In this document: piece after piece, positions 1 to 64,000 of the stretch
How positions within the stretch are numbered: position 1 is the stretch's first letter
Layout: every line of letters starts with the position of its first letter
From: an uncultured archaeon
GTDB taxonomy: Archaea; Aenigmatarchaeota; Aenigmatarchaeia; GW2011-AR5
NCBI GenBank assembly: GCA_964373695.1
Contig: CAYJVT010000003.1
Coordinates: 437-64,436 of the forward strand
Length of the DNA stretch: 64,000 nucleotides
Direction of reading: 5' to 3'
Notes under the pieces: generated by a model
The model's database searches: none
What the model saw: the letters and a program-made list of their open reading frames with translations, nothing else
What the model was told of the DNA's origin: nothing
Program-made: the position numbers and the translations under genes

Positions 1-3
1 TTT

Positions 4-495
4 CTATTCTCTGATGCTCTGGAAGTTCTTCAGGATTATGCCGCGCGCTGACTGGTCAGGCGAGCCCAGCGTTATGTTGCCCTTGCCAGCAAAGTGGTGG
101 GATATGTTCTGGTGGAGGTGCGCGCCAAGCACCACAATCTCCAGGTCGCCGTAGCCTATCAGACGCTGCAGGAACGACTGCTTCACGTCGATTTCAGAGA
201 TGCTGTGGTAGTTGATTTTCCTTGTTTTCTTCGAGAACAGGCCGAGCTCGACAGTCATGGCATCCTGCCTGAGCTCGATGCTGTCGGACCTGATGTTCAT
301 CTCGCTGACGACAAGCATGAAAACGGCAAGCCCCGCAAAGAATGCATATACAGCCAGTGAATATCCAAGGACGTAGCCCGCGACGCTCGCAGCCAGGAGA
401 ATGGCGGCCAGAAGATAGTTTGCGGCGAACCTGAATCTTGAACTGTGAAAACGCAGAGTCGGGCCGACAGAGGACTGATTGCGCATGATATACAT
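4..495 (-). CDS. Membrane protein with bacterial-type PH (bPH_2, YdbS/YdbT-like) domain
   Basis: Two N-terminal hydrophobic helices (LLAAILLAASVAGYVLGYSLAVYAFFAGLAVFMLVV) followed by a soluble domain resembling bPH_2 proteins. Single uninterrupted ORF. Confidence 0.45.
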   Translation of the reverse strand: MYIMRNQSSVGPTLRFHSSRFRFAANYLLAAILLAASVAGYVLGYSLAVYAFFAGLAVFMLVVSEMNIRSDSIELRQDAMTVELGLFSKKTRKINYHSISEIDVKQSFLQRLIGYGDLEIVVLGAHLHQNISHHFAGKGNITLGSPDQSARGIILKNFQSIRE

Positions 496-665
496 AACAG
501 TTGCCCGGCTATATAGTTAGCGTTGAAATGAAATATCCAGAGCAAATCCTATAATTCCGCGCCTGCGTCAGCGCAGCTTGCACTGCCTTTTGATGCACTG
601 CGTTCCGGCATATGTAGCACTCCATGATATAAATTGCTGCCGGCATTTATCGGTTCGTGAAGCCT

Positions 666-672
666 TTAAATA
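666..672 (+). promoter_or_regulatory. Candidate TATA box (TTAAATA) about 20 nt upstream of the Sec61beta start
   Basis: AT-rich TATA-like hexamer at the expected distance for a short-leader archaeal promoter. Confidence 0.3.
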
Positions 673-687
673 TGCTTTTCCTGAATT

Positions 688-849
688 ATGTTTATGAGCG
701 AGAAGGAAAAGAGGTATATGCCGCAGAGCGGCGCGGGCCTTATACAGTATTTCGACGTTGAGCAGCAGGTCAAGATAAAGCCGCAGCATGTCGCTGCAAT
801 AAGCATAGGCTTTGCCACCGTAGTTCTCATACTTAAGTTCTTCGGATGA
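688..849 (+). CDS. secG: Preprotein translocase subunit Sec61beta (SecG-like), 53 aa; absent from ORF track
   Basis: Manual translation gives MFMSEKEKRYMPQSGAGLIQYFDVEQQVKIKPQHVAAISIGFATVVLILKFFG. The SxAGLxxYFD motif plus a single C-terminal TM helix is the archaeal Sec61beta signature. Start could also be ATG 694. Confidence 0.6.
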   Translation: MFMSEKEKRYMPQSGAGLIQYFDVEQQVKIKPQHVAAISIGFATVVLILKFFG

Positions 850-935
850 TTCTTCGGAAATCATAAGTATTCTTAATGTTTTCAGGCTTTAGCCATACTC
901 TTTGCAGATAAAAACTTTTCATATATAATGAATCT

Positions 936-1802
936 ATGAAGATTCTGGTAACAGGCGGCGCAGGCTTCATAGGCAGCAACCTGGCAGACCGGCTCATAAA
1001 AGACGGCCACAGCGTTAATATACTCGACTCCATGACTGCAGGGAGGAAGGAAAACGTCAACGCCAAGGCAAAGTTCTTCAAAGGCGACATAATGGATGAA
1101 GACGACATAATGTCGGCCATCAGCGGATGCGGTGCCGTCTTCCATCTTGCGGCCCAGACTGATGCGAGGGCAGCGGACGAGGACAGCAGCTACAAGACGA
1201 ACTATCTGGGGGCCAAGAACGTCTTTGACGCCGCGAAGGAAAACAACTCGAAGATAATATTCACCTCATCCGCAGCGGTGTACGGCGACAAGCAGGGGGC
1301 GTGCAAAGAGGACAGCAAGTGTAAGCCTGTAAGCGAGTACGGGAAGAACAAATTGCGTGCGGAAAAAGCCGCTGGCGAGAGCGCCTTCATAGCCAGGATG
1401 TTCAACGTATACGGAGCAAGGGGCGGCGGAGTAGTGAACATATTTTGCGAGCGCATCCCGGAATACAAGGAAATCCACGTCTTCGGGAACGGCCTGCAGA
1501 CAAGAGACTTTGTCCATGTCAACGACGTCTTGAGCGCCCTTCTTATGGGACTGGAAAAGAGCGGCACATATAATGTCGGGACCGGTACCGAAACCACGCT
1601 TCTCAACCTGATAGACATGATATTCACGCTCACGCGAAACAAGCCTAACGTGAGGCATGAGCAGGAAAAGAAGGAGATAAAGCGCAGCAGGGCCGACATA
1701 ACGAAGATAAAGGCCCTTGGATGGCAGCCTTCAATCAGTTTGCATGACGGAATAAAGATGCTTCTCAAGAGCAAAGGCGTCAGGCTTGCAAGCGACGCCT
1801 AG
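936..1802 (+). CDS. NAD-dependent epimerase/dehydratase (UDP-sugar 4-epimerase family)
   Basis: N-terminal Rossmann motif MKILVTGGAGFIGSNLADRL and SDR-extended family architecture. Confidence 0.8.
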   Translation: MKILVTGGAGFIGSNLADRLIKDGHSVNILDSMTAGRKENVNAKAKFFKGDIMDEDDIMSAISGCGAVFHLAAQTDARAADEDSSYKTNYLGAKNVFDAAKENNSKIIFTSSAAVYGDKQGACKEDSKCKPVSEYGKNKLRAEKAAGESAFIARMFNVYGARGGGVVNIFCERIPEYKEIHVFGNGLQTRDFVHVNDVLSALLMGLEKSGTYNVGTGTETTLLNLIDMIFTLTRNKPNVRHEQEKKEIKRSRADITKIKALGWQPSISLHDGIKMLLKSKGVRLASDA

Positions 1803-2491
1803 ATCCACTTCTTCAGAACATACCTCACGTCCTGCAAATAGTCGCGCCAGCGCCTCTCGCGGCGGTGCATGAGGAAGAGAAAGTTCCTAATGCCATCCAT
1901 CATCCCGACGCCCTTGACGTATAGCGGCGAAGAAATTGGGATGTTGCACGCCTTCAGCCTGCTGCGCCCGACCTCGAATATTATCTCCACCGCGATTTCG
2001 TAGCGCTCCGACTTCAGGTAAAATTTTTTCAAGGTTTCGGCGCGGAAAGCCCGGAACCCGCTTTCGGTGTCCTTCAGGTTTGTGCCAGAGATGAAGTTCG
2101 TGGCTGTGTTGAGGAAGAAATTCCCGAACTTCTTCACGAACGGATACCTCGAAAGGCTTCTCTGGCCAAGGACAAAGTCGTAGCCTTCTTCTATCTTTTC
2201 TATGAACCTCCCAAGGTCTTCAGGCACGTGCTGGCCATCGGCGTCCATTGTTATCACGATGCCTGGTTTCATGGACAGCGCCTTTCGGAAGCCGGTGCGC
2301 AGAGCAGCCCCGAGTCCCCGGTTGACCTTGTGTGAAACAACGACTGCACCGGCTTTTTTTGCCATATAAGCTGTTTTGTCGGATGAGCAGTCATTGACGA
2401 CGATGACGGTTCCGTATTTCTTTGCTTTTGATACGATGCCTGAAACGGACTTTTCCTCGTTGTAGGCAGGTATCACTATACAGATTTTCAT
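1799..2491 (-). CDS. Family 2 glycosyltransferase (dolichyl-phosphate sugar transferase-like)
   Basis: MKICIVIPAYNEE...VIVVNDCSSDKT...ITMDADGQH motifs typical of GT2/Dpm1-like enzymes. Confidence 0.8.
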   Translation of the reverse strand: MKICIVIPAYNEEKSVSGIVSKAKKYGTVIVVNDCSSDKTAYMAKKAGAVVVSHKVNRGLGAALRTGFRKALSMKPGIVITMDADGQHVPEDLGRFIEKIEEGYDFVLGQRSLSRYPFVKKFGNFFLNTATNFISGTNLKDTESGFRAFRAETLKKFYLKSERYEIAVEIIFEVGRSRLKACNIPISSPLYVKGVGMMDGIRNFLFLMHRRERRWRDYLQDVRYVLKKWI

Positions 2492-2537
2492 GTAAAGATG
2501 ATATTGAAGAATAAGAATTTATATGTCATAGATAATA

Positions 2538-3143
2538 GTGAAGAGTGATAGTATGCCTACCGGTAAGATGATTGTTTTCGAGGGGCTTGACGGCTCGGGC
2601 ATCACCACGCAGTCTACTCTCCTGAGGAATTATTTCATGAACAAGGGCAGGGACACCATACTCACCAAGGAGCCGACCGATGGGCTGGTTGGCGGCATCA
2701 TAAAGGCATGCCTCAGGAAGGAGTGGAAAACAACGCCCCTGACGCTTCAGATGCTCTTCGCCGCCGACAGGGCTCATCATCTGTCTACGGAGATAGAGCC
2801 TGCGCTGAAGAAGGGAAAGATAGTGATATGCGACAGGTACATCCTCTCGTCCATAGTTTACGGCAGCCTCTCTACCCCTACAGCCACCCTGAAACAGATG
2901 AACGCGGACTTCAAGAAGCCCAATGCAATGATATTCGTCGACACACAGCCCAGGATATGCATAGAGCGCATAAAGAAGGCGCGGCACCACATAGAGCTTT
3001 TCGAGGAGGAGCAGCGCCTGGAGCAGATACGAAGGAACTACCTGGCTCTGAAGAGTTATTTCCCGGAGACATATATCATAGACGGCAACAGGCAGCCTGA
3101 AGAGGTGCTGAACGACATAATAAAGGCCGTCGGAAAGATATGA
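2538..3143 (+). CDS. tmk: Thymidylate kinase
   Basis: P-loop IVFEGLDGSGITTQ, DRY motif (ICDRYILSSIVY) and lid region. The start may be the internal Met at 2553. Confidence 0.85.
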   Translation: MKSDSMPTGKMIVFEGLDGSGITTQSTLLRNYFMNKGRDTILTKEPTDGLVGGIIKACLRKEWKTTPLTLQMLFAADRAHHLSTEIEPALKKGKIVICDRYILSSIVYGSLSTPTATLKQMNADFKKPNAMIFVDTQPRICIERIKKARHHIELFEEEQRLEQIRRNYLALKSYFPETYIIDGNRQPEEVLNDIIKAVGKI

Positions 3144-3181
3144 ACTGGCAGGTTAAATAATTATACCAACATCTTCTCTGA

Positions 3182-3463
3182 ATGGAGCTTGTCCAGGCAA
3201 AATACGAACGCCACATATTCGTCTGCGTGAACGAAAGGTCCGAAGGGGACTGCTGCGCAGGCCGGGATTCAGAAATGATACTTAATATGCTCCGCGACCA
3301 CGTCAACAGGAACGGCCTCTTCCACAAGTACAACATAACCAAGTCGAAATGCCTCGGCCACTGTGCATACGGCCCCACGATAGCCGTCTACCCCGACGGC
3401 CTCATATTCAGGCGCGTCACGCTTGACGACACGAAGAAGATAATAGACGAATTCCTGAAGTAA
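3182..3463 (+). CDS. Thioredoxin-like [2Fe-2S] ferredoxin
   Basis: Four Cys in a C-x(n)-CC...C-x3-C arrangement (FVCVNERSEGDCCAGRD...CLGHCAYGP) typical of NuoE-like Trx-fold ferredoxins. Confidence 0.55.
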   Translation: MELVQAKYERHIFVCVNERSEGDCCAGRDSEMILNMLRDHVNRNGLFHKYNITKSKCLGHCAYGPTIAVYPDGLIFRRVTLDDTKKIIDEFLK

Positions 3464-3496
3464 AAGATGATACAGCGCCCAAAATGGCGCTGAGGC

Positions 3497-4060
3497 TTAC
3501 AACTTCTTCAGGCCTTTCCACCAGTCGTTTGATTTGGAGGCAAGAAGAGACTTGAGGAGGCTCTTTGCGGACTCCGTCTCGAGGGCCTTCGACACGTTAT
3601 TTATCCACTCTTGTGTAAAAGTGTAGTTTCTTTCCATGTACTCCTTCGCCATAAACGCCTGCTCCAGGAGGTCCGCGTCCTTCGCAATGACGCCGGCTTC
3701 GGTATCCTTGGATTCCATCTGCTTCCACAGGCCGTGTATTTTCTTCCCCACATCACCGAGATTTTTTGTCTGGTCCTTGACGGCCTCCTCTTTCCTCGCC
3801 TCGACATACCTTTTGGCTACTCTGTGGATATCGCCTACCCTGCATTCCTCCATGTCATGGAACACGAGTATGGAACATACTTCCAGCGGATTCCTGTAGT
3901 TCTCCATATTTGCAAGGAAGAACCCTATCTGGGCCGCACGAAGGGCATGGTCGGCCACGCTTTCCGGATTTTCCACGCCGGCCTGCCTCCAACCCTCGTG
4001 CTTTATCATCTTCAGCTGGCCCATCTCGAATATGAAATCGACGACGTCCTTGTTTTTCAT
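3497..4060 (-). CDS. HD-domain phosphohydrolase
   Basis: H...HD motif (VADHALRAAQIGFFLA ... VFHDMEECRVGDI) as in YfbR-like 5-prime-deoxynucleotidases. Confidence 0.7.
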   Translation of the reverse strand: MKNKDVVDFIFEMGQLKMIKHEGWRQAGVENPESVADHALRAAQIGFFLANMENYRNPLEVCSILVFHDMEECRVGDIHRVAKRYVEARKEEAVKDQTKNLGDVGKKIHGLWKQMESKDTEAGVIAKDADLLEQAFMAKEYMERNYTFTQEWINNVSKALETESAKSLLKSLLASKSNDWWKGLKKL

Positions 4061-4084
4061 TCATAGATGTTTCATTTAAAATAT

Positions 4085-5695
4085 TTAAACCGAACCGCGG
4101 CCATAAGGTATCTTCTGGGCAATAGCATCAAGCGGCATGCCTTCTATCTCCGCGGACTTCTCCGGAAAGACGGCCTTCATCTTCTCCTTTATACTCTTGG
4201 CCAGGTCCCTCGATTTGATGTCGCCTGCATAGATGGGGACGCACTTGAGGCCCAGATTGCGGAAAGACCTGAAAGGCATTATTTCGAAAGCGCCTTTCAC
4301 GTATCCAGCCCCGAGCATGAGCTCCATGCGGCGAACGTAATTCTTCTCCCCTTCTATCCCGAAAGTCCCGGTGCCGACCATGTTCTTCAGCTGGCCAGGC
4401 CTGACCCAGTAAACGTCTATGGTGCCCAGCGACATCGCCCAGGCCTTCGAATAGCATGCCGCAAACTGCATCGCCTCGTCAAGCGCGTTCTTCGTCGCGC
4501 TTTTCTTCCCGCATTTGACGACTGCGAAAGCAGCCCCGTGTATCTCGGCGTGTATGACTATATCGCTGTCATCCAGCCGCTTCTTTATTATTTCATTGTT
4601 GGTTTTCGCGTCCCTGCCCGCTATGACAAGGAATCCGTCGCCGGTGAAGAACCACCTGAACTTGTGGTACCACTCCTTCCGGATATCTTTCTTCACGACC
4701 TTCTCCCTGCTCATTTCGACCGCGGCGCGCCCTATCTTCTTCCCCATCTTCTTGGCCTCCTCGAAGTACTTCTCGGCGTTTTTCTGCAGGCTAAGGGACC
4801 TTTCAAGCTTTATTCTCATACCGTCGAGCTCTATCTCCGAGCCCTTCATTTTCTTGAACAGCTCTGAGATTTCGGAGAACTTCTCATATATCTTCTCGGC
4901 CTTCGCCCTGGCCTCACGCTCGCGCTCTTCCATCCTTTTCACGGCCGACTTCTGCTTGTCGAGGATGGTGGGATGGCTTTCATCGGAAACATCCCTTATC
5001 GAGGCTTCAAGGGCCCTGCCGAACATGTCGGATTCCGTCTCCTTCAGCGCCGAAAGAATACCTACAAAAAGGCTTCTTTTGTCGGCTTCTGAGAGGCTCT
5101 CTGATGCTCTCGTCTTCTCTATGCCGCACGATTCCAGGATGTTTTCGGCGTGGAATCCCAGGCCATTCTTGACAAGAAACGACACTATCTTCTCGCCGGT
5201 TTTCATTCCTTTTCCGAGGTCTTCGTAAGACGTTATGTCCACGCTTTCAGGAAATTTGTAGACGCTTCCGGGCATCAGGCTCCTGTCCTTCCATTCCCTC
5301 TGGGACAGCGCAGTTATTATCCTCATCTCGGGGCCGCACAGGACGACATTCCCCTTATGGAACATCTCTATAACCAGCGTCCTGGAAGAAAATCCTATTA
5401 CTATTATGCGGTCGAACCTATGCTGCGACAAGGAGGATATCTTCCTCCCCTTCAGGTGTTTCCTGAGAATTTGGGAAAATCCGGTCGCCTGGCCGCTGAA
5501 GCCTTCGGACGCAAAAGCGACGTCCGGCCGTATCTCAATGCCGTTCCTTGACGATACCTTGAGAAAGAGCCTGCGGCCGCCGTGAAAAACATTGTCTATC
5601 CTGCACCCCACGAATTTCTGCAGCTCACTCGCCAGCCGCATTATCTCCAGGCTTGTTATCCTCAATGGATTCCTCGAACCCTTTCTTGATCTCAT
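4085..5695 (-). CDS. NFACT/FbpA-family protein (archaeal Rqc2/NEMF homolog) with DUF814
   Basis: NFACT N-terminus (LEIMRLASELQKFVGCRIDNVFH), coiled-coil middle and DUF814 block (WFFTGDGFLVIAGRDAKTNNEII...DIVIHAEIHGAAFAVV). The annotated ATG overlaps the scpB 3-prime end by about 70 nt, so the true start may be an internal TTG or ATG. Confidence 0.7.
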   Translation of the reverse strand: MRSRKGSRNPLRITSLEIMRLASELQKFVGCRIDNVFHGGRRLFLKVSSRNGIEIRPDVAFASEGFSGQATGFSQILRKHLKGRKISSLSQHRFDRIIVIGFSSRTLVIEMFHKGNVVLCGPEMRIITALSQREWKDRSLMPGSVYKFPESVDITSYEDLGKGMKTGEKIVSFLVKNGLGFHAENILESCGIEKTRASESLSEADKRSLFVGILSALKETESDMFGRALEASIRDVSDESHPTILDKQKSAVKRMEEREREARAKAEKIYEKFSEISELFKKMKGSEIELDGMRIKLERSLSLQKNAEKYFEEAKKMGKKIGRAAVEMSREKVVKKDIRKEWYHKFRWFFTGDGFLVIAGRDAKTNNEIIKKRLDDSDIVIHAEIHGAAFAVVKCGKKSATKNALDEAMQFAACYSKAWAMSLGTIDVYWVRPGQLKNMVGTGTFGIEGEKNYVRRMELMLGAGYVKGAFEIMPFRSFRNLGLKCVPIYAGDIKSRDLAKSIKEKMKAVFPEKSAEIEGMPLDAIAQKIPYGRGSV

Positions 5696-6152
5696 GCTTC
5701 TTCGCCCCGAAATACTCCTCGAAATGCGTCGTCGTCACCAGGACTTTCGTCCTTGACTTCTTCTCGGTTTTTATGAGGCCGCGCTGCTCGAGCTCCTTCA
5801 CATAGTCGTATGTCCGGTTTCCAACGACTTTCACTATGTCGGCCTGGTTTATCGGCTCGTGATAAGCTATTATTGACAGCACCCTTAAAAGGCCTCTCGA
5901 AAGATCCGAGTGCGGCGTGAGGTTCGAGACGTTCTCGACGAACTGGTCCTTCACGACAAGCTTGTACCCGCCGATGCTCGACAGCGTTATGCCGGATTCG
6001 GGGCTTGCATACTTTTCCTCCAGCTTTTTCAGCATCTTCTCTATGGAATCCTTCCTGAGCTTCATTATCTTTTGTATAGATTCCAGGGAAATCGGCTCCG
6101 ATGTCGTAAACAGGATGGACTCCAGCATACCAAGGGATTTTTCCTGCGTCAT
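5625..6152 (-). CDS. scpB: Segregation and condensation protein B
   Basis: Winged-helix ScpB pattern (LESILFTTSEPISLESIQKIM...). The start ATG at 6152 overlaps the scpA stop (ATGA). Confidence 0.75.
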   Translation of the reverse strand: MTQEKSLGMLESILFTTSEPISLESIQKIMKLRKDSIEKMLKKLEEKYASPESGITLSSIGGYKLVVKDQFVENVSNLTPHSDLSRGLLRVLSIIAYHEPINQADIVKVVGNRTYDYVKELEQRGLIKTEKKSRTKVLVTTTHFEEYFGAKKHEIKKGFEESIEDNKPGDNAAGE

Positions 6153-6811
6153 TGGACTTCCTCCATGAACCTTATGTTTATGTCGGCGAACATGCTCTCC
6201 TGCTCGCACGATATCCTGCCGCGCTGGCACAGGTACAGCAGCGGGAGGAATGTCGTCACTATCTCCCTCCTCTTCCAGGAAGGCACCAGCTGGGAGAAGA
6301 GGACGCTTTTCCGAGCCTTTATGTCCGACAGTATCTTGCCTATCCTTTCCTCAATGTCCTCCTCCTCGACTATGAGGTTCTCCACAGCCCGCCTCATCCT
6401 GAACTGCTTCGTCTCCTTCTTCTCCCTGAAGTCGAACGCCCGGTTGAGCGCAGTTACAAGCTCAGTGAGCGTGACCTTCCTTGTCGGCTTCCTGGTGACC
6501 GGAGAAGGCAGTATGGGTACGTCTATGTTCAGAGGCTCCACGTCCTTCTTCTGCATCCCCTTTTTCTCTTCCTCCTCAAATATGAGCTCGCACTTCATCC
6601 TCAGGAGGATGGCGGATATCAGCACGAACCTTGCCGGGACCTTGAAGTCGAACGACCTGAGGCGCTCCATGTGATGCATGAACGAGTCGGCAAGCCTTAT
6701 TATGTCTATGTCAAGAGGATTCATTCCCTCCTCCATCACTATGTTGGATATGATTTCCTGCCAGTCCGAGCCCAGGACTATCATCTGTATCATGGATTCT
6801 TCTTCCATCAT
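6149..6811 (-). CDS. scpA: Segregation and condensation protein A (kleisin)
   Basis: ScpA-like N-terminal block (LDIDIIRLADSFMHHMERL...FVLISAILLRMKCELI). Lies directly between smc and scpB. Confidence 0.75.
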   Translation of the reverse strand: MMEEESMIQMIVLGSDWQEIISNIVMEEGMNPLDIDIIRLADSFMHHMERLRSFDFKVPARFVLISAILLRMKCELIFEEEEKKGMQKKDVEPLNIDVPILPSPVTRKPTRKVTLTELVTALNRAFDFREKKETKQFRMRRAVENLIVEEEDIEERIGKILSDIKARKSVLFSQLVPSWKRREIVTTFLPLLYLCQRGRISCEQESMFADINIRFMEEVQ

Positions 6812-6812
6812 G

Positions 6813-9800
6813 CTAACCCGCCCTCGTCATGTCTATGCCGAACACCTTTGATACGCCGCCCTCTATGGAGACGCCGAACACCTTGTCGGCTTCCTGTATC
6901 GTGATGTCGTTGTGACTTATGACTATGAACTGCACCTGAGCAGAGTATTTCTTTATGAGTCCGGCAATTTTCTTCGTGTTTGCCTTGTCCAGGGCGGCGT
7001 CTATCTCGTCCAGGACATAGAAGGGCGCGGAACTGTACTGCATTATAGCGAAAAGGAACGCAAGGGATGTGAGAGTCTTCTCGCCGCCGCTCATCGCATC
7101 CAGATTCACGACCCTTTTCCCCATTGGCGACGCCTCTATGACAAGGCCTGTGTCTATGTTGTTCTCCTCCTCCAGCCTGAGTATGCCGATGCCGCCTGTC
7201 AGGTCCTCGTATATCTTGGCGAAGTTCTCCCTTATCTTCACCATGACCTCCATGAACTTGTCGTACCGCCTCTTCTCGACCTCGTGAACTATCCTTAGTA
7301 TGGCGTCCTTCTCCTCAAGGAGCTTCTCCAGCTTTCTCTTCATCTCGTCGAACTCGACGCCTATCGTACCGTATTCTTCTATGGCCCTCATGTTTATCGG
7401 CCCCAGACGGTTTATCTCTATGACGCAGAAGCGGAGCTTTTCCTGGAGCTCGTCCACTGACTTGTCGTAAAATTCCTGGACGTCCCTGTACTCACCGAAC
7501 TCGATGCGAAAGTTGTCAAGCGAGGCTTCAAGCCTGGCCTTCTCTATCCTGAGCTTGCTCACCCTGCTCTGCTGCACTAGGCGCTGCTCATACAATTCCT
7601 TCCTTTTCTTCCTCATGCCGTCTATTTCCTTCTCCTCAGCGCTTTTTTCCTCCTGGAGCTTTGTCACCTCTTTCGTCTCCTCCTGTTCCTGTCCCTTCAG
7701 CTCTTCGAGCTTTGATTCAAGCCCGGAGACTTCGGCTTCCAGGGCGCCCTTTTCTTCTTCAGCCTTCGCGACATGGCCCGAGTACTGGTCGCCGGCCTTC
7801 TTCCTGTAGAACCCGCCTATTATGGCGCCGGACGCCTCTATAAGGTCGCCATCCAAGGTCGCCGCCCTGAGCCTGCCAAGCCGGCGCGCCTTGTCAAGGC
7901 TGTCCGTTATGACGGTGCTTCCAAGGACGTAATCCACAGCCGGAAGACAATCCTTGTTGAATTTCACCAGGTCCGACGCCCATCCGATATAGTCGCCCCT
8001 TACGTCCTTCCTCTTTCCACCCCTTATCTTGTTGAGCGGAAGGAAGCGCGCCCTGCCTATCCTCTTCTCCTTGAGCATCCTGACGCATTCCGAGGCTACA
8101 TCGTCGTCATCGACCACTATGTCGTCGGCATGCCTTCCCACGGCGACCTGTATCGCTATCTCGTACCTTTTGGGCACCGACAGAAGGGACATCAGCGTGC
8201 CCCTGATACCCGGATGCCCGAGCTTCAGAACTTCCTTGACAGCCGGGTTCTGCCTGCCTGCGGAAAGCTCCCTGAGCCTCTCCAACTCCCTGTCTATGAG
8301 GTCTATGCGGTCGTTTTTCCTTATTATCTCGGTCTGCATCCCGTCGATTTTCCTCTGTATGTCGTAGTTTCTGGACTTCTTTATCAGCTCGTCGCTCTTC
8401 CTGAACACGTTCTTCTCCTTCTTCTCGAGCTCCTTCTCCACAGACTCGAATTCTGATTCCAGCACGCCGAAGCTTTCCTCGCCGCTTTTTATTTCCGTAT
8501 CAATGAGCGAGTATTTCTCCTCTGCATCGGACAGTTTTTTTCTGACGAGAGATGCCTTTGATTTCTTCAGCTCGTCACTAAGCATGATATACTTCTCCGC
8601 CACTTCCTTCTCCTGTTTCAGCCTCTCAACCAGGCGCTGCTTCTCGGCGACGACTATCATGTTCTCCTTCACCCTCGATTCAACCTTCTCCAGCTCTATG
8701 GAGGCTTTCTGCTTCTTCTCGTCGAATTCGCTTATGCCCGATATCTCGTCAAGGATGGAGCGCCTTTCCTGGGCGGACATCTCTATTATCTTGGTGACAT
8801 CACCCTGCATGATTATGTTGTAGCCCTCGGTGAAGAGGTTGGCGTATGAGAGTATATCGAGGACTTTCGCCCTGGTCGTGTTGCGGCCGTTTATCTTGTA
8901 CACCGAGATGCCGCTCCTCGTTATCTTCCTCGAGACTTTCATCTCCTTCTCGCCTGGTATCTTGTCGTCGGAATTGTCCAGATACAGGGAGACTTCGCAG
9001 AAGTCCGCCGGTTTCCTGTCCCTGGCCCCGTTGAAGAGAAGGTTCTGCAGTTTCTCTGCGCGGATGCTGCGCGCCGATGTCGTGCCCAGGACGAATGTGA
9101 TGGCATCTATGACATTGCTGTTGTGGACGAAGAAACCGTTTGCAATATAATTATGTGTCTCATCTACAGTCAGATCATAAACCCACTCAGAAGGCTTGGT
9201 TTCTTTTATTTCTATTATCTCATCCCATAAGATGTCAGAATCTGCTATCAAAAGCAGCTGATTCATGAGTGCAGAAGCTCTGGGTGTTATAGACCCGTAT
9301 TTTTTGATTACTTCAACTATTTCCCTAATTCCGTTTCTGCTGCAGGCGCATCTATCTTCATAATATGCCGCAAGCTTTGGGCATTCAGACCTTGTTTTTT
9401 TGATGCTTATTTTACATTCTCTTACAAGCGATTTTATAATTGCGTTTATGTCCGGAATCGTATCAATGTTAGAATTTCTGACAAATTCAAGCCTTTTTAT
9501 TTTGTCTGCAGTTTCTTTTTTCCTGCCTTTTAGCTCTATATTTTCGATAAGGATTTTTAGAGATTCCCCATATACGTAGATAGAATGGTATTTTCTCTTT
9601 ATTTTTCGCTTTGTATTTGATGCATATTTTATTTTTTCCTTTATGACTGACAATATTCCAAGCCGAAGAAGCAGTTGCTGAATTCCTTCTGCAAGTTCTT
9701 TGCTTGCGGTAGAATATTCAAAATATGTCTGCCCTGATCCGAGGTTAAAGTAGCCGTCGCCTTCAAACAATGCCGAAAGGAAATTCTTTATAATATCACC

Positions 9801-10862
9801 ATCACATCTAAAAATTAATTCAGGAACGACTTTTTCTGACGAATTTGAGCCTATTTTTAAATCAAACGACTCTTCTAGCACTATTTGGAGTGGCTTTGAG
9901 AACAAAATAACGTCTTTTGTATCCCCTTTATACGAAAATACATTTGCTTCAACTCCAAGGTGATTTTTGCATATTTCGACGAAGTCCGATATAAGCTCCT
10001 CATCATCGTTTACAAACCATAACTGATTTGAATCCGTAGACCTGCCTTCTGATATCATGTAGCCAAGAAAACGGGCCATTTCGCTTGAAATACTCGGGAT
10101 TTTTATGGCTTTATTTTGGTTTTTTGATTTGACATTGTCTATATCTAACTTCAGTCTGTATTTATCTGAAAGCTTTTTCAAATAATCATGGCGAATAGAT
10201 CGACCATCGAAAAGCCCCTTGATTGCGGCATGTGGAATGCCGGATTCTTTGGCGAATTCTCTGTAGGTTAAATGTCTTTTCTTTATTTCCACCTTTATCG
10301 CGGTTTTTAATTCATCTGAATACGGAACATAAAGATTTTCAAAATTCCTTTGCGAAGATGAAAAAACAGATTTTTCAAATATTGGTATGATTCTTGGAAC
10401 AGCAATCCTCTTCCCGATTTTTATCTCTTCTGCCTTGAGAGAAAAGATGCCATTTTCATTAATGCCAAAGAAAGGATGATAAGGAGTAGCTATTACCTCT
10501 CTTCCGGAACGGGTTTTTATATGCAGCAGCTTATCCGGGGATTTTCTTTTTATAAATGCCTTTATCGGATGTGATGATATTTTAAGATTTTTGTCAAGCG
10601 TGAGTATTTTAGTTTCATCGCCTTCTCCGATAAAACCGTCTTCTATCTCCGAAACTTTTTTTGACTTTTCTAGTCTGCTTTCTACCAGTTTCCCTATCTT
10701 CACTATTCCGCCGTCTGACAGGGTAACAAGACTGTCATAATGGAGGCATTTTCCGGAGCCGTTCGGCCCTGCTATGACATTGAAACCGTCGGGGAAGGGT
10801 ATCATGACCTTTCCAGCGAACGACTTGAATCCCTGCATCGTTATCCTGTCTAATCTCACCAT
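6813..10862 (-). CDS. smc: Chromosome segregation ATPase SMC, interrupted by a 543-aa intein in the Walker A motif
   Basis: N-terminal FNVIAGPNGSGK then Cys plus intein, resuming SNVIDAITFVLG. Long Lys/Glu-rich coiled coils, hinge (GIRGTLMSLLSV...), C-terminal signature LSGGEKTLTSLAFLFAI and Walker B FYVLDEIDAALD. The extein is about 806 aa, normal SMC size. Confidence 0.9.
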   Translation of the reverse strand: MVRLDRITMQGFKSFAGKVMIPFPDGFNVIAGPNGSGKCLHYDSLVTLSDGGIVKIGKLVESRLEKSKKVSEIEDGFIGEGDETKILTLDKNLKISSHPIKAFIKRKSPDKLLHIKTRSGREVIATPYHPFFGINENGIFSLKAEEIKIGKRIAVPRIIPIFEKSVFSSSQRNFENLYVPYSDELKTAIKVEIKKRHLTYREFAKESGIPHAAIKGLFDGRSIRHDYLKKLSDKYRLKLDIDNVKSKNQNKAIKIPSISSEMARFLGYMISEGRSTDSNQLWFVNDDEELISDFVEICKNHLGVEANVFSYKGDTKDVILFSKPLQIVLEESFDLKIGSNSSEKVVPELIFRCDGDIIKNFLSALFEGDGYFNLGSGQTYFEYSTASKELAEGIQQLLLRLGILSVIKEKIKYASNTKRKIKRKYHSIYVYGESLKILIENIELKGRKKETADKIKRLEFVRNSNIDTIPDINAIIKSLVRECKISIKKTRSECPKLAAYYEDRCACSRNGIREIVEVIKKYGSITPRASALMNQLLLIADSDILWDEIIEIKETKPSEWVYDLTVDETHNYIANGFFVHNSNVIDAITFVLGTTSARSIRAEKLQNLLFNGARDRKPADFCEVSLYLDNSDDKIPGEKEMKVSRKITRSGISVYKINGRNTTRAKVLDILSYANLFTEGYNIIMQGDVTKIIEMSAQERRSILDEISGISEFDEKKQKASIELEKVESRVKENMIVVAEKQRLVERLKQEKEVAEKYIMLSDELKKSKASLVRKKLSDAEEKYSLIDTEIKSGEESFGVLESEFESVEKELEKKEKNVFRKSDELIKKSRNYDIQRKIDGMQTEIIRKNDRIDLIDRELERLRELSAGRQNPAVKEVLKLGHPGIRGTLMSLLSVPKRYEIAIQVAVGRHADDIVVDDDDVASECVRMLKEKRIGRARFLPLNKIRGGKRKDVRGDYIGWASDLVKFNKDCLPAVDYVLGSTVITDSLDKARRLGRLRAATLDGDLIEASGAIIGGFYRKKAGDQYSGHVAKAEEEKGALEAEVSGLESKLEELKGQEQEETKEVTKLQEEKSAEEKEIDGMRKKRKELYEQRLVQQSRVSKLRIEKARLEASLDNFRIEFGEYRDVQEFYDKSVDELQEKLRFCVIEINRLGPINMRAIEEYGTIGVEFDEMKRKLEKLLEEKDAILRIVHEVEKRRYDKFMEVMVKIRENFAKIYEDLTGGIGILRLEEENNIDTGLVIEASPMGKRVVNLDAMSGGEKTLTSLAFLFAIMQYSSAPFYVLDEIDAALDKANTKKIAGLIKKYSAQVQFIVISHNDITIQEADKVFGVSIEGGVSKVFGIDMTRAG
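9120..10748 (-). mobile_element. Intein with LAGLIDADG-type homing endonuclease domain inside the SMC P-loop
   Basis: Begins CLHYDSLVTLSDGG (block A) and has a TxxH block (IATPYHPFF). Two LAGLIDADG-like motifs (FLGYMISEGR, LSALFEGDGYF). Ends VYDLTVDETHNYIANGFFVHN followed by extein Ser. The intein DNA is markedly more AT-rich than the flanking extein. Confidence 0.85.
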
Positions 10863-10866
10863 AAAA

Positions 10867-11013
10867 TCACTTTTTCTTTTTCTCCCTCAGCTTCTCAAAG
10901 ACTGCATTGTTTATGAATGCTGCAACAGAAGGGTACTGGTATCTGTTCTCTTCCTTCCTGAGAAAGTTCTTTATCTCCTCGAGAAGCTTTTCATCAATTC
11001 TTACTACCGGCAT
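10867..11013 (-). CDS. Ribbon-helix-helix (CopG/MetJ-like) small DNA-binding protein, 48 aa; absent from ORF track
   Basis: Manual translation gives MPVVRIDEKLLEEIKNFLRKEENRYQYPSVAAFINNAVFEKLREKKKK. N-terminal beta-strand plus two helices typical of RHH. It ends 5 nt before the smc start on the same strand. Confidence 0.5.
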   Translation of the reverse strand: MPVVRIDEKLLEEIKNFLRKEENRYQYPSVAAFINNAVFEKLREKKKK

Positions 11014-11084
11014 CCCATCGACCTTCTGTTACACTTAGTTACTACAAATTACTTTATGTAACATTAAATATAAAGGCAACGGAG

Positions 11085-12386
11085 CTAGTAGATGTATCCC
11101 CAGGTCTGGAGCTTGTCCGAATCGTAGTACCATCTGAGGCCTATGTCCGTCCTGTAGAACATGTTGGGTATCATGATGTTATTCACCCGGTGATACGCCT
11201 GCTTCCTGGCGGCGTCCATGGTGCTGCCGGAGCCCGTGACAACGAGAGCGTATCCCGAATTGCCAGCCAGACGCCAGTCATCGTCCACGAACTTCACATC
11301 GCCCAGATGGATGCCGCCCATGTTGGGTTTCTTGAATAGTATGGCCGCGTCTTCAGAATAGCGCTTGAATGCGATAGGGTCATTGAAAGGAAACGGCGGT
11401 ACGGCAATGACGACGCCTAGCTGGAATCCTCTCTTCGTCTTCAAGTCGTATTTCTGCCTGCTTGCAATTGCATACAGAAATTCCCCCCACGGGCTGATAA
11501 CGCCTTCCATTACGATGCTTATATGTGGATAACCGAAACGCGACGTGAATTCGAGAGGATATATACCCTTTGAATTCACTATGCAGTTTATGTCGATATA
11601 ACCCACATATCCGCTCTCGGCAAGCTTTTCCTTCATTTTCAAAAGAGTTTGGTTGAATATCACATTAGGCTGCGAATAATACATGGATGTCCCCATCTCG
11701 CCAGTGCTGGGTCCTATCTCCCCAGGGAACATCCTTTTGTGCTCAAAATTTATGTTTATGGGAGTTATGAAATCCATGCCGTTGAAAAACGCTCCTATTG
11801 CAACCTCGACTCCTGAGGCGTATTTCTGGAGCTGGAAAATCTTTATCTTGTTGGACCAGTTCTTTTTGTAGTGCTCAAGGACCTGGATGACGTCCCTGCC
11901 GTCGTCTTCCTGTCCTATAAAGAGGAGCTCCTTCTCGTTCTGCGCAAGACCGCTGGGTTTCAATACATACCTTCCTGGACTATCCTTTATGAATTTTATA
12001 GCTTCCTCGAAATCGGTAAAATTCCAGTTTGGAAGCGTCATTATCCCCACCTTCTTCATCTCTTCCTGCCCGAATTCCCTGCTAAGCTCCAGTTTGTCGG
12101 TGTATGACGAACCGCCTATGACAAGCTTCCCCTCCTTCCTTAGCCTGTCAGCAATTTCCCCGAATTCAGTATCGTCAAATACTATCACGTCCGCCCAATC
12201 CGCATGCTCTTTCCACGAGTCCACCTTGTCAACAAAGCCATCGCATACGTCCCTCTGGTCCTTCTTAATTATGCAATACTTCACTTCATGGCCTTCTTTC
12301 TTTATCTGCCATGCAAGGTCGTTTATGAGAGCTTCATTTGAAACAAAAAGAAATTTCTTCCCACCGTTCTTCCCGTTTTTTTCCAT
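11085..12386 (-). CDS. PurD-like ATP-grasp enzyme (phosphoribosylamine--glycine ligase family), orphan
   Basis: ATP-grasp core with GEIGPSTGEMGTS, resembling the PurD GDxGPNTGGMG motif. No other purine-synthesis genes are nearby. The likely start is the internal Met (MEKNGKNGGKKFLFVSNE). Confidence 0.5.
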   Translation of the reverse strand: MEKNGKNGGKKFLFVSNEALINDLAWQIKKEGHEVKYCIIKKDQRDVCDGFVDKVDSWKEHADWADVIVFDDTEFGEIADRLRKEGKLVIGGSSYTDKLELSREFGQEEMKKVGIMTLPNWNFTDFEEAIKFIKDSPGRYVLKPSGLAQNEKELLFIGQEDDGRDVIQVLEHYKKNWSNKIKIFQLQKYASGVEVAIGAFFNGMDFITPININFEHKRMFPGEIGPSTGEMGTSMYYSQPNVIFNQTLLKMKEKLAESGYVGYIDINCIVNSKGIYPLEFTSRFGYPHISIVMEGVISPWGEFLYAIASRQKYDLKTKRGFQLGVVIAVPPFPFNDPIAFKRYSEDAAILFKKPNMGGIHLGDVKFVDDDWRLAGNSGYALVVTGSGSTMDAARKQAYHRVNNIMIPNMFYRTDIGLRWYYDSDKLQTWGYIY

Positions 12387-12522
12387 GCTACAAGTAATGT
12401 ACACGCTTGAATATAAATTAATTAAAATTTCCGGAAAAATTTTTGGCTCACGATGACATCGGTTTAACGATATTTTCCGCAAAAATCATCCAAATACACT
12501 AATTACAGAACTCCATAATGAT

Positions 12523-13365
12523 ATGTATAAGAAATTTAGCCTGCTTATCATATCAATGATATATGACGAGTCGACCAGAACGGCCGTAGATTTCTACGGC
12601 GGCAACGTAATTCTTTATCCCGTGAATTCCAAGATATACGAGGGAAAAACCGATTTCCAGGACGTCTATATACTCGACACCAAGTCCTTCGGAAAGATGC
12701 TGGTTCTTGACGGCGATATGCAGTCATGCCAGTCGGACGAGCACCTTTACCACGAGGCGCTTGTGCAGCCGGCAATGCACCTGCATCCAGGAGCCAAGAG
12801 CGTCCTGGTTCTCGGAGGCGGCGAGGGCGCGACCCTGAGGGAGGCTCTCAAGCACGGTGTAGACAGGGTTGTGATGGTCGACATAGACGAGAGGCTGGTG
12901 GAGATATGCAAGCAGCACCTTCCTGAATGGCATGCCGGATGCTTCTCGGACAAACGGGCCGAACTGCTCTATACCGATGCATTCAGGTATGTCGAGGATT
13001 GCAAGGAGAAGTTCGACGTGATAATAATAGACGTCACTGACCCTTCAAGCAGCATAGCCAAGCATGTCTTTTCCGAGAAGTTCTACGATTCATTGAAAGA
13101 AATAATGGAAAAAGGCGCCATATGCGCTTTCCAGGCCGGAGACTTCATGAAGCCTGATATTTACAATAAAATCCTGGAACAGATGAGGAAATGTTTCGGC
13201 TTTGCGTATCCGTACAAGAATTTCATCCCGTCTTTTTATACCGAGTGGGGATTCATTTTGGCTTCAACGGAGAAAACCGATACGGATAATCTAAGAGCGT
13301 TTCCAGTTAAAAACAGGTTCTATACAGGTGTTTCTCACAGGTCGATGTTTTCAGTCGATAAATAG
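12523..13365 (+). CDS. speE: Spermidine synthase / polyamine aminopropyltransferase
   Basis: VLVLGGGEGATLREALKH and VVMVDIDERLVEICKQHLPEW motifs of the SpeE family. Confidence 0.8.
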   Translation: MYKKFSLLIISMIYDESTRTAVDFYGGNVILYPVNSKIYEGKTDFQDVYILDTKSFGKMLVLDGDMQSCQSDEHLYHEALVQPAMHLHPGAKSVLVLGGGEGATLREALKHGVDRVVMVDIDERLVEICKQHLPEWHAGCFSDKRAELLYTDAFRYVEDCKEKFDVIIIDVTDPSSSIAKHVFSEKFYDSLKEIMEKGAICAFQAGDFMKPDIYNKILEQMRKCFGFAYPYKNFIPSFYTEWGFILASTEKTDTDNLRAFPVKNRFYTGVSHRSMFSVDK

Positions 13366-13367
13366 GC

Positions 13368-13733
13368 TTATCTCTTTATGATTTTCCTTTTGTATCTCTC
13401 GTGGGTGAAACACTCGATGGCGGATTCTATAGCGGCCTCAGCTTTTTTCCTCCCGGCGCATGAGAATATGTCCATCGCGATGAACCTTTTTTCAGGCCAT
13501 GTGTGTACCGATATATGGGACTCAGAAAGAAGTATTATGCCGGTCACGCCGGACGGCTTGAACTGGTGGAATTTTTCCCCCACGGCATTCATTCCGGATT
13601 TCTTTACAATATCATAAAGACGGGTCTTTACCTCGTTAACTTCAGACGTCTCGCTTTCCTTGCAGCCTTCCAAATTTATAATTGCGTGATAAAGATTCAA
13701 TCCGCTGCTTACAGAGTCTCTTTTCACCAACAT
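13368..13733 (-). CDS. speH: S-adenosylmethionine decarboxylase proenzyme (pyruvoyl-dependent)
   Basis: LSESHISVHTWPE self-processing motif. The 121-aa length is typical of archaeal and bacterial SpeH. Confidence 0.8.
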   Translation of the reverse strand: MLVKRDSVSSGLNLYHAIINLEGCKESETSEVNEVKTRLYDIVKKSGMNAVGEKFHQFKPSGVTGIILLSESHISVHTWPEKRFIAMDIFSCAGRKKAEAAIESAIECFTHERYKRKIIKR

Positions 13734-13793
13734 ACCGCTTTTCAGAGAGATTTATTTCGCCTCCATGCTTAGTAAAATAAATTATTTTCATTG

Positions 13794-14291
13794 TTAAAAT
13801 ACTTTTGCCTTAATTCCATTAAGCACGTAATCCGGAATTATCCCCATTTTTATGTATTTTCTTTTCACTGATGCAGGCAATAGCCTGAATTCTTTCACTA
13901 TTTTTCTGCAGCCCCTGCTCCCGCAAATACATTTCATCTCCCAACTGTCCTTGTACATGGTTGTCGAGTAATCGAACGTTATTTCCTCGCCTTTAGATAT
14001 ATCCCTCAGAGATACGAGAGCGGCGCGTTTTCCATCTATCTTCACCCACGAATTCGGATTGCATGAATGGTTTACGTAATTGTCGGCGGTTCTGGAAGGA
14101 GCGATATACAGGTCGTCCCCTACCTGGAGATAATGATTGTTGTCAGACGCGAATCCAGGAGGATTGCTGCTTCCGCGGAAAATCTTTCCATGAAAACGGA
14201 CTAAAGTTTCCCCTTTTTTGAAGTTTCTGCCAGAAAAAACACCCTTCCCCCTATCAGTCCGTTTTACTATAAAATCCTTCATTGATTTCAA
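13794..14291 (-). CDS. SET-domain protein lysine methyltransferase
   Basis: Hallmark SET motifs NHSCNPN and EEITFDY, plus a post-SET Cys cluster (CICGSRGCR). Confidence 0.8.
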   Translation of the reverse strand: MKSMKDFIVKRTDRGKGVFSGRNFKKGETLVRFHGKIFRGSSNPPGFASDNNHYLQVGDDLYIAPSRTADNYVNHSCNPNSWVKIDGKRAALVSLRDISKGEEITFDYSTTMYKDSWEMKCICGSRGCRKIVKEFRLLPASVKRKYIKMGIIPDYVLNGIKAKVF

Positions 14292-14337
14292 TATTGCTCA
14301 TCTCCATATAAGAACTTGACACTCATAATGATTTGAT

Positions 14338-14925
14338 ATGATAATATCCAGAGCAGCCGAGGCCGTCATAACCAAGGAAGGCGGCGAAACCGTTAAAACG
14401 AGGGTGAAAAAAGGCTATAGGATAAGCGAGCTTGATGATGCCATACGGAGGAAAAGGACCCGCATGGAGGCTAGGCTCATATCAGAGGCGAGGCGTTCTG
14501 GAATAAAGACGCCTTCCGTCGCTGGCCACGACGAATTCTCCATCAGGATGAAATACATACAAGGAAAGAAAGTCCGAGATTGCATGAACGCCAAGAACTG
14601 CGACGAACTTGCGTTCCGGATGGCGGACTCCCTGGCGAAACTTCACAATGCCGGCATAATACACGGCGACCCCACGACAAGCAACATGATAGTAAAAGAC
14701 AGGGAAGTCTACACCATAGATTTCGGTCTCGGCTTCCGCTCCGAGAGGGCCGAAGACAAGGCCACCGACCTTTATCTTCTACACGAGGCCATAGAATCGG
14801 TCCATTGCGAGATACTAGACAGGGCCTGGAAAACGATTTTAAAAGTTTATCGGAAAAAGAGTAAAGACAGCGCAAGCGTATTCAGAAGCCTGAAAAGGAT
14901 AGAGAAGAGGCGCAGATACAGGTAA
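14338..14925 (+). CDS. bud32: Kae1-associated kinase Bud32 (KEOPS subunit)
   Basis: Small RIO-like kinase with HGDPTTSNMIV and IDFGLG motifs. Confidence 0.75.
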   Translation: MIISRAAEAVITKEGGETVKTRVKKGYRISELDDAIRRKRTRMEARLISEARRSGIKTPSVAGHDEFSIRMKYIQGKKVRDCMNAKNCDELAFRMADSLAKLHNAGIIHGDPTTSNMIVKDREVYTIDFGLGFRSERAEDKATDLYLLHEAIESVHCEILDRAWKTILKVYRKKSKDSASVFRSLKRIEKRRRYR

Positions 14926-14930
14926 ACAAA

Positions 14931-15377
14931 ATGGCACGAATGCACAGCAGAAAACACGGAAAACACGGCTCGCACAAGCCGCCGAGAAAGAAGCATGTTT
15001 GGATGGCTTACGAGAAGGACGAGACAGAAAAGCTCATAGCGAAGCTCGCAAAGGACGGAAACAGCTCGGCCGTCATAGGGACGATTCTGAGGGACCAGTA
15101 CGGAATACCCGATGTCAGAGTTTTCGGCATCCGCGTCAGGAAAATAGCGGAAAAGGAAACCGGCGAGCAGATGATGGAAGACATGTACAATCTCATGGTG
15201 AAGGCCGTGAACCTATACAAGCACATGGATGCCAACAAAGGGGATGCAAAGGCGAAACACGGCCTTGAATTGCTGGAGTCAAAGATAAGGCGCCTCGGAA
15301 AATACTATGCAAGGGAAGGCAAGCTTCCAAAGGGCTGGAAATACAGCATCGACGAGGCAAAGCTTCTCGTGAAGTAA
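14931..15377 (+). CDS. rps15: 30S ribosomal protein S15 (uS15)
   Basis: MARMHSRKHGKHGSHKPPRKK N-terminus and conserved C-terminal helix bundle. Confidence 0.9.
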   Translation: MARMHSRKHGKHGSHKPPRKKHVWMAYEKDETEKLIAKLAKDGNSSAVIGTILRDQYGIPDVRVFGIRVRKIAEKETGEQMMEDMYNLMVKAVNLYKHMDANKGDAKAKHGLELLESKIRRLGKYYAREGKLPKGWKYSIDEAKLLVK

Positions 15378-15413
15378 CTGCAACTCTTTAGTCGTTTTAC
15401 TTCATATATAATC

Positions 15414-16763
15414 ATGCAGCAGAAGATAACCAGGAGCCAGATTCTGCAGTATTATTCCGATGAAAGGATATCTAGCCAGATATTCCGCTATTCAACCGGC
15501 CGCGAGGTTGCAGGGGCATTGTGGGACGGAAGCTACGACAAGAGGCCCAACATGCTCCAGTTCCCTTCGGACGTTGTGCAGATGGCAAGGAAGGGCATAA
15601 CGTCTTTTCATTACTCCGCCGAAAGGTGGAGCAATCCGATGGCCCTCACTTCATCCAATTACAGCGAGCTGAGGACAGGATGGGATGTAGTAATAGACAT
15701 AGATTCCAAGAAGGGCCTGGACGAATCCAAAACCGGCGCCATGCTCGTCTGCAGATTCCTCGATAAGTACGGCATAAAGAACCACACGGTAAAATTCTCC
15801 GGAAGGCGCGGATTCCACATAATATTATCGTGGGAGATGTTCCCAACAGAGATAGACGACAAGCCGCTTTCTAAGCTGTATCCTGAGGTGCCGAGGATAA
15901 TAGCAGGCTTCATACGGGAGCGGATACAGGAGGACATGAAGCTGGAGCTCGGCACGCCCGAGCCCTATAGCGTCGTCGAGATAGAGAAGGACTGGGGGAA
16001 CAGGCATATGTTCCGCGCGCCCTTCAGCTTCAACGAGAAGACATGGCTCGTCTCCCTCCCCATAAGGGCTTCGGAAATCAGGAGTTTCGAACCCGAACAG
16101 GCGGCGTTCGACAAAGTCCTCTCTATGGAAGAGCATATTGGCATAATGGAGGCGGAGAAGGACGAGGCTTCCAACCTGCTCCTGGATGCGGTGGACTGGA
16201 ACGCCTCGACAAAGCTCTATGATGAGAAAAAGCCGCCGAGAGGGAAAAAGTTCGATGGGCGCATAGGTGAGGACGCTTTTCCGCCGTGCATGAAGGCCAT
16301 CCTGGGCGGGATGAGCGACGGCAGGAAGAGGAGCGTTTTCACCCTCATAAACTTCCTGCGCATGATGAACTGGACGATGGAGGAAATAGAGCAGAGGGTG
16401 TATGAGTGGAACGAGAAGAATTCCCCGCCCCTGCCTAGGGTGGTAATTGCGGGCCAGCTGAACCATGCTGTCAGGAGGGAAAAGGCCCCGCCGGCCAACT
16501 GCAGCCTTTCCATGTACTATTCAGACATAGGGATATGCAGGCCCGACTCCATATGTCTTGGAAGGAATAAAATTCCTTCAATATCTCAGATAACTCCGTT
16601 CTCTGCAGACGGGCGCGGCACTTCCGAGATAAAGATAAAGAACCCCGTCAACTACCCATTCAGGCGTCCCGGAACAAGGAAAAAGCGCGGCTTTTCCTGC
16701 ATATGCGGCGAGGAGTTCGAAACGATGAAAGCCCTGAACAACCACAAGTCAAGGAATCATTAA
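15414..16763 (+). CDS. priS: DNA primase small (catalytic) subunit PriS
   Basis: Catalytic motifs VVIDIDSKKG (DxD) and FSGRRGFHI (SGxRGxH). C-terminal Cys/His zinc-binding tail. Confidence 0.8.
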   Translation: MQQKITRSQILQYYSDERISSQIFRYSTGREVAGALWDGSYDKRPNMLQFPSDVVQMARKGITSFHYSAERWSNPMALTSSNYSELRTGWDVVIDIDSKKGLDESKTGAMLVCRFLDKYGIKNHTVKFSGRRGFHIILSWEMFPTEIDDKPLSKLYPEVPRIIAGFIRERIQEDMKLELGTPEPYSVVEIEKDWGNRHMFRAPFSFNEKTWLVSLPIRASEIRSFEPEQAAFDKVLSMEEHIGIMEAEKDEASNLLLDAVDWNASTKLYDEKKPPRGKKFDGRIGEDAFPPCMKAILGGMSDGRKRSVFTLINFLRMMNWTMEEIEQRVYEWNEKNSPPLPRVVIAGQLNHAVRREKAPPANCSLSMYYSDIGICRPDSICLGRNKIPSISQITPFSADGRGTSEIKIKNPVNYPFRRPGTRKKRGFSCICGEEFETMKALNNHKSRNH

Positions 16764-16788
16764 ATAATTTCATGGGTTTCATAGTCTT

Positions 16789-17322
16789 ATGCTCACTTTC
16801 GACAAGATACGCGACATGGAAAGGGCGGAGCGCGACAGCAGGAAGCTCCAGCGCATCCCGGAGGACTTCATAGAGCAGCTGAGGGACTACATAAACAGGA
16901 AGGAGTCCATAAAGGAGAAAACGCTCTCCGACATGAACGAGCTTGAGCGCATACGGGACAGCATACGGAAAATATTCGAGATGCGCCAGAAAAAGATGCT
17001 TGAATATGTCTTCGAGACTACAACCGGGGGGAACCCGCCCGATTCGCTGACAAATCAGGAGTCGGAGCTGTTCGAGAGGCTTGTCGACATCGTCAACGGA
17101 TTCCGCCAGTCCGTTGTCAATGAGATAAACAGGAAGGAGAGCGTCGTGGCCGAAGAAGCGAAGGCGGAAAGGAAGGATTTCTACAGGGTTCTGACCGATT
17201 TGCCCGAGTTCGTAGGACCGGACATGAAGACTTACAAGCTCAGGAAAAATGAAATCATACAGCTGTCAAAGCCTTTAAATGAGTTCTTGCTGAAAAAAGG
17301 TGTTATTGGAAAGGCCGATTAG
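16789..17322 (+). CDS. Probable GINS subunit (Gins51/Gins15-like)
   Basis: About 177 aa, helical A-domain followed by a small C-terminal domain. Sits immediately downstream of priS, the conserved archaeal gins51 context. The assignment is by context and architecture only. Confidence 0.35.
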   Translation: MLTFDKIRDMERAERDSRKLQRIPEDFIEQLRDYINRKESIKEKTLSDMNELERIRDSIRKIFEMRQKKMLEYVFETTTGGNPPDSLTNQESELFERLVDIVNGFRQSVVNEINRKESVVAEEAKAERKDFYRVLTDLPEFVGPDMKTYKLRKNEIIQLSKPLNEFLLKKGVIGKAD

Positions 17323-17323
17323 C

Positions 17324-17620
17324 ATGAAAATCCCCAAATCCCAGAAAAAATACTGCCCTTTCTGCAGAAAGCACACACAGCATATCCTGGAAGAGGCGAA
17401 AAGAAGGCCCAGGAGGCAGAACACGAAGAGCCAGAGGCGGTTCCTGAGGAAGATGGCCGGCTACGGCTCGTTCCCAAAGGAGAATCCGAAGGGCAGGGAG
17501 AAGCCCACGCGCAAGCTGGATTTCAGGTACAAGTGCACCGTATGCGGCAAGAAGCACGCCACAGGAACCGGATTCAGGGTAAAGAAAGTCGAAATGACAG
17601 TCCCGGAAAAGAAACAGTGA
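17324..17620 (+). CDS. rpl44e: 50S ribosomal protein L44e (eL42)
   Basis: MKIPKSQKKYCPFCRKHTQH...CTVCGKK zinc-ribbon ribosomal protein. Start placed at the internal Met. Confidence 0.85.
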   Translation: MKIPKSQKKYCPFCRKHTQHILEEAKRRPRRQNTKSQRRFLRKMAGYGSFPKENPKGREKPTRKLDFRYKCTVCGKKHATGTGFRVKKVEMTVPEKKQ

Positions 17621-17624
17621 TAAC

Positions 17625-18077
17625 ATGGTCCTTGAGAGCATAGCCGCATCATTCAGCCCCATTGTGTTTGTTTCAATTTATTCGGCAGCGATACTGGTTC
17701 TGATAAACATATTCTACAGGATTCTGGTCAACCAGACAAAGGCCAAAGAGGCAAAGGACACGATAGCGGAGCTGAGCAAGAAGATGAAGGAGAACCAGAA
17801 GTCCGGGAACAAGGAAGAAGCCAGCAAAGCCATGAGCCGGATGATGCAGGAGCAGGGCGCGCTCATGCGAATGAGCATGAAGCCCATGATTGTATCACTC
17901 GTGATAGTCATAATATTCTTGCCGGTCCTTTCCGGCCTCTACAACGGCATTACTGTGGCCAGTCTGCCGCTCCCGCTTCCTATGGTGAACCAGAGCGTCG
18001 GATGGCTCGGGTGGTACATAATATTTTCAATACCCGCGGCCATCGTGATAAGAAAACTAATGAAGATAAGCGTGTGA
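17625..18077 (+). CDS. DUF106/EMC3-type membrane protein (archaeal YidC/Oxa1-like insertase candidate)
   Basis: TM1, a charged coiled-coil segment (KAKEAKDTIAELSKKMKENQKSG), then MMQEQGALMRMSMKPM and two more TM helices. This is the DUF106 architecture. Confidence 0.55.
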   Translation: MVLESIAASFSPIVFVSIYSAAILVLINIFYRILVNQTKAKEAKDTIAELSKKMKENQKSGNKEEASKAMSRMMQEQGALMRMSMKPMIVSLVIVIIFLPVLSGLYNGITVASLPLPLPMVNQSVGWLGWYIIFSIPAAIVIRKLMKISV

Positions 18078-18080
18078 GAG

Positions 18081-19028
18081 ATGTTTCTGACAAAAGGTCA
18101 TGACGTATCCAACTATTCCTACGGCAAGTACCCCGGTTCCAGAAGCGTTGACAAGCTGCTCCGGAACGGCATAATAATACTCGACAAGTGGCAGGGGCCG
18201 ACTTCGCGGGATGTAACATCGACAGTTAAAAACGTCCTGTCGCTCGCAAAGGCCGGGCATTCAGGGACTCTGGACCCTGCCGTAAGCGGCGTGCTTGTGA
18301 TATGCCTGGAGAATGCCTGCAAGATAATGCCCGCTCTTCAAGGCATGGAGAAGGAATATGTCGGCGTCATGAAGCTCCATAAAGAAGTTCCTGAAAAGGA
18401 GATAAGGCGTGTTGTGTCGGCGTTCACCGGAGCCATAAGGCAGAAGCCGCCAGTCAGGAGCGCCGTCGCCAGGAAAGAGAGGACACGGCATATATACGGA
18501 TTCGAGATACTTGACATATCCGGCAGGAATGTCGCGTTCAAGGTCGCGTGCGAAGCCGGGACTTACGTGAGGAAGCTCTGCCACGACATCGGCATCAAGA
18601 TAGGAGGCGCCCATATGTCCGAGCTGCGCAGGACACGGGCCGGGCGCTTCACGGAGGATATGTCATGCAGGCTCCAGGACGTCTCAGACGCTTACGCACT
18701 ATGGAAGAAGGAAGGCGACGAGTCGATACGGGACTTCGTCCTCCCTGTCGAAGCCGGCGTGGAGCATCTGAAGAAAATAGTGATGAAGGATTCGGCCGTA
18801 TTTTCCGTAGCCAACGGTTCGCCTCTCTACACTGCCGGCGTATCCCGCGTGCAGTCAGGCATAATGAATGGCGAGCTGGTTGCATCATTCACGCTGAAAG
18901 GGGAGCTGGTAAGCATCGGGCAGGCGGATATGACAAGCAACGAAATTATGAAACACAGAGGCATAGCGGTGAAGACCGACAGGGTGATAATAGACAAGAA
19001 CACTTATCCGAGGAAGAGCCATGATTGA
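18081..19028 (+). CDS. cbf5: H/ACA RNP pseudouridine synthase Cbf5 (TruB family with PUA domain)
   Basis: GHSGTLDPAVSGVLVICL catalytic motif and C-terminal PUA domain. Confidence 0.9.
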   Translation: MFLTKGHDVSNYSYGKYPGSRSVDKLLRNGIIILDKWQGPTSRDVTSTVKNVLSLAKAGHSGTLDPAVSGVLVICLENACKIMPALQGMEKEYVGVMKLHKEVPEKEIRRVVSAFTGAIRQKPPVRSAVARKERTRHIYGFEILDISGRNVAFKVACEAGTYVRKLCHDIGIKIGGAHMSELRRTRAGRFTEDMSCRLQDVSDAYALWKKEGDESIRDFVLPVEAGVEHLKKIVMKDSAVFSVANGSPLYTAGVSRVQSGIMNGELVASFTLKGELVSIGQADMTSNEIMKHRGIAVKTDRVIIDKNTYPRKSHD

Positions 19029-19179
19029 CAAAAAGCTTCTCGACATACTCGTCTGCACGAAGTGCAAGGGAGACCTCGTCTACAAAGACTCACTGGAATG
19101 CAGGAAATGCAGGCTCAAGTATGCTGTGCATAACGGCATACCGGACATGATTCCGGAACATGCTGAAAAACTCTTATAA
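19021..19179 (+). CDS. Trm112-like zinc-ribbon protein (UPF0434), 52 aa; absent from ORF track
   Basis: MIDKKLLDILVCTKCKGDLVYKDSLECRKCRLKYAVHNGIPDMIPEHAEKLL matches the LLxILvCPxCkgxL...CxxCxxxYPIxdGIPxml pattern. The start overlaps the cbf5 stop. Confidence 0.6.
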   Translation: MIDKKLLDILVCTKCKGDLVYKDSLECRKCRLKYAVHNGIPDMIPEHAEKLL

Positions 19180-19199
19180 TTTCACGACAAGCAATAGAG

Positions 19200-19337
19200 A
19201 TGTTCTATGTTCTTGAGTTCGGCGGGCAGCACACAGACCTCATCGGCAACAGGCTCAGGGAAAGGCTGGGCGGCGAAGCAGGCATGACGACGTTTGACGT
19301 TTCCGACAAGCCTGGCGGCACGACGGAATGGGAATGA
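19200..19337 (+). pseudogene. Remnant of GMP synthase glutamine-amidotransferase subunit (guaA N-terminus), truncated after about 45 codons
   Basis: MFYVLEFGGQHTDLIGNRLRERLG resembles the GuaA N-terminus (vLdFGsQyTqLIaRRvRElG), then degenerates and stops. It ends 2 nt from the tRNA-Ser 3-prime end. Confidence 0.3.
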
Positions 19338-19339
19338 AG

Positions 19340-19472
19340 CGCCGAGAGGGAGATTCGAACTCCCGCATGCAGATGCATACAAGCTAACTGTTCTCCAGTT
19401 TCTTGATTAATCTTCTTTCTTAAAGAAGATTGTTCCAGGCTTGCGCGTTGGACCAAGCTCCGCCATCTCGGC
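19340..19472 (-). tRNA. tRNA-Ser(GGA), class II, with a 47-nt intron after anticodon-loop position 37
   Basis: Acceptor GCCGAGA/TCTCGGC with discriminator G. D-arm GCG-GAGCTTGGTCCAA-CGC, anticodon stem CAAGC/GCTTG, loop CTGGAA. Long variable arm (ATGC-ATCT-GCAT) and T-arm GGGAG-TTCGAAT-CTCCC. The intron at 19386..19432 contains a perfect hairpin ATCTTCTTT-AAG-AAAGAAGAT. Confidence 0.8.
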
Positions 19473-19540
19473 ATGAAATAAATTCCAGTAGCTGGTTAAC
19501 TATAAGAAATGAGTTTAACATATTTATACAGTGAGGCTTA

Positions 19541-20668
19541 ATGGCATTTGACCCCGTATTCCTCTTTGAGCTTGCCGCCATACTGTTCGCAGCGAAGGTC
19601 CTTGGCGAGGCAGCGGAAAGGCTCAGGCTGTCACATCTTGTCGGGGAAATGGCCGCCGGCCTCATACTGGGGCCAATCCTGAACTTCATCAGGCCCGGCG
19701 ACTTCCTGGGCCAGATGGCAAATTTCGGGATGCTTTTCATAGCGTTCCTCATAGGAACAAGCATAAAGCTCGACCAGGGAAGAAGGGACACTGCAGAGGG
19801 CGCTGCCGTCGCGTTCGGGGCTTCGGCAATATCCTTCATCGCTGGAGCGGCCGCCGGGCTGTATTTCTTTGGCTCCATCGAAGCCGGCATATTCACCGGC
19901 GCCGTCCTCATGTTCTCAAGCACGTCACTTGGCATAAAGTCGCTGGTTGACACCGGAGACATACGCAGCAAGGCCCATGACATGATGGTTTCCATAAGCA
20001 AGTTCAGCGACCTTGCCGCCGTCGCCGTGATAGCTCTTCTGTCGAATTATTTCATACTGAATGGCCAGATAATCGCTTTCGCCGGATTCATCGCGGCCGC
20101 GCTGATAGTCATCGCAGGCTCCGGGCACATAGGGAGGGCCGTCTCGGCTGTCGGCAGGCTCAAGGATGAACATATAATGCTGTCAGTTCCCCTGGCGGCC
20201 ATATTCATCATTGCCTTCTTTTCCGACATGTACGGAATAGCGGCCGTTGCAGGAGCCTTCCTGGCCGGGCTCGCCATGAGCCGCTCCTCCGTCACCGAGT
20301 TGTCCGTACTGCCCAAGATGAAAATACTCACTTACGGCTTCTTCGCCCCTCTTTTCTTCGCATATTCCGCCAGCCTTGTCGAGTTTCAGGCTTATCTTAT
20401 GACTACAGTACTCGCAATTTCGATTATCTCGATAGCGTCAGCATTCGCTGCTTATTCATTACTCAGCATGCGTCTCGGGTTCAACAGGAGGGATGGCATG
20501 ATAATAGGGGCATCAAAGATAGCGCGCGGCGAGCTTTCCGTCATGGCGGTTAGCATAGCCCTGTCCGCTTCTGTCATAACGAACGCCGTCTATTCTGTGG
20601 CGATAGCTTCCGTAATCGTCACGGCCATAGCAGGGCCTTTAGCAGTCAGAATCCTTTACAGAAGATAA
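19541..20668 (+). CDS. Cation:proton antiporter (CPA/Kef-NapA type Na+/H+ exchanger)
   Basis: About 11 TM helices with a Gly/Ala-rich CPA-family profile. Confidence 0.75.
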   Translation: MAFDPVFLFELAAILFAAKVLGEAAERLRLSHLVGEMAAGLILGPILNFIRPGDFLGQMANFGMLFIAFLIGTSIKLDQGRRDTAEGAAVAFGASAISFIAGAAAGLYFFGSIEAGIFTGAVLMFSSTSLGIKSLVDTGDIRSKAHDMMVSISKFSDLAAVAVIALLSNYFILNGQIIAFAGFIAAALIVIAGSGHIGRAVSAVGRLKDEHIMLSVPLAAIFIIAFFSDMYGIAAVAGAFLAGLAMSRSSVTELSVLPKMKILTYGFFAPLFFAYSASLVEFQAYLMTTVLAISIISIASAFAAYSLLSMRLGFNRRDGMIIGASKIARGELSVMAVSIALSASVITNAVYSVAIASVIVTAIAGPLAVRILYRR

Positions 20669-20783
20669 AAATCAATTATCAACGCAGCTGTTATCTTGAA
20701 GGCGTCCAAAACTGCCGCCTTCAGGCGGCATGTATTAAAGACGCCTTCTGGATACCATCTTCCAACAAACCCACGACTAAAGT

Positions 20784-20808
20784 CGTGGGTATACAAAGAA
20801 GATGTGAT
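20784..20808. repeat. 25-bp perfect direct repeat, copy 1 (CGTGGGTATACAAAGAAGATGTGAT), preceded by a 9-bp-stem hairpin
   Basis: Identical to 23204..23228. Copy 1 is intergenic, 58 nt upstream of rpl10e, and follows the hairpin CCCACGACT-AA-AGTCGTGGG. It contains a TATA-like TATACAAA. Confidence 0.7.
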
Positions 20809-20865
20809 AAATAGCGTATCCAAAAAGTCTATTTAAACATTTGCTGCCGAATAGAGCTGATAAAT

Positions 20866-21390
20866 ATGGCGTCATTGAGACCTGGAAGATGCTACAGGAG
20901 GCACGAGAGGCCTAATACGAGGCAGAGCATACGAGTGCCGAGGAAGGGCTACGTCAAAGGCGTGCCGAGGCCCAAGATAACAGAGTTCGAGCTCGGGACG
21001 CGGGGCAAGTACAAGAATTCCGTATTCTTGGTATCGAAGAGGGACGTGCAGATAAGGCACAACGCCTTGGAGTCGGGAAGAATCGTGACAATACAGTGGA
21101 TGGATAAGAACCTGTCCAAAGGCAGCGCATATTTCTTCAGGGTGCGCGTATATCCGCACCATGTAATACGTGAAAATGCACTCGCAACCGGAGCCGGAGC
21201 CGACAGGTTCCAGCAGGGGATGCGAATGTCCTTCGGCAAGCCCATAGGCACGGCGGCGCGCGTATACGCAGGCCAGAGGATAATGGAGCTGAAGGTCAAC
21301 GACCAGGATGTCGCCGCGGCCAAGGCCGCGCTGCATAAGGCAAGCTACAAGATGCCGACCCCGTGTAGCATAGTGACTGAACCAGCCTAG
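20866..21390 (+). CDS. rpl10e: 50S ribosomal protein L10e (uL16)
   Basis: MASLRPGRCYRRHERP...YVKGVPRPKITEFELG conserved N-terminus. Confidence 0.9.
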   Translation: MASLRPGRCYRRHERPNTRQSIRVPRKGYVKGVPRPKITEFELGTRGKYKNSVFLVSKRDVQIRHNALESGRIVTIQWMDKNLSKGSAYFFRVRVYPHHVIRENALATGAGADRFQQGMRMSFGKPIGTAARVYAGQRIMELKVNDQDVAAAKAALHKASYKMPTPCSIVTEPA

Positions 21391-21401
21391 ATTCTTCATT
21401 T

Positions 21402-22136
21402 ATGATGATAGAGATAAAGTCTGTTACGAAGAAGTTCAAGTCATCCGGCAAGGAATTCTACGCGCTTGATGACATAAATTTCAGCGTCGGGCGCGGCGAG
21501 ATATTCGGCCTTCTGGGCCCGAACGGGGCCGGCAAAACGACACTGATAAACATACTGACAGGGCTCCTGATTCCCGACTCGGGCAGCGTCAGTATCATGG
21601 GAAAGGATGTAACCAGGCACCGCAACGACATACTCGAAAGGATGAACGCTGTGTCCGGCGACAGCAAGTTCCACTGGCTTCTTACATCGAAGGAGATACT
21701 GAACTTCTACCTTTCCGCCTACAACGTTCCCAAAGACAGGCGGGAAGAGAAGATACGCACTCTTGTAGAGATGTTCGAGATAGAAAACATAATGAACAAG
21801 AAGTTCGCATGGCTTTCCACCGGAGAGCGCATGAGACTCATACTTGCAAAATCCCTGATAAACGACCCCGAGGTGCTGTTGCTTGACGAGCCGACCCTTG
21901 GGCTGGATCCGGACATAGCGATAAAGACGCGGAACCTCATACTTGACGTGAACAAAAAATACAATACTACGATATTGCTGACGAGCCACTACATGAAGGA
22001 AGTGGAGGAACTGTGCGACAGAATAGCATTCATACACAAGGGAAGGATAATCGACATAGGGAGGATAAAGGACCTCAAGAGGCGCACAAAAAAGAAGACG
22101 CTTGAGGATTATTTCGTGGAGATGGTGAAGAAATGA
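21402..22136 (+). CDS. ABC transporter ATP-binding protein
   Basis: Walker A GLLGPNGAGKTT, signature LSTGERMR, Walker B LLLLDEPTLGLD. Confidence 0.85.
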   Translation: MMIEIKSVTKKFKSSGKEFYALDDINFSVGRGEIFGLLGPNGAGKTTLINILTGLLIPDSGSVSIMGKDVTRHRNDILERMNAVSGDSKFHWLLTSKEILNFYLSAYNVPKDRREEKIRTLVEMFEIENIMNKKFAWLSTGERMRLILAKSLINDPEVLLLDEPTLGLDPDIAIKTRNLILDVNKKYNTTILLTSHYMKEVEELCDRIAFIHKGRIIDIGRIKDLKRRTKKKTLEDYFVEMVKK

Positions 22137-22915
22137 GGCTCTACAAGATAAAATCCCTTGTAAAGAGGGACATGACGATACTGAAGAAGTCCAAGGTCCG
22201 TTTCATAGAGTCGTTCTACTTTCCTATAACCACCGTGCTCATATGGGGGCTGTTCTCGATGTATTCGAAGACGTTCTCGCTTGAGGCCGGCATGCTAGTC
22301 CTGGCAGTTAACATATTATGGTCGTTCGCATACCTGGCACAGAGCGTAACGAACATTCTGATAATGGAGGACGTATGGAGCGACAGCTTCAAGCAGGTCA
22401 TACTTACTGGCGTCACGCAGTTCGAGTATCTTTTCGCCCGCATACTGGTTTCCATAGCCAATTCGATAATCGTCCTGGCCATAATGCTTGGCATGGCGTA
22501 CTGCATGTTTGACATGAGTATAATCGCGACGAACTTAGCCGAGATACTGACGCTGTCTGCCATAACCATAATAGGCTCTGTCGGACTTGCCGTTGTCATA
22601 AGCGCGATGATAATAGGGCTCGGCAGGGAGTACGCGTTCCTTTCGTGGTCTGCTGTACAGCTTTTCGTGTTCTTCTCGCTGCCGTTCATACCGCTCGCGG
22701 CCGCTCCAGAGGCGTTGCGCTACATAGCCCAGGTGATGCCGTACACGACTGTCTTTGAAGGCGCAAGGGCGATAGTGACGACAGGCTCCATACCTCCGAC
22801 AACGATTTATCTGGGATTCGTCATCGCAACTGCTTATATCATAATCTCGCTGCCATTCTACTGGCATATATTCGAGAGGGCAAGGAAGAACGGCAACCTG
22901 GTCAGGCTGGCCTGA
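22133..22915 (+). CDS. ABC-2 type transporter permease
   Basis: Six predicted TM helices. Its start overlaps the stop of the ATPase gene. Confidence 0.7.
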   Translation: MRLYKIKSLVKRDMTILKKSKVRFIESFYFPITTVLIWGLFSMYSKTFSLEAGMLVLAVNILWSFAYLAQSVTNILIMEDVWSDSFKQVILTGVTQFEYLFARILVSIANSIIVLAIMLGMAYCMFDMSIIATNLAEILTLSAITIIGSVGLAVVISAMIIGLGREYAFLSWSAVQLFVFFSLPFIPLAAAPEALRYIAQVMPYTTVFEGARAIVTTGSIPPTTIYLGFVIATAYIIISLPFYWHIFERARKNGNLVRLA

Positions 22916-22945
22916 GCTTAAGTATTCTTTTGAAATCTAGTATTA

Positions 22946-23227
22946 ATGGCGGAAGGAACGGAAAAACCACCATTATTGCCCGAACGTGTGGAACGATGGG
23001 AGAACCTTGCCGTAGCATTTTCTGAAGGCGGTGTAAGAGCAGGAATGAAGATAGAGCCTTATTACGGGCCGCAAGTTCATGCTGCCGCGATAAGAAATAT
23101 TCTATACGACCAACATAGCGGCAGGCCTTACATAGAGATAGAGCCGGGGCGCCATTTTTATGATGAATCTTCTTTCCGGTTCTACAGGGTCAATCTTGAC
23201 GGGCGTGGGTATACAAAGAAGATGTGA
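22946..23227 (+). CDS. Hypothetical protein (93 aa); its last 8 codons lie inside direct-repeat copy 2
   Basis: Complete ORF with plausible codon usage and no recognised motif. The C-terminus ...RGYTKKM* is encoded by the 25-bp repeat. Confidence 0.4.
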   Translation: MAEGTEKPPLLPERVERWENLAVAFSEGGVRAGMKIEPYYGPQVHAAAIRNILYDQHSGRPYIEIEPGRHFYDESSFRFYRVNLDGRGYTKKM

Positions 23228-23228
23228 T
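23204..23228. repeat. 25-bp perfect direct repeat, copy 2
   Basis: Identical to 20784..20808, 2420 bp away. The two copies bracket rpl10e, the ABC transporter pair and the hypothetical ORF. Confidence 0.7.
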
Positions 23229-23244
23229 TTAAGGAAATAGAAAC

Positions 23245-23829
23245 CTATTCTGCGTAGCCGAAGTCTTCCGGCTTGACATCGAACTGCTGCCCGCGCTTCT
23301 CCGCGACCAGCTTGGCCAGGAGCCACAGGATGAGGGCCATCGACTTCTTTCCCTTGTTGTTGCATGGCAGGACAAGGTCAATAAAGGATGTTTCGTTGTA
23401 GGTGCCGGCGAAGCCTATTATAGGTATGCGCATCTGCACCGCTTCCTTGATAACCTGCTTGTCGTTGAAGGGGTCCGTGACTATGACAAGCTCAGGCTCG
23501 AAGAAGTCCTTGTAAGTGGGATTGGTAAGGGAGCCCGGCATGAACCTGCCGATGACCGCGCGCGAGCCCGTCGTTTCGGCGAACTTGGCCACAGCCTCGT
23601 TTGCATTGTCCTTCTTCGATGCTATAAGCACGTTCTTCTTATTGGCTATCATCGAGGCTGCCAAGCCTATCCTCCTGTCCAGGATGCCGACATTCAGGAC
23701 GGCGAGGCCATTGGGCCTTATCTTGTATATGAACCTCTTCATGTCCGCCGTCTTCGATGTCATGCCTATATGGACGCCGGCTGAAAGATATTTCTCCCTG
23801 GGCAGCAGCAAGTTTTTCATAAAAATCAC
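23245..23829 (-). CDS. rps2: 30S ribosomal protein S2 (uS2)
   Basis: [17 protein letters not shown] and the Rossmann-like uS2 core. Confidence 0.9.
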
Positions 23830-24029
23830 TTCAGCTTCCTCGGAAGAGAACGCTTGACAGTTATGGGCAGGACGTTGTTCTCGAACTCCGTCTTGGCTAT
23901 TTCCATCGCATCGTAATCGGATGTCTTTATCAGAATTGGCGCGCCCATCGATATCTGGAGAGCCCTGGCCGATATTATTCTGGTCTTCTCAAACCTTGTC
24001 AAGTCCTCGTAGAAGAACAATCCATCCAC
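23826..24029 (-). CDS. rpoK: DNA-directed RNA polymerase subunit K (Rpb6/omega homolog)
   Basis: [21 protein letters not shown] signature of RpoK. Its stop overlaps the rps2 start. Confidence 0.8.
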
Positions 24030-24267
24030 CTTCCTATAAAATTTATAGAAATCTTTTTAAATGCCTAAAATCTCATCCCCTACATTGCACCTGAAATATG
24101 GGATTTTGGCATGTGTGAAAACCGTAGGCTTTCAATGCGCAAAGGTCTTTGGCATCTCAAAAGAGCTTCGCTCTTTTGCGGACATCACATAAAACTTCGT
24201 TTTCTGATGGTCTTCAGACGGTGGTCATTGACACTCGCATAATCCGGCAAATCATGTCATGCCCTGA

Positions 24268-25038
24268 TTATCCTATATACCTTATGTTCTCGTCCTTCGG
24301 CTTGGAAAGTTCCGCCAGCATCTTCTTGTGGACCTCGTCGGTCCGGCTTATCTTTTCCTCCATCTCCATTATGGTGTTCTCCAGCTTCGAGAGGTCCAGC
24401 TTCATGTTCAATATCTTCACTAGGATATGCAGGACGGCGTCGGCGGCCTTCGGGTCTGTCAGCAGCGGTATGCCTACAGTCTCGCCCATCAGGCAGAGTC
24501 CGTCCATACCCTTCATCCCGGAGATTCCAAGGACGAGACCGGACGCCCCGACTATGGTGCCTATCTGGTGCTCCTTCCCGAAGTCGATGCCCAGCTTTGA
24601 GTATTTCTTTATGACTGACTTGTCGCTCACGGCCCCTACGACCCTGGGCGTTTCCACCTGCTTCTCCTCGGCGAAACCACCCATCGTTATGACCTCCTTG
24701 ACGCCGAGTCCATCGACGAAATTCACTATCGCCTCGGATATCTCGTAATGGCCGTCAGGCGTGACGGACTGGCTGTCGCCGGTAAGGACCACGACATCCC
24801 TTTTCTTCCCTTTGTAATAATAGAACTCGCACTTCAGCAGGGATGCCACGGAATCGTTGTGGAGAAGCACCAGAGGAAGGAAATGCTGCGAATACATCTC
24901 GGCGAACTTCTTCATCTTGAGCTCCGATACAAGATAGCCTGCGGCGACGCGGCCTACGTTGCCTATCCCGGGCAGCCCCTGTATGAATATTGGCTTCTTC
25001 AGCCTGGGCTTTTCAAGGAGCTTTATTTGGGTCTGCAT
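24268..25038 (-). CDS. PAC2-family proteasome assembly chaperone (PbaA/PbaB-like)
   Basis: PIFIQGLPGIGNVGRVAAGYLVSEL N-terminal motif and a length typical of PAC2. Confidence 0.55.
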   Translation of the reverse strand: MQTQIKLLEKPRLKKPIFIQGLPGIGNVGRVAAGYLVSELKMKKFAEMYSQHFLPLVLLHNDSVASLLKCEFYYYKGKKRDVVVLTGDSQSVTPDGHYEISEAIVNFVDGLGVKEVITMGGFAEEKQVETPRVVGAVSDKSVIKKYSKLGIDFGKEHQIGTIVGASGLVLGISGMKGMDGLCLMGETVGIPLLTDPKAADAVLHILVKILNMKLDLSKLENTIMEMEEKISRTDEVHKKMLAELSKPKDENIRYIG

Positions 25039-25061
25039 ACCATTAGATTGCGCCCTTTAGC

Positions 25062-25214
25062 TTATATAAATTTCTTGGCCTTCCGCCTGTATTCGGCGTA
25101 TCTGTCGCCAGCGGAAAACTTCGGGGGATGGGGCGTCCTGGTCGGAGAGCTGCATTTGCACGTTTCAGACAGCGAGTATCTTCCACAGGCCGGGCATTTT
25201 CTAAGGAGGTTCAC
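25062..25214 (-). CDS. nop10: H/ACA RNP protein Nop10, 50 aa, GTG start overlapping the aIF2alpha stop; absent from ORF track
   Basis: Manual translation gives (V/M)NLLRKCPACGRYSLSETCKCSSPTRTPHPPKFSAGDRYAEYRRKAKKFI. This shows the Nop10 zinc-ribbon and the conserved PxxFSxxDxY tail. GTG 25214..25212 overlaps the TGA 25213..25211. Confidence 0.7.
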   Translation of the reverse strand: MNLLRKCPACGRYSLSETCKCSSPTRTPHPPKFSAGDRYAEYRRKAKKFI

Positions 25215-25975
25215 CTTATCACTTCGTAATGCGCCTCTGCGTTCGGCTTCGCAATCTCGACGACCTTGGAGAGTTTCTCCTCGAACTCCCTCTCGCCTTT
25301 CTTGGCGTCAAGCGTCCTGAACTTCACGAGGTATTCCGGCGCCGCTATGTACTTCACTTCCAGGCCGAGCTTCCCGGCCTGCTGCATCAGCGCCCTTATA
25401 TGAACTATGCCATCCGGCTTGAAAGACTTCACGATAAGACGCGACCTGAACTCGAACTCCTTCTGCTCTATCCCCTTCTCGGCTATTTCCTTCAGGACAG
25501 TTACCCACTTCTCTGGTATGCCCCTCTTTTCCAGGAGCTTCGGGTTCTTGAGAGCGGTCTTGAAGCCTTCATACAGGGTGCCGAAATTCTCCTGCAGGGC
25601 GTAACCGACCTCGTTGTAAGTCTTGTCCAGCGAAATTCCCATCTTCTTGGCGCATATCTCGAGCATCTTCTCCGCTTTCTTGTTGAGGTTGTACTCCTTC
25701 ATCTTCTCATTCTGCTGCTTCTCGTCGACCCGCTTGAGAGAAAGGGAAAGCTCGCCGGCGCGCTCGTCCAGCCTGACCACCTTCGCTATGACGCTCTGGT
25801 TGGGCTTGACGAACTGCCTTATGTCCCGGACCCACCCGCGGCTTATCTCGGAGATGTGTATCATGCCCTCGATGCCGTATTCATCAAGAGATGCGAATGC
25901 AGAGTTTGGATTGATTTTGGTAATCCTGCATATGACAATTTCGCCGAGCATCGGGAAGCCGCGCTTTTTTACCAT
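25211..25975 (-). CDS. eif2a: Translation initiation factor 2 subunit alpha (aIF2alpha)
   Basis: S1 domain (GEIVICRITKINPNSAFASLDEYGIEGMIHISEIS) followed by helical and alpha-beta domains. Start taken at the internal MVKKRG. Confidence 0.9.
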   Translation of the reverse strand: MVKKRGFPMLGEIVICRITKINPNSAFASLDEYGIEGMIHISEISRGWVRDIRQFVKPNQSVIAKVVRLDERAGELSLSLKRVDEKQQNEKMKEYNLNKKAEKMLEICAKKMGISLDKTYNEVGYALQENFGTLYEGFKTALKNPKLLEKRGIPEKWVTVLKEIAEKGIEQKEFEFRSRLIVKSFKPDGIVHIRALMQQAGKLGLEVKYIAAPEYLVKFRTLDAKKGEREFEEKLSKVVEIAKPNAEAHYEVIR

Positions 25976-26062
25976 TATACATCCCTTTTCTTGCAAGAAA
26001 AGGTCTGTATGAACCCCAAAAGAACATAGGAACACAGACCTTATCTTTCTACTCCATCATAT

Positions 26063-26368
26063 TTGACAACCTTTATAAAAACAAGGATTTTCATTTATAG
26101 AATGATAACTGAAGCGGATTACAGGAGGGCTGTCGAAGAGCCTGCGTACAGGCAGGAATTCCTTGACAGCATCGACATGGAGGATGCAAGGCCTTATGTG
26201 AGCAGGGTTGTTTATTGTCCCAATCAACGCCAGTACCGATCTACGTTGATTATGCAGACTAACGTACCATTTCTTTCATTGTTAGGCATCAGAAGACTAA
26301 GATATGATGTAATTGCATTTCCTTTTGCATTTACCCTCCCTTTGGCGGTTTTATGTCCAGTCTTATAG
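26063..26368 (+). CDS. Hypothetical protein (low confidence) in an AT-richer islet
   Basis: ORF only; the hydrophobic C-terminus could be one TM helix. Local GC is lower than in neighbouring core genes. Confidence 0.2.
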   Translation: MTTFIKTRIFIYRMITEADYRRAVEEPAYRQEFLDSIDMEDARPYVSRVVYCPNQRQYRSTLIMQTNVPFLSLLGIRRLRYDVIAFPFAFTLPLAVLCPVL

Positions 26369-26607
26369 ACCATGAAGGCTACCATGCCAGACGGATATAT
26401 GAAAATCCACTGAGCGAAGCAAGTATGTGGAAACTTTTCACAGAAGATGAAAAATTCATGGCTGAAATGGAAATGAGAGCTACAAATAATCAGATCAGAA
26501 ATTTCTTGAGTGAAAGGAGAGGTCTTTCCGACGACTCCTTAGAAGAACTTTATAGAAGACAGCACAAATATGCCAACCTCATCCGAGAACTTCGACGACG
26601 CCGGTGA
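26353..26607 (+). CDS. Hypothetical protein (low confidence)
   Basis: ORF only, with a basic C-terminus. It overlaps the 3-prime end of rps27e on the opposite strand. Confidence 0.2.
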   Translation: MSSLIDHEGYHARRIYENPLSEASMWKLFTEDEKFMAEMEMRATNNQIRNFLSERRGLSDDSLEELYRRQHKYANLIRELRRRR

Positions 26608-26755
26608 GTATTTCAGCGTGGCCGCCTGTCGGCTTTGCTAGGACTGTCTCGCAGATGAGGCACTTCACTTCGTTGCACGCCTTGCTGAACACTATCTGCT
26701 CGTTCTTGCATTTCTTGCACTTGACCTTCAGGAACTTGCTTTCGGGAGTTTCCAT
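26579..26755 (-). CDS. rps27e: 30S ribosomal protein S27e (eS27)
   Basis: C4 zinc ribbon FLKVKCKKCKNEQIVFSKACNEVKCLICETVLAKPTGGHAEI. Confidence 0.8.
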   Translation of the reverse strand: METPESKFLKVKCKKCKNEQIVFSKACNEVKCLICETVLAKPTGGHAEILTGVVEVLG

Positions 26756-26895
26756 GAGCATAACACTGCGCAAACGCTTAAATCGGTATCTGCCAATACC
26801 GATTAGTCCGAATTTCTCAAATTCAGACTTAAATTGCTTTCCGGCTCATCGTTTTAAAAGCTTTTACGAAGTCAGAGTAATTATAAACATCCAGA

Positions 26896-26995
26896 GGTAT
26901 AGTGCTCCAATGAAATAAAAAGGATATTATATCATTGGGCACTATATGTGAAACAAGCTATAATGTCGGTATTATTTTCTTGTTTCACTATACAT
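26896..26995. repeat. AT-rich palindromic-motif element, copy A (about 100 bp), inverted relative to copy B at 55140..55330
   Basis: The reverse complement of this segment matches 55140..55330 nearly base for base, apart from an internal roughly 95-bp tandem expansion in B. It contains three CACTATAGTG-like motifs. It lies in the divergent rps27e/rpl7ae promoter region. Confidence 0.75.
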
Positions 26996-27010
26996 TAGAG
27001 GTGCAAACCT

Positions 27011-27319
27011 ATGACAAAAACTGAAGACATTCTAGAAATAATAGAGGCTGCAAGGGAAACAGGGAAGATAAGAAAGGGCGTGAACGAGGCCACGAAGGCC
27101 GTCGAAAGGGGCATCGCAAAGCTCGTGGTGGTCGCCGAGGACGTCGACCCGAAGGAAATCGTGATGCATCTGCCGCCCCTCTGCGAGGAGAAGAAGATAC
27201 CTTTCCACAAGGTCCCCACCAAGAACGAGCTTGGGCGAGCAGCAGGCCTTGACGTTTCATCGGCAGCCATAGCGGTTGTCGATGCCGGAGAGGCGAAGAA
27301 GAAGCTGTCTGAGTTGTGA
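27011..27319 (+). CDS. rpl7ae: 50S ribosomal protein L7Ae (eL8), also a C/D and H/ACA snoRNP protein
   Basis: [30 protein letters not shown] conserved K-turn-binding core. Confidence 0.9.
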
Positions 27320-27322
27320 TTC

Positions 27323-27533
27323 AATGCCGGACGACGTAACGCCAGCCGAAATCATAGCGCTCATGGGAAGAGCAGGAACCAAGGGGGTAAACCGCGTGAA
27401 GTGCAGGGTCGTTGACGGCCGCGACAAAGGAAAGATACTCACGAGGAACATAATGGGCCCGGTAAGGATAGGCGACGTCGTCATGCTGAGGGAGACCGAG
27501 ATGGATTCTTCGAGCAGCTATGGAAGGCGGTAA
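27323..27533 (+). CDS. rps28e: 30S ribosomal protein S28e (eS28)
   Basis: VTPAEIIALMGRAGTKGVNRVKCRVVDGRDKGKILTRNIMGPVRIGDVVMLRETE is the S28e OB-fold signature. Start at the internal Met. Confidence 0.85.
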
Positions 27534-27536
27534 ACG

Positions 27537-27695
27537 ATGAAATGCTCATTCTGCTCCAGGGACATAGAGACCGGGACCGGAAAGTCCCTCATACAGAACA
27601 ACGGCAAGGTGCTTAATTTCTGCTCGAACAAGTGCGAGAAGAACAGAGTGAAGCTCAACAGGGATCCTAGGAACTTCAAGTGGGCTAGGAATTAA
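27537..27695 (+). CDS. rpl24e: 50S ribosomal protein L24e (eL24), 52 aa; absent from ORF track
   Basis: MKCSFCSRDIETGTGKSLIQNNGKVLNFCSNKCEKNRVKLNRDPRNFKWARN with a C4 zinc ribbon. Canonical position after rps28e. Confidence 0.8.
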   Translation: MKCSFCSRDIETGTGKSLIQNNGKVLNFCSNKCEKNRVKLNRDPRNFKWARN

Positions 27696-28161
27696 TCTTC
27701 ATTATAGCCCTTATCAGGTCCTTCTTGGTGACGATTCCTACAAGGCGGCCCCTGGAGACGACAGGCAGCCTGTCTATGGAGTTCTTGTTTATCAGCTTCG
27801 CGGCCTCGTAGATGCTCTTTTCCTCGTCCACTGTCACGACCTTCCTGCTCATTATGTCCTTCACCTTCTTGCCGCGGACCTTCCTCACGGCATCCCTCGA
27901 GACGTCGGCGTCCTTCAAAAGCTTCCTGACAGCCGCGGCGTCCGAAGCGTCGTTTATTCTCGAGAACACGTCGAGGCTCCTTATGATATCTGACTGGGTC
28001 ACGATGCCGACGACCCTGCCGCTGGACACGACCGGCATCCCTGTTATGTTCCTGGATGAAAGCTTCCTCACGGCGTCGCCGAAACTTTCCTCCGGCCTTG
28101 CGGAAACGACTTTCCTCGACATTATGTCTCCGATTTTCATAGAAGACAAATGGGCATCCAT
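27685..28161 (-). CDS. CBS-domain pair protein
   Basis: Two CBS repeats (IMSRKVV...GMPVV...GIVTQSDIIRSL, repeated). Confidence 0.75.
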   Translation of the reverse strand: MDAHLSSMKIGDIMSRKVVSARPEESFGDAVRKLSSRNITGMPVVSSGRVVGIVTQSDIIRSLDVFSRINDASDAAAVRKLLKDADVSRDAVRKVRGKKVKDIMSRKVVTVDEEKSIYEAAKLINKNSIDRLPVVSRGRLVGIVTKKDLIRAIMKINS

Positions 28162-28261
28162 GAATAAGAAGTTTCCTGCCTGTGTGTAAAGCCTTTTAAT
28201 CCTTTATATCCAAGAATTACCCTGCAAGGCTAGCCGAAAGGCGTCGAACCTTGGTGGTATA

Positions 28262-28735
28262 ATGGCTGAAACAAGAAAGATAATCAGGCTTCTGTCCACT
28301 GACATAGACGGAAACCTAGGCCTCCAGAGGGCCATGCGCAAGATAAAGGGCGTAAGCTTCATGTTCTCAAGAAATACATGCGTATCCCTCGGGCTTGACG
28401 GGAAGAGGAAGATAGGCACGCTAAACGACGAGGAGCTGAAACGCATAGAATCATTCGTAAAGAGCCCCACATTCCCGCAATGGATGCTGAACAGGAGAAA
28501 GGACTGCGAGACTGGCAAGGACCTTCACGTTGTCATGTCGGACCTGGAGCTGAAGAAAAGGGAGGACATAAACCTGCTGAGAAGGATAAAATCCTACAAG
28601 GGCGTGAGGCACGAGCTGGGCCAGCCGGTCAGGGGGCAGCGCACCCGAAGCTCCTTCAGGACGCAGAAAACGGTAGGCGTCTCCAAGAAAAGCCTGCGCT
28701 CAGCAGCCAAGGCGGCGCCGGCGGAGAAGAAGTGA
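28262..28735 (+). CDS. rps13: 30S ribosomal protein S13 (uS13)
   Basis: IRLLSTDIDGNLGLQRAMRKIKGVSFMFS conserved N-terminus and basic tail. Confidence 0.9.
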   Translation: MAETRKIIRLLSTDIDGNLGLQRAMRKIKGVSFMFSRNTCVSLGLDGKRKIGTLNDEELKRIESFVKSPTFPQWMLNRRKDCETGKDLHVVMSDLELKKREDINLLRRIKSYKGVRHELGQPVRGQRTRSSFRTQKTVGVSKKSLRSAAKAAPAEKK

Positions 28736-28741
28736 TAATTT

Positions 28742-29233
28742 ATGGGACACCCGAAAAAGCAGCGGAAGAAGTATGACAGCCCCATGAAGCCTTACGACAA
28801 GGCCCGCATAGAGAAAGAGAGGGCCGTGAAGGACAACTTCGGCCTCCGCAGGAAGAAGGAGATATGGCAGGCGGAGAGTATACTTAGGAGCTTCAGACAG
28901 CGCGCAAGGGCGCTCCAGGACAACAGGAACGAGAAGGACGAGGCGACACTCCTCAGGACGCTAAGAAATATGGGGATAAAATGCGACAACCTGGAAAATG
29001 TCCTCGAAATCGGCCTTGACGACATACTTTCCAGGAGGCTCCAGACCATAGTCCACAAGAATGGCCTCGCCAACACGATGAAGCAGTCCAGGCAGCTTGT
29101 CGTTCATGGCCATGTATCGGTCGGCGGAAGAAAAATCATGTATCCCAGTTACATAGTCTCGGGCGACGAAGAGGACAAGATAACGATGGACAAGAAGATA
29201 AAACTGCAGAGCGAGGAGAAGAAAGATGCCTAG
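28742..29233 (+). CDS. rps4: 30S ribosomal protein S4 (uS4)
   Basis: [20 protein letters not shown]-terminus and S4 domain ([33 protein letters not shown]). Confidence 0.9.
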
Positions 29234-29615
29234 GGAAAAGTGGGGAATAGCATATATTTACTCGTCTATAAACAACACAATAATCCACATAACGGACGTG
29301 ACAGGCGCGGAGACGATAGCGATAGCGAGCGGCGGCCAGGTCACAGACAGGGACATGGACAAGGGCAAGCCGTTCACCGCGATGAGGGCCTCCAGGAAGG
29401 CCGCGGAGAAGGCCATAGCCTATGGAATTACCAATCTTCACATAAGGATACGCGCCCCTGGAGGCAACAAGTCCAGGATACCGGGCCAGGGCGCGCAGCC
29501 TGCGATAAGGGCCCTAGCAAGGGCCGGGTTTCGCATAGGCCAGATAGAGGACATAACTCCGGTGAGCCACGATTCATCCAGGAAGAAGGGAGGAAGGCGC
29601 GGCCGCAGGGTGTAG
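29226..29615 (+). CDS. rps11: 30S ribosomal protein S11 (uS11)
   Basis: [29 protein letters not shown] conserved core. Confidence 0.9.
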
Positions 29616-29616
29616 G

Positions 29617-30420
29617 GTGATAATGATGAAACTCAAGATAATCGAGAAAGACGGCACTAAAATGAAGTTTTCTTTAGAGGATGCCTCGCCGGCGTTCGCC
29701 AACGCCCTGAGGAGGATAATGATAAACGAGCTACCGACGCTCGCCGTGGAAACGGTCGACGTGGAGGAGAACGGCTCCGGGATGTTCGACGAGATGCTGG
29801 CGCACAGGCTCGGCCTCGTGCCGCTTACAATACCGAAGAAGTTCAGCTTCAGGGAAGAGTGCAAATGCGACGGCAAGGGATGCAGCATGTGCCAGGTCAC
29901 CCTTGTGGCCGAGAAGCAGGGGCCGTGCATCGTATACGCGAGCGACATGAAGTCCACGAACGACGACGTCAGGGCAGTGGACGGCGACATACCCATAGCC
30001 GAGCTCCTTGACGGCCAGAGGCTCAAGTTCGAGGCCATAGCGCAGCTTGGCTACGGCAAGAACCACATGAAGTGGCAGGCTGCGACAGCCGGATACAGGT
30101 GCGTGGCGAACGTGAAGATATATCCCGAGCGGGACAAGGACGTTGAAGGATATACTATTGATGTATGCCCCAAGAACGTCTTTGACAGGAAGGAAGGCGG
30201 CGTAAAGGTCGCCAGGCCCGAGGACTGCAACCTTTGCATGAGGTGCGTCGAGGTGGCAAAGGACAACGCTGCCATCGTCACATCTGACGAGAACAGCTTC
30301 ATATTCAGGGTAGAGAGCGTTTCAGGACTTTCGGCGGATGATGTGCTGGCGAAGGCGATAGACGAAATAGAGAGGCGCGCGGAGGACTTCGCCTCAAGCT
30401 TCAGGAAGGCTGTTAAATGA
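29617..30420 (+). CDS. rpoD: DNA-directed RNA polymerase subunit D (Rpb3 homolog)
   Basis: FANALRRIMINELPTLAVETVDVEENGSGMFDEMLAHRLGLVPL dimerisation domain plus a 4Fe-4S-type Cys cluster (CKCDGKGCSMCQV; CNLCMRCVEV). Confidence 0.9.
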   Translation: MIMMKLKIIEKDGTKMKFSLEDASPAFANALRRIMINELPTLAVETVDVEENGSGMFDEMLAHRLGLVPLTIPKKFSFREECKCDGKGCSMCQVTLVAEKQGPCIVYASDMKSTNDDVRAVDGDIPIAELLDGQRLKFEAIAQLGYGKNHMKWQAATAGYRCVANVKIYPERDKDVEGYTIDVCPKNVFDRKEGGVKVARPEDCNLCMRCVEVAKDNAAIVTSDENSFIFRVESVSGLSADDVLAKAIDEIERRAEDFASSFRKAVK

Positions 30421-30461
30421 CAGATTTAATAGTCAAAAAAATAAGATAACACTAAGTCATT

Positions 30462-30600
30462 GCGGGGGTACCCAAGTCTGGTCAAAGGGGCAGGAGACAA
30501 CGAGATAAATGGGCTCGTCGTCCGCCAAACTTAAGACAAGACTTGGAATAAGAAATCCTGTGGCTTAGTGTCTACGAGAGTTCGAATCTCTCCCCCCGCA
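30462..30600 (+). tRNA. Class II tRNA (probably Leu) with about 53 nt of intronic sequence at non-canonical position(s) in the anticodon arm
   Basis: Acceptor GCGGGGG/CCCCCGC with discriminator A. D-arm CCC-AAGTCTGGTCAAAG-GGG and T-arm GAGAG-TTCGAAT-CTCTC. Anticodon stem CAGGA/TCCTG encloses 60 nt, so the mature length is about 86 nt. An internal CTTAAGA would give anticodon UAA if two splice sites are used. The anticodon is unresolved by eye. Confidence 0.65.
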
Positions 30601-30623
30601 CTGATTTCCTTTCAGGAAATCAG
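30601..30623 (+). other. 9-bp-stem hairpin immediately 3-prime of the tRNA (CTGATTTCC-TTTCA-GGAAATCAG)
   Basis: Perfect inverted repeat starting at the first base after the discriminator. Candidate processing or termination structure. Confidence 0.4.
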
Positions 30624-30631
30624 GAGCCCCC

Positions 30632-30667
30632 CCATCAAACCAGTAGGCCCCATCAAACCAGTAGGCC
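30632..30667. repeat. Tandem duplication 2 x 18 bp (CCATCAAACCAGTAGGCC) upstream of rpl18e
   Basis: Two perfect adjacent copies ending 8 nt before the rpl18e ATG. Confidence 0.6.
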
Positions 30668-30674
30668 CAGTAAA

Positions 30675-31022
30675 GTGATAATCATGCCAAAACCAACAGG
30701 TCCGATGAATCCGGAGGCAACAGGCATCATAGCCGAGATGAAGAGAAAGAAGGCGTATCCAGACGTGGCCAGGCATCTTTCCAGGCCGAGAAGGGCGAAG
30801 GAAGGCGTCAACGTCGGGAAGATAAACAGGACGTCGGCCAGCGGCGAAACAGTCATAATACCGCATGCATGCCTTGGCGAAGGCGTGCTCGACAAGAAGG
30901 TCACCGTATACGCCATGAAGTTCAGCGCGTCTGCCAGGCGGAAGATAGAGGAGAATGGCGGCAAATGCCTGCCCCTGTCGCAGCTCATGAAGGACGGCGC
31001 AAAAGGAAGGATATTGATATGA
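30675..31022 (+). CDS. rpl18e: 50S ribosomal protein L18e (eL18)
   Basis: VNVGKINRTSASGETVIIPHACLGEGVLDKKVTVYAMKFSASARRKIEENGGK matches L18e. Canonical position after rpoD. Confidence 0.8.
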   Translation: MIIMPKPTGPMNPEATGIIAEMKRKKAYPDVARHLSRPRRAKEGVNVGKINRTSASGETVIIPHACLGEGVLDKKVTVYAMKFSASARRKIEENGGKCLPLSQLMKDGAKGRILI

Positions 31023-31414
31023 AGACGATAGACGGCTCGAATTCGATAATGGGAAGGCTTGCCTCAATGACGGCCAAGCAGCTCCTCAGGGGGGAGAAGA
31101 TATGCATAGTAAACGCCGAAAAGGTTATAATAACAGGCGACAGGAAGCAGATAATGAATGACTACCTGGAAAGGAGACGAAGAGGTTCGCCCCACCACGG
31201 CCCGTTCTTCCCGACAAGACCAGAGGCCATAGTCAGGAGATGCATCAGAGGCATGCTCCCATACAAGACCAACAGGGGAAGGGCGGCTTTCAAGAACCTC
31301 ACGGTCTCAATAGGGCACGACGGCAGCAGCGCTGAAAGGATGGCGCAGAAAACCGTGAAGACCAGCTACGTGACGGTAGGCGACGTCGCGAAAATCCTTG
31401 GATGGAGAAAGTGA
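31019..31414 (+). CDS. rpl13: 50S ribosomal protein L13 (uL13)
   Basis: MKTIDGSNSIMGRLASMTAKQLLRGEKICIVNAEKVIITG. The start ATG overlaps the rpl18e stop (ATGA). Confidence 0.9.
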   Translation: MKTIDGSNSIMGRLASMTAKQLLRGEKICIVNAEKVIITGDRKQIMNDYLERRRRGSPHHGPFFPTRPEAIVRRCIRGMLPYKTNRGRAAFKNLTVSIGHDGSSAERMAQKTVKTSYVTVGDVAKILGWRK

Positions 31415-31851
31415 TATTTATGGAACAGGAGCCCGTGAAAAAGAAAAAGAAGATGCTCATAGCGACGGGCAAGAGAAAGAAGGCGATAGCGCGGGCCATC
31501 ATAACAGAGGGCACCGGAAAGTTCACCGTCAACAAAAAGCCTATTGAGAGCATAGACTCTAGATACAGGAAGCTCAGGATAAAGGAGCCCATACTGATAG
31601 CCGGCGAGCTCGCGAACGGCGTCGACGTCTCGGTGAGCGTGAAGGGCGGCGGCACATGGGGCCAGACGGACGCCTGCCGCACCGCGATAGCCAACGCGCT
31701 CGTTTCGTGGAGCAAGAGCGACACCCTCAAATATGCTTACACAGACTACGACAGGTCGCTCCTTGTATCAGACTCCAGAAGGACAGAGCCCCACAAGCCT
31801 TCGAGGTCTACTGCAGGCCCCAGAAGGAGCAAGCAGCAGTCGAAGAGGTAA
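31402..31851 (+). CDS. rps9: 30S ribosomal protein S9 (uS9)
   Basis: ATGKRKKAIARAIITEGTGKFTVNKKPIE conserved block. The true start is probably the internal Met (MLIATGKRK). Confidence 0.9.
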   Translation: MEKVIFMEQEPVKKKKKMLIATGKRKKAIARAIITEGTGKFTVNKKPIESIDSRYRKLRIKEPILIAGELANGVDVSVSVKGGGTWGQTDACRTAIANALVSWSKSDTLKYAYTDYDRSLLVSDSRRTEPHKPSRSTAGPRRSKQQSKR

Positions 31852-31865
31852 GAAGAGGAGATAAG

Positions 31866-32048
31866 ATGAACTGCCCGGTATGCCAGAAGAGATTATACGT
31901 GAAAGAGATGCACGGCGTCATTGTTGACGTGTGCGACGAGCACGGCATGTGGCTGGACAGGGGTGAGCTCGAGAAAGTCCACTCCCATGCGAAGGAGCAC
32001 GGCTTTGCGGAGGGCTTTGTTGACAGCCTGTCGCACGACTACCACTGA
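31866..32048 (+). CDS. Small zinc-ribbon protein (zf-TFIIB-like; CPxC...CxxHG.WLDxGEL), 60 aa
   Basis: MNCPVCQKRLYVKEMHGVIVDVCDEHGMWLDRGELEKVHSHAKEHGF... Inserted between rps9 and rpoN in the conserved cluster. Confidence 0.5.
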   Translation: MNCPVCQKRLYVKEMHGVIVDVCDEHGMWLDRGELEKVHSHAKEHGFAEGFVDSLSHDYH

Positions 32049-32090
32049 ATGGTTTTTTATATTTGACCAAAAAATCATATGTGAAGCAAA

Positions 32091-32285
32091 ATGATAATCC
32101 CAATCCGATGCATAAGTTGTGGCAAGCCCGTTGGAGGGCTTTACGAGAAGTTCAAGCAGCGCACAACAAACGGCGAGAACCCGGCCAAAGTCATGGACGA
32201 GCTTGGCCTCGAGAGGTACTGCTGCAGGGCGCTGTTCCTGACGCATGTCAACGTCCTGGGCAAGATAGGCAAGTTCAGGGTCTGA
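32091..32285 (+). CDS. rpoN: DNA-directed RNA polymerase subunit N (Rpb10 homolog)
   Basis: MIIPIRCISCGKPVGGLYEKF...RYCCRALFLTHV is the RpoN zinc-bundle signature. Confidence 0.85.
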   Translation: MIIPIRCISCGKPVGGLYEKFKQRTTNGENPAKVMDELGLERYCCRALFLTHVNVLGKIGKFRV

Positions 32286-32333
32286 TGAATAAAGATTTTA
32301 ACCTATGCAGGTTAAGTTCCTCTTTAACATCTG

Positions 32334-32378
32334 CAGAAAGCTTTGCTTTCTGAGGTCTTGAAGGAATTATATTCCTTC
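32334..32378 (+). terminator. Two consecutive perfect hairpins downstream of rpoN
   Basis: CAGAAAGC-TTT-GCTTTCTG at 32334..32352 and GAAGGAAT-TAT-ATTCCTTC at 32360..32378. A third smaller hairpin lies at 32300..32313. Confidence 0.35.
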
Positions 32379-32451
32379 AAAGATATATGTTGTGCTTATC
32401 AAAAGGCGCTTAAAGGGCTACTTTTAAAAGCGGCGCCGGCAAGTATTAACC

Positions 32452-33201
32452 GTGATTCATATGGTGGCAATACCAAATAGACTTGCGGACGAGCTTTTCC
32501 GCGAAAGCGCGCTAAGGCAGGCGCCTGAAATCAGAAGATACCTTCCTATTTCCCTCTACATGCCTGGAATAATCACGTCCCCAGACATGCCGGACGATAC
32601 CGTGCACCAGATAAGGGGAGCTTATCACAGGGTTAGACAAAGGCCAAGAATAGGCATGTATGAAACCGTGGACGGAACCGTGCCTGTCGAGCTCGACCCG
32701 TCGAATTCGCCCTACCTCGGAGTAACGGAGTTTGAACGTTACAATGGAAGAGCCAGGCCAAAAAGGATAGGAATAAACAGAAAGGTCAGGGGCAGGAAGG
32801 CCGGAAGGGTAGCGGAACACGAGCTTATGCATGCTGTATCAACGCCTCTCCTTGATTACATGGACGTAGGCCATCACACCAGGACGCTTATCATGGAGTC
32901 GTATGCGGAGTTCGGAGGCATCAAGGCCGACCCGCGCGGAAAAGGGGAGATATTGACTACAACTCCGTACACACCCTCGGTGAAATTCGGGATGTACGTC
33001 GACAAATTCTACAGGAGCACGGACGGCGCGAGCGGGTATGAGGCCTTCATAAGGGACATACAAAGGAACAGGTCCGCGAGGCGCACGCTCCAGCATCTGG
33101 GAAGCAACATAAAGGAAGCCATGGCAAGAGGCGAAGACCCCATAAGGGCCACTGAAAAAGATTACCAGAGGGAAATGGCTGCCGTAAGAAAGGCAGCTTA
33201 A
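32452..33201 (+). CDS. Hypothetical protein with HExxH motif (putative zinc-dependent hydrolase), 249 aa
   Basis: AEHELMHAVSTPLLDYMDVGHH resembles zincin HExxH plus a downstream His. No other family assignment was possible. Confidence 0.4.
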   Translation: MIHMVAIPNRLADELFRESALRQAPEIRRYLPISLYMPGIITSPDMPDDTVHQIRGAYHRVRQRPRIGMYETVDGTVPVELDPSNSPYLGVTEFERYNGRARPKRIGINRKVRGRKAGRVAEHELMHAVSTPLLDYMDVGHHTRTLIMESYAEFGGIKADPRGKGEILTTTPYTPSVKFGMYVDKFYRSTDGASGYEAFIRDIQRNRSARRTLQHLGSNIKEAMARGEDPIRATEKDYQREMAAVRKAA

Positions 33202-33404
33202 GATATTACGACCCTGTTCTTGCCCTTGAATCCCGAGCCTATCTTGCTCTCGCCTGGAATATGGCCTTCCTGCAGCATGCTCATCTCCTTCATCTTGTGG
33301 AGGTGCGTCTTGGTGTGCGCTTTGAGGCTCCTTATGCTCGGAAACGACTTGCTACACCTTATGCATTTTATGCTGAACTTCTTCTTTATGTATTTTCGCG
33401 GCAT
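33198..33404 (-). CDS. Small C2H2 zinc-finger protein (68 aa)
   Basis: CIRCSKSFPSIRSLKAHTKTH is a classical C-x2-C-x12-H-x3-H finger, followed by a basic tail. Start placed at the internal Met so the gene does not overlap rfcL. Confidence 0.45.
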   Translation of the reverse strand: MPRKYIKKKFSIKCIRCSKSFPSIRSLKAHTKTHLHKMKEMSMLQEGHIPGESKIGSGFKGKNRVVIS

Positions 33405-33470
33405 TATGATAATATCCTGTGAAATTATAAGAAAGGAACGTTTCTTATCTGTTCGGGACATTATACTCAG

Positions 33471-34571
33471 ATGCTTCTTGACAAATACAATCCAAAGAGC
33501 ACGAAGGATTTCGTGGGCAACGCCTACGCCCTGCAGGAGATAAGGAAATGGCTGTCCTCGTGGAAAAGGGGCCGCGCCCTCATCGTACACGGCCCGCCTG
33601 GCACGGGGAAAACCATGGCAGTGAGGCTGATAGCGGCCGAGGATGGGTACGAGATCCTGGAGAGCGGGGCCGACGAGGAAAGGAAAGCCGGCGACATGAA
33701 ATCCATAATAGGCTCGTCCATGCAGTACAGTTTTTCAGGGAAGAAAAAACTCATCCTTATCGATGACATGGAACAGCTGGAGTCAAAGAAATCCGTCGCC
33801 GAGCTGGCTGAAAAGAGCCTCTACCCGGTCGTCATGATGGTGGGGGACATATACGAAAAAAGCATGGCCGCCCTGCGGAGGAAGTGCCATCAAATCAGGC
33901 TGTCGAAAGTCAGGTACGACTCCATATCGAAATTCCTCAGGGGAATATGCGAATCCGAAGGCCTGGCTTACGAGCAGCGCGCCCTGGACCAGCTGTCCAG
34001 GATGGCCAATGGCGATGTGAGGGCGGCTTTACTTGACATGGAGCAGATGCGGAAGGCCGACATGGAAAACGTTTCAAGCGTCGGGTACAGGGACGACACC
34101 GACGACATGTTCAGCACCGTCAGGATGGTGTTCAAGGCAAATTCAATCGAAGCGGCTACTGCCGCCCTGAGGAGATGCAGCGAGCCCGATGCAGCGCTGG
34201 CATGGCTGGAGGAGAACGCCGCATCCGAATACGACGCGCCGGGCCTGGCCGGAGCCATGCATTTCATTTCCAAGGCGGACATAATGAATTCCAGGATAAT
34301 CGCGAGACAAAGCTGGAACCTGAAGAAATATTCTTATGCGTTCGCTTTCAGCGGCGTCGCCCTCAGCAAGGCCGGGCCAGGCGCCGCATTCACGAGATAC
34401 AGGGCGCCTAGATTCTTCCCACGAAGGAGTCCGGATGCCATGCGGAAGATATCGCCTATGCTCCACATGTCCGCGTGGAAGCTTTCCGGCGAAATGCATT
34501 ACATGAGGAAGCTCCTGAAGAACTCATCGAGCGAGCTCGGCCTGACGAAGGAAGAGATTCGAGGGCTCTAG
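33471..34571 (+). CDS. rfcL: Replication factor C large subunit (short form)
   Basis: LLDKYNPKSTKDFVGNAYALQEIRKWL...ALIVHGPPGTGKT AAA+ clamp-loader N-terminus, DExx box (LILIDDMEQ) and sensor-2 helical domain. Confidence 0.75.
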   Translation: MLLDKYNPKSTKDFVGNAYALQEIRKWLSSWKRGRALIVHGPPGTGKTMAVRLIAAEDGYEILESGADEERKAGDMKSIIGSSMQYSFSGKKKLILIDDMEQLESKKSVAELAEKSLYPVVMMVGDIYEKSMAALRRKCHQIRLSKVRYDSISKFLRGICESEGLAYEQRALDQLSRMANGDVRAALLDMEQMRKADMENVSSVGYRDDTDDMFSTVRMVFKANSIEAATAALRRCSEPDAALAWLEENAASEYDAPGLAGAMHFISKADIMNSRIIARQSWNLKKYSYAFAFSGVALSKAGPGAAFTRYRAPRFFPRRSPDAMRKISPMLHMSAWKLSGEMHYMRKLLKNSSSELGLTKEEIRGL

Positions 34572-34960
34572 ATTATCCCTGGTATGAGCTCGTTGGGGTC
34601 GACGTTCTGGTAGAACATCCCCTTCTCCGAAGCTATCATGAGCCCCACGTCGTTGACGTCGCACCCGCTTATGGTGTAGTTCATGAAGAAGAAATATCCC
34701 CTCGACTCCGCGAACATACGCGAGAAATGCTCGAACTCCCTCATGTTCCTCTCCATGTCGCCGCATTCCGCTTCGACGTTTCCTATCTGCTCGAGGATGT
34801 TACCGAAATAGAAATATTCGTTCCTGCGCCCGACATCCGATGAGTCTATGCCGAACGACACGCGCAGCATGGAAGATATGACCACGAAAACACCGCTTAT
34901 AATCACGGCCGATATTATGAACCACTGCCCTTTCTTACCCGATCGAGATGAGCTGCGCAT
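34568..34960 (-). CDS. Type IV pilin-like protein with class III signal peptide
   Basis: N-terminus MRSSSRSGKKGQ followed by WFIISAVIISGVFVVISSML, the charged-KGQ-hydrophobic pattern processed by prepilin peptidases. Start chosen at the internal Met. Confidence 0.45.
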   Translation of the reverse strand: MRSSSRSGKKGQWFIISAVIISGVFVVISSMLRVSFGIDSSDVGRRNEYFYFGNILEQIGNVEAECGDMERNMREFEHFSRMFAESRGYFFFMNYTISGCDVNDVGLMIASEKGMFYQNVDPNELIPGII

Positions 34961-35267
34961 GAGGGACACCTGAAATCCTAAGCACATTGCTTTCCTTTAC
35001 CAGTCTATTCTTGAGCATGAGACTTATTATTTCTTCCCCGACCGCGTTCACTATCGTGCTTGATTCAAGCAGCTCCAGGGCCCCGCTTTCATCGCATTCG
35101 TTCCCTGAATAAAAATCCCTGGAAACTTCGAGCATGAGCTCCCCTTCCTCCAGAGACGAGCCGAGCGCCGATGCATCGCATATGGCGAGGATTCTGTCGC
35201 TACCTGCCTCGTGCAGCCTGAAGCAGAACTTTGAGGAGGATAAATTCTTCATCCTCCTATCTCCCAA
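34935..35267 (-). CDS. Conserved archaeal hypothetical protein (DUF424-like)
   Basis: About 110 aa with RLHEAGSDRILAICD...LEVSRDFYSGNE, reminiscent of DUF424. Weak. Confidence 0.35.
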   Translation of the reverse strand: MGDRRMKNLSSSKFCFRLHEAGSDRILAICDASALGSSLEEGELMLEVSRDFYSGNECDESGALELLESSTIVNAVGEEIISLMLKNRLVKESNVLRISGVPHAQLISIG

Positions 35268-35282
35268 AAATTTTTTCGGGAT

Positions 35283-35693
35283 TCATGCCTTGAAGCTCCT
35301 TCTGGCCCCGCATGCCTGGCACTTCAGTATGAAAAAGTCTTTCTCCTTTTTCATGTCCGTGTCAGGCTTCTTGCATTCCTTGCAGATTACATATTCGCCG
35401 ACGTATTCCTCAAGCCTCTGGTTTATCAGCCTTTCGCTTATCTTCCCGTTGAGAACAAGTTCATTCCCCTTCAATTCCCCCGGCACGCCAAGCTCCTTGA
35501 ACAGAAACTTTGCTATATCCGATGTGTTCCTCCTCAGGGCCTTTGCTATGTCGGCAAAATTCCGTATTGACGTGAGCCTGCCAACGGCATACAAGGACGC
35601 CCTTGGCGTCTCAAACCTGGAATCGGCCTTCCTCTCCGGGAGGTTGTTCCTCGCCCTCTTCAGCATTTCAAGATAATCCACTTTCATCCCCAA
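35283..35693 (-). CDS. eif2b: Translation initiation factor 2 subunit beta (aIF2beta)
   Basis: Conserved central domain and C-terminal zinc ribbon CKECKKPDTDMKKEKDFFILKCQACGA. Confidence 0.85.
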   Translation of the reverse strand: MGMKVDYLEMLKRARNNLPERKADSRFETPRASLYAVGRLTSIRNFADIAKALRRNTSDIAKFLFKELGVPGELKGNELVLNGKISERLINQRLEEYVGEYVICKECKKPDTDMKKEKDFFILKCQACGARRSFKA

Positions 35694-36006
35694 TGTATTT
35701 TGCCTTTGCAGACTTAAGGGTACCGGTCACCCCGAGGACTCTGATTATACACCTGTTTTCGCTGACTATTTGAACCAAGGAGAGCGCGGCCCTCACGGTC
35801 TCGACCGAAGTATTGCTGCATTTCATGACGCCGGCCTGCCTCTTGTCATCGTACATATCGGGTATCATCCATATCCTCGAGTCTGACGCCCCTACTTCCC
35901 CCGAGAGATCCAGAAGCGACGTCCAGACCGCATCCGAAATGTCCCCGTATTCGACCGGATGCTCCGAAATGAGCTCGAACAATATGTACCTTTTCTTGAG
36001 CCTCAT
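35668..36006 (-). CDS. rnp2: RNase P protein component 2 (Pop5/Rpp14 homolog)
   Basis: MRLKKRYILFELISE N-terminus typical of archaeal Pop5. Adjacent to the Rpp30 gene. Confidence 0.7.
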   Translation of the reverse strand: MRLKKRYILFELISEHPVEYGDISDAVWTSLLDLSGEVGASDSRIWMIPDMYDDKRQAGVMKCSNTSVETVRAALSLVQIVSENRCIIRVLGVTGTLKSAKAKYIGDESGLS

Positions 36007-36037
36007 CGCAGGCGGCAGGGTCTTCGGCCTGCTATTT

Positions 36038-36748
36038 TCAGACATCGCCGCCGCCCTCCTGTATGTAAATGCCTTCCCATCTTTTCCCGGCGATCTTTTC
36101 CCTATTCAGCTTCACGATGCCTTCCGGAACCGATGACGCCGCTTCTATGGCATTTCCCAGCTCCATGCCAAGAAGGCTGGCGATGGACGCAAGCTCCCTT
36201 CCGGCCCTCATTCCCCACCTGGTCACGGCCGAGGAGGTAACGACTGTCCCGGCACCATATTTCGAGAAAAGCCTCACATTCTTTTTCATTGACGACAGGA
36301 CGAACGAGCGGCTCCTCTTGTGCGACTCCAGTATCTCACGGAAGTTTATCTCAAGGGCGACGCCATTCTCCTTTGCAGCTTTTGCGCAGATGTGGTCGAG
36401 TCCGGAATCCCTTCTTCCGAGTTCCGGATGGCACAGCACATCGACCATGGAATTCTCGCAGGCCGCGCGGTTCATCCAGTAATCGCCCCCATGCACCATC
36501 ACGATATCACATCTTCTCCTCACATCGCTTACGGCCTTCCTCATCGCCTCCGGCGTCTGGGACTTGATGATCACCGAAGACACGATATCTATGCCTTCGA
36601 CCTTGGGAAGGGGCTGCATCTTCTCCGAATAATACCTGACTACCCCTATCCCAGAAAGCCCGAGGCGCCTGGCCATTCCGGCCATGTCTTCAGCGCTGTC
36701 TTCGCCTATGGAGAGCGTGGAGTGGACGTGAAGGTCGTAGAATTGCAT
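36038..36748 (-). CDS. rnp3: RNase P protein component 3 (Rpp30 homolog, PHP/TIM-barrel)
   Basis: MQFYDLHVHST...DIVMVHGGD...LEINF blocks of Rpp30. Confidence 0.75.
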   Translation of the reverse strand: MQFYDLHVHSTLSIGEDSAEDMAGMARRLGLSGIGVVRYYSEKMQPLPKVEGIDIVSSVIIKSQTPEAMRKAVSDVRRRCDIVMVHGGDYWMNRAACENSMVDVLCHPELGRRDSGLDHICAKAAKENGVALEINFREILESHKRSRSFVLSSMKKNVRLFSKYGAGTVVTSSAVTRWGMRAGRELASIASLLGMELGNAIEAASSVPEGIVKLNREKIAGKRWEGIYIQEGGGDV

Positions 36749-36784
36749 GATTATATTATATCAAAAAAAGCTTTTAAAAAACAA

Positions 36785-37288
36785 CTATGCCTGCCTGCTC
36801 CTCTTCGCGGCTGCGGTAAGGCTCCTGTACGAGCGGCCGCGCTTCCCGGATATCCAGCTTATCCTGCGGTCGTATTTTATGACCGGATGTGAGGGGTCCA
36901 CCATTATTATCTCATAATAGATATTCCTGCCGTCCTCGGCCGTGTAGTATGAATTCAGGACCTCGAGATTCGGAAATTTCTTCGATGCGCGGCTCTCGGC
37001 TATGGCTTGCTTGCTCATTGATGTCGTGAACCTGACGAGGCCGGATTTCGAGGGATGCCTCCCTTTCCTTATCGTCCTTCGCTTCCTCCCGCCTTTCCTG
37101 ATGCGCACTCTCACGACGGCGTAGCCCTGCTTTGCCCTGTATCCGAGCGAGCGGGCGCGGCCCAGTTTCGACGGCCGGTCAAGGCGCTCGATGACGAGCC
37201 CTTTCCTCCACTCATCTGTCTTCTCCTTGAGGGCTGTCTTGTCGGCTGCACGCCACGCATCTTCCGCATAACTGTAAGAGCTTTTCAT
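36785..37288 (-). CDS. rpl15e: 50S ribosomal protein L15e (eL15)
   Basis: SYSYAEDAWR...RLDRPSKLGRARSLGYRAKQGYAVVRVRIRKGGRKR signature. Confidence 0.9.
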   Translation of the reverse strand: MKSSYSYAEDAWRAADKTALKEKTDEWRKGLVIERLDRPSKLGRARSLGYRAKQGYAVVRVRIRKGGRKRRTIRKGRHPSKSGLVRFTTSMSKQAIAESRASKKFPNLEVLNSYYTAEDGRNIYYEIIMVDPSHPVIKYDRRISWISGKRGRSYRSLTAAAKRSRQA

Positions 37289-37370
37289 TTCCAGCACCGA
37301 AACTTACATTCCGAATTAACTTTTAATAGTTATGAGTTTACTAGAAATTATTTAAGTGCCTTGAGGTGGT

Positions 37371-37607
37371 ATGATGCATTCCGGAATAAAGCTGATAATT
37401 GGAATTCTGATATTCATTGCCGGCCTTTACTGGTACATGCCCGGCAACTCCCTAGGCAGCACGCTGGCCGACCTGAAAACAGTCTTCATGGGAGTCTTCG
37501 GCCTGTTCCTCATATTCCTCGGCCTGATAGTGGCGTGGATAGAATATGAGGATCTGAGATGGGAGTCCAGGGAGAAGAAAGAGCAGGCGCAGAAGGCAAA
37601 GAAGTGA
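37371..37607 (+). CDS. Small membrane protein (2 TM, basic tail)
   Basis: Two hydrophobic helices followed by EKKEQAQKAKK. Confidence 0.35.
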   Translation: MMHSGIKLIIGILIFIAGLYWYMPGNSLGSTLADLKTVFMGVFGLFLIFLGLIVAWIEYEDLRWESREKKEQAQKAKK

Positions 37608-37647
37608 CTTCTTCTATAACTTATTTTTTTCCTTCCAATTATATGGC

Positions 37648-38778
37648 ATGAAAGTGCGCTCTTCATTATGCCCGTGTGGAGGCTTCCATGCTCCGTGGCG
37701 CTGCCCGAAGATAGCCGTGGCGCCGCCTCCGGTGAAGGAAAGCTTCTTCGGACCCTCGTCAGGCATATTCGTCGGCAGGACAGGGTATCCCGATGTCTTT
37801 GCCGGGCCGCTCGGCATTCTCGGAACCAGCTTGGCAGACTCGCCTTCCGAATGGTTCGGCATGCGATATTCCGACATAATATCCATGCGGTTTTCCATCA
37901 TAAGGTCCAAGGAAAAAAGAAGCGTACGCTCCTCCGACAGAACGGTGTCGGATATGCAGGACATTGTAATCGCAAAGAGCCCCACCGACATAGAGATGCT
38001 GTTCAGGAAAAAACCGGTTCATAAGATGACGTTTTCGCCTGTGACGCAGCCCATGGGGCCTTCGGCTGAACTGGTGAAGCTTACATTGGCAGGAAGCCCA
38101 AAGATAAGCGGCAGGGTGGAGCAGATAGTCAGGGACGACATAATGGCTGCCGACGCTACAGGCATGCTTTACAAGGAGGGCGTGGATGTCTACCAGCTTT
38201 CTAACATACTCTCGTCCGGCGTACTTGGGATAAAAAAGAAAATGGTGCCGACAAGGTGGAGCATAACTGGCATCGACGACACGCTGTGCAAGGGCATGAT
38301 GGACGAAATAAGGCAGTTCCCCGAAACAGGCAAGTACATGCTCTTCTCCTCAGTCTTTCTGTACAACTCCTTCCACATCCTGCTCATGCCGGGCAAATGG
38401 GAATACGAGAACTTCGAATCGTCGCCTGACGACGGCCTGATGGTGGAGGAATACGAGCCCTTCCACGGCAGGAAGGCTTACGCGGAGAAGGAAGGCGGAG
38501 GATACTACGCGGCGCGGTTCGCGGTGTGCGAGGCGCTGAAGCGCATGCGAAAGCAGGCAAGGGTCATAGTTTTCAGGGAAATCGGGAAGGGATACAGCGT
38601 ACCGTTGGGGGTTTGGGTTATACGTCAAACAGTAAGAGATGCGATGAAAAAGAAGCCACTCGAATTCTCTTCATACGCCGAAGTCGTTGGATACCTCCAA
38701 GGGAAGCTCCACATCCCAATGAAGGAATACGCGAAAAGGAGCGTCATCCTCCAGCAGCGCCGCCTGAACGAGTTTTAA
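37648..38778 (+). CDS. NreA-like DNA repair protein (DUF650/DUF651 family), tentative
   Basis: Cys-rich N-terminus LCPCGGFHAPWRCPKI, with length and domain order resembling archaeal Nre proteins. Confidence 0.4.
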   Translation: MKVRSSLCPCGGFHAPWRCPKIAVAPPPVKESFFGPSSGIFVGRTGYPDVFAGPLGILGTSLADSPSEWFGMRYSDIISMRFSIIRSKEKRSVRSSDRTVSDMQDIVIAKSPTDIEMLFRKKPVHKMTFSPVTQPMGPSAELVKLTLAGSPKISGRVEQIVRDDIMAADATGMLYKEGVDVYQLSNILSSGVLGIKKKMVPTRWSITGIDDTLCKGMMDEIRQFPETGKYMLFSSVFLYNSFHILLMPGKWEYENFESSPDDGLMVEEYEPFHGRKAYAEKEGGGYYAARFAVCEALKRMRKQARVIVFREIGKGYSVPLGVWVIRQTVRDAMKKKPLEFSSYAEVVGYLQGKLHIPMKEYAKRSVILQQRRLNEF

Positions 38779-38842
38779 TTCTTAACTGATTATGATTTAA
38801 TAAACAACAGCAGCGGGCAAGCTGCACACCGGAGGTTTTCAG

Positions 38843-39070
38843 ATGGTACAATTCGAGACGATAAAGGCGGAAGAGGTCAAGTTCGGCAACAACAACTTCA
38901 TAGAAGTTGCCAGAAAGAAGGCCATAACGGAGGAAGGGGAAAACACTTTCATATCCCTTTCGAGAGGCTTCGTGACGCCGACAGGCGAGAAGAGATACAG
39001 GAAATCCTTCACCGTTCCAATAAATGACGAAGTGATAGATTTCCTTTCAAAAAAGCTCAAGGAAGTCTGA
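38843..39070 (+). CDS. Small conserved protein, possible PC4-like ssDNA-binding fold (tentative)
   Basis: 75 aa with KFGNNNFIEVARKK...FISLSRGFVTPTGEKRYRKSFTVP; beta-rich. Confidence 0.3.
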   Translation: MVQFETIKAEEVKFGNNNFIEVARKKAITEEGENTFISLSRGFVTPTGEKRYRKSFTVPINDEVIDFLSKKLKEV

Positions 39071-39072
39071 AG

Positions 39073-39525
39073 ATGCGCGTTCTTGACGCCATACGGACGG
39101 CAGAAGAGAAAATGCTCGGAAAGAAAGATTTTTTTCTATGTTCCTGTTTTGCCTCGCTGAAGGACTTCTCGCCTGCAGGCGAATGGACGGTCATATTCTA
39201 CAATCCTGGGAGCCGCAACGTCATCGAATGCACATGCGACGGCAAAAGCGCGGAGATATCCGGGGAGAGCCCGGCCCTGAATGAATCCGAGAGGCTTGAC
39301 AAGGCATGCATAATGAAGGATGATGCTTACGCCATAAACAAGGTCAAGGAAGACTTTGAAGGGAGACTGGTCAATCTCCTAGTGTCGCTTCACATGAAGG
39401 GCGGAAGGACGGTATGGACACTGTCGGCCGTCACCCAGGAGCTCAGCGTCACCATATACGACATTGACGCCGGCACCGGCGAGATACTCAGGAAGGAGAC
39501 TTCGGGTCTCGTGAAGAGGCTCTGA
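39073..39525 (+). CDS. Hypothetical protein (150 aa)
   Basis: Complete ORF 2 nt after the previous gene. No motif recognised. Confidence 0.35.
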   Translation: MRVLDAIRTAEEKMLGKKDFFLCSCFASLKDFSPAGEWTVIFYNPGSRNVIECTCDGKSAEISGESPALNESERLDKACIMKDDAYAINKVKEDFEGRLVNLLVSLHMKGGRTVWTLSAVTQELSVTIYDIDAGTGEILRKETSGLVKRL

Positions 39526-39526
39526 C

Positions 39527-40024
39527 ATGTTCTTCCCCGACATCTACGGAAGCTGGGAGGAGAAGCAGAGGGAGAAGTATGAAGGCATCTTCCGCGTCCT
39601 CGGCGACGGATTCCTGTCGAAACTGTTCCGCTCCAGGAGCCTAGACATAGGATACGGCGCCGGATTCATGAAAAAATTTCTTGAATCGCGCGGCACCGCC
39701 GCCGACCTCTATGGGATAGACACAAGGCCGGCCTCTGCAGAAAAGTTCGTCATTGGAGACGGCGCACAGCTGCCTTTCAGGGACGAGAGCTTCGACTTCG
39801 TTGTCAGCATAGACACGATGCATCTGATAGGCAGCGACGACTTCAGGCGCGTCCTGAGGAAGAGGGGCCATACCCTTCTGGGACTTTTCTTCAACGACGA
39901 CAACAGGCAGGAAAGGGTGAAGCTGCTTCACGACAAGCTCCGCGGCTTCGAAATCCTCATGGAATTCGAGGTGCGCGGACAGGAGAACGAGTATGTCGTG
40001 CTCGCAAGGAAGAGGTATACTTAG
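39527..40024 (+). CDS. Class I SAM-dependent methyltransferase (short)
   Basis: LDIGYGAGFMKKFL (motif I) and FDFVVSIDTMHLI (post II) of Methyltransf_11-like enzymes. Confidence 0.6.
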   Translation: MFFPDIYGSWEEKQREKYEGIFRVLGDGFLSKLFRSRSLDIGYGAGFMKKFLESRGTAADLYGIDTRPASAEKFVIGDGAQLPFRDESFDFVVSIDTMHLIGSDDFRRVLRKRGHTLLGLFFNDDNRQERVKLLHDKLRGFEILMEFEVRGQENEYVVLARKRYT

Positions 40025-40027
40025 CGG

Positions 40028-41644
40028 CTACATCCTCTCAATTACAGGAATTCCTAGAAGAGACATCCCCGACTTCATCACTTGAGAGAATGATTTTACA
40101 ACAGCAAGGAGAGAAGCCTCGTTCCCGCCGCCGATGACCTTGTTCGCGTGGTAGAATTCGTTGAACACGGCGGCCAGCTCATGAAGGTAATTCGCAAGGT
40201 AGTGCGGCTTCATGTCATCGCACGCATGCCGGATGACTGACGGGAATTCCGCCATCTTCTTTATGATTGGCCGGGCTTCGTCGGCCGCCTTGAACACCGG
40301 TTTCTTTTTGGATTTCTTCAGTATGGAGCGCGCCCGGGCATAAGTATACTGCAGATAGGGGCCCGTGTCGCCCTCGAAACTCATGGCCTCGTCGGCATCG
40401 AAGACGATAACCCTGCCGGAATCGTGGCTGAGCATGGAGTACTTCAGGGCGGCAATAGCCACGTCCTTCGCCGAATCCGGGGATATCTTCTTCGCCTTCT
40501 CTACTGCATCTTCCATTATATCCTCGAAAAGAATCACGTTGCCGGCCCGCGACGACATCTTTCCCTCCTTCAGCATGACGAGCTCGTAAGACAGGTGCTT
40601 GCACTGTTTTGCCTGCTCGAAACCCAGAAGCTCCAGGGCCTTGAACAGCTGCTGGAAGTATAATTTTTGCTCGGAGCCAACGACATAAACCGACTTGTCT
40701 ATCCTGTATTTCGTGAACTTCGTCTCGGCAAGCGCAAGGTCCTTCGTAGAATAGAGCGGCGTCCCGTCGCTTCGCAATACGACAAGAATGTCAAGGCCGT
40801 ATTCCTTGAGGTCGAATATTATGGCGCCGTCGCTGCGTTTCGCTATGCCGCGCTTAAGCGCCTGAAGCGCGAAATCCTTCCCGCGCTTCTCGGCGTCGCT
40901 CTCGTAGAACCACACGTCGAATGAAACTCCCAACCCCCTGTATATGTTCCTGAATTCCTCAAGGCTCCATTCCCGGGTCTTTTTCCACACAGGCATTATC
41001 CCTTTGTCCCATGAGTAAAGTTTGCGAAGGACTTCAAGATACTCCTTCTCATACTCGGAGCTTTTTTCCAGGAGCTGCGACGCCTCGGCGTAAATTTCCC
41101 CCAGCCACCTCCCCCTGCCAGAGGCCGGCTCCTGACCCCTGTAGTTCTTCATGTAAAGCCACAGGCATTTCGCCACATGAGCCCCTATATCCCCCGGATA
41201 GTTCGCTGATATCACATTGAAACCCGAGAATCTCATGATTCTCACCAGGGAATCGCCTATGCACGTGTTGCGCAGATGGCCTATATGGAAGCCCTTGTGG
41301 GTGTTCGGCTGGGAGAATTCCACCATGACCTGCTCCTTCTTGATGGTGCCGCGCCCAAAAGCTTTCTTTGATGCCGACGAAACGACATCCTTTCCGAGGT
41401 TCCTCCAGTCGGCGTAGAAGTTCACGTATGGACCGACAGGCTCGACGCGCTGCACGTACATGCCTTTCTTGAATTTTTTTGATATGTCCCTGGCGATTTC
41501 CACCGCGTTTCTGCCTTCTTTCGCAAGGGTGAAGCACGGCAAAGCCAAGTCAGCATCGACCTCCCTCGGCGGCTTCTCAAGGAGGCTTCCGTTAGGCCTG
41601 CAAATCTTTTCACATTCTTTTCGGAACTTCAGGAAAGGTTCCAT
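40028..41644 (-). CDS. argS: Arginine--tRNA ligase
   Basis: HIGH motif (FHIGHLRNTCIGD), KMSSRAG (KMSKS variant) and DALK-type anticodon-binding domain. Confidence 0.9.
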   Translation of the reverse strand: MEPFLKFRKECEKICRPNGSLLEKPPREVDADLALPCFTLAKEGRNAVEIARDISKKFKKGMYVQRVEPVGPYVNFYADWRNLGKDVVSSASKKAFGRGTIKKEQVMVEFSQPNTHKGFHIGHLRNTCIGDSLVRIMRFSGFNVISANYPGDIGAHVAKCLWLYMKNYRGQEPASGRGRWLGEIYAEASQLLEKSSEYEKEYLEVLRKLYSWDKGIMPVWKKTREWSLEEFRNIYRGLGVSFDVWFYESDAEKRGKDFALQALKRGIAKRSDGAIIFDLKEYGLDILVVLRSDGTPLYSTKDLALAETKFTKYRIDKSVYVVGSEQKLYFQQLFKALELLGFEQAKQCKHLSYELVMLKEGKMSSRAGNVILFEDIMEDAVEKAKKISPDSAKDVAIAALKYSMLSHDSGRVIVFDADEAMSFEGDTGPYLQYTYARARSILKKSKKKPVFKAADEARPIIKKMAEFPSVIRHACDDMKPHYLANYLHELAAVFNEFYHANKVIGGGNEASLLAVVKSFSQVMKSGMSLLGIPVIERM

Positions 41645-41704
41645 TGTAATATTCTTGTCGGAACGTGTTTAAAAGTCATCTGTGGATTTTTAAATCGGCA
41701 TCTA

Positions 41705-42748
41705 TTGATACCGATTAATCCAAATCTGAGATCCGGATTTAAACCCTCCTGTCACAAACATACCATGAAGAAACTGGACAAGGCGAGGAAAAGCATATTC
41801 AAGAAGAGCACCCCAGTAAAGGGCGCCGAGGTATCAGGATACGACTTTTCCAAGCCCTTCGACATGAGGAAATTCCTTGACGCTTACGGAAGCACCGGAT
41901 TCCAGGCCACACACCTCAAGGATGCCATTGAAGTTGTGAAGCTCATGCGCAGGGACAAGGTCGCTGTATTTTTCGGGTATACGTCGAACATGGTCTCGTC
42001 GGGCCTCAGGGAGCCCATAGCTTACCTCACGAAGAACAAGCATATAGATGCCATAGTCACCACGGCTGGCGGCGTAGAGGAGGACATAATAAAATGCCTC
42101 AAGCCTTTCGTCCTCGGTTCATTCAGGATGGACGGCAAGGAGCTGCGCAGAAAGGGCATAAACCGGATAGGGAACATACTGGTCCCGAACGACCGCTACG
42201 TCGCATTCGAAGGCTTCATGAAGAAATTCCTCAAGGAGCTTTACGACTTGCAGAAGAAGACGGGAAAAGCGATAACGCCGTCTGAATTCATAAGAGAGCT
42301 CGGCAGGGCCGTTGATGACGAGTCCTCGATATTGTACTGGGCCTACAAGAATAACATACCAGTGATATGTCCTGCACTGACTGACGGCTCCATAGGCGAC
42401 ATGATATTCTTCTTCAAGCATGAGTATCCGGACTTCAGGATAGAGATAACCGACGACATGATGCTCATGAACAACCTTGCCATGGATGCCAAGGAGACGG
42501 GCGCTATAATACTTGGAGGTGCTTTGCCGAAGCATCACATACTGAACGCCAACATGATGCGGGAAGGGCTGAAGTATGCTGTCTACATAGACAGCGGCGG
42601 CGAGGACGACGGCTCCCTTTCCGGCGCATTGCCGGAAGAGGCGCTGTCATGGGGCAAGATATCGTCCAGCGGAAGGCATGCAAGGGTGTGGGGCGACGCC
42701 ACAATAATATTTCCCCTCCTTGTTGCAGGCGCTTTCTCAGACTTATAA
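41705..42748 (+). CDS. dys: Deoxyhypusine synthase
   Basis: VFFGYTSNMVSSGLRE...DAIVTTAGGVEED...ALTDGSIGDM family signature. Confidence 0.9.
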   Translation: MIPINPNLRSGFKPSCHKHTMKKLDKARKSIFKKSTPVKGAEVSGYDFSKPFDMRKFLDAYGSTGFQATHLKDAIEVVKLMRRDKVAVFFGYTSNMVSSGLREPIAYLTKNKHIDAIVTTAGGVEEDIIKCLKPFVLGSFRMDGKELRRKGINRIGNILVPNDRYVAFEGFMKKFLKELYDLQKKTGKAITPSEFIRELGRAVDDESSILYWAYKNNIPVICPALTDGSIGDMIFFFKHEYPDFRIEITDDMMLMNNLAMDAKETGAIILGGALPKHHILNANMMREGLKYAVYIDSGGEDDGSLSGALPEEALSWGKISSSGRHARVWGDATIIFPLLVAGAFSDL

Positions 42749-42770
42749 ATAACATTGTGCAAATAAATTT

Positions 42771-42995
42771 ATGGGATTAAAAAGCATAGAAGAAAAGGCC
42801 AAATCAACCTATTCTATAATCATTCTTGTCATACTTTCCGGCGGCGGAACCTTTTATTATACCAAAAATGAAGTAATATCAATAATAGTAGGCGCTTTGG
42901 TGATATTTGCATTGGCTATATGGGATTTGCATGAAAGACTGGCAAAGCTGGAAATAAAACATGGTGCAAGAGATGAAAAACCAACTGAAAAGTAG
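42771..42995 (+). CDS. Small membrane protein
   Basis: Two predicted TM helices. Confidence 0.3.
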   Translation: MGLKSIEEKAKSTYSIIILVILSGGGTFYYTKNEVISIIVGALVIFALAIWDLHERLAKLEIKHGARDEKPTEK

Positions 42996-43097
42996 GATGA
43001 AAGGGGCTTTGGACTATAGAATTATAATAATAGTGCTTTTCATATTGATAGCCTTGCTTATACTGGCCGGCGGAGCCGGGGGATTGGGTGTCTGAAA

Positions 43098-43454
43098 ATG
43101 TTCGGATTCCTGAAGAAGAAAAGAAAGGAAGAAATGGACGACTTCTTTGACATAAAGAATACCATAACCGGCAGGCAGCCAGAGCGGGACACCATAGATG
43201 CGGGCAGGGCCTTCACGGAGCAGAAGCAGGACGAATGGGTGCCGTCGTTCCCGGGAAGGAAGGACCTTGAGTTCGAGGATGTCGGTCAAGGCCCTTATGA
43301 AAAGGGATTCCGCGGACCTTCGAAGGACTATGATGTATTGCAGCGCTTGGACGTCATAGAATCGCAGCTTCAGGCCATACGCTCCCAGACCGAGACCATA
43401 AACGAGCGCCTGAAGAACCTGGAATTCAAGCTGACTGGCGGAAGAAGGTACTGA
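43098..43454 (+). CDS. Hypothetical protein with C-terminal coiled coil
   Basis: ORF only; the C-terminal heptad region is LDVIESQLQAIRSQTETINERLKNLEFKL. Confidence 0.35.
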   Translation: MFGFLKKKRKEEMDDFFDIKNTITGRQPERDTIDAGRAFTEQKQDEWVPSFPGRKDLEFEDVGQGPYEKGFRGPSKDYDVLQRLDVIESQLQAIRSQTETINERLKNLEFKLTGGRRY

Positions 43455-43807
43455 AATATTCCAAATCTCTTCTTAGTTCTTCCTAATTTTTATCTGCTCT
43501 TCTTTTTTCGGTAAGTATTCTAATTCGTTCATCACATTCTCTTATGACACTTTCATTTTCTACAATAACCTGATAATGAGCTTCAGTTTTATCCAACAAT
43601 TCTAATACATCTTCCAATCCTCGAACAGTTTCTTGGTCACTATTTTCTCTTGCGCCATCCATAACGCCACTAATGTTCTCTTAAACTGGATACATAAAAC
43701 TTCATGTCTTCCGGCTCCATGACAGGGTCTAGGCATTCTTCCATATACATTCTTATTAATGCTCTGTAAGGTATCGCCTATAACGAATAAGAATTAAAGG
43801 CTATTAT

Positions 43808-44953
43808 TCATCTCCCGCTCTTTATCGAGATAACATCGCCGTTCTGCAGGACGTAATCCGAAGAAATATTCTTGCCGGTTTTCGCGTTGACGGCGGAGAT
43901 GAATTTGCTCCCTATGTCCTGATGAATGCGGTATGCCAGGTCGACGGCAGCGGAACCTTTCTTCATGATGAACGCGTCAGGAAGGACTTCGCCTTTCTTG
44001 CTGCTCCATTTCTTCTCATCCTCGACGGGGAATACGACGACCATCCCGAGGACGTCGAACACAAGCCTGTCAAGGCACTGCTGAACCCCGGTGCCGCCGT
44101 TGTCGTCCAGATACTTCTTCATGAAGTCGACAGCGCTTTTCTGCTTTTCAGAAACCTCTTTGATAATCCTGAAAGACGAACTTCCAGGGACATATTCTAT
44201 CAGAGCTCCTTTCGCGGCCTCGCGCAGCGCAAGCTCGACCTCGGCGCTGCACGGAATCACTTCCCTTGTCCTCTGTATCCCCTTCACATTGCCTCCGGCG
44301 CTTTTCATGTCGAACTTGTTCCCTGCTATAAGTATCGGCTTGGACTTCTTCCTGAGCGACGACACGAAACCCAGGAGCTCATTCTCGTTCATGGACTTCA
44401 GGCTGCCGCGGAGGGACGAGTCTATGCTTGACTTGGATATTCCAAGCCCGGACAGGCGCTTCTCTATTATAACCGACGGATCCTTCAACGTCTCTATTAT
44501 TTTCCAGTCCTTCATCACGAGGGAAAGGAGCCAGTAGTCGACCTCCCTTTCCAGCATCTCTATTGTCAGCAAAGGGTCGAATCCGGATGCGGGATTTCCC
44601 TCGTAATCCACTGTGCCGGACATGTCAACAACATGGACAAGGGCGTCCGATTTCATCACGTCCGAAAGAAAAGCGTTGCCGCGACCACGGCCCTTGTGCG
44701 CGTCCGGGACCAGGCCGGCAACGTCCCACAGCTTTATCGGGACAAATCTCACGCCTGAAACACATTTCCCACAATTTCCTGACGGGCCCGGCCTTTCTTT
44801 GCATGGGCAGGCAGCCCTTACATACGCAAGCCCCTCGTTGGGCTCAAGCGTCGTGAAAGGGTAAGGGGCTATCTTGACGTCCTTCAGGGTGCATGCCTTG
44901 AAGAAAGTGCTCTTCCCGCTAGACGGGGCCCCGACCAGACCTATCTCGGCCAT
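43808..44953 (-). CDS. Obg/YchF-like GTPase with TGS domain (Ygr210-like)
   Basis: G1 GLVGAPSSGKST, G3 DVAGLV, a Cys-rich insertion (CPCKERPGPSGNCGKC) and C-terminal TGS (YVLQNGDVISIKS). Confidence 0.7.
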   Translation of the reverse strand: MAEIGLVGAPSSGKSTFFKACTLKDVKIAPYPFTTLEPNEGLAYVRAACPCKERPGPSGNCGKCVSGVRFVPIKLWDVAGLVPDAHKGRGRGNAFLSDVMKSDALVHVVDMSGTVDYEGNPASGFDPLLTIEMLEREVDYWLLSLVMKDWKIIETLKDPSVIIEKRLSGLGISKSSIDSSLRGSLKSMNENELLGFVSSLRKKSKPILIAGNKFDMKSAGGNVKGIQRTREVIPCSAEVELALREAAKGALIEYVPGSSSFRIIKEVSEKQKSAVDFMKKYLDDNGGTGVQQCLDRLVFDVLGMVVVFPVEDEKKWSSKKGEVLPDAFIMKKGSAAVDLAYRIHQDIGSKFISAVNAKTGKNISSDYVLQNGDVISIKSGR

Positions 44954-45003
44954 GAGATGAAATCCACTTGAAGGCTTATAAAATTGCATTTCAAATCATC
45001 ATC

Positions 45004-45462
45004 ATGAAGATATGCAGCATATGTGTAAAGAACGACATACTTTGCAGCGCGTGCAGCAGGAAAGTCGAGCGAGGCGAGATAAGCATGGACAGCGTCACCA
45101 TAAGCCGCGCACTCGGCAAGCTCCAGGACGGCGCGGATTTCATAGACAGTTTCGAGGCCGCGGGAAGGATTTACATAATAGTAGACACGCAACAGATGGG
45201 CTCCGTTATCGGGAAATCGGGAAAGAACGTCAGGAAGCTGTGCGAGATGCTTGGAAAGCAGGTGAAGGTCCTTGAGAAGGAAGGCAGCAAGGAAATGATA
45301 GAAAAGGCCCTCAACATACGCGTGAACGGGGTCAACAAGGTCTTCGGCCCGGAAGAGTTCTACAGGGTAAGGATAGACAGGAAATCGAAGCCAAGGTTCA
45401 GAGCGGAATCCAAAAAAGTCATCGAGTCCATAATAGGCAAGTCAGAGATAGTATTTGAATGA
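45004..45462 (+). CDS. KH-domain RNA-binding protein with N-terminal zinc ribbon (NusA/Dim2-like)
   Basis: CSICVKNDILCSACSRK followed by KH GxxG (MGSVIGKSGKNVRKL). Confidence 0.45.
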   Translation: MKICSICVKNDILCSACSRKVERGEISMDSVTISRALGKLQDGADFIDSFEAAGRIYIIVDTQQMGSVIGKSGKNVRKLCEMLGKQVKVLEKEGSKEMIEKALNIRVNGVNKVFGPEEFYRVRIDRKSKPRFRAESKKVIESIIGKSEIVFE

Positions 45463-45493
45463 ATGCAGTATAATTATTTCTACAGGTGTTTTG

Positions 45494-47203
45494 ATGCCAA
45501 GAATAGCAGTCATTGACTACGAACTGTGCCATCCCGACAAGTGCGGCAATTTCCTGTGCGCCAGGCTATGCCCCGTCAACCGCAAGGGCGAGGACTGCAT
45601 AGTCAAGAAGGACAGGATAGAGGGCAGCGCAAAGAGGCTGAGGCCTTTCATAATAGAGGAGACTTGCATTGGATGCGGAATATGTATAAACAAGTGCCCG
45701 TTCGGGGCGATAAGCATAGTCAACACGCCGGAGCAGCTGCATGAGCAGCCTGTCCACAGGTTCGGAGAGAACGAATTCGTGATGTTCAGGCTCCCGGTGC
45801 CTGCGAAAGGAGTCGTGGGACTGCTGGGCTCCAACGGCACCGGGAAGAGCACAGTCATGCGCATACTTTCCGGCCAGACGAAGCCCAACATGGGCATGTA
45901 CGGCACCGATTCGACAAAGGACATATCGAAATCTTACAGGGGAAGCGAGCTCCAGGAATACTTCAGGGAGCTCGAGAAGCAGAGCAAAAAGACCGTCTAC
46001 AAGCCGCAGCAGGTCAGCATGATACCGAAGGTAACTTCAGGCAGGGTCAACGACCTGCTGGGCGAAGCGATGATAAAGGAATTTGAGCTGCATAACTGCG
46101 CCGACAGGGACGTAGCCGCGCTGTCGGGCGGTGAATTGCAGAGGCTTGCCATAGGCGTCGCGCTTTCAAGGGAAGCCGACATCTACTACATCGACGAGCC
46201 TTCAAGCTACCTGGACGTAAGGCAGCGCATAAATGTCGCCAAGACAATCCGCCGGTACGCGCAGGACAGGTATTTCATGGTTGTCGAGCACGACCTTGCG
46301 ACGCTTGACTTCCTCGCGGACAAGATACACGTATTCTACGGAGTCCCAGGCGTGTACGGCATAGTGTCGAAGCCTTATGCGGTGAGGAACGGCATAAACG
46401 CTTTCCTCGACGGGTACATGCCGGACGACAACGTGAGGATACGCGATAGCACGGTATTCGAGGAAGTCGAGAAGACGAAGAAGACCGGAAGCATCCTGAC
46501 ATCCTTCGGCGAGATAAGCCACAAGGCCGGCGACTTCGAGCTCAGCGTGCAGAAGGGAGAGATATACAGGAACGAGGTGCTGGGCATACTCGGAGCGAAT
46601 GCGCTGGGCAAGACGACATTCGCGAAGATACTTGCTGAAGGCCATGCGCCATTGTCAAAGAAGGTTGTCATATCCTACAAGCCCCAGTACATAGAGACCG
46701 ATTACGAAGGGCCCGTGCGCAACGTGCTGCAGGGTGTGGCGGACAGTGACGACTTCCCCATACTCGCGAGGCATCTCAGCGTCGAGCGGCTGATGGACAA
46801 GAGCGCGAAGAACCTTTCAGGCGGGGAGCTGCAGCGCGTCGCCATACTCCTCTGCCTGGCGAAGAATGCCGACGTATACCTGCTGGACGAGCCTTCGGCA
46901 TATCTCGACGTCGACCAGCGCCTTGCGGTGGCAAAGGCCATACGCGGCAGGACCGCACTCGTGATAGACCACGACCTGCTGTTCCTAAGCTACATTTCTG
47001 ACAGGACGATGGTATTCATGGGCGAGCCCGGGAAGTACGGCGAGGCCGAGGCCATGGGCCTGCGGGAAGGCTTCAACAAGTTCCTGAAGGATGTGGGAGT
47101 CACATTCCGAAGGGACGAGGAGAGCAGAAGGCCGAGGGCAAACAAGCCGGAGAGCGTGAAGGACAGGGAGCAGAAGGAGAGCGGCGAGTATTTCTATTCA
47201 TGA
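45494..47203 (+). CDS. abcE1: ABCE1 (RNase L inhibitor) ribosome recycling ATPase
   Basis: N-terminal 4Fe-4S domain (CIGCGICINKCPFGAI), two Walker A (GLLGSNGTGKST; GILGANALGKTT) and two signature motifs (LSGGELQR x2). Confidence 0.9.
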   Translation: MPRIAVIDYELCHPDKCGNFLCARLCPVNRKGEDCIVKKDRIEGSAKRLRPFIIEETCIGCGICINKCPFGAISIVNTPEQLHEQPVHRFGENEFVMFRLPVPAKGVVGLLGSNGTGKSTVMRILSGQTKPNMGMYGTDSTKDISKSYRGSELQEYFRELEKQSKKTVYKPQQVSMIPKVTSGRVNDLLGEAMIKEFELHNCADRDVAALSGGELQRLAIGVALSREADIYYIDEPSSYLDVRQRINVAKTIRRYAQDRYFMVVEHDLATLDFLADKIHVFYGVPGVYGIVSKPYAVRNGINAFLDGYMPDDNVRIRDSTVFEEVEKTKKTGSILTSFGEISHKAGDFELSVQKGEIYRNEVLGILGANALGKTTFAKILAEGHAPLSKKVVISYKPQYIETDYEGPVRNVLQGVADSDDFPILARHLSVERLMDKSAKNLSGGELQRVAILLCLAKNADVYLLDEPSAYLDVDQRLAVAKAIRGRTALVIDHDLLFLSYISDRTMVFMGEPGKYGEAEAMGLREGFNKFLKDVGVTFRRDEESRRPRANKPESVKDREQKESGEYFYS

Positions 47204-47304
47204 CAAAAGAATCCGGAATGCATGCAGCAAATTATTCGCCGCATTTCTACACCTAGAAACACGTTCGTGAATTTTCTATAGTCTGGATTAGAACTGCGGA
47301 TGAA

Positions 47305-48063
47305 TCATGAACTATTCTTGGCTTCCATGAATCTCTGGACCTTGAACAGGTGCTCAAGCTCGACATCCGCGAAGGATATATTCTCCTTTTCGAACGGGTC
47401 ATCGATGTCCCTGATGAGATAAACCAATCCCACCAGGAGGAAGTCTATTATGGCTGTTATTGTCAGTCCTTCATAATATGGTTCGACCTTCACGAAAATC
47501 AATACAACAAGAACCATCGCTACTACCAGCCTTGCTATCGTATAAGCAGCTGGCATGAATTGAGTTTCCTTTATGGTCTCAACCCTGTTGGAAAGGCGCT
47601 CTATGTTTGACACCTCATTCCTAATTTTTATTATATAATTTGGCTGGACTCCGCTTTCAGCGAGCCTGGCTATATCATCATCAACGAGGTCGATTTCTTT
47701 GTTTATTTCACTCTGTTTCCATGTGCCGTTCTTGAAGTTTTCCAGCATTGCATTCATGACATTTCTGATGTGCTGCTGCATCTTCTCCCGCACCTTCTTG
47801 TCCTTTGAAGCCACTATCCTGGCATCCTTGTAAAGGCTCTTTATAGACAGGGCGATATCTCCGGGTATCTTTTCGCTTTCCTTGTAGTCAGGCAATGTTC
47901 CTGCCAAAAGTATGCTTATCGTGAACGTGACGCCTCCTATGAGGGCTGTCACAAGCCCGGTCAGCGCGATGATCTCAAAATTGAGCGCGTGAACCACCGT
48001 TTTCGCTGCTATGAGCACTAACACGATAAGACTCACGATAATTATCAGTTTCATCTGACGCAT
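47305..48063 (-). CDS. Membrane protein (2 N-terminal TM, extracytoplasmic coiled-coil region, 2 C-terminal TM)
   Basis: Hydropathy pattern only; no family recognised. Confidence 0.4.
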   Translation of the reverse strand: MRQMKLIIIVSLIVLVLIAAKTVVHALNFEIIALTGLVTALIGGVTFTISILLAGTLPDYKESEKIPGDIALSIKSLYKDARIVASKDKKVREKMQQHIRNVMNAMLENFKNGTWKQSEINKEIDLVDDDIARLAESGVQPNYIIKIRNEVSNIERLSNRVETIKETQFMPAAYTIARLVVAMVLVVLIFVKVEPYYEGLTITAIIDFLLVGLVYLIRDIDDPFEKENISFADVELEHLFKVQRFMEAKNSS

Positions 48064-48191
48064 TCAGAGAAATAGGGGACAAACCTTAAAAAATTATGCT
48101 TATAGGCACGTCATCACCGAGGCGGATTTTTATAAGTTTTTTGGCTATCTTTCAAGTGAAGAATTCGAGTCTTGCCTTCGGCTACACCGTC

Positions 48192-48686
48192 TCATGATTC
48201 GCCCGGAGGCGCGATGCCGAGGGCCTGCTGCATCTTCCGCCTTATGGTATATACGTTGTCCTTCGCGAACTCGAGATACATCCTTCTCTGCTTGTAGTAG
48301 AACGTCCTGTTGTAGGTCCACCAGAAGCCGCGCTGGACGAAGTTCGTCCACTCATACTTCGTCTCTACCGTCCCCTTGAACCTGATGTCCAGCCAGCCAA
48401 GCCTGGTCTTCATGTCCATCTCGCCCTGCATGATTATCCTTATATAAGTCATGGTCCACTGGTCCTCCTTCCTCTTCCCCATCCACATGCCGTAGAACGC
48501 GCGCGGGTCGGCGAACACGTCCCACCTTGCGTCTGTCTCAAGTATGTCCTTCGAGGAGATTTTCATCACATCCCTGAGGAGGCCTTTCACCATGTCGAAT
48601 ACCTTGAAGGTGTTCTTGCCCTCGTAATGGAGCTTAATGGTGTCTGCCGGAGCCAGAATATCGTCCACGATGTTTATGGTTCCCAT
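48192..48686 (-). CDS. Hypothetical protein, tandem paralog 2 (about 164 aa)
   Basis: C-terminal region (FWWTYNRTFYYKQRRMYLEFAKD) is clearly similar to the upstream paralog (FWHKLYYHKKRMEYLNFGKE). Start taken at the internal MGTINIVDD. Confidence 0.4.
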   Translation of the reverse strand: MGTINIVDDILAPADTIKLHYEGKNTFKVFDMVKGLLRDVMKISSKDILETDARWDVFADPRAFYGMWMGKRKEDQWTMTYIRIIMQGEMDMKTRLGWLDIRFKGTVETKYEWTNFVQRGFWWTYNRTFYYKQRRMYLEFAKDNVYTIRRKMQQALGIAPPGES

Positions 48687-48700
48687 GAAAACACGTCCTA

Positions 48701-49210
48701 CTACTGGTTTATCGTCTCTGAATAGTGCTTTATGCTGCTCTCGAAGCTTGTAATGACTTCTTTGCCGAAGTTCAGGTATTCCATCCTCTTCTTGTGGTAG
48801 TAAAGCTTGTGCCAGAATCTTCTCAGCATCTCGTAGAGTATGCTCTGCTGCCAAACGGTGTCCTGCGGGTATTCGGTTATGAGGCGCGGCTTTATCCTTA
48901 TTGAGACCTTGCCGTCGCCGGCTTTCGATGCGAATCCCTTGAGCTCCACCTCTATCGAGAGGTACGAATACCTGTCCAGTATCTTGTTGACTTCCCATTC
49001 GACCTCGAACTTGCTGGAGTCCTCTCCCCTGTCCCAGTCATACAACTTCTCCTGGACGTAGGCGTCAGGGACGTTGAAGACTGTCCTTATGAGCTCGTTC
49101 ACCTTCTTGTAGTAGGATTCGGCGTTCTTGGTGGTCATCCCGAGCTTTATGTCCTTGGCCGGCTCGAATATGTAGTCCCAGATAAGCAGTTTTGTCCTTG
49201 CCCAAACCAT
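48701..49210 (-). CDS. Hypothetical protein, tandem paralog 1 (169 aa)
   Basis: Homologous over its length to the downstream paralog; no known motif. Confidence 0.4.
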   Translation of the reverse strand: MVWARTKLLIWDYIFEPAKDIKLGMTTKNAESYYKKVNELIRTVFNVPDAYVQEKLYDWDRGEDSSKFEVEWEVNKILDRYSYLSIEVELKGFASKAGDGKVSIRIKPRLITEYPQDTVWQQSILYEMLRRFWHKLYYHKKRMEYLNFGKEVITSFESSIKHYSETINQ

Positions 49211-49235
49211 TCAAACACCTACATAGACTTTAGCC

Positions 49236-49613
49236 ATGCCTCCTTATAAAGAATTTATATTACGCAGGAAAATACTATTCATGCTAGAAGTGATTGGCGG
49301 CGCAATACTGATAGCCTTCGGGTTCTTTGCAATATTCATCAGTGCCGGCGAGGGCTTTTCCGACCCCAAAACCCTGGTGGTGATACTCGCGGGCGTTCTC
49401 GCCATCATAGGGGGCGCGTGGCTCATAATAAACACGCTTACGCTGGGGATAATACTGAGGAAGATAGCTGGCCTGATAATAGGCGGCATAGGGCTCTTCC
49501 TCATATTCGGCTTCCCTGACGTGCCCGACTACCAGCCGAACGACATGTCATTCACGGGCATCATAATAGGCTTCATAATGGCCATAATAGGCATTTACCT
49601 GATACTTTTCTAG
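49236..49613 (+). CDS. Membrane protein (4 predicted TM)
   Basis: Gly/Ile-rich hydrophobic helices. Confidence 0.35.
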   Translation: MPPYKEFILRRKILFMLEVIGGAILIAFGFFAIFISAGEGFSDPKTLVVILAGVLAIIGGAWLIINTLTLGIILRKIAGLIIGGIGLFLIFGFPDVPDYQPNDMSFTGIIIGFIMAIIGIYLILF

Positions 49614-49641
49614 AGAAAATTTAATATAAGGGCCCGCACAA

Positions 49642-51279
49642 ATGTATATTCAAGGTGTAAATATGGGAGATTACATACTCGGAGATTTCAGCAGGAACAA
49701 GGTCACCGGCGAAACGAAGGTGAATTTCAGGAGGGAGCTCCCGCTTGACAGGGCATGGTGCCTCACCCCCTTCGAGGCTCATGTCAGGATAAACTTCACT
49801 GGCCCCATAGGGAGCAGCTCAGGCATCTATTACAGCCTCGTTTTCCAGCTTGGCAAGTGGGAATACGTCGTCCAGAAAGCGGACGAATTCCTGGAAGTGT
49901 CGCCGGTCCACGGGACATACTACCAGCTGACATCAAAGCAGAAGGAAGACCTTGAAACCAGGATAAAGTCCGGTCTCGCGTCGGCGTCGCAGGCTGTCGC
50001 TGACATGGAGCTCCTCATGCACGACCTGAGGAAATACAGGGAATTCCTGCGCTACATGGGATACAGGACGAAGAAAGAACTTAATCCCCAATACAAGGGC
50101 AGCGACGGGGACGACATGGATTTTTCCGTCGACAGCGACGAGAAGAAGAGGAAGGACAAGGAGAAAAATGTTGATAATCACTCGCTGAAGGCGGTGTTCG
50201 TCGACCAGGTGGACATGCACACGGGCGAGGGGATATCGATGAGGAGCATAGTCAGCAGATGGCCCACGCTGATAACCGACTTCATGCGCATGGAGGACAA
50301 GGAACTGAAGCCGGAGGACATAATGAAGTCCCTGGACGTTTCGAAAGCCGAAGCCGTCGTCTTGTTAACGAAGAACAAGCTGTACCAGGAATGGAAGAAG
50401 CTCTTCCTTACCCAGCTGAAGGACAGGTACATCAGGATAGAGGAGCTTGTCCGCAGCAGAAAGAGTTCGATAGAGCAGTACAGGGAATGGCTGAAGCCCG
50501 TGATAGCGAGGCACAACATGCTTGCAGAAGGCTTGGGAACGCCGCAAGGAAGGGCCGCATGGAGGACGAATCCCATATGGGCCGAAGGCCAGGCGCTGTC
50601 GTTCTCCATAATAACTCTCTGGACGTGGAAGGACTTCCTGTCGCCTGAAATCTACAAGGGCGGGGCGGAAGACTACGCGAAGAAGCCTGTGCTCCCTGCA
50701 GGGAAGCCAATTGACAGATGGACTCTCGACAACCTCATATTCGGGAAGAAATGGGGCCTAATTAACAAGTATCCGTGGATAACGCTCGAATGGTGCCAGG
50801 ACAAGCTGAACCAGTTCCACCAGCCCACCGGCCCCACGCCCGGATGGCTGACGAGGAAGCCTTATTACTCGTTCTTCGAAATAGCGCTGGAGAAAGGCAA
50901 CGTGAGGCTGCCTGCTGGAGACGAGCTGGAGGACGGCGTCTTCGACGTGAACCTCATAGTGATGAGCAAGAACGTCCTTTTCGTGAAGCTGCTGGAGCTC
51001 GAGGCCAAGAAAGAGGAATTAAACAGATATGTGGACAGCCTTCTCGGCCTGAGGCGCGAGATTCCCGGCTCTGTTCCGGGCGGCCCGGCCAAAGACATAT
51101 GGGGGAACATGAGGAAATTTGCAGGCATGTTCCCTTTACAGCTCTTCAAGGGGCGGGGCCCGTACGAAAGGGATTTCGAGGACAGGATAACCAAATACTA
51201 CCTGGCGCCCATAGCCGGGGACAGGTACGGCCCGATAACAGGCCTGATAAAAAAGAAAGCCGGCTTCGGGGTGAAGTAA
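49642..51279 (+). CDS. Large uncharacterised protein (545 aa), first gene of a two-gene operon
   Basis: Long clean ORF with a Trp-rich C-terminal half (WTWKDF, PWITLEWCQDKL). The stop is immediately followed by the next ATG (TAAATG). No recognised family. Confidence 0.5.
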   Translation: MYIQGVNMGDYILGDFSRNKVTGETKVNFRRELPLDRAWCLTPFEAHVRINFTGPIGSSSGIYYSLVFQLGKWEYVVQKADEFLEVSPVHGTYYQLTSKQKEDLETRIKSGLASASQAVADMELLMHDLRKYREFLRYMGYRTKKELNPQYKGSDGDDMDFSVDSDEKKRKDKEKNVDNHSLKAVFVDQVDMHTGEGISMRSIVSRWPTLITDFMRMEDKELKPEDIMKSLDVSKAEAVVLLTKNKLYQEWKKLFLTQLKDRYIRIEELVRSRKSSIEQYREWLKPVIARHNMLAEGLGTPQGRAAWRTNPIWAEGQALSFSIITLWTWKDFLSPEIYKGGAEDYAKKPVLPAGKPIDRWTLDNLIFGKKWGLINKYPWITLEWCQDKLNQFHQPTGPTPGWLTRKPYYSFFEIALEKGNVRLPAGDELEDGVFDVNLIVMSKNVLFVKLLELEAKKEELNRYVDSLLGLRREIPGSVPGGPAKDIWGNMRKFAGMFPLQLFKGRGPYERDFEDRITKYYLAPIAGDRYGPITGLIKKKAGFGVK

Positions 51280-53016
51280 ATGCCCGCATACAAAGTGGGA
51301 ATATCGTCCGGATTCTGGAACATAGGGAAGGACCCGAACTTACTTGGATTAGCGCAGAAGGCCGGGGGCTTCGGGGCGACAGGCGGCATACAGTTCAACC
51401 AGGTCGACATGGAGACGATAAGCGAATTCCAGGAGCCCAGGCTCAAGGAAAACATGAAGAAGCTCAAGAAAGACCTCGGCATCGAAGTCGGGCTTCACGG
51501 AGAAATTGGCGAGACTTCGGGCTTCGAGAGCGCCATGAGGAAGACGTGGGAGCAGGTCCACTTCAGGCTTGTCACTACCATGAAGAACGCGGCAGAGCTA
51601 GGCTTCATCTACGTCAATTACCATTTATCGACGAACGTGCAGGTCCAGCAAGAAGAGGAGAGGCTAAGGCCTTTTGGCCACACCTATCAAATCGTGTCGC
51701 CAGAAGGCACACCCCTTGCGAATTTCATAAACGACAGAAAGGAAACTAAACAATTCGCCATAGACCACCTGATAGCCAGAGGATACAGCGTGGACGAGAA
51801 TCTCATGGAGGAGTGCCAGAAAAAGGCAATCGAGAATGCGGAGATGGAGGGACGGAAGGACTTTGATGAGTTCAAGAAAAGCGGCGAATACAGGAGGCGC
51901 ATAGAGGAGATAGAGGCTGCAGTAAAGGACGGAGTGATATCGAGGCAGGAGGGGGAAAGAAGAATACTGGAACTGGAAGATGGCACCAGAAACAGGATAA
52001 TAGCTGACAAAAGGGACGATGTTATCAGGAAACTGAGAAGCGGCGAACTCCCGAGCGGCGACACGCTTTTCGAAATGTGGAAGAAGTCGGATTTCGGAAA
52101 ATATTACGTCAATTTCGGCGAGATAGGGGCCTACTGGGCCGTGGCGCAGTACATGATAGAGACAGGCGACCTCCTGTGGACTAATGTCTTGAAATCCAAG
52201 AGAGTTCAGGACGCCTACAACAACGAGGTCAAGGAGTTCAACGAGGCCGTCGCGATGAAGTACATCGAGGGCCATCTTATCTTGAAGGAGCACCCATTCA
52301 ACAAGAAGTTCCTAGACGGCATGAGCGTGCTTGAATTCGCGAAGGAAAAAAACATAAAGATACTTTTCGAGAACCCGGAAGCGGGCCAGGGGAAGGAAGG
52401 GCTTTACAGACTGTACGACGTGAGGAGCGCTTACCACCTCATGAAGAAGATAAACTCGCCTGCTCTCCGCTTCTGCATAGACTTCGAGCACATGATGGCC
52501 CAGAACATGAACCCGTATGAAGTGATAAAGGACGTGCCGAGGGACTTCGGCAAGTACATTTTCCTCTTCCACCTGGGCGAGCCGAAGCCGTATTTCGGGA
52601 CAGCCCACATACCGATACCGCTGGGCTCCCAGGCGCAGGAAGTCCTGTACAAATGGATATACGAGCTGCGCAAGAAAGGGTTTGAGTCGGGGTACATGAT
52701 ATTCGAGAGAGGGGGCGGCAGGGCAGGCAACAGCAGGAGCAGCTTCGAGGTATTCGAGCACAGCGTCTGGGTGCTGAGGCAGATAGCCAAGTACCTGGAG
52801 ATGGACAAGGAGCCCGACGAGCTGCCGCCTGAATTCTTCGGCATATCAGAGCAGAACAAGGACGTCTATGCAAGGGAGCTCGTTGCGGTGAGGGAGCACG
52901 CCTACGACCCGCTGAAGGACCTTTTCATGATACCTGAGGAGGAGCACACTTTCTTAGGCAAGTCAGCACTTGATAAAGGGAAGGCGGAGCAGTGGGGCAG
53001 GAGAAAGTTCAGGTAA
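51280..53016 (+). CDS. Xylose-isomerase/Endonuclease-IV-like TIM-barrel protein split by a roughly 250-aa coiled-coil insertion (578 aa)
   Basis: N-terminal half-barrel GISSGFW...IEVGLHGEIGE...GFIYVNYHL. C-terminal half-barrel KILFENPEAG, FCIDFEHMMAQ, IFLFHLGEPKPYFGTAHIPIPLG, matching the AP_endonuc_2 metal-ligand blocks. Between them lies a charged helical segment (EEIEAAVKDGVISRQEGERRILELEDGTRNR...). Confidence 0.5.
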   Translation: MPAYKVGISSGFWNIGKDPNLLGLAQKAGGFGATGGIQFNQVDMETISEFQEPRLKENMKKLKKDLGIEVGLHGEIGETSGFESAMRKTWEQVHFRLVTTMKNAAELGFIYVNYHLSTNVQVQQEEERLRPFGHTYQIVSPEGTPLANFINDRKETKQFAIDHLIARGYSVDENLMEECQKKAIENAEMEGRKDFDEFKKSGEYRRRIEEIEAAVKDGVISRQEGERRILELEDGTRNRIIADKRDDVIRKLRSGELPSGDTLFEMWKKSDFGKYYVNFGEIGAYWAVAQYMIETGDLLWTNVLKSKRVQDAYNNEVKEFNEAVAMKYIEGHLILKEHPFNKKFLDGMSVLEFAKEKNIKILFENPEAGQGKEGLYRLYDVRSAYHLMKKINSPALRFCIDFEHMMAQNMNPYEVIKDVPRDFGKYIFLFHLGEPKPYFGTAHIPIPLGSQAQEVLYKWIYELRKKGFESGYMIFERGGGRAGNSRSSFEVFEHSVWVLRQIAKYLEMDKEPDELPPEFFGISEQNKDVYARELVAVREHAYDPLKDLFMIPEEEHTFLGKSALDKGKAEQWGRRKFR

Positions 53017-53360
53017 TTCCTGCAGCTTCAAGGCACTTTGCATATTCCTCATCCTCAGCTTCCGGAATATTGACGAGTTTAACCGGCGTAACACTCCATG
53101 AAATAGGCTCACATAAAAAACTTCGAATTCACACGCCACTACGTATACACCATGTTTCAGGAGAGCCTTTGCTCTGTGATTGCCGTTTGCTATTTCATCA
53201 AAGCGCGGATAAACCTCAATCCATATAGGATTTATTGCGCAGTATGCTAACAGTTCTTCTGCTCCCATCGAAAAGTATTTTCTGACCGTCCCGCACTTAA
53301 GACGCCTACTACGTCTTCTCCGCTGTAAACTTCCCTCAGGCCGAGATCCTTCAATGACAT
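52963..53360 (-). pseudogene. Frameshifted remnant of a ParB/Srx-like nuclease-domain gene
   Basis: Two adjacent reading frames give MSLKDLGLREVYSGEDVVGVLSAGRSENTF... and ...INPIWIEVYPRFDEIANGNHRAKALLKHG, resembling the ParB-type DGHHR core. The local sequence is AT-rich. Confidence 0.3.
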
Positions 53361-53420
53361 AAAATTGCTCTGGCTTTTGTATTTAAATACTAAATCATGA
53401 TAACTTAATCAGGTGTAGAA

Positions 53421-54590
53421 ATGGCTTCAAAAAAGAAATCCCAAAAGAAAGTCGCAGAGCCCAAATTAACAGACGAGAAAAAAAAAATGGAAGCCTACAG
53501 GCAGAAGCAATGGAAGCTCGCCGAGAAGTTCAAGGACGACGTTCTCCAGAAATACAAGAATATCGTGAAGGCCGTGGTGCTCTTCGGCTCCCTCACCAGG
53601 AACGACTTCCACGAGAAGAGCGATATAGACATGCTTGTAGTGATAGACGACACCACTGCAAGATTCACGCCGGAGATGAAGGACAGCTTCGACGACAAGC
53701 TGCATGTCATAGCGAAGGGGATAGCGGAAAACATAACAGTGCAGCCCGCGTGGACCTTAACAGAATTTTGGGACATGGCGAGGATAGGACATCCCCTGCT
53801 CTACACGATAGTGCGAGACGGATGGGCACTTTACGACACCGGATTCTTCATACCGATAAGGAAGCTCCTTGAGCTCGGCAAGATACCGACGACTCTCGAG
53901 GCGGTGGAAAAGTTCATGGAGACGGCGCCGCAGAAGATAAGCCGCGTCGAGACCGCAAAGCTCTACATGATAGCCGAGGACCTTTATTACGCGATGCTGA
54001 ACAGCTCCCAGGCGGTGCTGATGTACATGGGGCAGAACCCGCCCTCGCCGAAGCACACGCCGGTCGAGGTCAGGGAGTGCCTGGTCAACGCGAACCACCT
54101 GGAGCAGACCTATCTTGACGACCTGGAGAGCGTCATAGAGTTCAGGAAGAATGTCGAGCACAAGGATATCAAGGACATAACAGGCCAGCAGCTTGATGAT
54201 TACATACAGAAGGCCAAGAAATACGTTTCCAGGATGGAGCAGCTTCTGATGCAGCTCCAGAAGAAGAAGAAGGAGAATATAGTGCATAAGAACTACGAGG
54301 TCATGGTAAAGGCGACCGTGACGGCGCTGAAGAAGATGGACAAGCTGCCGCCGGACCCGAAGGACCTGCCGCATGTCATGAAGAGCGAGCTCATAGACAC
54401 GGTGAGGCTCGACCCCTACTACAACGACGTATTCAAAAAGGTAATAACCATGAGGAAGATGCTTGACGAGGACAAAGTTGCGGAAATACCGCAGCGAGAC
54501 ATAGAGATGACGCGCGAGTACGTAAGGAGATTTGTGCAGGACCTCAGGCACATTATCGATGCAAAGCCGAAGAAGAAGAAGGGCAAATAG
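53421..54590 (+). CDS. Nucleotidyltransferase-domain protein (Pol-beta superfamily minimal NTase plus C-terminal helical, possibly HEPN-like, region)
   Basis: VVLFGSLTRNDFHEKSDIDMLVV is the GS...DxD NTase motif. Long helical C-terminus with a candidate R-x7-H (RECLVNANH). Confidence 0.65.
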   Translation: MASKKKSQKKVAEPKLTDEKKKMEAYRQKQWKLAEKFKDDVLQKYKNIVKAVVLFGSLTRNDFHEKSDIDMLVVIDDTTARFTPEMKDSFDDKLHVIAKGIAENITVQPAWTLTEFWDMARIGHPLLYTIVRDGWALYDTGFFIPIRKLLELGKIPTTLEAVEKFMETAPQKISRVETAKLYMIAEDLYYAMLNSSQAVLMYMGQNPPSPKHTPVEVRECLVNANHLEQTYLDDLESVIEFRKNVEHKDIKDITGQQLDDYIQKAKKYVSRMEQLLMQLQKKKKENIVHKNYEVMVKATVTALKKMDKLPPDPKDLPHVMKSELIDTVRLDPYYNDVFKKVITMRKMLDEDKVAEIPQRDIEMTREYVRRFVQDLRHIIDAKPKKKKGK

Positions 54591-54815
54591 ACGCTTCTAC
54601 ACCCTTTAAAAAGTTTTCACTAGTAGGTAATTATTAATGTTAGGATATAGAAAAGGCCTTAAATTCGAGGAAAGGCTTGATGAAACCGGAGAGAGGAGAA
54701 TAGTAACAGTTTACGGCGAGACACTGGAATTTCCTTCATGCTACCCTGCCATATGGATGTTAAGAGATATTGAATTTTATAGGAAGCATAGAAACTGACT
54801 ATCGGAGCGGATAAA

Positions 54816-55034
54816 ATGACATCGACAAGATTCGATTTTTACGTGCACGGACTGTGGATAATAGGGGCCGTGCTGTTCTTCTTGGGCTCGATGATAGCAG
54901 GGAATGTCGAGTGGCTCGAAGGCACGACAGAGGCCAGCTTCGGCGTTTCCGTCGCAATCGCCTTCGTGCTGTTCCTCACCGCCGGAATGTGCTGGATCTC
55001 GGCAAGCGTCAATGCAAGGCACGAGCAAAAGTAA
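54816..55034 (+). CDS. Small membrane protein (2 TM)
   Basis: Hydrophobic helices only. Confidence 0.3.
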   Translation: MTSTRFDFYVHGLWIIGAVLFFLGSMIAGNVEWLEGTTEASFGVSVAIAFVLFLTAGMCWISASVNARHEQK

Positions 55035-55139
55035 ATTTTTATGAGAAGTACAGAAACTTATAGCAGGAAACAATGATTTTGGAACATTTTCTGCAAAGAC
55101 CGAAGGTCTTTGATATCAAAGCATTCGCATACCATGGAT

Positions 55140-55330
55140 TATAGTGAAACAATAAAATAATACCGGCATTATAGCTTGTTTCACATATATAGTGAACCAA
55201 ATAAATAAACAGGATATAACTTATTTGGTTCACATATAGTGCCCAAGAAAACTAATAATTATGATTGTTTTCTTGGAGCACTATAGTGCCCAATGATATA
55301 ATATCCTTTTTATTTCATTGGAGCACTATA
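55140..55330. repeat. AT-rich element copy B: tandem array (period about 45-49 bp, 4 units) of palindromic CAC(A)TATAGTG motifs
   Basis: Unit cores are TTGTTTCACATATATAGTGAACC, TTGGTTCACATATAGTGCCCAAG, TTGGAGCACTATAGTGCCCAATG and TTGGAGCACTATAAAGCC. The ends are near-identical to the reverse complement of 26896..26995. Confidence 0.75.
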
Positions 55331-55385
55331 AAGCCACGCTCATATATGAATGCTTATGATTTATGCAAAATGCTATTATATACAG

Positions 55386-55955
55386 CTATGCTGATTCTCC
55401 TTTCTTCATTTCGGGCAGGACTTCGGTCTTCCTGACCTCGATGCCGCCGACAGGGTATATCCTGCACACCTCTTTCCTGGCTATGTCCTGAAGCTCGCCG
55501 CTTATTATCATGCCCACGAAGTCATCGAATGCAGTCTTCTTCGCGATGTCGTCTATGATATCTATCGCATACGCGCGGCATGAATTCTTAATGGACGTGC
55601 CGACGCGCCTTATGAGGATGAATACTGTCTTCACGCGCATCCTGGCGCCGTCCTTGGTCACCACGTCCTGCACGCAGTCTATGCGCCTTCCCTGGCGCTG
55701 GACCATGCGGTAAAGGCGCTCCCTCATTATGTCATGCCCTATGAACTTGGTGAAAGCCTTGTCGCCCTCGACATGCACTATCTGGAACGCCGGCTTTAAG
55801 TAGAATTTCTGGTAGTTGTCGGAAAGTTCGAGCATGCTGACTTCTATCTTCCTTCCTATCAGGTTGGAGGGGTCTACTGAAAGGGTCTCGCCTATCTGCC
55901 TCTCGCCGAACGCCTTCGGGCTTATTATTTCATACCATTTCTTTTTCAATGCCAT
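55386..55955 (-). CDS. rps3ae: 30S ribosomal protein S3Ae (eS1)
   Basis: KKKWYEIISPKAFGERQIGETL N-terminus and conserved core. Confidence 0.9.
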   Translation of the reverse strand: MALKKKWYEIISPKAFGERQIGETLSVDPSNLIGRKIEVSMLELSDNYQKFYLKPAFQIVHVEGDKAFTKFIGHDIMRERLYRMVQRQGRRIDCVQDVVTKDGARMRVKTVFILIRRVGTSIKNSCRAYAIDIIDDIAKKTAFDDFVGMIISGELQDIARKEVCRIYPVGGIEVRKTEVLPEMKKGESA

Positions 55956-56038
55956 ATTATCTCAATTGATTAGTTATGAAATGCTTATAAGCATTGTTTC
56001 CCGGCATATTATAAAGTCTGGCAAATAACTATTATTCT

Positions 56039-57676
56039 ATGAGATATTCCGAGCTTGCAGGACTCTACGAAAAGCTCGAGTCAACGCCAAAGAAGCTCGA
56101 GAAGCGCGACATCCTCGCGGAATTCTACAGGAAGTGCGGCGACGACCTGTACAGCGTCGTCCTGCTTTCCATGGGCGAAGTGTTTCCCTCAAGTGAACAG
56201 GAGCTCGGCATTGCAAGAGGGCTCATGCAGCGCATAATCGCAAAGTCATGCGGTATTTCCGAGCACGACCTCGCGAAGAAATTCAAGGAGACAGGGGACT
56301 TGGGACTGACAGCAGAGCACTTCATCATGGCAAAGAAGCAGTCCAGCCTTGGAAGGAAGGAGCTGACAGTCGGGAAGGTCTTCGATAGCCTGAGGAGACT
56401 TCCTGACATAGATGGAGCCGGCAGCCAGGAGCGCAAGATATCCCTCGTATCGGAGCTTCTCGTTTTCGCCGGCCCGAACGAGGCCAAATACATCGTGCGC
56501 ACCATCCTCGGGGACATGCGAATAGGGGTCGCCGCCGGCATAGTACGCGACGCGATAGCCGCGGCGTTCGGGAAAGACAAAAAAGAAGTGGAGTCCGCAT
56601 ACGATGTAACAGGTGATTATGGCAGCGTTGCCCAGATGGCTAAACGCGGCACATTTACAGCAGAGCTGGAGATATTCAGGCCTGTGCGCGTTATGCTTGC
56701 CGACCATGCAAAAGACCTCAAGGAGGCGATGGAAAGTTTTGAGGAGCCTGCGGTGGAATGGAAGTACGACGGATTTCGCATAGCCGTCCACAAGGACGGG
56801 AGCAAGATAAAAATATTTTCCCGCCGCCTTGACGACGTCACGAGACAGTTTCCCGACATTGTTTCTATGGTGAAGGAGAACGTGAACGCGAAAAAATGCG
56901 TCATTGAAGGGGAGGCCGTTGCCGTGGATACAAAAGGCAATCCGCTTCCGTTTCAGTCACTTTCCCGCCGCATACAGAGAAAACATGAGATAGAGAAGAT
57001 GGTGAAGAGCATCCCCGTCCAAGTCAACATGTTTGATGTGATTTACTACAACGGCAGCTGGATGGAGAAGCCCCTGAAGGAGAGATGGCAGAAGCTGAAG
57101 GAGATAACGAAGGAGACGAAAAGCTTCAGGCTGGCCGACCATATAGAGACGAAAGATCACGGGAAAGCAGACGCTTTCTACAGGAAGGCGCTGGCTGCAG
57201 GGCAGGAAGGCGTGATAGTCAAGAACCTCCGGGCGAAATACCAGCCCGGGAAGCGCGTAGGATACTGGCTTAAGGTCAAGGAAATCATGGAGCCGCTTGA
57301 CCTGGTGGTAACGGGCGCGGAGTGGGGCGAGGGAAAGCGCGCAAGATGGATGGGCTCCCTCATACTTGCCGCGAGGCAAGGTGACGAGTTTGTCGAGACC
57401 GGACGGATGGCTTCAGGCCTGACAGAGGCGCAGATGGACGACCTGACAAAAGAACTGAAGCCGCTTATTCTTGGTGAAGACGGAAAAGTCGTGAAGCTGA
57501 AGCCCAAGATAGTCGTGGAAGTCGGCTACGAGGAGATACAGAAAAGCCCGAAATATCCTTCCGGATATGCATTGCGCTTTCCAAAACTTTTACGCCTCAG
57601 ACCCGATAAATCTCCAAATGATGCTAATACGATAAAGGACGTGGAGAAGATATACATGCAGCAAAAAAGAAATTAA
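56039..57676 (+). CDS. lig: ATP-dependent DNA ligase (Lig1-like)
   Basis: Adenylation motif EWKYDGFR (KxDG), DNA-binding domain and OB-fold domain. Confidence 0.9.
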   Translation: MRYSELAGLYEKLESTPKKLEKRDILAEFYRKCGDDLYSVVLLSMGEVFPSSEQELGIARGLMQRIIAKSCGISEHDLAKKFKETGDLGLTAEHFIMAKKQSSLGRKELTVGKVFDSLRRLPDIDGAGSQERKISLVSELLVFAGPNEAKYIVRTILGDMRIGVAAGIVRDAIAAAFGKDKKEVESAYDVTGDYGSVAQMAKRGTFTAELEIFRPVRVMLADHAKDLKEAMESFEEPAVEWKYDGFRIAVHKDGSKIKIFSRRLDDVTRQFPDIVSMVKENVNAKKCVIEGEAVAVDTKGNPLPFQSLSRRIQRKHEIEKMVKSIPVQVNMFDVIYYNGSWMEKPLKERWQKLKEITKETKSFRLADHIETKDHGKADAFYRKALAAGQEGVIVKNLRAKYQPGKRVGYWLKVKEIMEPLDLVVTGAEWGEGKRARWMGSLILAARQGDEFVETGRMASGLTEAQMDDLTKELKPLILGEDGKVVKLKPKIVVEVGYEEIQKSPKYPSGYALRFPKLLRLRPDKSPNDANTIKDVEKIYMQQKRN

Positions 57677-58087
57677 TCACTTGAGAACCATGCATGTATT
57701 GGTGCTTTTGATGCCCTTTATCTTCCTTATCCGTTCTATTACGGCATTCAGGCTCTTAACGGAATCCGACTGAACGAGGCATATTATCTCGTAGTTGCCC
57801 GAAGTCTCGTAGACGTCATCGATTCCCACGCTCCTTATCTTCTCTGCAACGGAACCTGTCGGCATGTCCGCGAACGTATTTATAAGGATTATACCCCCGA
57901 ACTCTTCCCTCGTATTCACGGTGAACTTCTTTATCTCGCCGGTAAGCACGAGATTCTTTACCCTGGCCCTGACGGCGCCCTCGGTGAGCCCGCTCCTTTC
58001 CGCTATTTTAACGAAAGCCGTCTTGGAGTTTTTCCTGAGAATCGATATTATCTTCCTGTCGGTATCGTCCATAATTATCATTTGCAT
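57677..58087 (-). CDS. Lrp/AsnC family transcriptional regulator
   Basis: HTH (DRKIISILRKNSKTAFVKIAERSGLTEGAVRARV) plus RAM/ACT-like C-terminal domain. Confidence 0.85.
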   Translation of the reverse strand: MQMIIMDDTDRKIISILRKNSKTAFVKIAERSGLTEGAVRARVKNLVLTGEIKKFTVNTREEFGGIILINTFADMPTGSVAEKIRSVGIDDVYETSGNYEIICLVQSDSVKSLNAVIERIRKIKGIKSTNTCMVLK

Positions 58088-58103
58088 GCCGGCGGTAAAA
58101 AGC

Positions 58104-59468
58104 CTAACTTCCGTTCAGGAACTCGTTGTAAAGGGCTTTCTGCGCCGCCGCGCTATATTTCCTCGGGACCATGTAGCCGAGCGATACCTTTCCGGGGTCC
58201 ATGTTGTAAATTATAGGAAATTTCTGGAGTGCTGCCGTTGCTCTTGCCGCTACTCCCATCGCGGCTTGCCTGTATCCGGAGCCGTTCTGGCTTTCCATCC
58301 CGTTTCCTACAACCCCTATCCATGCATAATCCGTGTGGCATTCCATTCTGGTGTCGCTTCTCCCGCCTAAAAGTCCTCCTAGAATACCGTCAATGTAAGT
58401 TCTGGAATCCCTGTCGAATTCCGGGACCATCAGACTGGCATGATCGTTTACAGCCATCAATGAAAATTCTATCCCTCTTTCTATGAGAACATTTTGCAGG
58501 CCTCTGATGTCACCATCTATTTCGTAAAGTATGATATCCCTTCCAGCGACAAGCTTCACGGTTTCCCTTTTTTCATCATGTGGGACTATTCTGGTTTTGT
58601 GCCCAGATATGTCAGCGTCCATGGTGACATATATCAACGGACGGGCGCCTTCCTTGTAACACATTTCGGCGCCTTCCACGGCCTTCCTTCCGGGAAGCTT
58701 TGCGCCGAGCGAGGCGGCATCTTTTGTCTCATTTATGTCGAGACATGATACTACGTCCTGTTCTTCCCCGCTGCCTTTCAGACCCGCATACCTGAGTATG
58801 CCCGGGACGTCGCTAAGTACCCACAGGCTGCCGGCTTGGAAGGCGTACATGTTGCCCATGGCTGAGGTATCGGAGCCGCCCCTTCCAAGGGTTTTGAGCT
58901 CCTTTCTCTTCCTGTCATATCCTCCGTATCCTGGAAGCACTGTGAACCTGTGTCTTTTCAATCCCGAAGCAGCTTCCCTTGAGGCATCAAAATCTATTCT
59001 GGCGTTGTGGCTGTCGCCCCGCACGATAAGCGGAAAATCCTCGTATGTGAAGTCTACGAATTCCGAGTCGATGCCATTTTCATCAAGCATGGCGTCGAAA
59101 AGAGTAGCCGCGAGCCTCTCGCCACTCATGTGGAGCGCGGCCGTGTTTCTCGGCGAGCCTGTCTGAATTCTTTCGAATTCACTGTAAATAGCTTTTCTCA
59201 AAGCCGTCAGCTGGCCGTTTTTTGTGTGCCTTGTCCGGATGCTTTCATGCATTTCCTCGAATTCTCGGAAGATTTCATCCGGCTCCATGCTTTTGGTGCC
59301 TTCCAGGGAATCCCGTATCCTGTCTGTCGCGCCGCCGTTAGCCGACACAACCACGACAACATCGTCATCGAAGTCCCTTATCTGCTCTATGATGCGCTGG
59401 TTCTTTTCCAGAGTGGCCCCGGATTTCCCGCCGATTTTTACTATACTGGTCATTCTACTCCATTGCAA
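58104..59468 (-). CDS. lysC: Aspartate kinase (amino-acid kinase family with C-terminal ACT domains)
   Basis: VKIGGKSG...VVVVSANGGATD kinase motifs. The C-terminal region has ACT-like repeats. Confidence 0.65.
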   Translation of the reverse strand: MQWSRMTSIVKIGGKSGATLEKNQRIIEQIRDFDDDVVVVVSANGGATDRIRDSLEGTKSMEPDEIFREFEEMHESIRTRHTKNGQLTALRKAIYSEFERIQTGSPRNTAALHMSGERLAATLFDAMLDENGIDSEFVDFTYEDFPLIVRGDSHNARIDFDASREAASGLKRHRFTVLPGYGGYDRKRKELKTLGRGGSDTSAMGNMYAFQAGSLWVLSDVPGILRYAGLKGSGEEQDVVSCLDINETKDAASLGAKLPGRKAVEGAEMCYKEGARPLIYVTMDADISGHKTRIVPHDEKRETVKLVAGRDIILYEIDGDIRGLQNVLIERGIEFSLMAVNDHASLMVPEFDRDSRTYIDGILGGLLGGRSDTRMECHTDYAWIGVVGNGMESQNGSGYRQAAMGVAARATAALQKFPIIYNMDPGKVSLGYMVPRKYSAAAQKALYNEFLNGS

Positions 59469-59518
59469 GGAAAATTATTTAAATATATTTCGTAAGTATT
59501 TTACGAATTTCGTAATAA

Positions 59519-59641
59519 TTAAAAGAACCGCCAGTCCGCAATCTCCGAGAAGCACAGGTTGGACTTGCATTTCGGGCATTCTTCTGGCATTTCCTCGCTT
59601 TCCATATTGTGTGCGCAGCAGATGCACTGGTATTTGTTCAT
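59519..59641 (-). CDS. Small zinc-ribbon (rubredoxin-like) protein, 40 aa; absent from ORF track
   Basis: MNKYQCICCAHNMESEEMPEECPKCKSNLCFSEIADWRFF has two CxxC pairs. The start ATG overlaps the glmS stop (ATGA). Confidence 0.45.
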   Translation of the reverse strand: MNKYQCICCAHNMESEEMPEECPKCKSNLCFSEIADWRFF

Positions 59642-61361
59642 TTGACAGTCACAACTTTCGACAGGTTTTTCGGCTTGTCTATAGGAAGACATTTCTCTTT
59701 TGCAATATGGTAAGTGAGAAGCTGTCCTGCTACCGTGGCGAGAACTGAGAATGAAACATCGTCCTCCGAAGGAATATTTATTGTCTCATATCCAAAACCA
59801 TTGTTCGATATTGATATAATCCTTCCACCTCTTGCCTCGACTTCCTTGGTATTTGACAATATATTTTCATCGCCTCCAGGAATTAGAGACAATACCGGAG
59901 TGCCTTCGTCGATCAAAGCCAAAGTCCCGTGCTTCAGCTCCCCTCCCATCATTCCTTCGGCATGTATGTAAGCTATTTCTTTGAGCTTCAAAGAAATTTC
60001 CCTTGATATAGGATAAGAAAACCCCCTGCCTATGATGTAAATATCATGCGCGTTCTTCAGCGTTTTTGCAATATTTTTTATTTTTTCTTCCTGACCGAAT
60101 AAATCCTTTATTTTCTCCGGCAATTTTTCAATCCCGTTTTTGTATCCGAAAAGCGAGGCAAGATATGACAGCGCGACAATCTGATTGACAAACGTCTTTG
60201 TAGCGGCAACGCATATTTCCTGGCCGGCGCAGATGTTTATTGAAATGTTCGACATTCTTTGCACAGTTGAATAGGGAACATTGACAAATGATGCTATTTT
60301 GACCCCTTTCTGCTTTATTCCACGAAGCGCCTGAATGACGTCCATAGTCTCGCCAGACTGTGTGACCGCTATGACAAGCGTTTTGTCGTCAAGAAGGGTG
60401 AAATTCCTGAATTCTGACGCGATTATCGTGTGGGCTTCTATGCCCGCCCTGTTCAGGAAATACACTCCGAGAAGCGAAGCATGGTATGAAGTGCCGGCGG
60501 CAACGAACACAACGCGCTTTGAATTTTCTATCAGATTCTTCAAATCATTTAATTTTTCATTTTGCTCATATTTCAGCGAATTAATCAACCTTTTGGCTAC
60601 CACAGGCTCTTCATGTATTTCCTTGAGCATATAGTGTTCATATTGCATTTTCTCCTCTTCTTTTGACACCCATTCAAATATCTGGATGTCCTTTTCAACC
60701 GGCACCAATTCGGAGCCATATTTATAGAATTTATAACTGTTTGCAGTTATTTCAGCAAATTCATCCTCATTGAAGAATATTGCCTTCTCGGTTTTGTCTG
60801 AAAATGCATAGATATCGCTCGCTATTACATTCCCGTCTTTCATGATTCCCAGCGAGAGGGGCGACCCGCGCTTCAGGGCGTAAAGCTTGCTGTCATCTTT
60901 TATCATGATTATTACAGCGAATTCCCCCCTCGCTATTCTGAAAAATTTTTCGACTGCTCCGGGCATCGATTTTGTCTTCAGTTCTTCCTCAAAGAAGTGC
61001 GTTATGACCTCGCTGTCGGTCTGACTTCTGAACATGTGCCCCTTTGCAATAAGCTCTTTTTTCAGTTCCGCATAGTTGTCTATTATGCCATTATGAACAA
61101 TGAAAATCCTGCCGTCGCATGACGAGTACGGATGCGCATTCTCTTTTGTGACACCGCCGTGGGTGGCCCATCTCGTATGCGCTATAGCAAGATTGCATGG
61201 CATGCTCTCCACATCACGTATCTCGCCTATTTCTTTTTCAAAAAGTCCCGTATCTGTTGCTATGCCAAACGAATCATATCCCCTGTATTCGAGGCGCTTT
61301 AGCATAGCCAGGGCTTCATTGGAGGAAAAATTCTTTTTTATAATTCCTATTATTCCGCACA
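59638..61361 (-). CDS. glmS: Glutamine--fructose-6-phosphate aminotransferase
   Basis: N-terminal nucleophile MCGIIGI and two SIS domains. The upstream in-frame extension is not used. Confidence 0.9.
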
Positions 61362-61367
61362 TGAACA

Positions 61368-62510
61368 TCACCTCAGCGGGGGCTGCACCCTCACATCCTC
61401 TTTCACCACTATGCACGGCGGCACCATGATGTTTGGCCATACCTTGCGGCCCGGCATGAACGTGGCGTTTACGCCTATCTTCACGTTGTCGCCCAGGAAT
61501 GCGCCCAGCTTCCTCCTGCCTGTCTGTATTTTTCCCCCCCTAACCACAGTGCTGACAGGCTTTTCGTCAAGGCGCAAATTCGCAAATATAGTGCCCGCCC
61601 CCACGTTGCAGTTCCTTCCGATAACTGAATCGCCTACATAACTCAGATGAGATACATGGGAATTCTCCATTACTATTGAATTCTTTATCTCGACGGCATT
61701 GCCGACCTTGCATCCGGCGCCTATGGACGAGAATTTCCTTATGTAGCAGTTGGGGCCTATGATGGCGTTGTCGCCTATGGCAACCGGCTCCTCTATGAAG
61801 GCGCCCGGTCTTATCTTGGCGCTGCCGGAAATCATGCTGCCGTTTTCCTGAAGCACCTTGGCGTTGGCGTCCAGGATGTCCCACGGGTAAGAGACTGTCT
61901 GCCATCCTTCAACCTCAACTGAATGGAATTCGGCGCCGTCCTTTATGGCAAGGTTTATGCCGTCCGTGAGCTCGTATTCGTTGCGTCCCGAAGGGCTGCT
62001 CTTTTCCAGATACTTGAATATAGAGTCGTTCAGCCTGTACATGCCGCAGTTGACCATCCCATTATTGGATGGCTGCTTTTCCAAAATCCTTCTGACTTTC
62101 CCGTCTTCCGTCCCAACCGAACCGAACCTCTCCGGGTGTTCGTGCCTTGAAACCGCAATGGCGCATCCCTCAGAATTAACGAATTTCCGGATGCCGTCCA
62201 TGCTGAAAAGGTCGTCCCCGTTGACAACCATGAATTCGCCTTTGACAACTCCTTTGCACTGAAGAAGCGCATGGCCCGTGCCTCTGGGCTCGTCCTGTAT
62301 GACTATTTCCTTCCCGGAGAAGTAGTCGATTATGTCTCTCTGCTCCTTCCTGGCTACTATTACCGGCTCTTTGAACTCCGACGCTATCCAGTGAAGAAGC
62401 GGCTTGTTGGCGACAGGCACCATCCCTTTCGACCTGCCAAGCGTGAGAGGCTCCAGGCGAGTGCCGAGGCCGGCTGCCAGAATGACGGCTTTCATCTCCA
62501 TACTCTTCAT
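61368..62510 (-). CDS. glmU: Bifunctional sugar-1-phosphate nucleotidyltransferase/acetyltransferase (archaeal GlmU-like)
   Basis: MKAVILAAGLGTRLEPLT nucleotidyltransferase motif plus C-terminal left-handed beta-helix hexapeptide repeats. Confidence 0.8.
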   Translation of the reverse strand: MKSMEMKAVILAAGLGTRLEPLTLGRSKGMVPVANKPLLHWIASEFKEPVIVARKEQRDIIDYFSGKEIVIQDEPRGTGHALLQCKGVVKGEFMVVNGDDLFSMDGIRKFVNSEGCAIAVSRHEHPERFGSVGTEDGKVRRILEKQPSNNGMVNCGMYRLNDSIFKYLEKSSPSGRNEYELTDGINLAIKDGAEFHSVEVEGWQTVSYPWDILDANAKVLQENGSMISGSAKIRPGAFIEEPVAIGDNAIIGPNCYIRKFSSIGAGCKVGNAVEIKNSIVMENSHVSHLSYVGDSVIGRNCNVGAGTIFANLRLDEKPVSTVVRGGKIQTGRRKLGAFLGDNVKIGVNATFMPGRKVWPNIMVPPCIVVKEDVRVQPPLR

Positions 62511-62569
62511 GGAAGACTTAAATACTGTTATTAATAATTTTATAATAATACTATAAAAAAAGTTATAAT

Positions 62570-63466
62570 GTGGTTTCAATGTATGTCGTGAACGAGGACG
62601 GCGAAAGAACACTTATACTGCCGGCAAAAGAGCTTCAGCTTTCCAAGGGCGTGGAACTGAAGATTCTTAACCTACTTTCCAAGAAACCCTCTTATCCGAA
62701 GGAGGTTGCGAAAAGGCTTAACCTACACGAGCAGAAGGTTTACTACCACTTCAGGCAGCTAGAGAAGAAAGGATTCGTGAAGGTCGTCGGTCGCGAGGAG
62801 AAAGGCGCCGCGGTTGCGAAGATATACGCCCTCGAGAAGCCGGCGTTCTTCATGCGATTCGCCGAATACGAGGCGTCGGAGCGCGTTCCGAGGGAAAACG
62901 CTTTCCTGGAGCCCTTCATAGTCAACGGCGCGCTGGACGCCAAGATAGTGATAGGGTCGCAGGAGCCCCACGGTCCCGAGAGAGCCAGGTCGCGCGATGC
63001 CGGCTACGCCGTGGAGCTGGGCATGTTCCTCGGAACATTCCTCACAAGCGTGGACAGCACCATGGTCCGCCAGGACATAGACATGCACGAGCATGACATG
63101 AGGGAGAACATGATAATAGTCGGCGGACCCGTGACGAACCGTGTATCCAGACTGCTTAACGCAAAGATGCCCATAAACTTCGACAGGAAGAAGAATGTCT
63201 ATTCCAGCGCAAGCGAGCGCACCTATTATCTGGACGAGACTGGCATCATAGTGAAGATGAAGAACCCCTTTGACGAGACGAAGCGCGTCCTGATATTCGC
63301 CGGGAAGCGCCACATGGGAACCAGGGCGGCCATACTGGCCGGCATAAGGCACCTGAAGGAGATAGAGAAGGGCAATTCAAAGAACCCGAAAATCTTCGCA
63401 AAGGTCGTGGAAGGCCTTGACGAGGACGGGGACGGCATAATAGACAGCGTGCAGTTCATGGAATAA
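62570..63466 (+). CDS. Winged-helix (ArsR/TrmB-like) DNA-binding protein with C-terminal domain of unknown function
   Basis: N-terminal wHTH (LKILNLLSKKPSYPKEVAKRLNLHEQKVYYHFRQLEKKGFV). Confidence 0.5.
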   Translation: MVSMYVVNEDGERTLILPAKELQLSKGVELKILNLLSKKPSYPKEVAKRLNLHEQKVYYHFRQLEKKGFVKVVGREEKGAAVAKIYALEKPAFFMRFAEYEASERVPRENAFLEPFIVNGALDAKIVIGSQEPHGPERARSRDAGYAVELGMFLGTFLTSVDSTMVRQDIDMHEHDMRENMIIVGGPVTNRVSRLLNAKMPINFDRKKNVYSSASERTYYLDETGIIVKMKNPFDETKRVLIFAGKRHMGTRAAILAGIRHLKEIEKGNSKNPKIFAKVVEGLDEDGDGIIDSVQFME

Positions 63467-63517
63467 TGCTTTAAATAGTTTAACATATAGTATAACTTAT
63501 TAAATAGGTAGTTAAAT

Positions 63518-63718
63518 ATGGTAAAAGCTCTTGTAAAAACAAAAACCCTTGGCGGCTCCATAGCTGTCATAATACCAAATGAAATAGTGAAAGAAGAAAA
63601 AATAAAGACTGATGAAGTGGTTGAAATAGACATAAAGAAAAGAAAAGCCATAGGATTCGGCATCTTCAAGGGCATCCGCTCTTTCTCGAAGGAGGACGAA
63701 TTTGATGACAAAAGATGA
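63518..63718 (+). CDS. vapB: AbrB/MazE-type (swapped-hairpin) antitoxin VapB
   Basis: LGGSIAVIIPNEIVKE is the SpoVT/AbrB fold signature. Its stop overlaps the following PIN gene. Confidence 0.7.
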   Translation: MVKALVKTKTLGGSIAVIIPNEIVKEEKIKTDEVVEIDIKKRKAIGFGIFKGIRSFSKEDEFDDKR

Positions 63719-64000
63719 TTATGTCCTAGATTCCTATGCATGGATAGAATTTTTCAAAGGAGAAAAAGAAGGAGAAATGGTGAAGAAAATAATTGACAAT
63801 ACGAAAAACCAGATATATACAAATGCGGTGAACATAGCCGAAATTATAAGCGTAACATTAAGAGAAAAAAAGGATTCTTCAAAGGCGATGGAAGCAATAA
63901 CATCTAATTCAAAGGTAATAGATGTAAACGACGAATTTTCAAAAGAAGTCGGAGAATTGCATGCAGAAATGAAATTAAATAACAGAAATTTTTCTTATGG
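63705..64000 (+). CDS. vapC: PIN-domain ribonuclease VapC (partial; runs off the window)
   Basis: MTKDDYVLDSYAWIEFFKGE... N-terminal acidic residue and PIN-like pattern. Truncated by the window end. Confidence 0.7.
   Translation, partial: MTKDDYVLDSYAWIEFFKGEKEGEMVKKIIDNTKNQIYTNAVNIAEIISVTLREKKDSSKAMEAITSNSKVIDVNDEFSKEVGELHAEMKLNNRNFSY

Follow-up and report, generated by a model that had tools for sequence, protein, structure and literature searches.

In the 64-kb stretch of DNA analyzed here (the window), a minus-strand open reading frame runs uninterrupted over 4 kb and encodes an SMC precursor, with scpA and scpB downstream on the same strand (Table 1). Pfam scans of the precursor matched SMC_N (PF02463, E=1.2e-56) and SMC_hinge (PF06470, E=2.4e-31), and the NCBIfam model for archaeal SMC, TIGR02169, matched with E=4.6e-199. 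The expected architecture is present, with the two halves of the head (Walker A in one, signature motif and Walker B in the other) flanking coiled coils and a hinge. The precursor, scanned with its intein included, missed the TIGR02169 equivalog cutoff (663.8 vs 729.4 bits, in four stretches), a shortfall that fits shortened coiled-coil arms (806 aa vs a 1165-position model) together with the intein. Because scpA and scpB lie directly downstream, we regard the host protein as a genuine SMC; the smc-scpA-scpB gene order is kept in relatives, and no other condensin locus was seen in the 64-kb window. The host protein is the SMC subunit of condensin in an archaeon of Candidatus Aenigmarchaeota (DPANN).

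Table 1. Features of the smc locus (positions in the window).
Feature	Position	Strand	Details	Evidence
smc precursor ORF	6813..10862	-	1349 aa + stop; N-extein/intein/C-extein	ORF list; SMC_N, SMC_hinge, TIGR02169
N-extein	10749..10862	-	aa 1-38; ends with GPNGSGK (first part of Walker A, 10749..10769)	collinear with intein-free P0002, P0003, P0098
Intein	9120..10748	-	543 aa, Cys1...His542-Asn543; precursor aa 39-581	PF14890, TIGR01445, TIGR01443, AF2 model, Foldseek
Hint domain, N-terminal lobe	10392..10748	-	rich in beta-strands in model	TIGR01445
Intein block A	10710..10748	-	CLHYDSLVTLSDG	
Intein block B	10467..10505	-	GREVIATPYHPFF; with T88 and H91	
Cro/C1 (Xre)-type HTH domain	10158..10316	-	between Hint lobe and endonuclease	PF01381 HTH_3; model
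LAGLIDADG endonuclease core	9534..10106	-		PF14528 (LAGLIDADG_3) E=8.9e-20; model
LAGLIDADG motif 1	10038..10079	-	MARFLGYMISEGRS; acidic E234	
LAGLIDADG motif 2	9747..9791	-	IKNFLSALFEGDGYF; acidic D331	
All-helical domain	9243..9524	-	after endonuclease core; intein aa 409-502	helices in model
Hint domain, C-terminal lobe	9120..9233	-		TIGR01443
Intein block F	9135..9188	-	EWVYDLTVDETHNYIANG	
Intein block G	9120..9134	-	FFVHN, Ser at +1	
C-extein	6816..9119	-	aa 582-1349	motif mapping; Pfam
Ser+1 codon	9117..9119	-	AGC; completes Walker A as GKS	
SMC hinge	7878..8213	-		
SMC signature motif	7074..7094	-	SGGEK	
SMC Walker B	6987..7025	-		
scpA (kleisin)	6149..6811	-	immediately downstream of smc	PF02616 E=2.6e-14
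scpB	5625..6230	-	downstream of smc	PF04079 E=1.5e-35

The reading frame crosses the interrupted P-loop as ...GPNGSGK-CLHYDSL...FFVHN-SNVIDAITFVLG, which places the insert in Walker A after Lys38 and before Ser39 (numbered in the spliced protein), GPNGSGK/S (the slash marks the insertion point). A preliminary description had called this insert an intein with blocks A, B and G and two LAGLIDADG-like motifs. Profile searches bore this out in full, with matches to intein and LAGLIDADG models far beyond chance. PF14890 (Intein_splicing) matched with E=1.1e-29, TIGR01445 (intein_Nterm) covered insert residues 1–94 from model position 1 (E=1.5e-17), and TIGR01443 (intein_Cterm) covered precursor residues 560–582, its final residue being the +1 Ser (E=6.7e-11). 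The Pfam and NCBIfam intein models are therefore flush with both junctions, the proposed boundaries map exactly, and the profiles confirmed Cys1, the terminal His-Asn and Ser+1; block F is present as well. Excision restores Walker A and leaves a product collinear with intein-free orthologs. The same description had expected a normal-sized SMC of about 806 aa. The length is correct, but it is short of the 1165 positions of TIGR02169, and about 800 aa is instead the norm among its Aenigmarchaeota relatives.

Between the two Hint lobes lie three further modules. The endonuclease motifs read FLGYMISEG (intein residues 227–235) and LSALFEGDG (residues 324–332), each with its acidic residue followed by Gly, and the AF2 model (pLDDT 91.4, pTM 0.89) shows a pseudo-dimeric alpha-beta-beta-alpha-beta-beta-alpha order over residues 222–403. 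The HTH region forms four helices in the model (residues 145–197); PF01381 scored 24.7 bits against a cutoff of 23 (E=2.4e-5) when the domain was scanned alone and more weakly in the whole-protein scan. We infer that this Cro/C1-type HTH serves as an accessory DNA-binding module. The all-helical domain includes the family-conserved alignment columns CPKLAAYYEDRCxCSR, and a Pfam scan of it gave only sub-threshold matches, with the winged HTH_46 at E=0.066.

The top Foldseek matches to the model were all intein endonucleases (7qss, 2cw7, 7qst, 1dq3 and 1vde), led by the TliVMA intein (7qss, E=4.6e-27). The Hint fold also matched mini-inteins (rmsd 1.6–2.5 Å across about 120 columns), and the endonuclease matched I-DmoI, I-Tsp061I and the endonuclease domains of PI-TkoII and PI-PfuI. 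Like our intein, the TliVMA intein, PI-TkoII (2cw7), PI-PfuI (1dq3) and yeast PI-SceI (1vde) have a Hint domain split by a two-motif LAGLIDADG endonuclease with extra DNA-binding modules. These characterized proteins matched with E=4.6e-27 to 6e-18 and query-normalized TM-scores of 0.55–0.67, but share only 13–20% sequence identity with the window intein and reside in V-ATPase, DNA polymerase and RNR rather than SMC. The HTH_3 insert of the window intein was identified by Pfam scan.

We scored conservation of the catalytic residues over 88 aligned members of the intein family. T88 and H91 of block B (TxxH), D525, H542 and N543 are invariant in all 88, and Cys1 is invariant among the 81 type-A (the archaeal group that includes the window intein) and bacterial members. 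Position 234 is acidic (E or D) in 87 members, and D331 is Asp in every one. Judged by its sequence and model, the element is a class-1 intein that includes a homing endonuclease of the monomeric, two-motif LAGLIDADG type, and both splicing and DNA cleavage are predicted. We consider it extremely unlikely that it is an inactive element, dead for splicing or cleavage, lodged in an smc pseudogene: the catalytic residues for both reactions are all intact, the frame is unbroken over 4 kb, and the window holds no second condensin locus that we could see.

Our favored reading, which we hold to be very probable, is that of a canonical class-1 intein with such an endonuclease in the SMC Walker A motif, a selfish homing element likely acquired recently. 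Under this reading translation of smc would give a 1349-aa precursor in which the P-loop is interrupted and which should therefore be unable to bind ATP productively. Cys1 would initiate splicing by an N-S acyl shift, Ser+1 would attack the resulting thioester, Asn543 would cyclize with the assistance of His542 to release the intein, and an O-N shift would join GPNGSGK to SN, giving the 806-aa SMC that is expected to partner ScpA and ScpB. Once free, the intein would cleave DNA, using E234 and D331 as metal-binding acids, while the HTH and the C-terminal helical domain would probably add DNA contacts. Its predicted target is the P-loop coding sequence of intein-free smc alleles, and recombinational repair would then copy the intein with a short extein flank into the cut allele (homing).

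Intein-free alleles are found among close relatives. The proteins P0002/P0138 have 806 residues and align to the spliced SMC without gaps at 94% amino acid and 89.9% nucleotide identity and lack the insert; P0098 is collinear at 93%, and P0003 and P0004, also intein-free, are 77–78% identical. Both extein alleles nearest to the window allele lack the intein, while the exteins of intein-bearing relatives are only 55–63% identical to the window SMC. Identity to the window intein reaches only 63% in the closest intein of the sample, so no donor was found among the inteins sampled.

Around the insertion point, comparison with the closest empty allele revealed a patch of elevated divergence (extein nucleotides 76–186), with 29 mismatches in 111 nt vs 215 in 2310 elsewhere (Fisher p=6e-7). 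The mismatches in this patch of about 110 nt are nearly all synonymous, and the altered flank reaches about 40–70 nt into the high-GC extein. The window flanks match a distant intein-bearing allele at 17 of 18 nt on one side and 6 of 6 on the other. The Ser+1 codon is AGC in the window; the eight other intein-bearing alleles examined all use AGC or AGT there, but two of the four types of empty allele use TCA. The flanks of one intein-free allele, L091, are almost the same as those of the window allele, so that L091 looks like a plausible candidate target site. The patch is most aberrant not in the window allele but in the empty L001/L093 allele, where GC3 is low, so the event that made it may belong to the L001/L093 lineage. 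Both the empty nearest alleles and the patch of synonymous divergence fit homing, to which the sporadic presence in close relatives, the patch and the compositional contrast described next lend indirect support.

We next consider base composition, in which the insert had been described as conspicuously AT-rich. This was confirmed quantitatively: GC content is 36.4% in the intein (GC3 33.9%), 53.1% in the extein (GC3 73.4%) and 50.2% in the window, and no other 1629-nt stretch of the window has a GC content as low as that of the intein, which lies about 4 SD below the mean. The suggestion that AT-richness marks horizontal acquisition fared less well. The GC3 gap between intein and extein (0.40) is indeed the second largest among 76 loci of the family, but in 75 of the 76 the intein has a lower GC3 than its extein (median difference 0.14), and since part of the bias is family-wide, composition alone is no proof of recent arrival. 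Intein GC3 tracks host GC3 across the 76 loci (r=0.87), and across the other Aenigmarchaeota loci examined the GC content of related inteins is 32–37% irrespective of host GC.

These observations bear on whether the intein is instead an old resident, inherited vertically, lost precisely from the intein-free relatives and of intrinsically low GC. Such a history would explain why type-A carriers show about the same identity in the intein (54–63%) as in the extein (55–63%), and the family-wide GC3 bias with its tracking of host GC3 agrees with it; so does the aberrant flank of the empty L001/L093 allele, as expected if an intein was lost there by conversion from an intein-free allele. However, the GC3 gap here is nearly three times the family median, and long residence should have eroded it. 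Several independent precise losses would also be needed, because the four nearest extein relatives (77–94%) lack the window intein, and the immediate flanks of the window intein match distant intein-bearing alleles. We therefore judge long residence unlikely. Recent homing remains our preferred account, in which the window copy most likely came, fairly recently, from a relative of lower GC.

A metagenome assembly chimera, in which the low-GC intein of a co-occurring population was joined to a high-GC smc across the P-loop, could produce the abrupt GC switch at the junctions. The sequence is apparently metagenome-assembled, all relatives are MAG proteins, and short flanks are shared with the distant intein-bearing allele. 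Those shared flanks are, however, too short for assembler k-mers, and the altered flank extends beyond them into the high-GC extein. The reading frame is continuous with both junctions exact, and an independent contig (L006) carries a similar contrast (GC3 0.38 vs 0.80). We consider an artifact of this kind scarcely credible.

Relatives of the window intein are encoded in 204 species genomes, both bacterial and archaeal, and among the best 80 loci each junction that was read lies at the SMC P-loop site. At least two intein families in archaea, and a large one in bacteria, use this site according to our scans. Walker A of SMC is thus a recurrent intein target, and is host to a large family that has no name. 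The bacterial inteins (Omnitrophota, Planctomycetes, Acidobacteriota, Chloroflexota, Rokubacteria and CPR) are inserted at exactly the same point, GPNG[CS]GK/C...HN/SN, although the host is a bacterial SMC of canonical type from another domain of life. They match the window intein in length (545–568 residues) and domain order, and are 35–47% identical to it over the whole intein. In an NJ tree they are sister to archaeal type A: the two group to the exclusion of type B in 57 of 60 bootstraps, and type A forms a clade of its own, also in 57 of 60.

Other Aenigmarchaeota hold at the same site a mini-intein or a member of the second family, type B or Ser1 (e.g. P0046, P0075 and P0100). Type B shares host phylum, insertion point and LAGLIDADG architecture with the window intein, but is only 32–36% identical to it, begins with Ser instead of Cys and has Asp instead of Glu as the acid of LAGLIDADG motif 1; it is an independent occupation of the site.

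Whether the SMC site had already been catalogued was a question raised in the preliminary description. Archaeal SMC ATPase is among the intein hosts listed by Novikova et al., 2016 (Mol Biol Evol 33:783; PMC4760082), so the window intein belongs to a known kind, although for SMC the main text of that survey names neither an insertion site nor a sequence or taxon. Our literature search found no description of Aenigmarchaeota SMC inteins, of the Ser1 family or of the bacterial sister family. Novikova et al. report clustering of inteins in the P-loops of ATPases that act in replication and repair; their MCM-a, DnaB-b and RFC-a inteins also lie within GxxxxGK[ST], at or adjoining the Lys-Ser/Thr bond. 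An ABC-transporter ATPase intein, P0130, has the comparable junctions GPSGSGK/C...HN/ST and is 28% identical to the window intein. All four occupy other host families and are only distant relatives.

Novikova et al. also make a case for selective retention of P-loop inteins, and a domesticated switch, in which splicing gates the SMC ATPase in response to cues such as redox state (via Cys1) or temperature, would be in line with proposals for other P-loop inteins. The split Walker A means that the precursor must be inactive, and the breadth of the 204 genomes, with two archaeal families at one site, might reflect retention. Yet endonuclease catalytic residues kept family-wide and sporadic presence in close relatives are the pattern of selfish homing, and the need of an endonuclease for invariant DNA explains conserved target sites. 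We find a switch improbable for this intein.

By itself the window intein is ordinary and well formed. With intein-bearing and intein-free alleles at 93–94% protein identity, the locus offers a natural system for the homing cycle: L091-type alleles are candidate cleavable targets, L001-type alleles, with a TCA Ser codon, are candidate divergent targets, and the site is contested by a second intein family. A broader reading, which taken as a whole we think rather doubtful, is that the SMC P-loop is a long-standing hotspot in two domains of life, where one lineage, targeting the nearly invariant GPNGxGK/SN coding sequence, passed between ultra-small archaea of groundwater (Aenigmarchaeota/DPANN) and bacteria such as Omnitrophota and CPR. 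At least two unrelated lineages would then compete within Aenigmarchaeota, and an intein so widely retained in the P-loop could be a splicing-dependent gate on condensin. An annotation model for intein-containing SMC would correct the mis-annotation of an essential chromosome-maintenance gene. The bacterial SMC intein genes are at present annotated at best as 'LAGLIDADG family homing endonuclease, partial'.

The smc gene is a single uninterrupted minus-strand ORF, and the precursor it encodes reads MVRLDRITMQGFKSF...GPNGSGK-CLHYDSLVTL...NGFFVHN-SNVIDAITFVLG. Pfam identified SMC_N in two stretches (E=1.2e-56) and SMC_hinge (E=2.4e-31) in this precursor, together with LAGLIDADG_3 (E=8.9e-20) and, when the insert was scanned alone, Intein_splicing (E=1.1e-29). 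Among the NCBIfam models, TIGR01445 (intein N-terminal region) aligned from its first position onward to insert residues 1–94, and TIGR01443 (intein C-terminal region), a model that ends on the +1 residue, to precursor residues 560–582. The closest relatives of the extein lack the insert: P0002/P0138 (94% identical, 806 aa; NCBI name, chromosome segregation protein SMC), P0098 (93%), and P0003 and P0004 (77–78%) all read GPNGSGKSN[VI]IDA across the site. When the spliced window gene was compared with the intein-free gene on contig L001, each was 2421 nt long and they aligned without gaps at 89.9% nt identity. The preliminary description had placed an intein with a LAGLIDADG endonuclease in the Walker A P-loop of this SMC. 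Its coordinates proved exact, the four intein profile models matched and the two terminal ones are flush with the junctions, and comparison with the intein-free orthologs spoke for an intein and against residues 39–581 being genuine SMC sequence. Both the observation and its interpretation were correct.

The 806-aa spliced sequence retrieved thousands of SMC proteins, with the top matches all from Candidatus Aenigmarchaeota/Aenigmatarchaeota metagenome-assembled genomes. Directly downstream of smc, on the same strand, are scpA and scpB followed by an NFACT gene, while purD lies upstream; relatives share this gene order. The gene interrupted by the intein encodes the SMC subunit of condensin in a DPANN archaeon. 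The extein had also been called a normal-sized SMC, which is true within the lineage, where about 800 aa is usual (among the best 120 matches, P0002–P0120, intein-free relatives are nearly all 767–826 aa), but not against TIGR02169, the archaeal SMC equivalog model of 1165 positions, for which the window protein scored 663.8 bits, below the cutoff of 729.4. An SMC with short arms is thus usual in this lineage rather than artefactual, and by comparison with the 1165-position model its coiled-coil arms are roughly half the usual length.

An AlphaFold model of the intein, built on a 24-sequence alignment, was confident, with a pLDDT of 91.4 and a pTM of 0.89. The top Foldseek matches in the PDB were intein endonucleases (the TliVMA intein 7qss with E=4.6e-27, PI-TkoII 2cw7, the PhoVMA intein, PI-PfuI 1dq3 and PI-SceI), and below them came mini-inteins and free LAGLIDADG enzymes. 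In an alignment of 88 family members C1 (Ser in type B, the Ser1 family discussed below), T88, H91, D525, H542 and N543 are invariant; of the endonuclease acids, the position of E234 holds E or D in 87 of the 88 and D331 is present in all. There is no sign of decay, which makes both splicing competence and endonuclease activity likely on the basis of these residues. The precursor as translated would have its Walker A motif split, and standard class-1 splicing would proceed from a Cys1 thioester through transfer to Ser+1 and cyclisation of Asn543 to the O–N shift, restoring GKS and with it the activity of the SMC head. The freed intein would be a LAGLIDADG endonuclease with intein-free smc alleles as its target. 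This scheme applies established intein chemistry to the residues present here. A regulatory, domesticated role for the intein, possible but unsupported, seems improbable.

Features of the smc region and domains of the intein
Feature	Window nt (strand)	Residues	Remarks
smc ORF	6813..10862 (-)	precursor 1–1349	1349 aa
Intein	10748..9120 (-)	precursor 39–581	543 aa
Hint N-lobe		intein 1 to ~119	
Four-helix module between Hint N-lobe and LAGLIDADG core			Pfam HTH_3, 24.7 bits against a threshold of 23, scanned alone
LAGLIDADG core		intein ~215–405	
Helical domain		intein 409–502	no Pfam domain assignment
Hint C-lobe		intein 506–543	
Short ORF before smc	10867..11013 (-)	48 aa	MPVVRIDEKLLEEIKNFLRKEENRYQYPSVAAFINNAVFEKLREKKKK
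Divergent ORF pair	11085..12482 (-) and 12523..13365 (+)		~40-nt gap between them
GC dip	12250..12550		34% GC
ORF with NHSCNPN motif	13794..14291 (-)	165 aa	

The intein DNA had been described as more AT-rich than the extein, and measurement bore this out: GC content is 36.4% in the intein and 53.1% in the extein (GC3 33.9% and 73.4%) and 50.2% in the whole window, of which the intein is the most AT-rich 1629-nt stretch. An assembly chimera is highly improbable, and a dead insertion equally so, because the junctions are exact and in frame, the catalytic residues are intact and an independent contig has the same GC contrast. Whatever the GC content of the host, the intein had a lower GC3 than its extein at 75 of the 76 family loci, with a median gap of 0.14, and across the 76 loci intein GC3 correlated with host GC3 (r=0.87). 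Some of the AT bias thus belongs to the family as a whole, and resident copies show partial amelioration. The GC3 gap of the window copy, 0.40, ranks second among the 76 and is exceeded only by that of L006, another high-GC Aenigmarchaeota carrier. A variant of the reading that concerns timing, long vertical residence of the intein, is possible but rather unlikely. In the Aenigmarchaeota intein-bearing loci examined, every intein has 32–37% GC, several of them within contigs of 36–43% GC, which fits a pool circulating from low-GC members. A continued influx from low-GC donors, weaker selection on codons and mutation bias are candidate causes of the low intein GC3 across the family.

Among Aenigmarchaeota SMCs, the same Lys–Ser bond has three occupants. 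Type A, the Cys1 family of the window intein, is found in P0047, P0074, P0079, P0104, P0117 and locus L011, with inteins 54–63% identical to that of the window. Type B, a second and unrelated family, begins with Ser1 (GK/S[CT]RGDT...GIFVHN/SN, slashes marking the junctions), is 32–36% identical to the window intein and is carried by P0040, P0045, P0046, P0075, P0085, P0100 and P0005 (L009 1501–5517). The third, a 156-aa mini-intein, occurs in P0073. When one genome per prokaryotic species was scanned with the type-A alignment, 204 species genomes were found to encode a relative of the intein. The best 80 of these 204 (with the bacterial sister family, L012–L090) are one Aenigmatarchaeota genome and otherwise bacteria, mainly Omnitrophota but also Planctomycetes, Acidobacteriota, Chloroflexota, Rokubacteria, CPR and Actinomycetes. 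All 75 loci among these best 80 with both junctions readable show GPNG[CSTA]GK/C...HN/SN...W[VAC]LGE, that is, a bacterial SMC with the intein at the identical site. In a neighbour-joining tree, the archaeal type-A clade had a bootstrap of 57/60, the bacterial clade 45/60, and their union excluding type B 57/60. The window intein is thus nearer to bacterial SMC inteins than to type B of its own phylum, which implies that the inteins crossed between the two domains at least once long ago.

A protein search for a donor with the intein alone gave no relative above 47% identity; the closest, at 54–63%, came through the extein search, and neither search yielded a donor. An IMG/VR scan with the intein alignment returned only relatives of 21–26% identity and no support for a viral carrier. 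In an ABC-transporter ATPase (PF00005; P0130, 784 aa), the equivalent Walker A bond, GPSGSGK/C...HN/ST, holds a related LAGLIDADG intein of 28% identity. Within the window, the family HMM matched only the smc intein among all six-frame ORFs, and Pfam found no intein in the ten other largest ORFs. Several bacterial carriers share their source, 0.1-µm groundwater filtrates, with the Aenigmatarchaeota copy L011, and proteins P0121 and P0127 are named by NCBI only as 'LAGLIDADG family homing endonuclease, partial'.

Divergence is concentrated around the insertion site. The window and the nearest empty allele, L001 (= L093), differ at 29 of 111 nt in extein nt 76–186 and at 215 of 2310 nt elsewhere (Fisher p=6e-7). 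The patch spans the insertion point at extein nt 114/115, and its mismatches are almost all synonymous. We no longer take it for a co-conversion tract specifically of the window allele, since a third close allele, the empty L091 (P0098), showed L001/L093 to be the most aberrant instead, and the underlying event may have occurred in either lineage. In the three-way comparison all pairs were raised within the patch (0.17–0.26 vs 0.06–0.12 in adjacent regions), and L001/L093 has a low GC3 there, ~0.4 vs 0.8–0.9 nearby (gene nt 76–186, L001 297–407). It looks as if the L001/L093 patch was itself imported, or diverged at a putative endonuclease target. At Ser+1 the window has the codon AGC; all 8 further intein-bearing alleles that were compared, of types A and B and one from bacteria, have either AGC or AGT, and the empty alleles L001/L093 and L004 have TCA. 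L091 has AGC, is identical to the window over 20 of 20 nt downstream and has a few third-position differences upstream. It therefore resembles an uncut, putative target of the endonuclease. The empty site reads …GGCTCGGGAAAG/AGCAATGTCATAGATGCC… in the L091 type and …GGTTCTGGGAAA/TCAAATATCATAGACGCA… in the L001 type. We concluded that recombination has been focused on the insertion site in these lineages, which is what a homing cycle of gain and loss would predict.

Inteins are known from the archaeal SMC ATPase and from the P-loops of many ATPases (Novikova et al., 2016; PMC4760082). Site and host class were thus familiar in outline before. The window intein is of textbook quality. Among the texts that our literature search covered, no paper dealt with the SMC P-loop site, with the copies in Aenigmarchaeota or with the family in bacteria; the search also returned nothing relevant on inteins in Aenigmarchaeota, DPANN or Omnitrophica and nothing under SMC intein. 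No model of an intein-containing SMC was among the NCBIfam matches. The present analysis adds how broad the family is and that two intein lineages coexist at one site. The window intein is of use mainly as a case study of the homing cycle and for drawing attention to a family of SMC inteins that is under-annotated.

Some smaller features surround the gene. The 48-aa ORF before smc, which has no Pfam match, ends 5 nt ahead of the smc start codon, and ORFs of 50–61 aa occupy the equivalent position in L001, L004, L005, L009 and L091–L093. The ORF with the NHSCNPN motif is probably an archaeal SET-domain methyltransferase; in L092 and L093 the gene called beside purD, between purD and smc, encodes a SET-domain protein (PF00856). 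The sharp GC dip covers the gap between the two divergent ORFs plus their 5' ends, and is probably a shared promoter region. Scans of the whole 64-kb window for tRNA genes and for Rfam families at gathering score found neither. The large ORFs of the window encode common housekeeping functions of archaea: primase small subunit, ArgRS, ABCE1/RLI, ATP-dependent DNA ligase, GlmS and an Obg-like GTPase.

Follow-up and report, generated by a model that had tools for sequence, protein, structure and literature searches.

A conserved gene cluster of Aenigmatarchaeota built around a split xylose-isomerase-like/Endo IV-like TIM barrel and an adjoining orphan protein

Archaeal endonuclease IV (Endo IV)-like barrels of the MJ1311/PF0258 (PfuAPE) type have a (beta-alpha)8 fold in common with ORF2, the larger of the two proteins at the centre of this study. 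Of the two, PF0258 is a proven archaeal AP endonuclease, and MJ1311 is given in the literature as the Endo IV homologue of M. jannaschii (PMC2770678); our literature search returned demonstrated activity for PF0258 only, and none for MJ1311 (PMC2770678). Co-occurring families specific to Aenigmarchaeota have been reported as Module 128, without any functional prediction (Castelle et al. 2021; PMC8204110). The orphan families of the cluster described here fit the description of Module 128 (PMC8204110), which is a phyletic co-occurrence set and not a described gene cluster, and the cluster itself appears to be undescribed. Further comparisons are provided by E. coli Nfo (PDB 1qtw), by ketose 3-epimerases acting on D-tagatose or D-psicose (PDB 8xiv, 2hk0) and, for a neighbouring gene, by HEPN-MNT/KNTase-like proteins. 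Type VII toxin-antitoxin modules are typified by HEPN-MNT pairs.

We analysed a window of 64,000 nucleotides from an uncultured archaeon, in which the cluster and its parts occupy the following positions.

43098..43454, plus strand: small protein, 118 aa (found by tblastn at 66% identity across its 47 C-terminal aa, E 4e-14)
48192..48686, minus strand: small paralogue B, 164 aa, pI 9.5; start ATG 48686, 14 nt after the paralogue A stop
48701..49210, minus strand: small paralogue A, 169 aa, pI 8.5, very conserved
49211..49280, no strand: divergent intergenic region with back-to-back TATA-like boxes
49281..49613, plus strand: small membrane protein, polytopic; 110 aa counted from ATG 49281, with the called ORF beginning at 49236
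49642..51279, plus strand: ORF1, called at 545 aa but probably 538 aa long, with ATG 49663 as start
51280..53016, plus strand: ORF2, 578 aa
51280..51714, plus strand: ORF2 N-terminal half barrel (b1-b4), residues 1-145, with invariant H73, E75, N113 and H115
51715..52314, plus strand: ORF2 helical insertion between alpha4 and beta5, residues 146-345 (AF2 model and family alignment)
52315..52890, plus strand: ORF2 C-terminal half barrel (b5-b8), residues 346-537, PF01261, with invariant E364, D401, E403, H431, H443 and E476
52891..53016, plus strand: ORF2 C-terminal tail, residues 538-578 plus stop, ending W-x5-[FY]-R
53421..54590, plus strand: NTase-HEPN fusion, 389 aa, pI 9.1, PF01909/PF18765, with Lys-rich N- and C-terminal tails

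ORF1 and ORF2 are clearly both real genes, with 287 and 186 homologue clusters, respectively, and E-values down to 0. The original prediction had them butted together at TAAATG as an operon; the coordinates and the junction (ggggtgaagTAAATGccc) were confirmed, and ORF2 immediately followed ORF1 in 60 of the 66 loci with room. The true start of ORF1 is more likely ATG 49663 (MGDYILGD), because homologues begin there and it is preceded, 5 nt upstream, by AGGTG, itself downstream of a TATA-like box (TTTAATATAA, 49620-49629). An SD-like GGGGTGA precedes the ORF2 ATG by 5 nt, and gaps between the two genes across loci were mostly -4, -1 or 0, the usual overlap being 4, 1 or 0 bp. The best explanation is that the pair forms the translationally coupled core of the cluster.

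The search of GTDB species genomes gave 93 relatives, all Aenigmatarchaeota-type, from which 80 loci were kept, placing the cluster in at least 80 species-level genomes. It is specific to Aenigmatarchaeota, a DPANN phylum, and close relatives. Gene order across the phylum was paralogue B, paralogue A, small membrane protein, ORF1, ORF2 and NTase-HEPN, with the paralogues on the minus strand and five to seven genes per cluster; both paralogues lay upstream of ORF1 in 53 of 62 loci with room, and in 42 of 52 the NTase-HEPN gene followed ORF1 at a distance of no more than 8 kb. The identities of the cluster proteins co-varied across loci (Spearman rho 0.78-0.87). Although this part of the window had been regarded as accessory-looking, its GC content (0.50-0.53) is that of the remaining window, and synteny of the block extends throughout the phylum. 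We are nearly certain that the cluster is a conserved, vertically inherited module, and the expectation of an undescribed functional module was borne out: the pair is conserved, and housekeeping families did not account for both proteins.

The tandem paralogues (26% identity, E 5e-11), membrane proteins and NTase gene predicted as flanks were all found. The 'ParB-like remnant' named alongside them was not confirmed; at 52963-53360 the minus strand holds a frameshifted pair of short ORFs that match no Pfam family. Paralogue A, preceded by AGGTG 5 nt upstream of its ATG on the minus strand, contains the conserved motifs MVWARTKLLIWDYIFEP, PRLITEYPQDTVWQQ and YEMLRRFWH..FYH.KRMEYL; mean column identity in its alignment was 64%, and 41-43% in the deepest branches. 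Its best PDB-sequence and Pfam matches were not significant (E 0.45 and 0.015), and paralogue B, for which the listed ORF 48192..48998 is over-extended, had no match in Pfam, NCBIfam, PADLOC or PHROGs. The TATA-like boxes between paralogue A and the membrane protein (CTTTATAAGG, minus strand, 49243-49252; TTTATATT, plus strand, 49254-49261) may act as divergent promoters. The membrane protein has several hydrophobic stretches (Kyte-Doolittle 19-mer maximum 2.8), and homologues of 110-112 aa occupied the same position in 33-42 loci. Unbiased ORF clustering identified a frequent extra member, a ~125-aa family directly downstream of paralogue B on the minus strand in 37 loci, which in the window's genome is displaced by ~5 kb. 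This 118-aa protein has no Pfam family and combines an amphipathic basic N-terminus (MFGFLKKKRK) with a disordered linker and a conserved C-terminal helix.

As predicted, no recognised family or fold relative was found for ORF1. This protein (pI 9.1) has a beta-sheet built from N- plus C-terminal strands, long helices at residues 91-138 and 235-293, and a very conserved helical region at 144-231. A TM anchor was present in 7 of 39 homologues, the majority having no TM segment. In one subclade, ORF1 adjoins RNA polymerase genes and ORF2 is not adjacent.

ORF2 was shown to be a xylose-isomerase-like/Endo IV-like TIM barrel in which a helical arm interrupts the fold after beta4/alpha4. The match to Pfam PF01261 (AP_endonuc_2) was confined to residues 350-479 (E 2e-10; 41.3 bits against a cut-off of 31.1), while the AF2 model (pLDDT 86.3, pTM 0.83) placed b1-b4 at 4-115 and b5-b8 at 360-476, on either side of the helical insertion. 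Foldseek aligned this model to ~290-aa barrels over ~520 columns, with TM-scores of up to 0.65-0.75 against superfamily members, and in silico deletion of residues 146-345 gave a single profile alignment spanning both barrel halves. The split barrel had been anticipated from three AP_endonuc_2 motif strings, including KILFENPEAG and FCIDFEHMMAQ, all of which are present in ORF2. The insertion, however, is ~200 aa long (family range 166-208 aa) rather than 250, and it is variable and charged only at residues ~165-260; its long helices (173-199, 202-216 and 222-254) vary in sequence at a pLDDT of ~95, and the second half (260-345) is conserved. The C-terminal tail has a pLDDT below 50 yet a very conserved sequence, and its terminal W....FR is retained even in L084, the most divergent homologue. 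It is a probable docking peptide.

H73, H115, E364, D401, H431, H443 and E476 were invariant in the ORF2 family, with ligand positions retained or conservatively replaced in divergent homologues, and position 404 was H or Q (Q in about a third of the family). The invariance of catalytic residues across the phylum argues for catalysis, and ORF2 is probably an active metalloenzyme. Among known structures, MJ1311 (PDB 3wqo) gave the top TM-score to the model (0.75), and the insertion-deleted ORF2 profile matched MJ1311-type small barrels (Prob 92.6, E 4.6e-7) with all ligand positions paired: His, His, Glu, Asp, His, His, His and Glu occupy eight equal positions (AHIPIPLG versus EHLPIGKG), H73 and H115 among those aligning with His. 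Unlike these barrels, ORF2 is double the length, has the ~200-aa arm separating alpha4 from beta5, is extended at the C-terminus by ~90 conserved residues, is paired with ORF1, and carries T/A in place of the Asp of the 'DEH' motif. In a low-scoring alignment, the Nfo Zn ligands H109 and H231 paired with ORF2 H115 and H443, and Nfo H69 corresponds to H73 by spacing; ligand order and spacing are shared (H73-H115, 42 residues; H69-H109, 40), as are a D-x-x-H motif and an H ... H-x-P/L-G segment, and H115 also aligns with 'NIHPG' of T. maritima Endo IV. In contrast, the Endo IV model scored 13 bits on ORF2, far below the family threshold of 129.65; Nfo D229 has no equivalent, H182 is matched by H or Q, and the DNA-inserting Tyr72/Leu73 are replaced by G74/E75.

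By overall fold, Endo IV was absent from the top 19 Foldseek matches of ORF2, which comprised ketose 3-epimerases and one putative sugar isomerase. These epimerases gave the best Foldseek E-values (3e-6 to 1e-3) at about 10% identity, and they have no insertion, tail or partner protein. The E-D-H-E metal tetrad is kept, E364/D401/H431/E476 of ORF2 aligning with E150/D183/H209/E244 in a low-scoring alignment that sets T63, A107 and an Arg of D-psicose 3-epimerase opposite H73, H115 and H443. Epimerase T63/I66 and A107 form a hydrophobic sugar pocket, whereas the same ORF2 positions are invariant His/Glu; the three invariant His are metal ligands in Endo IV and MJ1311-type barrels and not in ketose epimerases. 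Whether or not the insertion was removed, ORF2 matched no NCBIfam epimerase/isomerase model at a cut-off as lenient as E <= 1, and the sole sequence-level matches of its N-terminal half were Endo IV models. Single-sequence hhalign controls gave E 7e-4 for D-psicose 3-epimerase, 1e-4 to 8e-4 for MJ1311-type barrels and 0.02 for Nfo. Since two-metal xylose isomerases also have a His plus acid pair and a D-x-x-H motif, the ligand set of ORF2 is no proof of hydrolysis.

The NTase-HEPN protein, labelled 'nucleotidyltransferase / UPF0332 family' by JGI, resembles HEPN-MNT/KNTase-like proteins in its Pol-beta-type NTase with GS...DxD followed by a HEPN/UPF0332 domain with R-x4-H; both motifs are intact and conserved (the latter as R242-x4-H247), and kanamycin nucleotidyltransferase was its best PDB sequence match (E 7e-8). 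It differs from HEPN-MNT in being one fused 389-aa chain with an extra C-terminal region and Lys-rich tails, and in its distribution: it spans the phylum, is present once in most loci and shows 72-94% identity among the best 120 clusters. Its median identity across loci was 70%, compared to 53-60% for ABCE1, S3Ae and ligase; it behaves as a core gene, not a mobile toxin-antitoxin pair. A defence role had been suggested as one possibility in the original prediction; the cluster would then be an anti-virus or toxin-antitoxin island with the Endo IV-like nuclease and NTase-HEPN as effector and regulator, and the NTase domain does match PADLOC candidate PDC-S09 (E 5e-14) and MntA/HalB-type NTase models, in line with the HEPN-MNT precedent. 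However, ORF1, ORF2 and both paralogues had no PADLOC or significant PHROGs match (best E 0.034) and no relatives on viral contigs, and the cluster is a single syntenic locus amid translation genes in at least 80 species, with co-diverging proteins and unremarkable GC content. An NTase-HEPN fusion more conserved than ABCE1 is the opposite of fast-evolving, patchy defence genes. We consider the defence reading largely refuted and very improbable; the cluster is a lineage-specific core module.

How far the functional link extends beyond ORF1 and ORF2 is a separate matter. The other members could be unrelated lineage-specific genes held together by slow rearrangement in small genomes, since in closer genomes the housekeeping neighbours YchF, KH protein, S3Ae and ligase are also syntenic, the paralogues were not detectable in L084 and L085, and the ~125-aa gene has been relocated in the lineage to which the window belongs. 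The spacing from ORF2 to the NTase gene varies widely, from overlapping to 5.7 kb, and in the window this gene has its own TATA-like box (53380-53389) and AGGTG (53411-53415), so its functional link is weaker than that between ORF1 and ORF2. Against this, the five-gene order outlasts housekeeping synteny in the deep branches L047-L083, where S3Ae and ligase are no longer neighbours, and it persists in L084 and L085, the most divergent members, in which the NTase gene still follows ORF2. A link confined to the pair is unlikely in our view. We give similarly low credence to a membrane-associated structural or remodelling assembly, such as a cytoskeletal, division or host-contact apparatus, with coiled-coil ORF1, the paralogues and the amphipathic protein as functional elements and the barrel mainly a scaffold or accessory enzyme. 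The long helices of ORF1 and the ORF2 arm, the membrane-related members, the lineage specificity of every one of these families and the small-protein N-terminus (MGLFSKIFG / MGILSRL), which we take to resemble membrane-binding amphipathic helices, would fit such an assembly, but the phylum-wide invariance of ORF2 catalytic residues and the lack of a TM segment in most ORF1 homologues argue against it.

Somewhat less unlikely is that ORF2 is a sugar, polyol or sugar-phosphate isomerase, epimerase or dehydratase tethered to the membrane by ORF1, serving a lineage-specific metabolic or envelope function (for example, glycan/lipid head-group remodelling or host-derived sugar processing) with NTase-HEPN as a mere syntenic neighbour. 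The epimerase Foldseek matches (E 3e-6, TMt 0.65-0.75), the shared metal tetrad, the hhalign control and a JGI 'sugar phosphate isomerase/epimerase' label on some ORF2 homologues favour this. An envelope or lipid role is suggested just as readily by the membrane features (the conserved small TM protein, the TM anchors of some ORF1 homologues and the amphipathic small protein), and START/Bet v 1-type Foldseek matches of ORF1 recurred, although at a probability of 0.02-0.1 these are not evidence. The conserved block holds no recurring sugar-metabolism genes, and the missing NCBIfam matches and altered sugar pocket also speak against a sugar enzyme. The MJ1311-type profile match, His at Endo IV ligand positions and Endo IV-only matches of the N-terminal half lean towards a phosphoesterase, which on these sequence comparisons we rate evenly against an isomerase.

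The Endo IV-type ligands of ORF2 and its conserved neighbour NTase-HEPN make nucleic-acid processing a plausible role. The intact motifs, Lys-rich tails and conservation of NTase-HEPN, an MJ1311-type barrel adjoining it in four deep-branching loci, Trm1 after it in the three deepest loci and the basic pI of ORF1, the paralogues and the NTase (8.5-9.5) lean the same way, and a nucleic-acid substrate is possible, if doubtful. That ORF1 and ORF2 form a complex is likely. Collectively, we tentatively favour a stoichiometric ORF1-ORF2 multi-metal phosphoesterase that acts with NTase-HEPN, probably at the membrane. In this complex, of fixed stoichiometry, ORF1 would contact the helical arm of ORF2, its conserved C-terminal tail or both, and position the enzyme close to the membrane. 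If ORF2 has a two- or three-metal centre of the Endo IV/archaeal AP-endonuclease type, it would cleave phosphoesters rather than isomerise sugars. Together with NTase-HEPN, it may perform housekeeping on nucleic-acid ends in these archaea, most likely of RNA or tRNA, in which HEPN would cut, ORF2 would clean the 3' end and the NTase would add nucleotides.

Two abutting plus-strand genes, ORF1 and ORF2, were recovered with exactly the coordinates and lengths described in the original prediction. They lie among the following features:

43098-43454, plus strand, small protein of ~120-125 aa found by unbiased ORF clustering; the window copy is displaced by ~5 kb
48192-48686, minus strand, paralogue B, 26% identical to paralogue A (E 5e-11)
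48701-49210, minus strand, paralogue A, very conserved (mean column identity 64%)
49642..51279, plus strand, ORF1, 545 aa as called
51280..53016, plus strand, ORF2, 578 aa
52963-53360, minus strand, two frameshifted small ORFs (37 aa and 101 aa) filling the 400 bp that separate ORF2 from the NTase gene
53421-54590, plus strand, fused NTase-HEPN gene with GS...DxD and R242-x4-H247 intact and Lys-rich tails

The ORF1/ORF2 junction reads ggggtgaagTAAATGccc, with an SD-like GGGGTGA 5 nt 5' of the ORF2 ATG. Homologues formed 287 clusters at 90% identity for ORF1 and 186 for ORF2; most are full-length, at 45-55% identity, and their source label is mostly Candidatus Aenigmarchaeota/Aenigmatarchaeota. 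Both are real genes. Translation of ORF1 probably starts at the ATG at 49663 (MGDYILGD), since the closest homologues begin there and the ATG has an AGGTG 5 nt before it; farther upstream, at 49620-49629, is a TATA-like TTTAATATAA. Across loci, the gap from ORF1 to ORF2 is mostly -4, -1, or 0, which indicates that the two genes are translationally coupled.

An ORF1-profile scan of GTDB species genomes returned 93 relatives, from which 80 loci were kept. Using tblastn and ORF clustering, we found a recurring order of paralogue B (-), paralogue A (-), a small TM protein (+), ORF1 (+), ORF2 (+), and NTase-HEPN (+). Among loci with enough flanking sequence to judge, ORF2 was directly 3' of ORF1 in 60 of 66, so the survey of gene neighborhoods bore out the pair; both paralogues were upstream of ORF1 in 53 of 62, and in 42 of 52 the NTase followed within 8 kb. 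The order persists in deep branches where the housekeeping neighbors S3Ae and DNA ligase are missing, is kept in the most divergent members (L084, L085), and the identities of its members co-vary across loci (rho 0.78-0.87). The cluster, which occupies ~5.5 kb of a ~0.9-Mb genome, is conserved and vertically inherited. In one subclade (L060, L066, L080, also L058 and L068), an ORF1 homologue of ~34% identity adjoins RNA polymerase subunit genes, and ORF2, the paralogues, and the NTase are absent near it. Our literature search found no specific description of this cluster or of PF01261 in DPANN, in keeping with the proposal that the module is undescribed; Castelle et al. 2021 (PMC8204110) reported a set of Aenigmarchaeota-specific families without functional prediction.

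The split barrel that had been proposed for ORF2 was well supported. PF01261 (AP_endonuc_2, xylose isomerase-like TIM barrel) matches residues 350-479 only, at 41.3 bits (E 2e-10; gathering cut-off 31.1 bits), and most homologues carry a precomputed PF01261 assignment. An AlphaFold2 model built from 39 homologues (pLDDT 86.3, pTM 0.83) predicts the eight strands of a (beta-alpha)8 barrel (4-9, 39-43, 69-73, 111-115, 360-364, 396-401, 427-432, and 471-476). In this model b1-b4 fall within residues 4-115 and b5-b8 within 360-476, with a helical insertion separating alpha4 from beta5. Foldseek aligned the model with ~290-aa barrels over ~520 columns (TMt 0.65-0.75 against superfamily members), an alignment length showing that the barrel is truly split. 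The helical insertion was thus correctly anticipated, but it spans ~200 aa (166-208 aa across the family) rather than 250 aa. Its helices 173-199, 202-216, and 222-254 are variable in sequence and modelled at pLDDT ~95, and its second half (residues 260-345) is conserved. ORF2 is a new architectural variant within a known superfamily, for which a helical arm splitting the barrel exactly between its two halves is unusual.

The last 41 residues of ORF2 have pLDDT below 50 yet are among its most conserved positions, ending in W-x5-[FY]-R even in the most divergent homologue. We infer that this tail is a docking peptide. HbYX- and PIP-like C-termini were considered and set aside: the residue before the aromatic one is Lys/Arg, not hydrophobic, and Q-x-x-h spacing is lacking. 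In the deep-branching genome of L084, the ORF2 homologue (L084:9263-11113) has an N-terminal glutaredoxin-like domain (PF00462, E 3e-10), which we rejected as a redox clue because its CxxC active site is absent; H431 also appears to be Asp in this protein.

ORF1 had been described as lacking a recognizable family, and searches of Pfam, NCBIfam, PADLOC, PHROGs, and PDB sequences, the last with both single sequence and profile, all came back empty. Its AF2 model (pLDDT 79.4) has long helices at 91-138 and 235-293 and a beta-sheet formed from N- and C-terminal strands. The helical region 144-231 is highly conserved, with invariant D188, D191, H193, G195, and R206-W207-P208. An exhaustive profile search recovered 246 proteins among 1.84 billion representatives; distant relatives with a source name were from Aenigmatarchaeota, plus one MAG labelled Nanohaloarchaeota, which fits a reported Aenigmatarchaeota-Caliditerrarchaeota-Nanohaloarchaeota clade (bioRxiv 10.1101/2025.08.05.668663). 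In 7 of 39 homologues, a TM helix at the N-terminus precedes basic residues, suggesting that ORF1 is cytoplasmic and anchored to the membrane.

The small proteins, like ORF1, are orphans. Searches for known relatives of paralogues A and B found none, and paralogue A was not significantly related by hhalign to ORF1 (E 0.038) or ORF2 (E 0.19), nor related to the small upstream ORFs of L084 and L085. Paralogue A has a conserved N-terminus, VWARTKLLIWDYIFEP (49163-49210), that resembles a conserved stretch at ORF2 residues 529-544, VYARELVAVREHAYDP (52864-52911), just before the tail, and paralogue B has a similar I.I.DDILAP. Given the non-significant E of 0.19, the likeness between paralogue A and ORF2 could be a strand-type docking motif common to both, or chance. 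A listed 268-aa ORF at 48192-48998 (-) shares ~300 nt with paralogue A in a different reading frame; the first ~100 codons of this ORF come from an open upstream frame and are artefactual, and conserved paralogue B begins at the ATG at 48686. By unbiased ORF clustering, the ~120-125-aa protein directly follows paralogue B in 37 loci (e.g., L002:4862-5248(-)). It has no Pfam family. Its N-terminus is basic and amphipathic (MFGFLKKKRK / MGILSRLRNFK / MGLFSKIFG) and is followed by a Pro-rich linker and, at the C-terminus, a conserved helix, DYD.I.RL..IE.QL.AIRSQTETINERLKN; we take the N-terminus to resemble membrane-binding helices of the PspA/ESCRT-III type.

Downstream of ORF2, the NTase-HEPN gene carries both motifs intact, as read from its sequence: G56, S57, D68, D70, and R242 never vary, and 31 of 33 sequences have H247. 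JGI labels the protein 'nucleotidyltransferase / UPF0332 family'. The region beyond the NTase domain gave 440 clusters, the best 120 of which are 72-94% identical. Across the same loci, NTase-HEPN is the most conserved member, with a median identity of 70% compared with 53% for ABCE1, 55% for S3Ae, and 60% for ligase, which is uncommon among HEPN/MNT-type proteins. It has the NTase GS...DxD and HEPN R-x4-6-H motifs in common with HEPN-MNT type VII toxin-antitoxin systems. Those systems, however, comprise two separate genes with a patchy, mobile distribution, whereas the gene here is fused and phylum-wide at 72-94% identity; the NCBIfam MntA model scored 31 bits, below its cut-off of 60.

The surroundings of this gene vary among loci. 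Two tandem NTase-HEPN-like genes (~263-289 aa and 376-381 aa) replace the usual single gene 3' of ORF2 in two deep-branching loci (L073:11974-13973 and L082:12030-13953). In the three most divergent loci, a Trm1-type tRNA (m2,2G) methyltransferase gene (PF02005) is directly 3' of the NTase (L082:13993-15042, L084:12623-13735, L085:13299-14417); this arrangement may be ancestral and is a weak hint at a tRNA link. Four deep-branching loci with an ORF2 of their own additionally have a barrel of canonical size (262-269 aa) and of the archaeal Endo IV-like MJ1311 type directly next to NTase-HEPN (L049:12873-13670(-), L076:13757-14554(+), L064:14411-15220(+), L078:11495-12283(-)); the best PDB relative of this barrel is MJ1311 (E 5e-19). 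Duplication of such a neighbor and an insertion may have given rise to ORF2; alternatively, Endo IV-type enzymes in general may be partners of NTase-HEPN. The 'ParB-like remnant' proposed for 52963-53360 (-), a reading that came from '...IANGNHRAKALL...', was not confirmed: the joined translation had no Pfam match at E <= 0.1. Since the corresponding gap in related loci is usually only 30-90 bp, this segment resembles either an insertion specific to the lineage or the remains of a gene.

A defence role, which had been raised for the pair, found no backing in PADLOC-DB 2.0, where zero families matched ORF1, ORF2, or the paralogues at E <= 1. PHROGs gave no significant match to these proteins, relatives were absent from IMG/VR, and scanning the entire window with Rfam recovered no RNA families. 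GC content is the same as in the surroundings, and the surrounding genes serve translation and replication (YchF-type GTPase, KH protein, ABCE1, S3Ae, DNA ligase, Lrp). Despite the motifs common to NTase-HEPN and type VII toxin-antitoxins, the cluster appears neither defensive nor mobile, and we regard a defence function as extremely unlikely.

The three motif strings cited in the original prediction are all present in ORF2, and residues invariant in 39 sequences include H73, E75, N113, H115, E364, D401, E403, H431, H443, and E476, all predicted to lie at strand C-terminal ends; E364/D401/H431/E476 make up a Glu-Asp-His-Glu metal tetrad at the b5-b8 ends. ORF1 and ORF2 form a coupled pair whose second member is a split barrel with conserved, putatively catalytic residues. 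In a poor-scoring HMM alignment with bacterial endonuclease IV (E. coli Nfo, sequence of PDB 1qtw), H115, D401/H404, H431, and H443 pair with the Zn ligands H109, D179/H182, H216, and H231. Of the nine Nfo metal ligands (H69, H109, E145, D179, H182, H216, D229, H231, E261), seven have putative counterparts that are invariant in ORF2 (H73, H115, E364, D401, H431, H443, E476); H182 is matched by H404 (H or Q, with Q in roughly one family member in three), and D229 has no counterpart. The insertion disrupts hhalign of the native ORF2 profile with Nfo or a small barrel, and comparison is informative only after deletion of the insertion (residues 146-345). The insertion-deleted profile aligned significantly with the four MJ1311-type barrels over both halves (Prob 92.6, E 4.6e-7, 223 columns), and all eight His/Glu/Asp positions paired, e.g., AHIPIPLG with EHLPIGKG. 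MJ1311 (3wqo, M. jannaschii) also gave the highest Foldseek TM-score to the model (0.75). The nfo model TIGR00587 did not match native ORF2 and reached 13 bits in 2 of 8 insertion-deleted homologues, below its 129.65 cut-off. Kiyonari et al. 2009 (PMC2770678) named MJ1311 as the Endo IV homologue of M. jannaschii and showed that P. furiosus PF0258, only 13.5% identical to Nfo, is the functional archaeal AP endonuclease. ORF2 is therefore predicted to be an active multi-metal enzyme, with a ligand set that leans towards the Endo IV type.

We tentatively favor a reading, at somewhat less than an even chance, in which ORF1 would bind ORF2 via the arm and/or tail, ORF2 would be a two- or three-metal phosphoesterase, and the module, probably located at the membrane, would act with NTase-HEPN on the ends of nucleic acids (RNA or tRNA). 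The main rival, a sugar isomerase or epimerase at the membrane, appears somewhat unlikely. The best solved fold matches of ORF2 are ketose 3-epimerases (Foldseek, E 3e-6 to 1e-3, ~10% identity), and two-metal xylose isomerases also have a His/acid pair and a D/E-x-x-H motif. In single-sequence hhalign controls, the epimerase (E 7e-4) was on par with the small barrels (1e-4 to 7e-2) and ahead of Nfo (0.02), a caveat to the Endo IV-type lean. In a poor-scoring global hhalign of insertion-deleted ORF2 with A. tumefaciens D-psicose 3-epimerase (PDB 2hk0), E364/D401/H404/H431/E476 pair with E150/D183/H186/H209/E244. In the same poor-scoring alignment, H73/E75, H115, and H443 face T63/G65, A107, and an Arg. 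Ketose 3-epimerases have a mononuclear site whose hydrophobic sugar pocket lies at the b3/b4 ends; we take T63/G65 and A107 to be positions of this pocket, which ORF2 does not match, having invariant H73/E75 and H115 instead. NCBIfam epimerase models (PsicseEpim, L-ribulose-5-P 3-epimerase, and related) gave no match to ORF2 at E <= 1 with or without the insertion, unlike the neighboring small barrels, which match such models at 1e-16 to 1e-18.

Two further alternatives, a structural membrane assembly and a functional link limited to ORF1-ORF2, seem quite improbable, each to a similar degree. The predicted membrane-binding features of ORF1 and the ~120-125-aa protein favor the first and the invariant residues of ORF2 speak against it; the wider conserved order speaks against the second. 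The fullest form of the phosphoesterase reading is an Aenigmatarchaeota-only multi-subunit machine, in which a new-fold ORF1 scaffold, with paralogous partners and small membrane-binding proteins, would hold the split Endo IV-like phosphoesterase on the inner side of the membrane beside NTase-HEPN and process, repair, or scavenge nucleic-acid ends. Taken as a whole, it is unlikely, and we know of no such system described in any organism.

The phylum-wide gene order, together with slower change of NTase-HEPN than of ABCE1 and S3Ae, points to a function that is essential and defines the lineage. New folds may be represented by ORF1 and the small paralogues, and the recognizable ORF2 active site makes the cluster experimentally approachable. 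DPANN archaea have tiny genomes, yet much of their content is lineage-specific, and the roles of these genes matter for understanding such symbionts. The cluster could serve as a genomic marker of the Aenigmatarchaeota lineage and, if the multi-subunit machine exists, its substrates might be, for example, host-derived RNA/DNA taken up by nucleotide-auxotrophic symbionts, or their own tRNA.

Follow-up and report, generated by a model that had tools for sequence, protein, structure and literature searches.

What is the cluster of palindromes that occupies the spacer behind a ribosomal protein gene of an uncultured archaeon, and how did its ends come to recur, inverted, beside the gene for ribosomal protein L7Ae? 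The stretch of DNA analysed here (64,000 nucleotides; GCA_964373695.1 CAYJVT010000003.1:437-64436; hereafter the window) carries this cluster at 55140-55330 (copy B) and the related sequence at 26898-26992 (copy A). A preliminary description had taken copy B for a tandem expansion of copy A and had offered three readings of the element: a repeated transcription-factor operator, a MITE-like mobile repeat or a small-RNA family. Our analyses indicate that the window probably holds members of a TA-duplicating, double-hairpin MITE family of Aenigmatarchaeota, one as a simple copy and the other as a nested pair.

Related hairpin repeats at two loci of the window

That related hairpin repeats occupy both loci was confirmed. 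Direct reading of the sequence revealed four consecutive units of 47-51 nt each at 55140-55330, of which the first and last form the reverse complement of 26898-26992 while the middle two are absent there, just as the preliminary description had it. With the middle 96 nt of copy B (55190-55285) removed, the remainder was colinear with copy A over 95 nt with 2 mismatches and no gaps, such that the two loci carry 98%-identical elements once the inner part of copy B is set aside; their flanks are unrelated, which excludes a segmental duplication. Both loci are AT-rich and non-coding, again as first described, with only short AT-rich chance ORFs running across the element. Other parts of that description needed amending. 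Four repeated units are present, but their register is shifted, and the palindromic CAC(A)TATAGTG motif that was thought to open each unit is the junction of adjacent hairpins. Such palindromic junctions exist, but the exact decamer CACTATAGTG occurs a single time in the window, at 55279, the remaining junctions reading CAC-ATATA-GTG and CAC-ATATATA-GTG. The natural unit is a hairpin, GTG-stem-loop-stem-CAC, with TATA on both sides. Nor do the units stand head to tail: their orientations are -> -> <- <-, with units 1 and 2 being hairpins of one type (type I) and units 3 and 4, which oppose them, being hairpins of a second type (type II), reversed. Only the stem base is common to the window hairpins (GTG[A/C]4A.. 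/ ..TTG[G/T][A/T][G/T]CAC), each inner stem having its own sequence with complementarity kept.

These hairpins stand out clearly from their surroundings. A degenerate hairpin pattern written from the window units (TATAGTGMMMMAD N15-35 TTGKWKCACWWWW) matched 6/6 hairpins and nothing besides in the 64-kb window, with 0 matches in 100 shuffles. Structure prediction on both strands, a check that the preliminary description had proposed, gave folding far better than that of shuffled sequences, with z = -10.0 and -8.7 for the two strands of copy B and z = -5.4 and -6.3 for those of copy A. In addition, we built a profile HMM from 58 doublets (a type I hairpin followed by an opposed type II hairpin) of other genomes, with no window sequence included, and searched the whole window with it; it returned four matches, namely copy A and, within copy B, one full doublet and two halves, and no copy beyond these.

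Copy A (26898-26992, minus strand) is a complete short-form doublet that matches the HMM over its full length (model 1-97; E=3.2e-19), arranged I -> <- II on the minus strand, with flanking TA dinucleotides at 26898-26899 and 26991-26992. Its hairpin II (GTGCTCCAATGAAATAAAAAGGATATTATATCATTGGGCAC; 26902-26942, sense on the plus strand) has a 1-nt bulge in the 5' arm, and its hairpin I (GTGAAACAAGAAAATAATACCGACATTATAGCTTGTTTCAC; 26948-26988, sense on the minus strand) has a loop whose plus-strand sequence, TATTATTT, resembles a TATA box and lies 34-41 nt before the L7Ae ATG. The doublet lies between two divergent genes. One encodes ribosomal protein S27e (26579-26773, minus strand; Pfam PF01667, E=2e-20), the ORF of which is listed to 26773 with an ATG start likely near 26755-26757, and the other encodes ribosomal protein L7Ae (27011-27319, plus strand; Pfam PF01248 on an identical protein) and is the first of an L7Ae-S28e-L24e cluster. 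Copy A ends 18 nt before the L7Ae ATG, with a GAGGTG Shine-Dalgarno sequence in between.

Copy B starts 55 nt past the stop codon of the gene for ribosomal protein S3Ae (55386-55955, minus strand; Pfam PF01015), in the spacer between this gene and a convergent 72-aa ORF on the plus strand (54816-55034), membrane-protein-like by its hydrophobic sequence and with no Pfam match. On the plus strand, the left half of an outer doublet (55140-55189) matches model positions 1-52 only (E=7e-7) and comprises a TA (55140-55141), hairpin I-1 (55144-55184) and a junction A-TA-TA, with the TA at 55188-55189 marked by in-silico excision as the left of the two target copies that the inner insertion produced. 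There follows the inner doublet of 94 nt (55190-55283, plus strand), which consists of TAGTG, hairpin I-2 (55192-55233), CAC-ATATA-GTG, hairpin II-3 (55239-55281, antisense on the plus strand) and CACTA, and which gives a full-length HMM match at 55188-55285 (model 1-97; E=7.7e-19). The right half of the outer doublet (55284-55330, plus strand; HMM match 55282-55330 to model positions 49-97 only, E=2.6e-6) then resumes with a TA (55284-55285, the target copy on the right), hairpin II-4 (55286-55326) and TATA (55327-55330). Hairpin II-4 is antisense on the plus strand and identical to hairpin II of copy A.

Anatomy, distribution and stem covariation of the family

The pattern written from the window units also found further copies elsewhere, another check that the preliminary description had named: a scan of a collection with one genome per species matched at least 101 stretches. 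Among the 101 matches listed, about 77 were archaeal, mostly from Candidatus Aenigmatarchaeota MAGs, in at least 20 assemblies and with many per genome. The other 24 of the 101 listed were single matches in unrelated bacteria, and 23/24 of these had no hairpin extension past the pattern, consistent with chance. Three MAGs labelled Pacearchaeota/Woesearchaeota (loci L012, L023 and L090) carry family-like hairpins (e.g., TATAGTGAACCAAATAAAGAACACCGAC...TTTGGTTCACTAAT in L023), so that either the family reaches beyond Aenigmatarchaeota or these MAGs are mislabelled. Scans of metagenomes with the empty copy-B site and with the terminal inverted repeat of a window hairpin I gave 0 matches each, and a scan of viral contigs gave one chance match with no hairpin.

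Alignment of the copies gave type I hairpins the form tataGTGAA[A/C]CAAGTAAATAATC.GG[A/T]TATGAT..CTTG[G/T]TTCACatat, with the loop motif AATAATCNGGATAT conserved across species, and type II hairpins follow the same plan with the addition of a 1-nt bulge and a variable stem base. A second stable structure (at or below -12 kcal/mol) followed hairpin I in 78/84 cases. This was hairpin II, in opposite orientation and with a common ATATAG junction and CTATA end, in about 65 of them, and in most of the remaining cases a small double-hairpin module lay between I and II, which makes up a long form. Because all directly detected doublets were of the arrangement I-> <-II and none was divergent, the unit of the family is the doublet rather than the single hairpin. 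The doublet measures about 93-100 bp (about 150 bp in the long form) and reads TA-TAG(TGAA)..I..CAC-ATA-TAG..II..CTA-TA. By the HMM consensus its outer arms form imperfect terminal inverted repeats (TIRs) of about 30 bp, TA-TAGTGAA[A/C]CAAGTAAATAATCNGGATAT... on the left and ...CTTG..NNNCTA-TA on the right, with the left end (TATAGTGAACCAAG...) corresponding to the right end when the latter is reverse-complemented (TATAG(T/C)NN.CAAGG...). Each TIR is then followed by its own internal complement, which yields the two hairpins of about 40 nt (I and II) joined by ATATA.

A second, smaller repeat was also seen, composed of two tandem, GC-richer hairpins of about 22 nt, TA-flanked and with CA...TG ends (e.g., TA-CAAACAGGAACGAAGTTCCTGTTG-TA-CAGCAGAAGCCTCGCTTCTGCTTG-TA at 2030-2086 of L092; loci include L092, L055, L056, L052, L063, L075, L078, L079, L089 and L103). 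It sits exactly at the I-II junction of the doublet in about 14 loci, giving the long form of about 150 bp, and a stand-alone relative (GCGCAAAGGTCTTTGGCATCTCAAAAGAGCTTCGCTCTTTTGCGGACAT) lies in the window at 24137-24192, within the 24030-24267 spacer. The smaller repeat may be an independent mini-MITE.

The stems vary between copies in a coordinated manner. Across 66 distinct type-I copies, which were chosen for pairing, the 13-pair stem was 91% Watson-Crick, a figure that fell to 81% in shuffles and to no more than 47% when the register was slid. Changes on both sides were seen at five pairs (AU/CG/GC at 10-45, AU/CG at 12-43, GC/AU/CG/UA at 14-41, UA/AU/GC at 15-40 and AU/UA at 16-39), and the covariation score was 0.226 versus 0.058 in shuffles, with 0/500 shuffles as high. 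At a position that the search pattern left free, the association persisted (C-G 37, A-T 24, mismatched 11). Type II hairpins are likewise compensated at their stem base (GTG/CAC, GCA/TGC, GTT/AAC, GTC/GAC and GCT/AGC), such that the right terminus of the doublet just inside CTA is variable (CAC, TGC, AAC, GAC, AGC) and covaries with its internal partner. Only 2/77 non-Watson-Crick stem cells were G·U, and this near absence points to symmetry on both strands; we infer that palindromic DNA accounts for the stems better than does selection of an RNA from one strand. Such a palindrome may be needed by the transposition machinery, or it could arise by template-switch correction of quasi-palindromes.

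Synteny places the window in a lineage and gives one element some age. A locus of MAG JACPJX01 (L033) is syntenic with window positions 26579-31852 at 72-79% DNA identity, which assigns the window to Aenigmatarchaeota (DPANN archaea). The same locus carries a doublet at the same site upstream of L7Ae, with diverged loops and with stems that are intact and compensated, in a genome of only about 73% DNA identity, and this persistence hints at selection or at palindrome-correcting mutation. Several further features of these syntenic regions are recorded here in their own right. Both genomes (window 26870-26890; L033 985-1005) have kept a TATA-like box, TAATTATAA, which precedes the doublet by 11-14 nt and is a candidate alternative promoter for L7Ae (or S27e); if it is used, the whole 95-nt doublet would be the L7Ae 5' leader. 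On another syntenic MAG contig (L037, 3250-3450, viewed on the minus strand), the coding sequences of S27e and L7Ae appear to be joined directly, with no spacer, probably through assembly collapse or deletion where other genomes carry the doublet. Two overlapping window ORFs (26063-26607, plus strand; 101 and 84 aa, no Pfam match) both match one 197-aa ORF of L033 (174-764), so that the gene between eIF2-alpha and S27e may be frameshifted in the window, or this may be a sequencing error. Elsewhere in the window, a 1349-aa ORF (6813-10862, minus strand) clusters with AAA/CDC48-like ATPases; its 1712-aa relative in L019 (1402-6540) is interrupted just past the Walker A region (…VINGPEIMCLDGETDIL…) in an intein-like manner, and the window protein may also contain an intein.

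Target sites, nesting and competing explanations

The window repeats belong to a dispersed family with defined boundaries, for which filled and empty sites as well as nested copies were observed. One genome of the family is MAG JACPRW01, with at least 15 doublets that differ from one another by 0-3 nt and have unrelated flanks directly outside TATA...TATA. Here another, longer multi-copy repeat has been struck twice by doublets, reciprocally, and thereby provides two comparisons of filled and empty sites. At site 1, the empty sequence GCTTATGTCGTAT-TA-ACGCGC (L016, L089 and L007) corresponds to TA[93 nt]TA in L049, and at site 2 the empty sequence CAGAACA-TA-ACCAGTG (L049) corresponds to TA[93 nt]TA in L016. 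A third comparison is copy B itself, after in-silico excision and set against copy A. All three are paralogous comparisons, and each has one TA when empty and a TA on each side when filled, with no conservation of the bases outside the flanking TA. The doublets are therefore small (<300 bp), non-coding, bounded by TIRs, dispersed with sharp ends and accompanied by TA at filled compared to empty sites, which are the properties of a MITE, and of the readings first offered for the array it is the MITE-like mobile repeat that holds up on these precise ends, dispersed copies, unrelated flanks, single-TA empty sites and nesting.

Copy B was read in the same terms. Its junctions, CAC-ATATATA-GTG and CAC-TATA-GTG, are those predicted for insertion at the second TA of CAC-A-TA-TA-GTG with TA duplication, and the combination of a full inner doublet, two outer halves and colinearity after excision of the 94-nt element together with one TA identifies copy B as a nested insertion. 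Doublets of JACPRW01 were also repeatedly seen inside the loops of other hairpin elements (L049 7230-7470, L016 7040-7240, L017 2790-3033 and L056 5581), a pattern that builds mosaics several layers deep and suggests that TA is preferred where it lies in AT-rich loops or palindromes. An orthologous spacer holds a doublet in L035 and none in the window.

From these data the following course of events would account for the window. A non-autonomous doublet, which folds or extrudes as two hairpins of about 40 nt, would be moved in trans by a DDE transposase of the IS630/Tc1-mariner type that inserts at TA; TA duplication is the signature of these enzymes. One doublet would have inserted between S27e and L7Ae to give copy A, and a recent sister of it (2 differences in 95 nt) downstream of S3Ae to give copy B; later a different doublet would have landed at the TA in the central junction of copy B, producing what looks like a four-unit array. 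Any host effect would be secondary, with a putative role as TATA-like box for L7Ae or as structured leader or trailer. We hold this account as a whole to be likely, and its parts with differing firmness. There is perhaps an even chance that the enzyme is an IS630/Tc1-like DDE transposase, and we infer that TA is duplicated rather than carried by the element, although the filled and empty sites fit duplication of TA and insertion 3' of TA by a TA-ending element equally. Genomic context agrees with selfish insertion: elements lay in convergent, divergent and tandem spacers in about equal measure (20/18/31 clusters) and in either orientation, by crude ORF calls, as selfish insertions would show. 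Among 609 ORFs from about 0.7 Mb of element-bearing loci, no multi-copy family resembling a transposase was found when cluster representatives were read by eye; no protein family recurred within 800 bp of the elements; and a search for an autonomous partner through orphan half-sites returned none, all orphans being truncated or interrupted copies.

One property of the family does not call for a DDE enzyme, however. Covarying stems and termini are unneeded by a DDE transposase that binds double-stranded TIRs and are more typical of hairpin-recognising systems, and the main rival to DDE is a system of this kind, in which a single-copy HUH (Y1) transposase of the IS200/IS605-RAYT type would recognise single-stranded hairpins and insert 3' of TA, with vertical persistence of the repeats, as in an archaeal REP/REPIN-like system. 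In its favour, stems vary and yet stay complementary, the terminal triplet of hairpin II included; inverted doublets and mosaics resemble those of REPINs and BIMEs; a phylum-wide spread with no multi-copy transposase nearby is what a single-copy enzyme would lead one to expect; and insertion after TA fits the filled and empty sites just as well. We nonetheless consider it unlikely. The sole apparent target is the TA dinucleotide and the ends are symmetric (TA-TAG...CTA-TA, TIRs of about 30 bp), whereas IS200/IS605 and REP elements have no TIRs and use 4-5-nt targets or GTAG/CGTC tags. Doublets of either orientation stand only a few kb apart (L016) and show no strand bias, and no HUH gene was seen in the examined loci or window neighbourhoods. 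In a survey of complete genomes, the Y1 transposases found in Archaea were all of the IS200 type (subclass 1.1; PMC6006769).

A wider form of this idea, to which we also give a low probability, is that the doublets constitute a hairpin-repeat system that has long been inherited vertically within a DPANN phylum. This could be either the archaeal equivalent of REPIN-RAYT, served by a domesticated, single-copy transposase that recognises structure, or a case in which selection keeps the hairpins for a use by the host (e.g., as promoter or leader of L7Ae or of other highly expressed genes). This idea is compatible with the strict stem covariation, the intact old orthologous stems and the presence in at least 20 species-level genomes.

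A cis-regulatory or structural element of the host, as opposed to selfish DNA, is quite improbable. Such an element could be an operator for a global regulator (e.g., Lrp/AsnC), a promoter or terminator cassette, or an RNA leader or trailer on ribosomal-protein mRNAs. It would be consistent with both window copies flanking ribosomal-protein genes and with the L033 doublet at the same site upstream of L7Ae, with the conserved loop motif, and with the TATA-like boxes that the hairpin I loop offers, TATTATTT at -41 (window) and TTTATATA at -46 (L033), distances within the -39 to -50 range of other window genes. Against it, the elements occur in all intergenic classes, in both orientations and beside unrelated genes; near-identical copies bounded by TA, together with nesting, indicate transposition; no Rfam family matches; the scarcity of G·U speaks against selection of an RNA on one strand; and an orthologous window spacer lacks the doublet that is present in L035. 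The operator array of the preliminary description finds no support either, as the repeats are spread over at least 20 archaeal assemblies, at unrelated loci that number in the dozens, and show no association with a neighbouring regulator. The adjacent Lrp/AsnC gene that had been put forward as cognate binder is 2.3 kb away, the neighbours of the window elements being housekeeping genes.

The small-RNA reading is likewise unsupported, given no Rfam match, no orientation bias relative to genes and covariation nearly free of G·U. At gathering thresholds, Rfam gave 0 matches over the whole window, and at E<=10 the best match at the locus, to a miRNA-precursor hairpin model, reached 26 bits where the threshold is 100, which is generic hairpin noise; a tRNA/tmRNA search found none. 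Inspection for structures that could relate to L7Ae autoregulation (C/D-box, H/ACA or K-turn) argued against these, as judged from sequence features, with no RUGAUGA/CUGA pair, no tandem G·A and an ACA that is not conserved, JACPRW01 copies ending in CACTTAT. Gene context gave no case for a promoter or terminator role, spacer classes being about equal with no orientation bias (crude ORF calls). A replication origin with ORB repeats was ruled out by the dozens of copies per genome. CRISPR had been dismissed from the outset because the units are too short and degenerate; we agree, as the units differ, are individually palindromic and stand in opposite orientations, and there are no identical direct repeats with unique spacers of similar length.

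Finally, origin of copy B by local tandem duplication or replication slippage of copy-A-like units, the expansion envisaged in the preliminary description, would suit units that are alike in size (47-51 nt) and have common stem bases but is already contradicted and almost certainly wrong, since the middle units (2 and 3), with different inner stems and loops, are no copies of the outer ones (1 and 4) and together match a full independent doublet where the outer ones match only halves, and since the junctions carry exactly one extra TA, as insertion of a second, different doublet would leave.

Implications and comparison with known systems

If the doublets are the MITE family that we favour, the odd palindrome array is accounted for by nested transposon insertions and is ordinary selfish DNA, and a false lead is removed, there being no operator array, CRISPR or small RNA before L7Ae. 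The kind of element is already known; for the family itself, our literature search turned up no account of such repeats from Aenigmarchaeota or DPANN. What emerges is a compact and easily searched repeat family (TA-TAGTGAA...CTA-TA) that is seemingly characteristic of Aenigmatarchaeota, with practical consequences. Doublet repeats break short-read assemblies of these genomes: Logan assemblies with exactly the L7Ae and S3Ae proteins of the window stop within or right beside the elements, at 26963 and 55347, a behaviour typical of dispersed repeats. Doublets could also serve as a lineage marker for binning, and they mark recent transposition in symbiont genomes so small that little mobile DNA would be expected.

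Among known systems, REP/BIME/REPIN sequences resemble the doublets in being short, extragenic, covarying palindromes that form inverted pairs and mosaics, persist in lineages and contain no internal transposase. They differ in their GTAG/CGTC tag, compared to ATAG/CTAT within TATA here, and the doublets differ from them in having long TIRs and TA at both ends, with no RAYT found in the loci. In the literature consulted, REP/RAYT systems have been described from bacteria only (PMC6006769).

The bacterial MITEs Correia/NEMIS and RUP are closer, with TIRs, terminal 5'-TA-3', TA duplication and lengths of about 100-155 bp (PMC2229807). Like the doublets, RUP of Streptococcus pneumoniae and MITEs of the IS630-Tc1-mariner group have a length of about 90-110 bp, TIRs and TA on both sides, and RUP frequently inserts into other mobile elements (PMC2229807), much as doublets here enter the loops and junctions of other doublets. 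RUP and IS630-Spn1 exemplify TA duplication (PMC2229807), and an autonomous IS with matching TIRs is known for RUP whereas none was found for the doublets in the fetched loci. The double-hairpin, four-arm architecture with covarying stems has also not been described for RUP or IS630 MITEs. Archaeal MITEs are known and include IS630-derived ones, such as an 89-bp ISMma9-related MITE of Methanosarcina mazei (PMC3852290).

The closest analogue is the Correia/NEMIS element (CREE) of Neisseria. Its repeat, tatagtggattaacaaaaatcaggacaa with variants, begins TATAGTGGATTAA... (PMC5039591), and it comes in forms of about 107 and 155 bp with terminal TA and with empty sites 2 bp shorter than expected (PMC2229807). 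Both it and the doublet are non-coding MITEs with termini TA-TAGTG...CACTA-TA that are identical over the first 7 nt, and both have two size classes that differ by an internal segment of about 50 bp (107/155 bp there and about 95-100/150 bp here), an ATCAGGA block inside the TIR, an intergenic position beside genes, hairpin folding and no identified transposase. The hosts differ, a betaproteobacterium there and a DPANN archaeon here, and so does the architecture, with one long TIR-TIR stem in Correia compared to two separate hairpins of about 40 nt here, in which each TIR pairs with an adjacent internal complement. The IHF sites, bacterial -10/-35 promoters and RNase III processing of Correia have no evident counterpart in the doublets. 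The 26-bp Correia inverted repeat (TATAGTGGATTAA[CAAAAA/ATTTAA][TCAGGAC/CCGGTAC]) does not occur in them, only the terminal TATAGTG being identical, and past this heptamer 1611/2000 and 2081/3000 shuffles scored at least as high as the real comparison by alignment and by profile. Because scores beyond the heptamer are no better than those of shuffles, we treat the doublet family as an analogue of Correia and not as a demonstrated homologue. With their same termini, TA target and size classes, Correia and the doublets nevertheless make a useful pair for finding the mobilising enzyme.
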